From contig OX597837.1 of the NCBI GenBank assembly GCA_951406725.2, positions 6,324,001 to 6,388,000 on the forward strand: 64,000 nt of DNA, in the 5' to 3' direction. This document shows, one piece after another, positions 1 through 64,000 of the stretch. Position numbers and translations under genes: made by a program. The notes under the pieces were generated by a model, which saw only the letters and a program-made list of their open reading frames with translations, did no database searches and was not told the DNA's origin. The stretch's first letter is position 1, and each line of letters begins with the position of its first letter. This stretch comes from Octopus vulgaris (Eukaryota).

Positions 1-203
1 CCACGCCACCGATGTTATCCAAGGCAAAAGCAAAGGTCAAAACATCTTGATACCAATGATATCGCAGCCCGTTTCTTCAGCTGAATGAACTTGAGTGACG
101 TGAAGTAAACTGTTTTGTTCAAAAACAGAACACAGAGACCCGTCCAGAAATCGAGCTCACTACTTCATGATTGTGAGCCCGACGCTCTAAACACTAACCC
201 ATG
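1..203 (-). mobile_element. Diverged tRNA-derived SINE with CORE-like central segment, running off the window edge
   Basis: The reverse complement has A/B-box-like text (gggttagtgtttagagcg ... gagctcgatttc), then tgtgttctgtttttgaacaaaacagtttacttcacg...ttcattcagctg, which resembles a CORE-type SINE body. Confidence 0.55.
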
Positions 204-206
204 TGT

Positions 207-378
207 TCCTGTAATTTAGCGGTTCCGCAAATGTGACCGATAGAATAATGACAAGGCTTCATAATAAAAATAAATTACTGGGGGTTGATTAAGAATTCTT
301 CATTCGACTAAGAATTCTTCAAGGCGGTACTACAGAATGGCCGCAGTCTCATGATTGAACCAAGTAAGGAGTAAAAGA
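207..378 (+). mobile_element. 3' half of SINE family A
   Basis: gtaatttagcggttccgcaa...accgatagaataa...ggccgcagtctcatgattgaaccaagtaa matches the 3' half of the full copy at 61928-62370. Confidence 0.7.
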
Positions 379-494
379 TCAATCCAAAATCATCGTATAC
401 AATGGATTAGGATTACCATTAGATGGTATTATTAAGAAAATCCCGGTCAAGAATAAATCAATTTTATACTATATATATATTGTTTTGGACACTA

Positions 495-1128
495 GATTCC
501 GGCCATGCTGGAGCGCCGCTTCGAAATATGTTTGATCAAACGAATTTAGTATTTTATTAGAATTTATTTTTTAAGCCTGGCACCTACTGCATTGGTGTCT
601 TTTGCCGAAATGCTAAGTTACTGGGACATCAACACAAGAACACCGGTTGCCAAGTCATATAGGCGGAGAAATACCGACACAAAGTCACAGGCAAATATAG
701 ACACACGTACATACACGTACACACAATCTCTCATACACGCATGCATACACGCTCACTCTCATTTTCACAGATACCACACACAAACAAACACACACTCTCT
801 CTCGCATACACACAGGTACAAACACTCTCACCTACCCTCACATACACAAACATATACACACATACACACTCTTACTCACACGTATACACATACCACACAT
901 ATACACACACGCACACAAACACACACATACACACACACACACACACACACGAATATATATATATATATATGTATGTGTGTACGACGGGTTTGTTTCACCA
1001 TCCGTCAACCATATTCACTTGCTATATCCGTAGCTACAGTACAAGGAATCTGCTGACACTGCCTACCAGTGAGACTGAACCCGGAAACATGTGCTTGGGA
1101 AGAAAAGCTCTTACCACACAGGTCTGCC
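495..1128 (-). mobile_element. Diverged SINE family A copy with expanded internal (CA)/(TA) microsatellite
   Basis: Tail (ggccatgctggagcgccg, ttgccgaaatgctaagttac) and head (actgaacccggaaacatgtg...cttaccacacag) are homologous to 57709-58110. Confidence 0.7.
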
Positions 1129-1214
1129 ACGAAAATTATCGGTTAATTAATTTTAGTAACAACTAATTGTTTTCATAGTTTTCCACAAGGCCAGCAAGTA
1201 CAGGAGAGGTTTGT

Positions 1215-1390
1215 AAATCGATTACCACTACACCAATGTTTACCTGGGACTCCTTTTACCGACTCCAGCAGAACGAAAGGCAAAGTCGACATCGACGGAA
1301 TTGGACCTCAGTATGGGAGTGTCCAAGACGGACGAAATGCTGCTAAGTATTTTATCCGGCATGCTAACAATTCAACCAGCTCACCGTCTT
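1215..1390 (-). mobile_element. Diverged SINE family B (Nin/Deu-domain type)
   Basis: gaaaggcaaagtcgacatcgacggaatt...gacggacgaaatgctgctaagtatttt...accagctcaccgtc is the reverse complement of the 14700-14930 type. Confidence 0.7.
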
Positions 1391-1627
1391 ATGCTCCGTA
1401 AGGATACTGGAGATCATGAATTTCATGATGGAGAATATATCATTTGAGCGGAAATACTAATTAAAATGAATGGTCATTATTTTAGTAATTTAGAGAAACA
1501 AATTAAATTAGCATAAATTAATCCAGCTGATTCATTATTATCATTTTCCCATTCAAATATCCCCTGATGCACAACGCAGGTGATTCCTATTCAAATTATT
1601 ATCTAAAGCCCAGTTGGAAATATATCG

Positions 1628-1698
<71 letters not shown>

Positions 1699-1846
1699 AT
1701 TAAAATGCCACCAGAATCTATCATAGCGAACTCTAAGACAAAGCACCGCCGCATCGTTCGCTAACACTTGCAATTATTATAACAAAAGGAATTATAATAA
1801 TAGTAATAATAGTAATAATAATAAAAAGAACACCAACAACGACAGC

Positions 1847-1882
<36 letters not shown>

Positions 1883-1937
1883 GGTGGTAGTGGTGGTAGT
1901 GGTGGTGGTGGTGGTGGTGGTGGTGGTGGTGGTGGTG

Positions 1938-1999
<62 letters not shown>
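1628..1999. repeat. (CTA)n and (GTA)n/(GTG)n trinucleotide arrays around a unique core that is duplicated at 34838
   Basis: Read directly from the sequence. Confidence 0.9.
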
Positions 2000-2000
<1 letters not shown>

Positions 2001-2628
2001 AGCAGAAACATTGGAACCCATGATGCAACCAAGTAACCGAATTATCTTCCAAAATTCCAACTTCACTGAATCCTGAAGATCTCTTAGTTAACATTTCCAC
2101 TCTCCGAAACTCTTTAACAGTCACGTAATTTTCTCTTCCAAGTAAGGAACCTGTATTATACAAATATAAATCCGAACTGACTATTGACATTACATAGGTC
2201 CTACAACTAACCTCTTTAAGAAGCGCTATAAGGCACATATTTAAGACATTGCCATCAGAAACGGAGCGAATATAAAGGAGTTCAGACTTTTAACAGTAGA
2301 AACACTTAAAATAATTTTAGCTCAATATAAATGACTTAAGCGAAGACACAAGAGCATATTCTCATAAACATAAAATATTACGATCATTTAAGTTCCGTAA
2401 GAATTCTTCGAATTACCAAACAAGAATATTTCAATTCCCAAAATAGACATGTTTAAATATTGCCATCCGAGTCGTCTATTTTCTATATCTGAATGTGTTT
2501 CTACATGTGTGTGTGTTTGCATGTATTCACACACACACACACACACAGAAACGCGCACATACACACACATATATATATACAGTAGTAACTCGGTTTTCGA
2601 AGAACTCTGAACGCGAATAAATCATATT

Positions 2629-2717
<89 letters not shown>

Positions 2718-2732
2718 CTATCCCCAGTTTTG

Positions 2733-2878
<146 letters not shown>

Positions 2879-3594
2879 CACACGCATATATATACGTGTA
2901 AAAAAAAATATATATAGATATAGATAGATAGATGAATAGGTAGATAGATAGATAGAGATAGATAGCTAGGTAAAGCACACACACACACAAACACACATAT
3001 ATATATATACATATATATATATACATATACATATATGTAAACATATATATGTATATATATATATGTATATATATATATGTATATATGTATGCATATATGT
3101 ATATATGTATGTATCTACGTATGTATGTATGTATGCATATATGTATATATCAGTTTAGTATAGTAAGATAGCAGGGTAACACTGTTTGGAGGAGATGATT
3201 GGGAGGTAGGGGGAGGATGATGACATACTGTAACTGAATAAATTAAGAGAATTTAAAAAAAGGTAAGAACAAGATACGTAAATGTGAAAAAGTCTTTTAG
3301 AAATTTAGTATTCAAAAATCGCTTAAAGTAAGAATATTTAAAACGTTAAAAAGAGCTTAAATAGAAAACCTTAAAAAATTCTTTTTTTTTTAGCAATTCA
3401 CTAAAGTCTGAATAGAAAGAATAAAATCTCGAAGAATCTGGAACAAATCTCAATAGGTCTTTTTTATTTCCTTTTTTTGAAAAGTTTCATTGTTATCAAA
3501 TTTTAAATTCGCAAAAGTCTCAAAATTACAAAAGTTTTAAATTTTAAAGTTTCGGAGACTTCGAGAACTTTATGGACGTAAGAAATGGACAGGC

Positions 3595-4085
<491 letters not shown>

Positions 4086-4238
4086 AACATAGAAAAATAC
4101 CTTAGGAAAAATACTTTAGGAAACCAGTTTCGAAATTTCTCCAAGACATAGTGAAAATTATTCCTCATCTCTTAAATATAGAACTGTATTATCTATCTGT
4201 CTGTCTGTTTGTCTGTCTGTTTGTCTGTCTATCCGTCC

Positions 4239-4300
<62 letters not shown>

Positions 4301-4331
4301 ATATCTATCTATCTATCTGTTTGTCTGTCTG

Positions 4332-4387
<56 letters not shown>

Positions 4388-4508
4388 ACTTTCTTTCTAT
4401 CATCTTTCTTTCTATCTTTCTCTCTGCTTGTTTGTCTGTGTCTCTGTCTGTCTATCTATTTTTCTGTCTGTCTATACATACATAAATGCATACATACATA
4501 TATAAATA

Positions 4509-4547
<39 letters not shown>

Positions 4548-5134
4548 ACACAGATATGTTATTTCTACAAATTCCTTTGGCTCCTTTCCAAGGATTCTCT
4601 TACTATTTATTATAAATCTTCGCACAACTTCCATTTTATTTCTATTAATTTCAAAACTTATTTCGTCTTCTTCTTATTCCCCTTCATAAATTCTGTGCAA
4701 TGTTTACGCTATTCGTTTACTTTCAATATATACACATATCTAAAGTGAGTGCACTATTATAAATTTATTGTGCTTTCGTCTATTATTTCCTAGCAATTTT
4801 ATTTGTCATTTGTTCGACGCTAACAATAGTATTCCGGAGATTTTGGCAGAAAGTTTATCTTTTGAGAGAGAAAAAAAAGACAACAATAATCCCTGTTTCC
4901 AATGCAAATGCTACACTGATTTCATAATCTCGTAATATTAAATTCATGCTACAAGTACAAAAATCCATTTAAAACTTATCCCAGTATCGTTCTTGTTACT
5001 GATAAGTTTATTAATGGCATGGTTTATATATTTTAAAATGGCGTTGTTTCGTTTCTTTTTTTACGCCGCGTTAATAATTTGCCTACGGGCATATGGCGTA
5101 CTGGTTAAAAAGCCCGCTCGATTACATGCAGAGA

Positions 5135-5213
<79 letters not shown>

Positions 5214-5243
5214 CATAATGATGATGATAAAAACGATAAACGT

Positions 5244-5420
5244 CGCCCTTCGGAAGCTTAGCAAGGCTCATGGGCCCGGTTTCTCGGTTTCTGTGACCTA
5301 TATGATCCCCCCAGCTGGACGGGACGCCAGTCCATCGTAGCGTTACTCAAGAAACAGGATAAAGAGAGCGAGAGAAAGTTGTGGCGAAAAAGTACAACAT
5401 GGGTCAACACCCCCCTGCCG
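5244..5420 (-). mobile_element. SINE family C fragment with tail type 2
   Basis: Reverse complement of the body and tail of 36621-36910 (gaaaccgggcccatgagcct; gatggactggcgtcccgtccagctgggggg). Confidence 0.75.
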
Positions 5421-5450
5421 AATGAGAACCCAGGTTCGAAATTTCCCCAA

Positions 5451-5496
5451 GACACCTGATGAAGGCTGGAGAGTATATCAGCCGAAACGTTGTGTT
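5451..5496 (+). ncRNA. Minimal type I hammerhead ribozyme (Penelope pLTR type)
   Basis: GACAC-CUGAUGA-A-GGCUG(gagaguauau)CAGCC-GAAA-CG-UU-GUGUU: stem I GACAC/GUGUU, canonical core, 5-bp stem II, palindromic stem III AACGUU. Confidence 0.8.
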
Positions 5497-5832
5497 AAAA
5501 ACAAACAAAATGAGGACTAATATCCGTCAAATATAAATAATGTAAATAATGGCGTTGTTACGTTTCGTTTTTTTCTTCTTTGTTTTCTTTTTTTTTCTGT
5601 ACCGCGTTAGTAACTTGCACTCCATTATATATTTTGAAATATCGTATAATAATCATATCTCAGATATTTGTGTAGGTATCTATATCAACATCTATATTTC
5701 TTAGTTTGTTCACCAATCGTGGATGTAATGGTGTTAATGGTTAATTTGTGTAGGTGCGGAAAAAAAGTATTTCTTATACTTTGTAAATTATTCGTCCTAA
5801 GATACCGAAGTAATTACAACCGATTCAGAATC

Positions 5833-5890
5833 AGTTCTGCTGAGGATCATAAGACGTAAGTTGAATGTGAAATCACGGTGATACAGAACT
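5833..5890 (+). ncRNA. Type I hammerhead ribozyme
   Basis: AGUUCUG-CUGAGGA-(UCAUaaGAC GUAA GUUgaAUGU)-GAAA-UCAC G GUGA-UA-CAGAACU; perfect 7-bp stem I; predicted cut between 5883 and 5884. Confidence 0.8.
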
Positions 5891-6312
5891 AAATTCATTT
5901 TTTAAATGTCTTGCTTTGAAGAACTGCATTTGGGTATGATTAGTATAATTTTGGTAGTAATGACTTTGTCCCTCTTAGTGTGAGGCATTTATGTGTAATA
6001 ATGCCCTCTATACAATATAGATATAATTAATTTGTTCAAAAGAAAAAAAATATTTTCGAATTCTTTTCTTTTATGAGGTTTTTCACGCTAACTACCTGAT
6101 AATTTCTTGTTAAGATTCCTTATTAAGAGGTTATCCTCAATTGTTAAACTTATTCCGAAATACTTTTCTTATCCGACATGCAGTTTGAAAAAAGCCTGCC
6201 ATTTACCGAATATATGATTTATAAACATTCCATGTGCTTGGCCGGAGTGAATAGATGTCTGTTCGTCTTCGCTACGTAAGGTTGGTGGTTTATTTATGAT
6301 GTGTTCAGAATC

Positions 6313-6370
6313 AGTTCTGCTGAGGATCATAAGACGTAAGTTGAATGTGAAATCACGGTGATACAGAACT
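6313..6370 (+). ncRNA. Type I hammerhead ribozyme (second copy)
   Basis: Identical to 5833-5890, 480 nt downstream. Confidence 0.8.
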
Positions 6371-6491
6371 AAATTCATTTTTTAAATGTCTTGCTTTGAA
6401 GAACTGCATTTGGGTATGATTAGTATAATTTTGGTAGTAATGACTTTGTCCCTCTTAGTGTGAGGCATTTATGTGTAATAATGACCTCTAT

Positions 6492-6532
<41 letters not shown>

Positions 6533-6792
6533 TCATATATATGTATATATATATATACATATGTATGTATGCATATACATATGAATATATATATATATGT
6601 ATGTATATATATATTCGCTTATAAATATACACACATATATAATTATATAAATTTTGTGTCACATTAAGTCTCGTCAGGCACTTTCCTTTAAAGTATATTT
6701 AGATGTTTTGTGGCTCAAAAAAATTAAAGCAAAACTGAGCAATATTGTTTCTAAATTATCAAATTAATATCGAAATAAAATAAAATAATAAA

Positions 6793-6841
<49 letters not shown>

Positions 6842-7315
6842 AAATGAAGAAATTGCTAAGCAAATGAAAATTGTCTATTTTATTATCTGTCCGTATTTAA
6901 TCTTTTCTATACGATGAAAAAAAAAATGAACAACATTTGAGAAAATGAAAAATAACAAAAAATAAAATGAAGAACAGGAAAAATGGCTGAAATGTGTGAG
7001 GGAAAAATGGAAATATACTTATAAAAATTTACAAAAATAATAGAATATATAATTTGTACATTGAATATTCCAAAATAAATTCAATTTCTAAAGACTATTA
7101 ATAATTTCCTGTAAGATTTGTCAATGTAGCATCAATCTAGTACGCTGAAAATTACATTATCTTTCTCCCGGCGGGATTCGTTGGTGGTCTATTAGAAGAT
7201 TCCGTCGAAGTAAATTTACACGTCCAATACTAACATACACGTACATGTATATGGGTGTGCATGCGTATTTGTGTGTATGTATGTATGTATGTATGTATGT
7301 ATGTATGTATGTATG

Positions 7316-7370
<55 letters not shown>

Positions 7371-7480
7371 ATATGTATATATACATGTGTGTGTTTATGC
7401 TTGTATATATATATAAATATATATTGATATATATATAATCATACACACATATATAAATATATGTCCACAATAATGTCGAC

Positions 7481-7531
<51 letters not shown>

Positions 7532-7668
7532 GTGGAACAAATACACACACACACACACACACACACGTATATATATATATATATATATATACATAGACTT
7601 ATACTTACAAGCAGATACTGATATATTTCAAATATATATATATATATACTTATACATTCTAATTCATA

Positions 7669-7710
<42 letters not shown>

Positions 7711-8463
7711 TTAATACACACAAACACACACACACATACAAACACACATGTGTGTATGTATGTCTTTATACATACAACTTTATACATATAGACATATAGA
7801 TATTTTTTTTATCTTTATTTGTACATTTCGATATATACTATATATATATATACATGTATATATATTTTTTATGTATGTATATATCTATGTATGTATATAT
7901 GTTAGACATATATATATAATTATATATATATACTTTTCTCTATATATTTTATATCTATAAATATAGACACACACGCCACACACTCACACCCACTTTCTCT
8001 CTCTCTCTCTCCTCTGACACACATTCACACACACATATGCATACTTATATGCAACTGCATAATATGCAAAGTTGCACTGGATCTCTCCTTGCCAATATAT
8101 ATTCTCTTCTATACTTAACATTTATTTTAAATATATTTATTCCTTAACTCTTGTATTGCAGATAGACTTACTATGCCTATAAAATTAAATAATACTCTTT
8201 TCAAGCGCACGATTCTGCTCAAATGATTTATAAAAATGTTAAATGCAACGCAAATTAGTTTTAATGTTTATTTTTCTACCAAATAGTTTTAAGCTTTTAC
8301 GCTTAACGTGGAGTAGTATGTTTACGTGTCTGAAGAGGCTGTCATTAAATTTTGAAACGTAAAGAAACACGTTAGTAATTTGTAGAGTTTGATACACAGA
8401 CAGACAAACACTTACATACAAGAATGCACAAACACACTCACACATACACACATACTCACACAG

Positions 8464-8500
<37 letters not shown>

Positions 8501-8520
8501 CATTTAAAGATATATTTTAG

Positions 8521-8659
<139 letters not shown>

Positions 8660-9269
8660 CATACATTTAAAGATGTATTTTTAATATATACATGCATAAT
8701 CAAATATCGATTGATTTTCGTTATTCTTCACCTCTGCCTACGTGGATTGTTTTCGAGTACTTTGTTTTTGTCCGGAAATCTCTTTTTAAAGTAGAAAAAA
8801 TAGCTAAGGTTCTTTGGCTGCTATTTCTACACTTCGGTATGTGGTAAAGCAAATCTTTGCTGAACCCTAATTATAAAATATTACTTACGTTTACCGAGGA
8901 ATGGTCCCTTTTCATGCCGAATTCTACTTGGAGAAATTATTGATTACTAGTTAATTAATTAATGTTACCCTTTGTTATTATTGATAATATAATTTTTCTC
9001 GGATAAAAAAATACAGATTTTTCTGTAGTGTCGTTACTTGACGATACACGTGGATAGGCAGGGGAATGTGATGAACCTCATTCGTATGTTCTGCATTACT
9101 CCAGCATCGCTGACTTTGATCTGCTTTCTTTTCATTTTGTAGTTTTGCTTTGTACCTTCTCGCATAGTTCCGGTTTTACGCAGCAACATTCTTTAAAATA
9201 TGTATGTATTTATGTGCGAGTGTATGTATGTGTGTATATATGCATGCGTGAGTGTATGTATGTGTATGT

Positions 9270-9549
9270 TCACTGTGAGCATGACCGACCAGGCCATCAG
9301 ATGTTGATACAGATCGCTGGTCACAATGTGCTTCGCACTGTTTTAGCCTTCAAATGACGCCACCCCGCTGGTTAAGCGAGCAGGCCAACAGAAGAGTACA
9401 GCAGGGATCGCCACCAACCCCTGCCGGAACTTCCTGGAGCTTTAAGTGTTTTCGCTCAATAAACACTCACAACGTCCTGTCTGGTAATCGAAACCGCAAT
9501 CCTACGACCGCGAGTCCGCTGCCATAACCACTGGGCCATTGCGCCTCCA
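9270..9549 (-). mobile_element. tRNA-derived SINE family C, tail type 1 (full length)
   Basis: Head on the reverse strand tggaggcgcaatggcccagtggtta...ggtttcgattacc has A and B boxes. Body shared with 36621; tail shared with 59391. Confidence 0.85.
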
Positions 9550-9599
9550 CCTATGTGTATGTATGTAGGCATATACGTATGTATGGGTGTGTGTATCTC

Positions 9600-9812
9600 T
9601 GTTTCTGTGTTTATGCCCCATCACCGCTTGACAACCGGTCTGTGTGTGTGTTTACGTCCCCGTAACATGAGCGGTTCGGCAACAGGTACCGATAGAATAA
9701 GTACCAGGTTTTACAACAAAACATTTATCATTTGATTAAAATTTCTTCAAGGTGCTGCCCCAGCATGGCCGCCCGTCTAATTACGAAAACAATTAAACGA
9801 ATAAAAGATAAA
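9600..9812 (+). mobile_element. 3' half of SINE family A
   Basis: cgcttgacaaccgg...gtttacgtccccgtaac...gcggttcggcaa...accgatagaataagtacc...ccagcatggccgc. Confidence 0.75.
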
Positions 9813-10298
9813 CGACAAAAGATAGCGCTAGTGAAAACCTATCTGAAAGGAAATAGGATTTTCGCTGCTAGAATTCCAAAATCTTTGATCACACGAATGC
9901 TAGATCCTGGGGCCAATTCGAGAAAATCACCAAAAATTACATCTATTAAATAACAAAATTCTTTCCAACTCCTCCTGCTCCGCTTCCTGTTTGTCTCTTC
10001 CCAATATGGCTTATACGCGGTCTGTGTTTGTTTTAAATGGTATCTTCAATATCTCTCTCCTTTAAGCACTTTTCAAGTCCCATTGTTATGTCGTAGATAC
10101 ATATGGAAAGTAATTATCTTTTTATTTTTCCTCTCAGTTTCTTCGAACAACCGTTTCTCTTACTAATATCCGTTATTTCCTGCTGATATCCCTTCCATTG
10201 TTGCTCAAGTCCCGAGTCGTTCCTTGCAGTTACGGCTCGGGAAAGAAACCTCTCGCTGTTATGGCGGTCGTTCCTCTTATCGATTCCATTGTCATTCG

Positions 10299-10299
<1 letters not shown>

Positions 10300-10378
<79 letters not shown>

Positions 10379-10435
10379 ATGATGATGATGATGATGATGA
10401 TGATTATGATGATGATGATGATGATGATGATGATT

Positions 10436-10507
<72 letters not shown>

Positions 10508-11017
10508 GTGTCGAAGTTTGCTGATGATGTTCAAATTCCTAATTTTGTTGCTACGGTTATTATTTTAGTTGTTCTTGTTGTTATTGCTGGTCGTGGTGAT
10601 GGTGGTGGTTGTGGTGTTGTTGTGGTTGCTGCTGGTATTGATGGTGGTGGTTGTGGTGGTGGTGTTGTTGTTGTTGTTGGTGGTGGTGGTGTTGTTGCTG
10701 CTGGTGGTGATGGTGGTGGTTGTGGTGGTGGTGTTGTTGTTGTTGGTGGTGGTGGTGTTGTTGTTGTTGGTGGTGATGGTGGTGGTTGTGGTGTTGTTGT
10801 TGTTGCTGCTGGTAGTGATGGTGGTGGTTGTGGTGGTGGTGTTGTTGTTGTTGTTGTTGGTGGTGGTGTTGTGCTGCTGCTGGTGGTGATGGTGGTGGTT
10901 GTGGTGGTGGTGTTGTTGTTGTTGGTGGTGGTGGTGTTGTTGTTGTTGTTGGTGGTGATGGTGGTGGTTGTGGTGTTGTTGTTGTTGCTGCTGGTAGTGA
11001 TGGTGGTGGTTGTGGTG

Positions 11018-11049
<32 letters not shown>

Positions 11050-11370
11050 GTTGTTGCTGCTGGTGGTGATGGTGGTGGTTGTGGTGGTGGTGTTGTTGTT
11101 GTTGGTGGTGGTGGTGTTGTTGTTGTTGGTGGTGATGGTGGTGGTTGTGGTGTTGTTGTTGTTGCTGCTGGTAGTGATGGTGGTGGTTGTGGTGGTGTTG
11201 TTGTTGTTGTTGTTGTTGCTGCTGGTAGTGATGGTAGTGGTTGTGGTGGTGGTGTTGTTGTTGTTGTTGGTGGTGGTGTTGTTGTTGTTGGTGGTGATGG
11301 TGGTGGTTGTGGTGTTGTTGTTGTTGTTGTTGGTGGTGGTGGTGATGGTAGTGGTGGTGGTGTTTGGGTA
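10300..11370. repeat. (GAT)n array followed by a GGT/GTT/GCT compound-triplet minisatellite
   Basis: Read directly; recurring higher-order blocks such as gctgctggtagtgatggtggtggttgtggt. Confidence 0.9.
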
Positions 11371-11659
11371 ATAATAGCAGTAGTAGAAGTAATAATAGTG
11401 GTTGTGGTACTACTGGTGCTGATCTTATCCCTATTTATATAAATTTATATATATATATATATATATAATATTAAAAAAACTCCCACCTTTTATCAATTCA
11501 AAATTAATAATTAAATTACACCATCTAGAAAATTACATATAATAGAAAAGTTAAATTAAAATAAGAATTAAAAAGTAAAGATTAAGTAAAATTACAAGAA
11601 TAATGTAATGCATATAATAGGTAGAAAAACAATTATAATTATTATATATATATATTTTT

Positions 11660-11699
<40 letters not shown>

Positions 11700-12432
11700 T
11701 AGAAAATAGTAAAAAGTGAAAAAACTACTGAAGGCTTAAAGGTTAAAATATATATATATTTGCGTCAATATGTCTGAAGAATATTAAAAAATTTTTTCTT
11801 ACAATGACATAATTTAGAAGAAAGACCGGTTTCGCGTTTAGCTTTTCAAATTTCTTGCGACGTTATGTTTATCTTGAACATACATATATATACTCATACA
11901 CACACACACATATATATATTGCCTTTTTACCTTGGGTGATTTAATCTTTGTACAATCAATTATATAGCTGATCACATTTTAAAATATCACACTTAAATAC
12001 AAAGACGGACCAAAAATGAGAGATGAAAATGGAAGGGAAAGAAAAGAAATGCCAGTGGATATAAAATAACAGATATGGGAGACGGGTCGCCGGGTTCCAT
12101 ATCCCAGAAAAAATGGGGTTCCCTATTCCTTTCCGCAGTAATCGCTGTGATGACGTATCCGTGGAGACTGGCCAGTGGCACTCGCTGCAGCAACAACGTC
12201 ACCTCACAGGAATTTATTTTCCAGACAGATCATTGTTATCCCGATTTGGATTATCAACAAAGGTGACCAAGGTGAAACAGAGGAATCTCATCAGATTTGA
12301 ATAATGTGGTTTGTGACGAGTTAAAGTAAAGAAGCCATTAATATTTGTTTTGTAATACGGACGATGTAAGGCGGTGGGGAGGAAGAAATTTCATCTTTCA
12401 GATTGCAATTTTTGAATTGTTAGAAATAAAAT

Positions 12433-12688
12433 TACGGAGATGTACTTGCATAGCGAGTGACCTGATCTGAGATCGTGTGCTGGAACGAAAGTAATTAGAG
12501 CGTGGAAGGTGTTTATAAGCCATTTAAGAAACACACAAAAATGCAGCACGAAGTTTTATCAGTGAACAGGTCACGGTCTCAGAGCGACGAAAATATTTTG
12601 ACAAATTAAATTTAAATGTTGAAGTGATTCTCACGGTGTTTGTGTGTTTCTTTAAATGGCATATAAACACCTTCCACGCGGCAATTGT
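12433..12688. mobile_element. TSD-flanked 256-bp element with internal inverted repeat and variant hammerhead (Penelope-like fragment)
   Basis: 16-bp direct repeats ttgttagaaataaaat at 12417-12432 and 12689-12704; about 40-bp inverted repeats at 12500-12539 and 12639-12679. Confidence 0.7.
12555..12605 (+). ncRNA. Minimal hammerhead-like motif with G3:C8 core variant
   Basis: UUUAUCA-GUGAACA-G-GUCAC(ggucucaga)GCGAC-GAAA-AUAU-UU-UGACAAA; one mismatch each in stems I and II. Confidence 0.55.
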
Positions 12689-23780: not shown

Positions 23781-25350
23781 ATTTGTCACAGACAGTTGTT
23801 TATTTGGCTTTCTTCCTGTTTCTATTTTATTTCCTTAGCTTTGCTGTAAATGTTCTTGAGCTTTTTTATATTTGCTTTCCATAGATTTCTTGCCATGTTC
23901 CTCATTTATCGATAGCATTTTTCATTTATCAATAAATATGTTCCAAATATTCTTACTTTATTACTTCTGTTATTATCTCAGTTTTGTCGACATTTTCTTT
24001 GCTTTGTTGCTAATTTAAACACATATTTGTGGTTGGATTTCATTATTTGTGTTGCTTTTCTTCCAAGTTCAACAGCTTTTTCTTATTTGTCTTACTAATT
24101 CTCACTTATTTCCATTGTTGTGTTTTATTAATTTTTTGGATTGCTATCGTTTCCCTTCTGTTGCTTTCTTCTTGACTTTGTTGCTAACTTCAACTTATTT
24201 CCATCGTTGCATTCTCTTATCTTTGTTGTAATTTTTTCCAGATTAATCACCAATTCCTAGTTTTGTTGCTATTCTTAAAACTGACTGCACTTCCAAAATA
24301 TACTTTGCATTGTTTCTTTCTAAATTCATTGTAATATTCTTAGTCATGTTACAAATCTTAAGTTTCCTGTTGCTAATCTGTATAGGTCAGCCGCCATTTT
24401 CCTTGCTTTTCTTACTAATCCGAGCTTATTTCATTATTTGCTTCGATATTTTACAATTTTCCCCATTTTTCCTTTTGTTTAGTTGCTAATTTTAATATAT
24501 CTGTTGTTCACATTTTCTTATTGCTGTTGCTATTTTGTCCTCCCAGGCGGGAATATTCCAAGTTTTGTTGCTAATCATAAGTACTATTTTTATTGTTACA
24601 TCATATTACCTATATTGCTTCCCCCCACTTTTGTTGCAATTTCTATGGTTTTGTTGCAACTCCTAAATGTTGTACAACTAATTTTCTTAGACTTGTCGTT
24701 GCTATTTGACTAACGTCGTTGTTGTTGCTATCGTCTTTTTTGTTGTTGCTGTCTATGATTTTATTTTCTCTTCAATTTCTAAAGATCAAAGAAATCGATT
24801 AACACTTAGTGTTAGATAGTTTGTTTCTAGTTGCTTTTTTTTGTTTTTTTTGTTACTTAATCTGGCTTTCTTGTGCTATATGTTTGTGTTTGTGAGCGGT
24901 GAGGGGGCATCAAGGTGTCTACGTGTGTTCATATTTACGTGTTTGTATTTGTGAGACTGTTAGGATGGACATAGTACCACACAGGAGCAAATTATCAGGG
25001 TCTCTTTTACGGTTGCGAATACACATACAAATACACACACATACACACACACACACACATATATATATATATCTGTGCGTGTATATATTCATATATATAC
25101 ATATATCTGTATGTATATATATATCTGATGACTTATCCACCTGTCCACACACACAAACACACACACACGCACATATATTTATAATTAGATTTCTCTATAT
25201 ATGTATAAATGTATATATATATATATATATATGTATATATAGATGTATATATATATATGTGCATATAAATATGTATGTAAATATATGTATATATATATCT
25301 ATAATCATATATATCTATATATATGTGTGTGTTATATATATACATACATG

Positions 25351-25400
<50 letters not shown>

Positions 25401-25769
25401 ATGATATATACATAAATGTATATACATATATATATATATATATATGTAATGATATATCAATATATATATATATATTGATATTATGTATATATATATATAA
25501 TCACATACAAACACTCACACAGGTCCAGAGAACGCGTATATATCTTTCCTATCACCAACAAGTTATTATTTCCGACCACATTAATAGAAAATTCTTTCAA
25601 TCACCAGGGTAGGTTTCCTCTTCCCTTCCCTCACCCTCTTCTCCCTTCCCCTTCCCATAAACTTTCTTTCTTTGTTTCTTTCTTTCATTTTTATATAACT
25701 GATATTTGATACGTTTATTTGTCAAACATACATACCCGCCCCCCGCTCCTTCCTCAATATCAGATATAT

Positions 25770-26035
25770 CAACATCATCATCGCCGTCATCGTCATCACC
25801 ACCACCAACATCGTAACCGTCATCGTTCTCGTGATTGTACAACCATTATGACCACCACCATCGCGAACCTTCGCCATCATCCCTGACATCCTCACCACCA
25901 CATTCATCGTCATCGTCGTCTTCGTCATCATCTTCATTCTTATCGTCATCATAATCCTCATCGTCATCCTCAACTTCCTCTTCTCCATTCTCATCATAAT
26001 CATCATCATCGTCATCGTCATCATCATCATCATCA

Positions 26036-26075
<40 letters not shown>

Positions 26076-26327
26076 ATATCACAATCACCATTATCGTCTC
26101 GCCATCAGCAGGAGCATCATCAACATCAGCATTACATCATCATCACAGTAACCATCGCCCTCCTTCTCCTCCCCCTCATCATCATCATTAACGTCATCCC
26201 CATGATCATCCACAGTATCATCAACATCACCATCATCATCATCAACATCATCACAATCACCATTATCTTCTCCTCATCAGCGGGAGCATCATCATCATCA
26301 TCATCATCATCACAATCATCATCATCG

Positions 26328-26370
<43 letters not shown>

Positions 26371-26565
26371 TATCATCCTTATCATCACCATCATCAACAT
26401 CATCATCATCATCATTTTCATCAACATTGCCACACCCATCTCCCGTTGAAACTCTCTCACCTTTAACTACCACAATTCGCCTAACTATCTCGCTTCCTCC
26501 CTCACACCTACCTAAACCACCCACCTACCTACCCATCCACCCACCCACCTACCTACCTACCTAAC
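25770..26565. repeat. Degenerate (CAT/CGT/CAC)n low-complexity tract and (CCTA/CCCA)n
   Basis: Read directly from the sequence. Confidence 0.9.
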
Positions 26566-27058
26566 GCCAACCCATTCTATCAATGATGAATGGGTTTATA
26601 ATATTTCTTATCAATATTTCAAAGCGAGAAATTCTCCAGAAAACCATTTTCATTTCATAAATCAATGCCTCAATATACTACCTCCTCCTACAACTCCACC
26701 AACCCTTCCACCATCACCACCACCATTAACGCCACCTCGTCCTCACACTCCAAGTCTTAGTCGAAGAAATGACCAAAATTTATATGAAGATGTTCTCCAC
26801 AAAGGAAGTCTTGTTCTCTTAATATTCCTGTTTCTCTTTTGTTTCACTGTCTCCTCCCCCCCACCGTTTATTTTATTGTCTCACATTTTTTTTTGCATCT
26901 TCTTTCTATATTTTCCATCTTCAACACTCTCAGTCTTATTCTCTCTCTCTCTCACGTTCCCCATCTTTCTCTCGCTCCCTCTCTCCTCGATTTTGGTATT
27001 TATTCACACACACATATTTACTTAAAAACATATATGCAAATTATACATATACATACAA

Positions 27059-27093
<35 letters not shown>

Positions 27094-27240
27094 CATGTGT
27101 GTGTGTATATATGCGTGCGTGTGTGCTTGTAAATATATGTGTTGTGTGTGTATGTACGTATAAATATTATATAATGTCTATGCATATAAATATACATATG
27201 CATTCATATATGCATGCACATATATATATATGTTTATATA

Positions 27241-27325
<85 letters not shown>

Positions 27326-27857
27326 TCTATATATATATATATGTATTTAAAGGCATATACATATTCCCATGTATATAAATATGTATGAATATACATATGT
27401 ATTCATATATGATTACATATGCATATATATGTGTGTATATGCATATATATAATATATATGTACACATACATATATGAGTGTATGTACGAGCCTATGTATG
27501 TAACTTGTTTAAAGTCGTGTCCACCATTGTATAGGAAGAGATCAGCTACATATATATATATATATATATATATATGTTTATATATATATATATGTATATA
27601 TATATGTATATATATATATACACATATACTTATTTATATATGTCTATAAGAATACATATATCATTTGTTTTCAAGCTCTCCCCCTTGATAAATGGGGCTC
27701 CTGAATATAACAGAAATAATACAAAAACAAGAACAACAACAACAACCAGAAACAGATATAAATCTCAATAACCCGACCGTACCCACTTAAAAAAAATAAG
27801 CAAATAAATAAAAAGAAGAAAAATTCTAAAAACCAAAAATAAAAATCCAAAACCTTA

Positions 27858-28990
<1,133 letters not shown>

Positions 28991-29472
28991 TTTACTATAC
29001 GCCTTGCATTGTGGTTATTGTTCTTAAAAACTGACGTCAAGGTCAGCCATCATTGTGATCGATCTATGATCAAAAGCCTGATAGCTGCGACCGTCCTGTA
29101 ATTAATTTAGACATAGTTTATCTTGGACTATATTATTTAGTGTGCCTGTTTAAAGCTTTATAACTTCCTCTTCTCTACCTCCACATTTCATATCTCCCTG
29201 AGGTTTATTTTGCGTTTCATCTTTTCGCGGTCGAAGCAATGAAGTCCCGGTCTATATATATATAGGTAGGGTGCTGTCTGTGTCTATAAACACATACGTA
29301 TTATATATATATGTGTGTTTTTGAGTGTGTGTGTGTGTGTGTGCGTGCACACACATACACGCATATATATACAGTAATTACGTATGAACTACTAATAGAT
29401 TCATGTCATAGAGACACAATATTTCCGTAGATTATATATCATGCATTGTGTCTCCAGCCAATGCTGTATTCA

Positions 29473-29977
29473 GAGAGAGAGAGAGAGAGTGTGTGGGGGA
29501 TAAAGAGGGGAGTCAGGTGGATAGAGTGAGGGAGGGAAGAGGAAAGAGATGGAGAAAGGGAGAAGGTAGAGAGGAGATGGAGAGAGGAAGGGAAAGAAGG
29601 GAGAGGGGGGAGGGGAGATGGAGAGGGGGGAGATGGAGAGAAGGAGAAGGTGAAGAGAAATGGAAAAGATAGAGAGAGGGGGAGAAGGTAGAAAGAGAGA
29701 GAATTGGAGGGGAGGGAGGGGAGAGAGGGGAGAGGGAGATAGAGAGTGGAAGAGAGGGAGGAGGAGGAGGGAGAGGAGAGAAGGAGAGAGGGATCGGGAG
29801 AGAGAGATAGAAATGGTGAGAGAGGGAGGGAGAAATTGTCAGAGCAGGAGAGAGAGAGGGGAGAGGGAGACGGAGAAAGGGATAGAGGGAGGGAGAGGGA
29901 GAGAAACAGGAGAGACAGACAGAGATAGAAAGAGCGGAAGAAGAAAAGGAGAAGGAAAGTGACGGAGAAAGAGAAAG
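29473..29977. repeat. Polypurine (GA-rich) low-complexity tract
   Basis: About 500 bp almost entirely G/A on the + strand. Confidence 0.9.
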
Positions 29978-30189
29978 TATTGTGTAATCACCAAAGAACA
30001 GCAATTTGGAGCTCAATTAATAAGATGTTATTATATCGGAATCCATCTGCATCGATACACATAATCAACTCAATCGATTTTCAAGAGTAACATAATTTGC
30101 ATAAAAATTGAAAAGTATATATTTCAGATACATTTCATAATTTATTCGTCTCCAACAGTTGTTTCGTTGGAGCAAATAGCACCGAACGT

Positions 30190-30288
30190 ATGGGTTGTTC
30201 GGAAAGTTCGTGCCGATTTATAGAAGCTTACATTCTCGACTTATTTTAGAACATGGTTGAGTCCATAAAATAGGATTTGACTACACCT
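30190..30288 (+). mobile_element. Tc1/mariner terminal fragment
   Basis: Begins tatgggttgttcggaaagttcgtgccgattt, resembling mariner-type terminal inverted repeats after a TA; no partner TIR was found. Confidence 0.45.
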
Positions 30289-30586
30289 CCGATTGCGCTC
30301 AAATTTGATATGTAGATACTGACGGTATAAGGGCGTGTATAAGTCTTGAAAAAATTACAAAAATCGATTCCAGGTGAGAATGCGATCGATAAATCATTCT
30401 TTGGAATAGAAAAAAGTGTATCTTTATTTCTTCTTTTGCTAGTATCTCAAATTTAGGTTAAATCAGTGTTTCTCAAAGGGGGGGGGGTCTATGGGACGGT
30501 CGGACAAGTTGTTTTGAGAAAATTTGGTTTAAATGTTTGACAACTTAGCACCATCCGTTGGACGAGGTGGGTGGCTTTTTGCTTGT
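30288..30586 (+). mobile_element. Non-autonomous Helitron-like element fragment
   Basis: 30288-30383 and 30537-30586 are homologous to 46918-47014 and 47014-47058. Confidence 0.5.
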
Positions 30587-30597
30587 ATGTATATAAG

Positions 30598-30713
30598 GTC
30601 GACTCGAAACTATTGTATAAGACACTTGCCTAAGTTGCCACGTAGTGAGACTAAAGCCGGATCCATGTGGTTGGAAAACAAGCTTCTTACCACGCAGCCA
30701 CACCTGCGCCTAT
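30598..30713 (-). mobile_element. 5' part of SINE family A
   Basis: aagacacttgcctaag...ccatgtggttgg...cttaccacgcagccacacctgcgccta. Confidence 0.75.
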
Positions 30714-30808
30714 ATCTAGAGCTTTGTATAAATCTACCAATGCTACCCGATAAATCTCAGCCAACATGCAAATATTTCCCCTGATCATTCCTTTATAGCT
30801 TTTAAGTA

Positions 30809-31307
30809 CTACTTACTTACTTACTTGTGGTAACATTCACCCTGGGTGGGTTGAGCCGGCTTCTTCTACCACCCTCGGGGCATCTCGAACCATGGCAGCC
30901 CACGCACGACGGTCCTGCACAAGTTCACTGGAGATAGCGAGCCAGTCACGATTCCAACGGCGCAGGCCGATGTTGCCATTGTATTCGCCATTGAGAATTC
31001 ATGTGAGAAGTTTCGTGGGAATATGTGGATTTTACAAACGGTCCCCAACAATCCCGCATGTAGAGACATCCTGTTTGCCGCAGATTGTCTGCAGACGCAA
31101 GGACAGAACGACCGAGGAGCCGCCAGTTGCCGACACAGACTCTCCGAGGATTTTCACCAGAGCCCCGTCTGCCGGGTTGCGGCCCTAATACCACTCGGTG
31201 TCAGACCAATCCGCCTTGGGTGGCCGTACGAGGAACCGAAGTTCCCAACGGCATAGCTCTGACACTATCCGTTGCCAGCGTCCCCACCACGGTGAGGAGG
31301 GGATCGT
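30809..31307 (-). mobile_element. 499-bp non-autonomous RTE derivative (5' UTR fused to ORF 3' end) with (TAAG)n tail and 10-bp TSD
   Basis: TSD cttttaagta at 30799-30808 and 31308-31317. The 5' part has gagctatgccg...ggccacccaaggcgga (RTE/BovB-like 5' UTR). The 3' part translates to GLRRWNRDWLAISSELVQDRRAWAAMVRDA (RTE C-terminus). Confidence 0.75.
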
Positions 31308-33114
31308 CTTTTAAGTAACCAAGCTGGATTATTTACAACTAAGACTATTTACACTTACGTCATATAACGTATAACGTTAATTTTTGATCTCCCAAAGTTA
31401 TCTCTATCTCGATAGGTTGTGTTATAATTGCGAAGTGACAATTAAGACAAGCTCCACTTGAGAAGGGGGACATTATTTTGTAAATATGAGACATCCTCTA
31501 GAGGCAAAAATAATTATAAAAAAGCAAAAAATTATGTTGTATGCTATTTAATATACTTGTATGCCACCCGCCTTTCTGAGTTATTTAGCCTTTGCTCACT
31601 TTTATGTAAATTATTTACAACTTATCTCTGTGTATATCTAGAAGCCTTTCTATCATCCAGCATTTCTGTTGACTCCCTATAGAGATATATCGCTACAAAA
31701 AGATTCCTTTCACAATAAACATGCATTTTACAAATATTGCTATACTTATTTCGGCTTATGTCAATCTAATAATAATACCATCAGTTTTTACCAATCACTC
31801 GTATATTTTGCAGCGGACTTAATCTAAGCATATATCGATCATTTAGCAAGCTATGCAGTATAAATTGATGAGACTATGCTATGCCCTCATAAAAACAGAA
31901 AATTTATTCCGAACAAAACCTATAAGATAAGAAACCATAGTATTGTATACAGCGTATTCGTTGACAGACAAGTAAAAGCGTTAGGTTTGCCCCCTCCGAA
32001 AGCAGTTACACAGCTGTCAGGAATATAACATTTAATGTCACCAAGAAAGAAAACATTTATGGACAATTGATGTGGGATGTGGATTTTATAGCTTTCTTCA
32101 CTCCTCAAACTCTCTCTCACCCTTTCTCACTATCTATTTCCCCTCTTCCTCTAGGCCTCTCACACGCAAGCATACACTTTCCCTATTCACCCCCTCCGCT
32201 CTCTTCAGGTCGTGGCACCATGTTCTGTGAATAGTTATTCCCATACTTTCATCGGTAATGAAATTCTGTATTTTACGGGTTTTGTTTTGTCCGTGATTTC
32301 AGGTTCAAACTTTGAAAACGATTTATCTGTCGTAGTTGAAATTTCTTATGGCTTACGTACGGGTTAAACTGCTTTATAAATTCAATCTGTCTTTCTCACT
32401 TATCTTGCTGCAAACTTTTAAAACCAACTGAGATTTCTTTTATTGGAAATCACACAAAATATGGCTACGGTGGAAGACCGGAGACAGTTATAGTTTTGTA
32501 AAACGGATAGGAAAACTTTTCGAAACAAACGGCATACAAGATGTACAGTCAGAGTGATTCCGGAAAGAAAAGTTCGATTGTGTATTTATATCAGGAATTG
32601 GTTGAAGGAAGGGATGATTGAAATATATTGTAAGATTTCTTAAACGGGTGAAAACCTTACGAAACACATTTCATTGTACCTAAGCGAAATAAATTCAACT
32701 ATGTGTTAAAGGGACATAACTGTGAACTGAATATAGTGGTTTATGCGTATCTCTTTAACCGAATTCGATAAAAAGTGCAAACCTTTGAGCAGCAAAACTA
32801 TTAACGCGTAGGATGGGAAACCTTACTCTGCAATCAGAGTTCAAATCCCACTCTAGGCTACTTGGTTAGTAAACTGATTCATTCACCTGGTTTGACACCA
32901 CCAACAACACTATTTTTATAAATGCAGATTTATACACGCACCCACGCACACTCACACACACACACGCACACACATACACACACACACACACACACTCACA
33001 CTCATGTCCACACACTCACACATATATGATATATTGTGTGGAGTCAAAATTTTTGCAATTCTTTGGCAACTTTTTTCGACAAAGACAGGCCAACGCGTTG
33101 CAAAATCACATTTC

Positions 33115-33420
33115 TCCCAGTTTTCTGATCTCGCACTGATACCAGTTCTTGTCCATTGTGGCGAAGAACTCATTCACTGAAGCATCCATTTGTTCATAAT
33201 TGATTAAGCATTGGGAGCGTAGAAAGTGAGCCGTACATCGGAACAAGTAAGTGAGCTAGGTATGGACTATATGCCGGATGTAAGATCAGTTCAATTCCCT
33301 CGTGTTTCTGGAGTTTATTCCGTGTCGCTCGAGCGGCAGACGGTCTTGTGTTGTTTTGCTGCCGAAGAGTTCGCTTGAGGCCCTCCGCGTGCTACAAGCC
33401 AGACTCGTTTCTGTTGCTTA
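33115..33420 (-). pseudogene. Mariner transposase C-terminal fossil
   Basis: Hand translation: KRTLRQQNNTRPSAARATRNKLQKHEGIELILHPAYSPYLA, frameshift, then YLFRCTAHFLRSQCLINYEQMDASVNEFFATMDKNWYQCEIRKLGEM. This matches the mariner DNARPH...HPxYSPDLAPxDxxLF pattern. Confidence 0.8.
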
Positions 33421-33799
33421 CTACATAGTTATTTGACAATGTAGTGTGACAAAAATATAATGGGTTGGTCGCGGTTGGAAGGTCTACTAAAGATAGATCT
33501 CCTCAGACAGGGACGGAATGGAGCGAAAATACATCATTAAGACCAACACAGTCTTCACAAATGGAGGATGGATGAAGCAAGGGAATAACGTAACGATGAC
33601 GTAAACTTTTACGATTAGACACGTGACATGTCTTTTGACAAATCATCATACAAATATTTACTGCAACAAACACGCATACACACCAATATATGTATATGTG
33701 TGTGTGTGCGCGCGTGTCTTGTGTGCGTACGTGTGTGTGTATCTGTGTATTTGTGTATGCATTAATATATAAACCATATAAACGACCATTAATGATTCC

Positions 33800-33832
<33 letters not shown>

Positions 33833-33923
33833 CTTCTTTCTTTGTGCCTTTCAGTCTTTCTCTCCGTCTTTCTCCATCTCCCTCTCCATCTCTCTCTCTG
33901 CTTGTCTCTCTCTGTATATATAC

Positions 33924-33959
<36 letters not shown>

Positions 33960-34238
33960 CGTATTATGTATGAATGTATGCATGTACGTATATGTTTATG
34001 TATATTTATATGCATGTATATATATACAGAGAGAGAGAGAGAAGGAAAGAGGCAAAGAGACAGAGACGGGGAGACAGAGATAAAACTAGTGAAGTAAAAA
34101 TATATCTACACAATTGCACACATACACTTACACATACACACTTCTACAAACATGTACACATATTCGACATTCACTATTATTTCTTCACAACCCCCTCTCA
34201 TGTTTTGTGCGTGTGTATATACGCACAAACACACACAT

Positions 34239-34281
<43 letters not shown>

Positions 34282-34519
34282 TGTGTGTATATACGCACAA
34301 ACACACATGCATATATATATATATACATGCATAAACATACGTACACACACACACGCATATATATACATTCATACATATAAATGTAAATATGTATATATAT
34401 ACACATATATATTTATATATATGAATATATGTATATATATATACATATATATATTTATATGTATGTATATACGTATATATATATATATATATATAAATGT
34501 ATACATAATACATACATAT

Positions 34520-34612
<93 letters not shown>

Positions 34613-35144
34613 TATATGTACATACATATATATACATACATCTATCTTTCTTTTTCTTCCCCTGAAATCCTACGCTCCGTCGCTCCCGCCCGTTTTTCCT
34701 GTTTCCTTCTCTGTAACATTTCAGCAATCCATATCACTTCAGTTTAATCAATGTCAAATTACACGTCTCCAAATTGAATACTTCTTCGTGTTCTGCCCTC
34801 AAGGACATCAACATAAATCGTGGAACCCGACCTACAAATTAAAATGCCACTAGAACCCATCATAGCGAACTCCAAGACAAAGCACCGTTCGCTAACACTT
34901 GCAATTATTATCCACAACCAGATAACAACGGGAATAGTAATAATAATAGTAATAATAATAGTAATAATAACAATAATAATAATAATAAGAAGAAGAAGAA
35001 GAAGAAGAAGGAGAAGAAGAAGAAGAAGGAGAAGACGAAGAAAAAGAACACCAACAACGACAGCAATATTAGTAGTATAGAAGTAGTAGTAGTAGTGGTG
35101 GTGGTAGCAGTAGTAGTAGTGTATAGTAGTAGTAGTAGTGATAA

Positions 35145-35520
35145 TGGTTTCAAATTTTGCCGAAATCTTCGGAGCGGGTATGTGTCAATTACATCGACCC
35201 CAGTGTTCAACTGGTATTTCATTTATCGACCGCCGAAAGGATGAAAGGCAAAGTCGACCTCGGCGGAATTTTAACTCAAAGCGTAGCGACGCATGAAATA
35301 GCACCAAGCATTTCCTCCAGCGCTCTAACGTTTCTGCCAGCGTGTAGCCTTAATAATAATGTTAATAATAATAATCCATGTAAATTTTGGGACCATATCG
35401 TGCACCAGTTGAGCACTTATTTTACAGATCCTGCAAAAGTTGACCTCGGCAGAATTTGAACTCAGAAAGTAATGGCGAGAGAAATGCCGCTAAGGGACCC
35501 ACACACAATTCTACCAGATT
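35145..35520 (-). mobile_element. Two SINE family B copies (second is partial)
   Basis: atcgaccccagtg...gaaaggatgaaaggcaaagtcgacctcggcggaatt; second gacctcggcagaatttgaactcagaa. Confidence 0.75.
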
Positions 35521-35624
35521 AAAACCATACGCGTATGTAATATTGCTTTCAAATTTTAACCCAAAGCCAGCAATTTTAGGGGATAGTTGAAGTGGATTAC
35601 ATCGTCTCAAGTGCTCTTTTACTA

Positions 35625-35812
35625 TTTACTTGTTTCCGTTATTTGACTGCGGCCATGCTGGAGCACCGCCTTTAGTTGACCCCAGGACGTAAACTATGTT
35701 AGCTTAGTAATTATTCTATCGTTCTCTTTTGCCGAACAGCTAATTCACAGGTACGTAAACACACCAGCATCGGTTGTCAAGCGATGTTGGGGGGACAAAC
35801 ACAGACACACAC

Positions 35813-35844
<32 letters not shown>

Positions 35845-36007
35845 ACGACGGGTTTCTTTCAGTTTCTGTCTACCAAATCCACTCACATGGCTTTGGTCAG
35901 CACAGGGTATAGTAGAAAACACTTGCTCTAGGTGCCATGCAGTGAGACTGAATCCAGAACCTTGTGGTTGGTAAGCAAGCTACTTACCACACAGCTGCTC
36001 CTGCGCT
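35625..36007 (-). mobile_element. Full-length SINE family A
   Basis: Collinear with 57709-58110, including the internal (CA)(TA) tract. Confidence 0.85.
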
Positions 36008-36009
36008 CT

Positions 36010-36597
36010 GCTGGTATTTATTTTATCGACGACGAAAGATTGAATGGCAAAGTCGACCCCAGTAGAATTTTGAACTCGGAACATACAGATGGATGAAATG
36101 CTGCTAATTATGTTGGGCAGCGTGTTAACGATTCTGCCATGGTGCTGCCCTGAAACGGATATTGTAATAATTTGCAAATATTGCACAATCGCGTTTATAG
36201 TGGTTTGTAATACTTGACACAAGCTCGCCAATTTTAGAAGAAGGGTAACCTAAAACTTCGACACCAGTACACAACTGGTACATATTTCATCGACCCCGAA
36301 AGGATGAAAGGCAAAGACGCTGACAAAATGCTGCAAAGCATTTTATCCGGAATAGAACAAATTTGTAATATTGTTAATGCATTTCGAAGGCGGTGAGCTG
36401 GCAGAATCATTAGCGTACACCGGGGAAAATGCCCATCGGCATTTCGTATATCTTCACGTTTTGAGTTCAAATGCCGCTTGGACTGACTTTGTCTTTCACT
36501 CTTTCGGAATCGATAAAAAGTACCAGTTAAACACTGGGATCGATCTAGGCCATTTATTCTTAATCGAAATTGCTGTTCCAGAATTTGAAACCAATAT
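36010..36597. mobile_element. Cluster of SINE family B copies (two on -, one on + at about 36389-36597)
   Basis: ggcaaagtcgacccc..gaattttgaactc; cgaccccgaaaggatgaaaggcaaag; ggcggtgagctggcagaatcattagc. Confidence 0.7.
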
Positions 36598-36620
36598 TAT
36601 TATTGTCCAATATGGATATT

Positions 36621-36910
36621 GTGGAGGCGCAATGGCTCAGTGGTTAGGGCAGCGGACTCGCGGTCGGAGGATCATGGTTTCGATTCCCAGACCGGGTGTT
36701 GTGTGTGTTTATTGAGCGAAAACACCTAAAGCTCCACGATGATCCGGCAGGGGGTGGTGGCAAGCCCTGTTGTACTCTTTCACCCCAACTTTCTCTCACA
36801 ATATCTTCCTGTTTCTTGGGTAACGCTGCGATGACAGAAACCGGGAAACATACGGCACAGAAAACGGGAAACCGGGTCCATGAGCCTGGCTAGGCTTAAA
36901 AAGGGTGCAT
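36621..36910 (+). mobile_element. tRNA-derived SINE family C, tail type 2, with 10-bp TSD
   Basis: Head gtggaggcgcaatggctcagtggttagggcagcggactcg...ggtttcgattccc; TSD aatatggata at 36609-36618 and 36921-36930. Confidence 0.88.
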
Positions 36911-37789
36911 AAATGCATAAAATATGGATAGTAAGAATTCGGTCTAATCTAATACCATCAATCTATCTCAGAATGATGTTTATTATTTTAAAGATTGATG
37001 CTAATAACTGCAAAAAAATAGAAAAAAACAACAAATCAATATATTAAATTTTTATTATATATTCTTGTAAGATAAAATTCTGAAGAAAACGAAACTTTCA
37101 ATATTTGTAAATTAGAAAATATTTCTCAAGGATGTCGCAGACAATGGCAATACGACTTCGCAATTATTTATCAAAATAGAACATATTTTCTCGAGAAAGA
37201 CGAACGCGAATCATAAGAGGTTCCATGTTTGGTCTATTAACACGAAAATTATGGCTATAATAACCAATATACTTAGCATTTCAGTAACCTAGAATACCTT
37301 TGATCATAGTTCACATCGATCAGAGATGAGTTTGTCAAGAAAGAAAAATAAAAGAAAAAAAGACAAAAACAGTAACGAGAAAAATCGAAGAATTATGAAC
37401 AAAAACATTACATTAATACAAAAAAAAAATATATAAATATAAATAAAGAAACAGATGTTGGACATTACTCTTGTAAACAGCCGGCCGTGAATGGCGAACA
37501 TTTCAATACATTTAGAACAATACGAAGTCAACGAATCAAAACCATCGAACCACGTTTGCCAAACACGAAATAAACTACTAAAACTGCGAGTGTCCAAGTA
37601 TTGAGGTATTGAAGATATATGATCGACAATATATCAGATATTCAGTGATGTTTATCAATAATAGTATGAACTATATATATATATATATATATATAGACAG
37701 ATGTACAGATATTAACTGCAACAATTCATTACAGAATATTTCAGCTACAAAAGATCTGTCACATTGATATTTTTTATTGGATGGTCAAG

Positions 37790-37826
<37 letters not shown>

Positions 37827-37937
37827 AAATTTATATTGATAAAGATATGTATATTTGTAAAGATATGTATATTTGTATATATATATATATATATATATAC
37901 GTATGTATGTATAAATTAATATTGATATACATATGTA

Positions 37938-38008
<71 letters not shown>

Positions 38009-38210
38009 AAATTTATATTGATATACATATGTATATATATATATATATGTGTTGGGGTATACAAATATATGTAAGCAAATGTAGATGTATGTATGGAAAT
38101 ATAAGCATATTTATATGTATATGTAAATGTACATAGGTTTTATGAGAGAGACTGTATGAAAATTATCTGCATCTAACATTGTGTATCTATCTATCAATCT
38201 CTCTCTCTCT

Positions 38211-38248
<38 letters not shown>

Positions 38249-38531
38249 GTATCTATCTATATAAAAAGTCTCTTGCTTTCTCACTCTATGTATGAGTGTT
38301 TGTGTAAGAGTACTTGTGTGCATATATGTGTTTCTATATATATATATATATACATATGTATTATGTATTTATTTATATGTGTATATATATATACTTTTGT
38401 GTCTGGGGAGAGTCATTCTCTTTTAGTGATTTATAATTTAACACACTCACCGGTAAAATTTCTACTTATTTGCTTTTTTATTTTTCTAAAATTTTCGTTG
38501 CGTCTTGCAACCTTTTCAATAGTCGTGTATG

Positions 38532-38563
<32 letters not shown>

Positions 38564-38592
38564 TATATATATATAAGCATATATATGTATAA

Positions 38593-38624
<32 letters not shown>

Positions 38625-39549
38625 TTGTGTTTGTGTGTACATATGCGTGTGTGTAACATAAGCTGCCTTTTTTTTTTTAATTAATTTTTATAAAAAACTA
38701 TCTCAAATGATTACACCAAAACTTTGTCTCCCATAGTGTTTAAGAACGTGGAATATTTGAGAAAATTTCACAAATATAAAGGAGCTTCATCACAGAGAAA
38801 ACATACTGCTTCATTCCTCTCATAGATTTATAACTTACGACTTGTTAGGGAAGATGCACGCTATATCTCACGTATGCTAGTCATTGTAGTTTGTATATCT
38901 GTGCATGTTCAAAGAAATATTCAGACATCGGAGCACAACACAGTTTATGGATGACCTAAAGCGTAAGATTATCTGTCATTTTCTTTAGTGTAAATCGACG
39001 TATCGCTAGAAAATAACCCATTTGAAAAGTTCAGTGCAATTGTGACTTATTGGTAAATGATAGATCGAAACCAGCCAAGACTTTTACTGCGGTACCAAAT
39101 ATTTGTGTATGTGTGTGTGTGTGCATGTAGGTTTTATGTGTGCATTTGCGTGTATGAATATACCTACATAAATGCATATGTAAGTCTGCGTATATAAATA
39201 TGTTTTTTAATAGGTTTGTGTACTAAAGTACATCATACACCCAATAATCAAACGTTTCACTACTTTTTGTTGACCCAGGAAAATACTTATTATTTATGAA
39301 TAGTGACTGCTGACTTTAAAGTTTCTTCGAAAACTTACCTCTCTTATATCGAAGAAACACTGTATATGAGTTTTCACGTTGTACATACACGTGAGAAAAT
39401 TTATTCTCAGATACGAGACACTCCCTATTTCCTAAACTTTCTCTAATATTCCCTTGGCGTTTTATAAGATTTTATGTGTTATATATTTATAATTTTCCCT
39501 CCTAATACGATTTCCGAAACCTCATTGATATTTATTTTCTTTATCTCTT

Positions 39550-39574
39550 TATCTATCTATCTATCTATCTATCG

Positions 39575-39650
<76 letters not shown>

Positions 39651-39703
39651 GTCTGTCTGTCTATCTGTCTGTCTGTCTATCTGTCTATCTAGTTATATAT
39701 CTT

Positions 39704-39780
<77 letters not shown>

Positions 39781-39806
39781 TTATTTATCTATCTATCTAT
39801 CTATCA

Positions 39807-39898
<92 letters not shown>

Positions 39899-39955
39899 GT
39901 CTGTCTATCTGTCTATCTAGTTATATATCTTTCTATCTATCTATCTGTCTGTCGG
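39550..39955. repeat. (TATC)n/(TGTC)n array
   Basis: Read directly from the sequence. Confidence 0.95.
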
Positions 39956-40037
39956 TCTATAGCCTCTTGTGGGCAATAAAGAAATATATCTGTCTGTCTG
40001 TCTCTCTTTCTCACTCTCTCTCTCTCTCTCTCTCTCT

Positions 40038-40080
<43 letters not shown>

Positions 40081-40159
40081 TATAATATATGTATTCAAAT
40101 ACATGTATATGTTTATATCTATCTATTAATCTTTATCTCTCTGTCTCTCTGTCTCAGTC

Positions 40160-40197
<38 letters not shown>

Positions 40198-40888
40198 AAA
40201 CATAGATTGATAAATTTACCTTCATATATGAAACAAATTGACGACGTATAGGTGCATAAATAAACGTATAATAAGAGACAGAGACACATATACAAACGCA
40301 CAGACAGACTGAGGGACAGACAGGTAGACAGATGCGTTCACACCTTTTTTTTCTGCTGGTGAAACGATTTCCATTTGTCAATAAAACAACACCGCAAAAA
40401 CCCAATAATTGACAAGAAACAACCTAAAACAATCTATTCTTTTAAACCATTCCTTGCATTATTCAAACTTCGCTGAGTACATTTCACTCTATTTACTTAC
40501 GTCTCACAAACACTCTTTTTTTGTTTTTTCTTGTGAGAGTCAATGTTTCTCTTACTGTCTTTCACCCTCTATGGCATTAATCCCCTTTGCATTTCACTCT
40601 TTCAGACTCTCCTTGACAGTTACTCACTCACCTACATTCTTTACTACTGTTTCCCTTATGTTATGATGTTGTTTTCCTCAATCAATCTATATTTCTCTCT
40701 TTATTTATCACTCAATGCCTTACTCACATTTCTGTCTTACATCCGACCAAAGGAAGAACTGACACACGTAAACACACTCCTACATACATGACTAACACAG
40801 ACAAAACACTGATACACACACACAGACTCATAAATGCATACATATAATGTTGTATATATATATAAATACATGTATACGTACATACATA

Positions 40889-40934
<46 letters not shown>

Positions 40935-41556
40935 GTATACACTTACAAAGATAGACGCATACACACACACACAAATATATATATATATATATATATATAA
41001 AGAAATATAAAATATGGCAAATTTTGTTTTCATTTGTTAGTTTATTTTGTTTTTCTTTTTATTTTATTGGAGTTTATATTTTTGGTTTTTCTTCTTCCTC
41101 ACCATACTTCCAGAATTATCTGACTGTCAATCTTTCTTGGTTTGGCCGATTCTCTTTCTTAAGAATTCCTCACATCCTTGCTTTCTTTCTCATCGGCCTC
41201 CTCAGCATCCTTCATCGTCACCAACACCATCAACACCACCACCACCACCACCACAACCACCACAACCACCACAACCACCATCATCATCATCATCATCATC
41301 GTCATCATCATCATCATCATCATTACCATTATCATCATCATCTTTGTTTTCATCATCCTCACCGTCACCATCTTCATCATCATTCCTCCTCCACCACGTC
41401 ATCACCCTCTTCACCGTTGTTCTCTATTAGATGCTAAGATCATCATCGTTCACATCGACTTCATCGTCAACATCTCCTATAACATCACCTTTATCATTTA
41501 CTATCGACAGTATCATTGCAATGATAATAACAATATTAATAATGATGACAATAATC

Positions 41557-41630
<74 letters not shown>

Positions 41631-41689
41631 CTTTTCTAGTAGAGGCACGAATCCTCAAATTTGGGTGTAGGAGAATAGTAGATTACAAC

Positions 41690-41825
41690 AACCCCAGTAC
41701 GAAAGTGCTACTTAATTTATAGATCCGAAGGGAGGAAAGGCAAAGTCGACCTCGGTGGAATTAGAACTCAGATCGTTGCGACGGGCGAAATACCGCTAAG
41801 CATTTCACCCGACGTGCTAATGCTA
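41690..41825 (-). mobile_element. SINE family B fragment
   Basis: gaaaggcaaagtcgacctcggtggaattagaactcaga...gaaataccgctaagcatttc. Confidence 0.75.
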
Positions 41826-41890
41826 TTAATAATAATCATAACAGCAATAACAAAAACAACAACAACAACAACAGCAACAACAACAATAAC

Positions 41891-41928
<38 letters not shown>

Positions 41929-42067
41929 TAATAATAAATAATAATAATAATGATAATAATGATAATAATAATAATAGCAGCAATCCCTCTTCTTTCTCTT
42001 ATTCTGTAGCGTTATCGTCTTCTTTCTACTACTACCACCACCATCACCACCACCACCACTACCACTT

Positions 42068-42100
<33 letters not shown>

Positions 42101-42900
42101 CGTCTTCTTCCTTTGTACTACTGCTGCTACAACAACAACTACTACTACTACTAATATTAATACTACTAACTATTCTGTTCCTCCATATTACTATTATTAT
42201 TATTAATATTATCATTATTATTATTATCATTATTATTATTATTATTATTGTTGTTGTTGTTGTTGTTGCTGCTGCTGTTGTTGTTGTTGCTGTTATTGTG
42301 GTTGGTGTTATTCGTTATCCTATTTGTTGTTGTTGTTGTTGTTTAATGTTCCTACTTTCCTATATTTTCTCCATCACTGTCAAATATTTATTGTCATGTG
42401 ACAGATAACTATTTAGGAAACACAGCTTACTAAGTGCATCGGAAAAGTCTACGGCGGTTCTCTTCTGAATCAATATATCTCTGCAACTCCATTGATTTTT
42501 AGCCGATATTATTTTGAAAGGAATGGCACTATTCCTTCCTATCGATTATGTGAGAACTGACATATGAAGTGAAACTGTGGAATCTGCAGAAACAAATGAT
42601 GTTGTGTGGCGGATAATAAATAATACAAATAATGTTCTAAATTTTCTCTTCGGTGAATGGTTTTGTCCGAAACGTTTAACGCTATGCAGGGTGATATACA
42701 GAATCTTGGTCGTGTCAAGAAAATGATTTCACTTTTTGATATACATATATATATATATGTGTGTGTGAGTGTGTGTGTGTGCGTGCGCGCACATGTAGGT
42801 GTGCGTGTGTATGAAATTATATATATCAATATCGTATATAATAAATAGATAGACGTATAGTTGTATACACACACATACATACATACATGCATATATATAT

Positions 42901-42943
<43 letters not shown>

Positions 42944-43031
42944 AATGTGTGTGTGTTTGTGTGTTTGTGTGTGCGCGCACAAGATAAAAAAACCAAGGCT
43001 GTGTAGATATTAGAGCATTTATAGAGAGAAT

Positions 43032-43083
43032 GTCTTACAGCTGTTTCTAGGATATTTATTAATAATATCCCTTCATCGGAGAC
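43032..43083 (-). ncRNA. Minimal hammerhead-like motif (CCGAUGA core variant, Penelope type)
   Basis: Reverse strand: GUCU-CCGAUGA-A-GGGAUAUU(auuaaua)AAUAUCCU-A-GAAA-CAGCUG-UA-AGAC; palindromic stem III. Confidence 0.65.
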
Positions 43084-43554
43084 GGTGTGAGAGGAAAAGT
43101 TAAGTCATAGTTATATATATATATATATATATATATAATGCTCCGTCGTTGAGCAATGAATTAATTACATAAGCAAAGAAAATTCCACAGGTTGCACTAT
43201 ACACATAAGCACTAAACTGACACAGTTCATTCACAAGTTACAATTAGTCATTACAAGCAGACACTAATAAAATAGCCTAATTGTAATCACCCCGCAGCAG
43301 TTCTGTTTCACGTTTTATTATTCGCCAGTTGAATATTAATTATTTAACCAGGCTGATCGACTGCTTGATTAATCATTTAATATGTGATTAATCAATCACT
43401 CTGTTGTGTTTGTCAAAGCCCTTTCGTTGCCATTCTTGACCTAATGAATGCCAGACATTTTATACTTTAAATCACTTTCAAATTGTCATCTGTAAACAGC
43501 ATGAATATTGAATTTAAAATTTGGCCCAATTTCAGTAATTTTGTTGGTGGGTGT

Positions 43555-44297
43555 AGTCTTTAACTGGTACTTTCTTTAGGGACTTCAGTGGAATTTGAAT
43601 CCCAGAATGCAAAGAGGAACGAAATACCTCAAAGCCTTTCGCCCGACCCTGCTAACGATTCTAATGGCTCGCCGCCCTAAAAATTTTAAACTAGGACAGA
43701 GAATTCGTGGAGGTGTTGATTCGATTACATCGACATCAGTTCTCAACTGGTACTTTTATCGACACCAATAGAATGAAAAGTTGAGTCGACCTCGGCGGAA
43801 TTTGAACTCAGAACCTAAAGACGGACGAAATGCCGCAAAGCATTTCGTGTGGCGTGCTAAGGATTGTACCAGCACGCCGCTCAATAATTTTGACACAAGG
43901 TCAGCCATTTCGACGGAAGAGTTAAGTCTTCAACATCAACCCCAGTGCTCAACTGGTACGCATTTTATGGGCCCCTAAATGGTAGAGTCAACCTCGGTGG
44001 AATATGAACTCAGAACATACAGATGAACGAAATGCTGCTAAGAATTTCCGGCAGAGTGTTAACGATTCTACCACCGCGCCGCCCAAAAATTCTGACGCAA
44101 GAACAGCAATTTCGGGTGAAAGGGGAAGTCTACAACATTGAACCAGTGCTCAAATAGTATGTATTTTCTCGAACCCCCAAAGAACTGAAAGTAAAGTCGA
44201 CCTCGGCAGAATTCGAACTCAGAATGTAAAGCTAGACAAAAATGTGCCGCTAAGATTTTGTGATGGCGTTTAATGATTCTGCTAACCCGCTGCCTTA
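43555..44297 (-). mobile_element. Four head-to-tail diverged SINE family B copies
   Basis: ggaatttgaactcagaa-like B boxes at about 43590, 43797, 43999 and 44208 (period about 205 bp). Confidence 0.8.
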
Positions 44298-44494
44298 TAA
44301 CTACATAAATATGACACTTAAACCTGAGTGAGAAGTAAACGTGAAACTGATCAGGAGTAGAGAAATCATGTCAGTAAATAAACCGTAAATGGCGGCGAAA
44401 TGATTTGATAAACACAAATGAAGGATTAATTAAATCATCAATTAGTTGGTTTCTTAATTACCTTTTGGGTTTGATTTATAACTGTTTTATTCTT

Positions 44495-44870
44495 TCGTCT
44501 GTGGCCATGCTAGAACAACACGTTGAAGAAAGATTCGTGGAATAAATCGACACGGTACGTATTTTTATGTAAGTCCGGTGCTTATTCTGCTAGTCTGTTT
44601 GCCGAACCGGTAGGTTACAGGGATGTAAACACACCAACACTCATTGTCAAACGGTAGTTGGGGAACATAAAAATAGCGAAACACACACACACACACACAT
44701 ATATATTTATGGATGTTTTTCAGTTTCTCTCTACCAAATATACTCACAAAGCTTTGGTCGACCCGAGGCTGTAGTAGAAGAAACGTGCCCAAGGTACCAC
44801 GCAGTGGGTCAGAGCTCGGAACCATGTGGTTGGCAAAAAAGCTTCTTTCTATAGAGTCAGACCTACGCCT
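44495..44870 (-). mobile_element. Diverged full-length SINE family A
   Basis: ggccatgctag...ttgccgaaccg...aaagctttggtcgacccgaggct...gcccaaggtaccacgcagtggg...ggaaccatgtggttgg. Confidence 0.8.
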
Positions 44871-45503
44871 CTTCGCTGAAGCGGAGTAAGTCCACTAGAC
44901 ATTATACCCAAAAGTACACGCTACAATTACAAATTAGACATACTTTAAAGAAAAGACTTATAGCTTAGCTTTACGCATTAGCGATACACACTTGGCTGAT
45001 ATACGAACCGTGCACTTTAGAAAGATTACAATTGATTTAACTTTATACACACTGGAATTGCACGCGATTCTTGCAAACAAATACTTTTACACCAAGCTTA
45101 CACACTGGTATTAAAGAGAAACTTCACACTCGTTTTACCCATTACGCTTCCACACGAGAAATACACACTGGGATGAAACGTCATACCAACACGTCTGCAA
45201 CAACAGACAACAGCAAAATCGACATGACACGTCACCTGACAAATAATCATTGACAGAAATTTTGACAAAGTGACAAACTAAGGAAAAGTGCAAAATTGAT
45301 CACATACACACAAACACACACAAACACTCACACACTCACACAAACGTACTCGTAAACACACACGTTCGCGTGCGTACCTCACGGACGCTCAGAAATGAGA
45401 CAGGCGTGATAAATTCCCAGAAGCTATATATATTGAGGTATGTGCGAGTGGCTTCTGAGATTCTATGGCTATGTGTGATTTAATGAGTGTTTATTCATAC
45501 ATA

Positions 45504-45549
<46 letters not shown>

Positions 45550-45559
45550 TGTATCTATG

Positions 45560-45609
<50 letters not shown>

Positions 45610-46113
45610 TGTATGTATGTATGCATATATGTATGTATATGAGTGTGTATATATATATGTATGTATATCTTCATTAACTTTTGTTTCAAGATTTTTTGCC
45701 TACAGAGAAAGATTCGGTTTCTAACCTAGATCCAAAGCTCCTTCACTGGAATTTCAACATCATCAGGTTATTTGTCTATGTATATATATATGTGCAGATT
45801 TGTATGTATGTATGTATGTATGTATGTATGTATGTATGTATGTATGTATGTATGTATGTATGTATGCATGTATGTATGCATGTATGTATATGTGTGTATG
45901 TATGTATGTATGTATATGTGTGTATGTATGTAAAAATGTATGTATGTATTGGAGCAGCCAAGATTTCCCAAACTGCTACACTGTCTCACCTCACCGATCC
46001 TCGAATACCAGGGAGTATTTAAATAATATTATTCAGAGTATTGCATAACCTACTATCGGATGATCTCCTACATAAGACTGTGAAGTATTTAGAACTTTAA
46101 TAAATCATTTTTG

Positions 46114-46335
46114 AAGTCGACCTCGGCGGAATTTGAACTCAGAAACACTGCTTAGTAGGCCGGGTGAAATGCTAAGCGGTGTTCTGAGTTCAAATTCCGC
46201 CGAGGTCGACTTTGCCTTTCATCCTTTCGGGGTCGATTAAATAAGTAACAGTGGGGCACTGGGGTCGATGTAATCGACTTAATCCCTTTGTCTATCCTTG
46301 TTTGTCCCATCTATGTTCAGCCTCCTGTGGACAAT
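46114..46335 (+). mobile_element. SINE family B with 5' fold-back inversion
   Basis: 46114-46154 is the reverse complement of about 46171-46212; the normal Nin domain and tail follow. Confidence 0.8.
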
Positions 46336-46434
46336 TATTATGTTGCATCGAATTTTCTCCAACTATGTGTTCATATATGCGTGTGTATATATTTGAATAT
46401 GCACATAAGCATACACACGCACACACACACACAT

Positions 46435-46537
<103 letters not shown>

Positions 46538-46852
46538 TTAATAATATGAAAACTTGTGCAACCAGAAAATTTATTAGGATTATTAGACGTGTTTCCGCTG
46601 CAGCGACTTCCCACAGTGGCAAGTGCATCTTTGCATTATTGTTGCTGCAGCTTCATGAGAGTCCATCAATTCGCTCATCCCCGAAGTGGATTTAGGTTTC
46701 TTTAGGTCAATGTAAGTTAAGGGTTCTGCGCAAGAGACTGCTATGTCCAGTACAATTCTTTGAAAGTGCAAACATTGATGTCGATTCATTCGCCTACAAA
46801 AAAGGCGGAGTGCAAGTGTGGGCGTAGTACAATGACAAAAACAAAGGAAAGA

Positions 46853-47058
46853 TCTATTATATAAAATCCGTTCTATCTATCTTTCTGTGTGTCTTATAGG
46901 AACTCGGGCATCCTCCATCCGATTGCGCTAAAATTTGATATGCAGATATCGACGGTATCAGGGTGTGTATAAATCTTGAAAAAATTACAACAATCGATTC
47001 CAGGTGAGAATGCTTGACAACTCAGCACCGTGAATTGGACGGGGGTCGTTTTGCTCGT
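46853..47058 (+). mobile_element. Non-autonomous Helitron-like element
   Basis: Starts a|tctattatataaaa (5' TC) and ends in a GC-rich segment followed by gctcgt (degenerate CTAG-t). A second copy lies at 30288-30586. Confidence 0.5.
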
Positions 47059-47156
47059 AAAATATATATTTACAGGTACTTATACAAATATAGCAAATAT
47101 ATATTTCTATGCGTATACAGAAGCAAAAACAATTCGTTATAAGTACATTTCCATAT

Positions 47157-47209
<53 letters not shown>

Positions 47210-47527
47210 TCACATACACACATGCACACACACACAATCACACAAATTTGTATTCATATACATTGCAGTAACACCAGAAAAGTAGGTGATTATGCCAAAT
47301 TTTAGATAATAAGGTTTATGAAATGTTTATTGTACATGATCACGGCACTTTGTCAAGTCTAATAATTTCTATGCGAACAGACATTGGAAACGATGCATAA
47401 TATTTTATTGGACATCTTTAGAAAAGATATTTTTATTAGGTGTAAATTTTTACAGTTGTACAGTTGGTTGTGTTCACTTAAGAGAATCAAACCACAGTAT
47501 CATACCAGCAACATTCTAAAGACATAA

Positions 47528-47587
<60 letters not shown>

Positions 47588-47977
47588 ACACACACACACT
47601 CACACACACATACACACATGCATAGATATATTTATTTATATTTATATTTATTTATATACATATATATTTACATTTATATATATATAGTCATATATATATA
47701 TAAATACACCTATATATATGTATATATATATATGAATGTATATGAATATATAAAAATGTAGATGCAAATATATGTATATAAATATGTGTATATGTATATT
47801 TATTTATTTATTTATATTTATATTTATATGTATATTTATATGTATATATATACATATATACACGTATATATATATATATATGCACGTACATATATACATA
47901 TACATATATATATATATATATAAGAATGTATATGAATATATGAATATGCATAAGCAAATATATGTATATAAATATGT

Positions 47978-48015
<38 letters not shown>

Positions 48016-48739
48016 GTGTGTGTATATATTTCTATATATATATTCGTATGCATATACGTATATCTATAAATCTGTATATATATGTATTTATGTAGAGTAA
48101 TTTCTTCCTTTTCATTCTGAAGGAAGCGTACGTGATGCGAAAATTGATGTCCCAAAACATAGTTATACAATAGCGTTCCAACAATTTACATTTCAAAATA
48201 CTTTTAACCTGAGGTTAAAATAAAATTAAATGAATGTGAAATTAATTTAATGCTTTGTTCTTCGCATAGTTTTTTTCTCTTATTTTGTATAATTTATATA
48301 CCAATACGTAGATGTGCATATGTGTATTTATGTGTGTGGGTTTTTACATGCATCTGTCTGCTTGTGTATGACAATATGTCTGTATTTATTTTAGGGGCTA
48401 TATACATATGCATGTGTGTATGTTTGTGTGCATGTGTGTGTTTGTGTGGTGTATGTGTGTTTGCGTAGCAACGTGTTTCTGTATATGTGTTCTTCCCACG
48501 TATACAGGGGTGTTCTTGAGAATATCTCCGAAAGTGTATGTCAGTAGTATCATGTTTGGGGTTCTTATAGATTAATATATGTGCGTGCCTTTACATTGAT
48601 ATGTTCATGCAAGTATATGAATATATTCATATACAGACACAGATACACACATACATATACACACACTCATAAATCTGTATGTATATATATATATATAATT
48701 TCAAAATATGTACTAAAATATATATATATATATACATTC

Positions 48740-48837
<98 letters not shown>

Positions 48838-50246
48838 ATATATTACCCTTTCTACATACACTTATGTGTCTACGTGATCTTTCACTCATGATGCAAATGG
48901 CATTATATATAGACATCTATATATATGTGCGTGTGTGTGTGTGTGTTTGTACGTGTGTGCGTATGATACTATATATATATATTTGTTTGCCATTGTATGT
49001 TTGTGTATGTATATGAATATTACGTTAATGATATTCGCGGTTTTCTTCATATAATTTAATTTGTGGTATATTTTCAAATGACAAGACACAAATCAATTGT
49101 CTAAATTCTTTTGAAAACTGATTATTTAAACAAAAAAATATATATTTTGTCTTTTATCGCACTTAAGTAGCTTTACTTCATTGTTGCCTTCGTCGAATAT
49201 CAAGACTATTTTTATACCTGTAGGCTATGTGTTCCACACATGTAAAGTCCTAGCTTAAATCCTCGATATATACGGTTTCTGGCAAGCCTGCAGATTGTTT
49301 CAAGCAATGCTGCGATGTTATCGTCTGATTAATATATCCAGGATCTAACTACTTGCCATCACAAAATATTGAAACTTAATTATGCAACAACTATGCTTAC
49401 TCAAGATGAGAATTGAGCTTCTATCACACTATAAACACCAGAATAAATATATTCTTTCCAAATGTTCTGAAATATAAATGGTGGAAAATATGTGTTGATT
49501 TAAGACTAGTGGAGTTGCGCTTGCGGCTACGACACTGGGTAAGTCAATAGAATGACAATTTAGATTGATTTATATTTCTTGAAGTATGGTGACCAACAAA
49601 ATGACCAATGAAAATGAGCAACAATTCAAATATATCGGATATAAAGCATGCCCACATTCACTAACAACATTCGTTCACATAAACCACAGAGAACCTTTTC
49701 TCATGTCAATTATGGCATTGGCCTACAGAGTTAATGCAGAAGTCGAGATAATAACGAAGTAATAACCAGTATGCAAATAGAAACAAAACATTGTGTGGAT
49801 CCGTTAATAAAAATCGACAACTCGAAAGTAATAGTAAAAAAAAAACAGAAAAAAAATCAGAAAGAAAATGCCGTTGCGAACGAATTTAATAATCGTAACA
49901 AGGAAATCTACGGAGACCGGATATAAAAACGAATTAGTCCAATAGAGAGGAAAAAACCCAATGAATTGATCAATGGAAAGCAACAACACGCAAACAGTCG
50001 AATTACACTACTATAACAAAATAACATTCAGAAACTACTCAATGAAAGCAATAACCTTACAAATGAGAAGACCTCTGGTTTATATCGTCGCTATTGGAAG
50101 AGTCGTATCAATCTAAAATGGCGCCAGTCGACTCGCCTTGTATGTACGTGCATATATACATACATATATGTATACATATATATATATATATATATATACA
50201 TATATATCATATATCTATACATGCAGGCATATATATATACACACAG

Positions 50247-50279
<33 letters not shown>

Positions 50280-50734
50280 CATATATACCTACATACAGAC
50301 ATACATATGTGTGTGTGTGCGCTTGTGGAACAACTGTGTTCGAGTTTTGTAGTTTTATTTTATATTCTTCATATTTTCTTAGCATTTTATAGCTGGCTTC
50401 CAACGGTAGAATTCCAAAGTCCTATTTTTCGACGTTTCTAGACTTTCACAGTCTCATTATCAAGAATTGAGCTGAATACATTTTGTGTCTCTGCTCTTCT
50501 TTATATAATGATTGAGTTTTGCGTAGACGTCACCTCCAAAGTTTCATTGACCGTTATAATGAGGTTTCAGTAGTCACGTGTTCCTTTATTTGCCGCGGCC
50601 AAATGTTTTTTGTTCCGTTATTGATTTAGTTATTTTGTTAATCGTTTTTATTGCGCGTTTGCGTATTTATTTTTGCTTTGTATTGCGATATACGTGCATG
50701 ATTTCCATCGTTATGTAAAATTGAATTTTTTTCC

Positions 50735-51170
<436 letters not shown>

Positions 51171-51398
51171 TATATGAATTGAAATGTGTGCCTTGCCTTA
51201 ACGTTTGTTGTCCTCTTTAACAATTATATATCCGCTATATAAGAAATCTACAATGGCTTCATAACTACCGTCTCGGCTATAACCATGTAGACCTAGTAAT
51301 CCGTTACCCCACTTACCTAGCGTACCTAGTCGTTTAGATCATCTGTGAACTAACCCCCCATATTTTGTATTACTATATATATATATATACATATTTAC

Positions 51399-51603
51399 AA
51401 AAATTAAGAGGACTGACCACCAAAACGGATTCCTAATATACTAGATATAAACGTCAAATCGCCTAACCACGAAGAGTGTTCTCGAGAAAAAATTTGAAAA
51501 TTTGAAATTTTTTCTTGTGAACACACTCTTCGTGGTTAGGCGATTTGACGTCTATATCTAGCATATTAGGAGTCAACTTTAGTGGTCATTCCTCTTAATT
51601 TTT
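51399..51603. repeat. About 100-bp-arm imperfect inverted repeat (fold-back)
   Basis: aaaattaagaggactgaccac...cgtcaaatcgcctaaccacgaagagtgt pairs with acactcttcgtggttaggcgatttgacg...gtggtcattcctcttaatttt. Confidence 0.9.
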
Positions 51604-51694
51604 TATGCAATATAATTTTTAATCTTAGGATATTTTAAATATGCTAAGCCACTGGTGATATCTAATTAATATAAGTTTCTACCCTTATTATTTA

Positions 51695-51766
<72 letters not shown>

Positions 51767-51774
51767 CTATACCT

Positions 51775-52000
51775 ATGTGTGTGTGTTTCTTTTTGTCTGA
51801 GTATGTTCCACCACCACTTGTCTTCCGATGTCGGTGTTTTTGCAAAGCCGTAACTTAGCGGTTCTCTAAAAAGGACCGATGGAATAAGTAGCAGACTTAC
51901 AAAATAAATACTGGAGTCGAGTCATTCCACTAAAAATTCAAGGCAGTGCCCCAGCATGGCCGCATGCTAATGACTGAAATGAGTAAAAAGATAAAATAAA
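51775..52000 (+). mobile_element. 3' half of SINE family A (diverged)
   Basis: ccgtaacttagcggttc...gaccgatggaataagta...ccccagcatggccgca...tgactgaaatgagtaaaa. Confidence 0.7.
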
Positions 52001-52422
52001 AGTATTTGAAATTATCAAATATAACATCATTTTTCGAATTAAATTTAAAGGGTCATATAATTATCTCTATATTTTTAGACATTTCTCTTTGCCAAATTCC
52101 ATGCCTATATCTTTGCTGAAGGGTCTTTCAGTCTGTATTAAGGAATCTATAGCTTCTTCATTCTTACTAAAATGTAGACGAAATGGTTACTTTTCCCTTA
52201 TTATTTCTGAACTTATACCCTGCATATTTCCTTCGTTGATATTAAACTGATGGGGATCAAACTTAAGATAAATATGAAAGTGGACAACGAGTCCCCAATG
52301 TTAAAATATTTATTAATAAACTTCTATTTCTTCTTTACCATCATCATCATCATAATCATTATCGTCTCCATCTTTTACTTCCTTTCCTTCTTCTTCTCAT
52401 TATTATTATTATTATTATTATT

Positions 52423-64000: not shown

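Follow-up and report, generated by a model that had tools for sequence, protein, structure and literature searches.

The 64-kb stretch of Octopus vulgaris DNA analysed here (the window) harbored two related insertions, of families A and B, which agree with non-LTR retrozymes in every feature that DNA can show and constitute a new family within this known type of element, with cleavage and a circular RNA as predictions. We consider it fairly probable (about 0.6) that the element is copied into (TA)n by a Penelope-type reverse transcriptase (RT) from the predicted circular monomer RNA. Its insertions displayed 5' truncation, an inverted arm, a one-sided tail and a microsatellite target, which is the footprint of Penelope-like elements (PLEs).

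Structure of the insertions in the window

The family A insertion (5824-6499, forward strand) was a single arm of 1.4 units and 676 bp, its 3' end lying at a fixed site, S1. Both of its type I hammerheads had the core CTGAGGA, one at 5840 and one at 6320, and were spaced by exactly 480 nt as the sequence-only reading had it, and the 196 bp at 5824-6019 recurred at 6304-6499 with a single mismatch (C at 6004, A at 6484). Hammerhead 1 (5833-5890, forward strand) was made up of stem I (5833-5839/5884-5890), the core (5840-5846), stem II (5847-5868), GAAA (5869-5872) and a palindromic stem III (5872-5882), and hammerhead 2 (6313-6370, forward strand) had the same sequence. Placed by the standard NUH rule, the predicted cuts fall between 5883 and 5884 and between 6363 and 6364. 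The predicted 480-nt monomer RNA (5884-6363, forward strand), whose two ends stem I would bring together, folded at -126 kcal/mol as a linear molecule (z -5.9). Folded as circles, the monomers of A and B reached z values of -4.8 and -5.9 on the ribozyme strand, where they were highly self-paired, far beyond shuffles; the opposite strand gave -1.8 and -2.1.

The stretch from S1 (unit position ~196-207) to a second fixed site, S2 (~325-330), lay at 6020-6153 on the forward strand; these ~128 nt form the one-sided tail of two-armed insertions. A (TA)n-rich microsatellite (6495-6614, no strand assigned) was the target at the 3' end of the insert, in a 2.8-Gb, microsatellite-rich genome. No stop-to-stop frame of at least 100 aa was found over 5824-6499, so the insert is non-coding. 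Units of both families abutted directly, head to tail, with one type I hammerhead per unit and no apparent LTR structure. The element had no ORF with RT and GIY-YIG of the kind that defines an autonomous PLE, and no PLE protein match occurred in the window. An unrelated abundant repeat of ~132 bp at 5420-5551, 95-97% identical to its other copies, contained a minimal hammerhead (core at 5456) with stem III cut down to CG.

The family B insertion comprised a long arm (19643-21598, reverse strand) of ~4.1 units of 481 nt, with cores at 19961, 20442, 20920 and 21384, ending at S2 in (TA)n, and a short inverted arm (21590-22004, forward strand) ending at S1 in (TA)n, with its core at 21816 and a damaged stem I. 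Alignment of the A and B units gave 367 identical columns out of 497 (74%, E 2e-81), bearing out the earlier view of two homologous but diverged units. The 480-nt period they were said to share was exact in the window's family A copy; family B had a period of 481 nt and core spacings of 478, 481 and 464 nt in the window. Elsewhere in the window, retrotransposon frames at 52639-54186 and 54456-55070 (both reverse strand; 515 aa, zf-RVT match), which we take to be Dong/R4-like, adjoined (AAT)n runs, and a minisatellite with a 42-bp unit (4.7 copies) occupied 18192-18389.

Hammerhead fold

At the sequence level the ribozymes present as type I hammerheads, with the core CUGANGA...GAAA...UH, three helices and helix I open. 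Stem I read AGTTCTG/CAGAACT in A and AGGCCTG/CAGGTCT in B, and stem III TCAC-G-GTGA and TCAC-T-GTGA, respectively; stem II opened at its base with U-U and carried a GTAA loop, and an extension of net 10 bases, which left the central hairpin in place, distinguished the two families in this stem. The stems, the loop and the U-U were as the sequence-only reading had written them. Core position 7, which that reading contrasted between the two units, was G, C or T within family A, and the stem II loop was GTAA or GCAA there, so neither sets A apart from B.

Stem III is not closable by a one-base loop; it would be workable with 4 bp closed by three loop bases, or as a dimer formed through the palindrome. 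At -11.7 vs -8.7 kcal/mol, the lowest-energy fold computed for the isolated A hammerhead was an alternative, non-catalytic one. Rfam returned no hammerhead match at E<=10 over 5400-6495; motif and pairing are the basis of the assignment. Over the whole genome, the hammerhead motif pattern gave 864 exact matches against 0 for the reversed control, so the hammerhead is not a chance occurrence, and revealed several sister families; the invariance of stem III among these matches was partly preset by the search patterns.

Related families across the genome

With these 864 matches and 89 mapped regions, the element is dispersed, multi-copy and mobile. Similarity searches of the same genome, with ~40 candidates scored for each family, returned 200 matches to A and 214 to B, and a motif outside the ribozyme, designed to leave out A and B, found 1012 further matches. 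The two families were sister clades (support 0.93) in a tree of non-ribozyme sequence. Other sister families carried different stem I sequences and had periods of 476, 484, 488 and 486-504 nt, and a further family with the same hammerhead type (404-434 nt) matched A nowhere else. The flank of one family E copy had a coding look, which was rejected: this flank is another repeat.

Several loci deserve separate mention. A family B arm at L099-L100 (G000:C1, 64.64 Mb) reached 15 kb and ~31 units with an internal divergence of 0.09%. At L274 (G000:C5, 2.04 Mb), unit variants of a family B array recurred with near period-3, consistent with either a trimeric template or duplication at the locus. A 5.3-kb LINE with frames of 495 and 1133 aa, presumably Tx1/L1-like, lay inside a family A unit at L091 2457-7742 (G000:C2, 63.53 Mb); it was inserted after unit position 453, 43 nt before the core, with a 6-bp duplication.

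Selection on the fold and on unit length

Stem I differed between A and B at 4 of its 14 bases, as two both-side changes. Given these four substitutions, all seven pairs would stay intact with P 0.02, and would do so through two double changes with P 0.005. Among 14 hammerheads, 93% of cells paired and 8 of 15 pairs showed a both-side change, while slid registers paired at 23-39%; the covariation score was reached by none of 500 shuffles, a control that relatedness inflates. On a 13-sequence tree built from sequence outside the ribozyme, stem I underwent seven independent double changes and five single changes that kept pairing, and three single changes that broke it; slid registers on the same tree kept only 0-2 double changes. 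The double changes kept on the tree thus support selection on the ribozyme fold, as had been proposed from the compensatory stem changes.

Outside stem I the signal was fainter. The invariance of the core between A and B was not significant by itself (P 0.15). RNAalifold placed both-side changes in 18 of 72 pairs of the whole monomer, a structure fitted to the same data, and held-out pairs outside the hammerhead, predicted in one family and scored in others, were kept about as expected with no clear covariation (double changes kept: 5/10 for A vs B, 4.4 expected; 12/18 for B vs C_L154, 8.3 expected). Selection on RNA size, the other half of the proposal, was not supported, since a net A-B length gap of at most 1 nt arises by chance with P 0.08-0.10 given the observed A-B indels, and homologous units range from 476 to 504 nt; selection on an exact unit length is rejected.

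Insertion ends, arms and target

Loci of A, B and B-like type were merged into 89 regions with 153 arms; they were best matches plus pattern matches from contigs 1 and 2 and are biased to young, long copies. Arm 3' ends lay at the two fixed sites, ~128 nt apart, in 146 of the 153 arms (72 at S1, 74 at S2), with (TA)n directly beyond 142 of these 146, inside which target-site duplications are not readable. The 5' starts were spread over the unit (KS P 0.025 vs uniform). The circular permutation that the sequence-only reading had anticipated was therefore one-sided and held only by half, with variable 5' starts and 3' ends fixed at two sites.

Sixty head-to-head pairs were found, which combined S1 with S2 in 53 cases and S2 with S2 in one (a complex locus), and had one off-site end in six; among scorable head-to-head insertions, one arm thus ended at each site in 53 of 54 (P 3e-15). 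The same rule held in all 9 two-armed loci among 26 distinct loci of older sister families, read by eye. In the window, the family B copy was such an S1 and S2 pair and the family A copy a lone S1 arm. Either arm could be the longer one (30 vs 23). Arm lengths within pairs anticorrelated (rho -0.41), probably as a result of how loci were picked.

These ends bear on the view that the element is an ordinary satellite, or a dead PLE end fragment, that expands through local duplication of DNA and whose ribozyme-like motif is incidental. Long arrays did contain blocks of shared variants, a sign of local turnover, so part of the tandem length arose after insertion, and local amplification of pLTR pieces has been proposed in the parts covered of Li et al. 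(bioRxiv 10.64898/2026.07.22.740005). Young dispersed insertions with fixed 3' ends and (TA)n junctions, inverted arms of several units (both arms longer than one unit in 17 of 53 pairs) and the compensatory changes in stem I speak against it. For young copies this explanation is largely refuted, and overall we regard it as very improbable.

Template of the copies

The 1.4-mer form of the window's family A copy had been taken to imply a circular template. Shape alone is uninformative, since an uncleaved tandem transcript leaves the same one, and since the 5' flank of this copy is not (TA)n, a later deletion could have set its 5' end; the genome-wide evidence leans to a circle. At least one crossing of the cut site was seen in 136 of 153 arms, and 5' starts within 8 nt of it (4 of 146, 4.9 expected) showed no excess, which points to a template without a physical end there and excludes a cleaved linear monomer as the usual template.

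Successive passes over the template were nearly identical. Substitution distances were 0.33% (A) and 0.17% (B) within arms, 0.46% and 0.56% between arms of one locus, and 2.5% and 1.8% between loci; 30 locus-private variants were common to all passes, and 25 of these extended over both arms. Not one of 105 5' junctions was found again at another locus, in a test that left out 23 TA-rich and 8 plain-unit junctions and arms starting at the unit boundary of the query. A circle is the simplest account of near-identical passes, non-recurring 5' junctions and the lack of enrichment at the cut site; the data favour it short of proof.

Template haplotypes recurred across loci, with 14 classes in 36 A loci and 20 in 30 B loci, a pattern that a small number of homogeneous source arrays could also produce. 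The same element and PLE enzyme could have used as template a long homogeneous array transcribed into linear RNA and left uncleaved, the ribozyme serving another step. Arrays of 8 and 31 units exist, an absence of excess starts at the cut site is likewise predicted, and unprocessed RNA was the main PLE substrate in vitro in the passages covered of PMC11167929. Such a template sits poorly with the failure of any 5' junction to be inherited despite a median arm of only 721 nt, with the many distinct haplotypes lacking a known long source array, and with a fold kept across deep divergence; we judge it unlikely, if the strongest of the alternatives to a circle.

Contigs of three presumed-RNA runs covered the unit and two crossed the head-to-tail joint, which fits a circle, a tandem transcript or DNA alike; none of the runs containing the unit is on record as RNA. 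The motif upstream of 12 U2 loci, of the snRNA promoter type, was not visible by eye at the corresponding place in A and B.

Candidate partners and proposed mechanism

The inverted arm, the tail, the microsatellite bias and the two internal start sites make PLE machinery a likely candidate mobiliser. This genome abounded in intact 781-aa RT+GIY-YIG elements that terminate in (TA)n. Among 50 loci around GIY-YIG matches, mostly of one family and drawn from 150 scored out of 6136 candidates, and among 30 sister-family loci, no autonomous element had sequence in common with A or B. An intact 781-aa element at L200 (1430-6672), with many intact copies, had direct repeats of 456 bp and a second frame upstream, and no canonical hammerhead was found in it. 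A coding PLE with an inverted arm at L206 (2790-5983) had an extra tail of ~30 bp on one arm only. At L266 (1415-4215; G000:C12, 40.21 Mb), a family A array stood tail to tail with the 3' portion of a young PLE that was 99.5% identical to L206, with no TA between them; this junction probably arose from a deletion between adjacent insertions.

Under copying from a circle, a tandem copy would be transcribed, its hammerheads would release the monomer, probably helped by dimerisation via the palindromic stem III, and ligation would close the monomer to a circle. A PLE RT/GIY-YIG protein would cut (TA)n and begin cDNA internally at S1 or S2, the RT travelling round the circle for a variable length. 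Where both DNA ends are extended, one would begin at S1 and the other at S2, and the cDNAs would be joined head to head; the window's family A copy would be a single arm begun at S1, in which the cut site was passed twice. That a PLE enzyme dimer extends both ends of one (TA)n break on a single ribozyme-made circle, from S1 and S2, is a tentative proposal to which we give a little under even odds. If true, one mechanism would account for the tail of PLEs, for the inverted arm and for the origin of tandem arrays, and a 480-nt minimal substrate would be available for PLE integration tests.

The second arm could instead come from the first cDNA folding back and priming its own copying, with resolution at the other site, and not from renewed priming on RNA; such fold-back is compatible with either template. 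Self-priming has been put forward for PLE inversions (in the part covered of PMC3846280), private variants are common to both arms, and the 5' starts of the two arms lay at most 60 nt apart in 18 of 44 pairs (11 expected, P 0.015). Against this, start offsets spanned the whole unit (KS P 0.09) in both directions, the longer arm can be either, and nothing in the process makes the two ends differ. The modest excess of neighbouring 5' starts leaves some room for fold-back copying, which appears improbable, and priming from both sites is retained as the likelier account of the paired arms.

Comparison with known systems

The comparisons below draw on parts of each cited source. The literature searched, mostly without subscription papers, gave no account of this family, of retrozymes in cephalopods or of PLE hammerheads in connection with twin priming, and relatives may be listed in the supplement of PMC7229834; the word 'ribozyme' does not occur in the covered part of an Octopus repeat paper. 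Metazoan non-LTR retrozymes (Cervera and de la Pena 2020, PMC7229834) resemble the octopus element in their non-coding tandem units that each carry a single type I hammerhead, low GC, a strongly self-paired monomer and sister families within one genome, and axolotl HHR_Amex2 likewise has U-U at the base of stem II. Their units measure 170-400 nt, against 480 nt here. Coral, mussel and axolotl retrozymes form circles, and their mobilisation by PLEs from circles was proposed, not demonstrated, in that paper, whose main text lacks the terms octopus, cephalopod, squid and 'inverted' and, in the sections covered, an analysis of insertion ends.

Animal retrozymes have also been described as non-autonomous PLE sequences that co-occur with PLEs (Li, Clavereau, Pollet 2026, bioRxiv 10.64898/2026.07.22.740005), with unit lengths of 51-972 bp that span the 480-nt unit. 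Those of Xenopus have pLTR homology, whereas no homologous autonomous element was found for A and B, and 8 of 9 Xenopus dimers failed to cleave. That preprint favours local amplification and gives no insertion-end geometry in the sections covered. The hammerheads of PLEs (Cervera and de la Pena 2014, PMC4209133) share the type I topology and a palindromic helix III able to dimerise; helix III is longer in the octopus element, in which 4 bp with a 3-base loop is possible as a monomer.

EN+ PLEs share 5' truncation, a head-to-head inverted arm, a tail at one end and (TA)n targets with the octopus insertions (PMC8557442, PMC3846280), as well as two internal RT start sites (PMC11167929); the passages covered of these three papers give no count of strict arm alternation. 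In vitro, PLE protein cut and extended both strands, with internal starts at two sites bounding the tail, and hammerhead cleavage was dispensable for insertion (PMC11167929). The origin of tandem and inverted PLE insertions was stated as unresolved in PMC8557442. The young, high-copy octopus family offers a countable footprint, with both sites used in 53 of 54 pairs; its template is small, and twin priming, fold-back, and circular and linear templates predict different outcomes on it. The tail of EN+ PLEs measures 30-40 nt, against ~128 nt in the octopus element, which has no ORF, and the two-site rule with this 128-nt tail is the part most worth testing.
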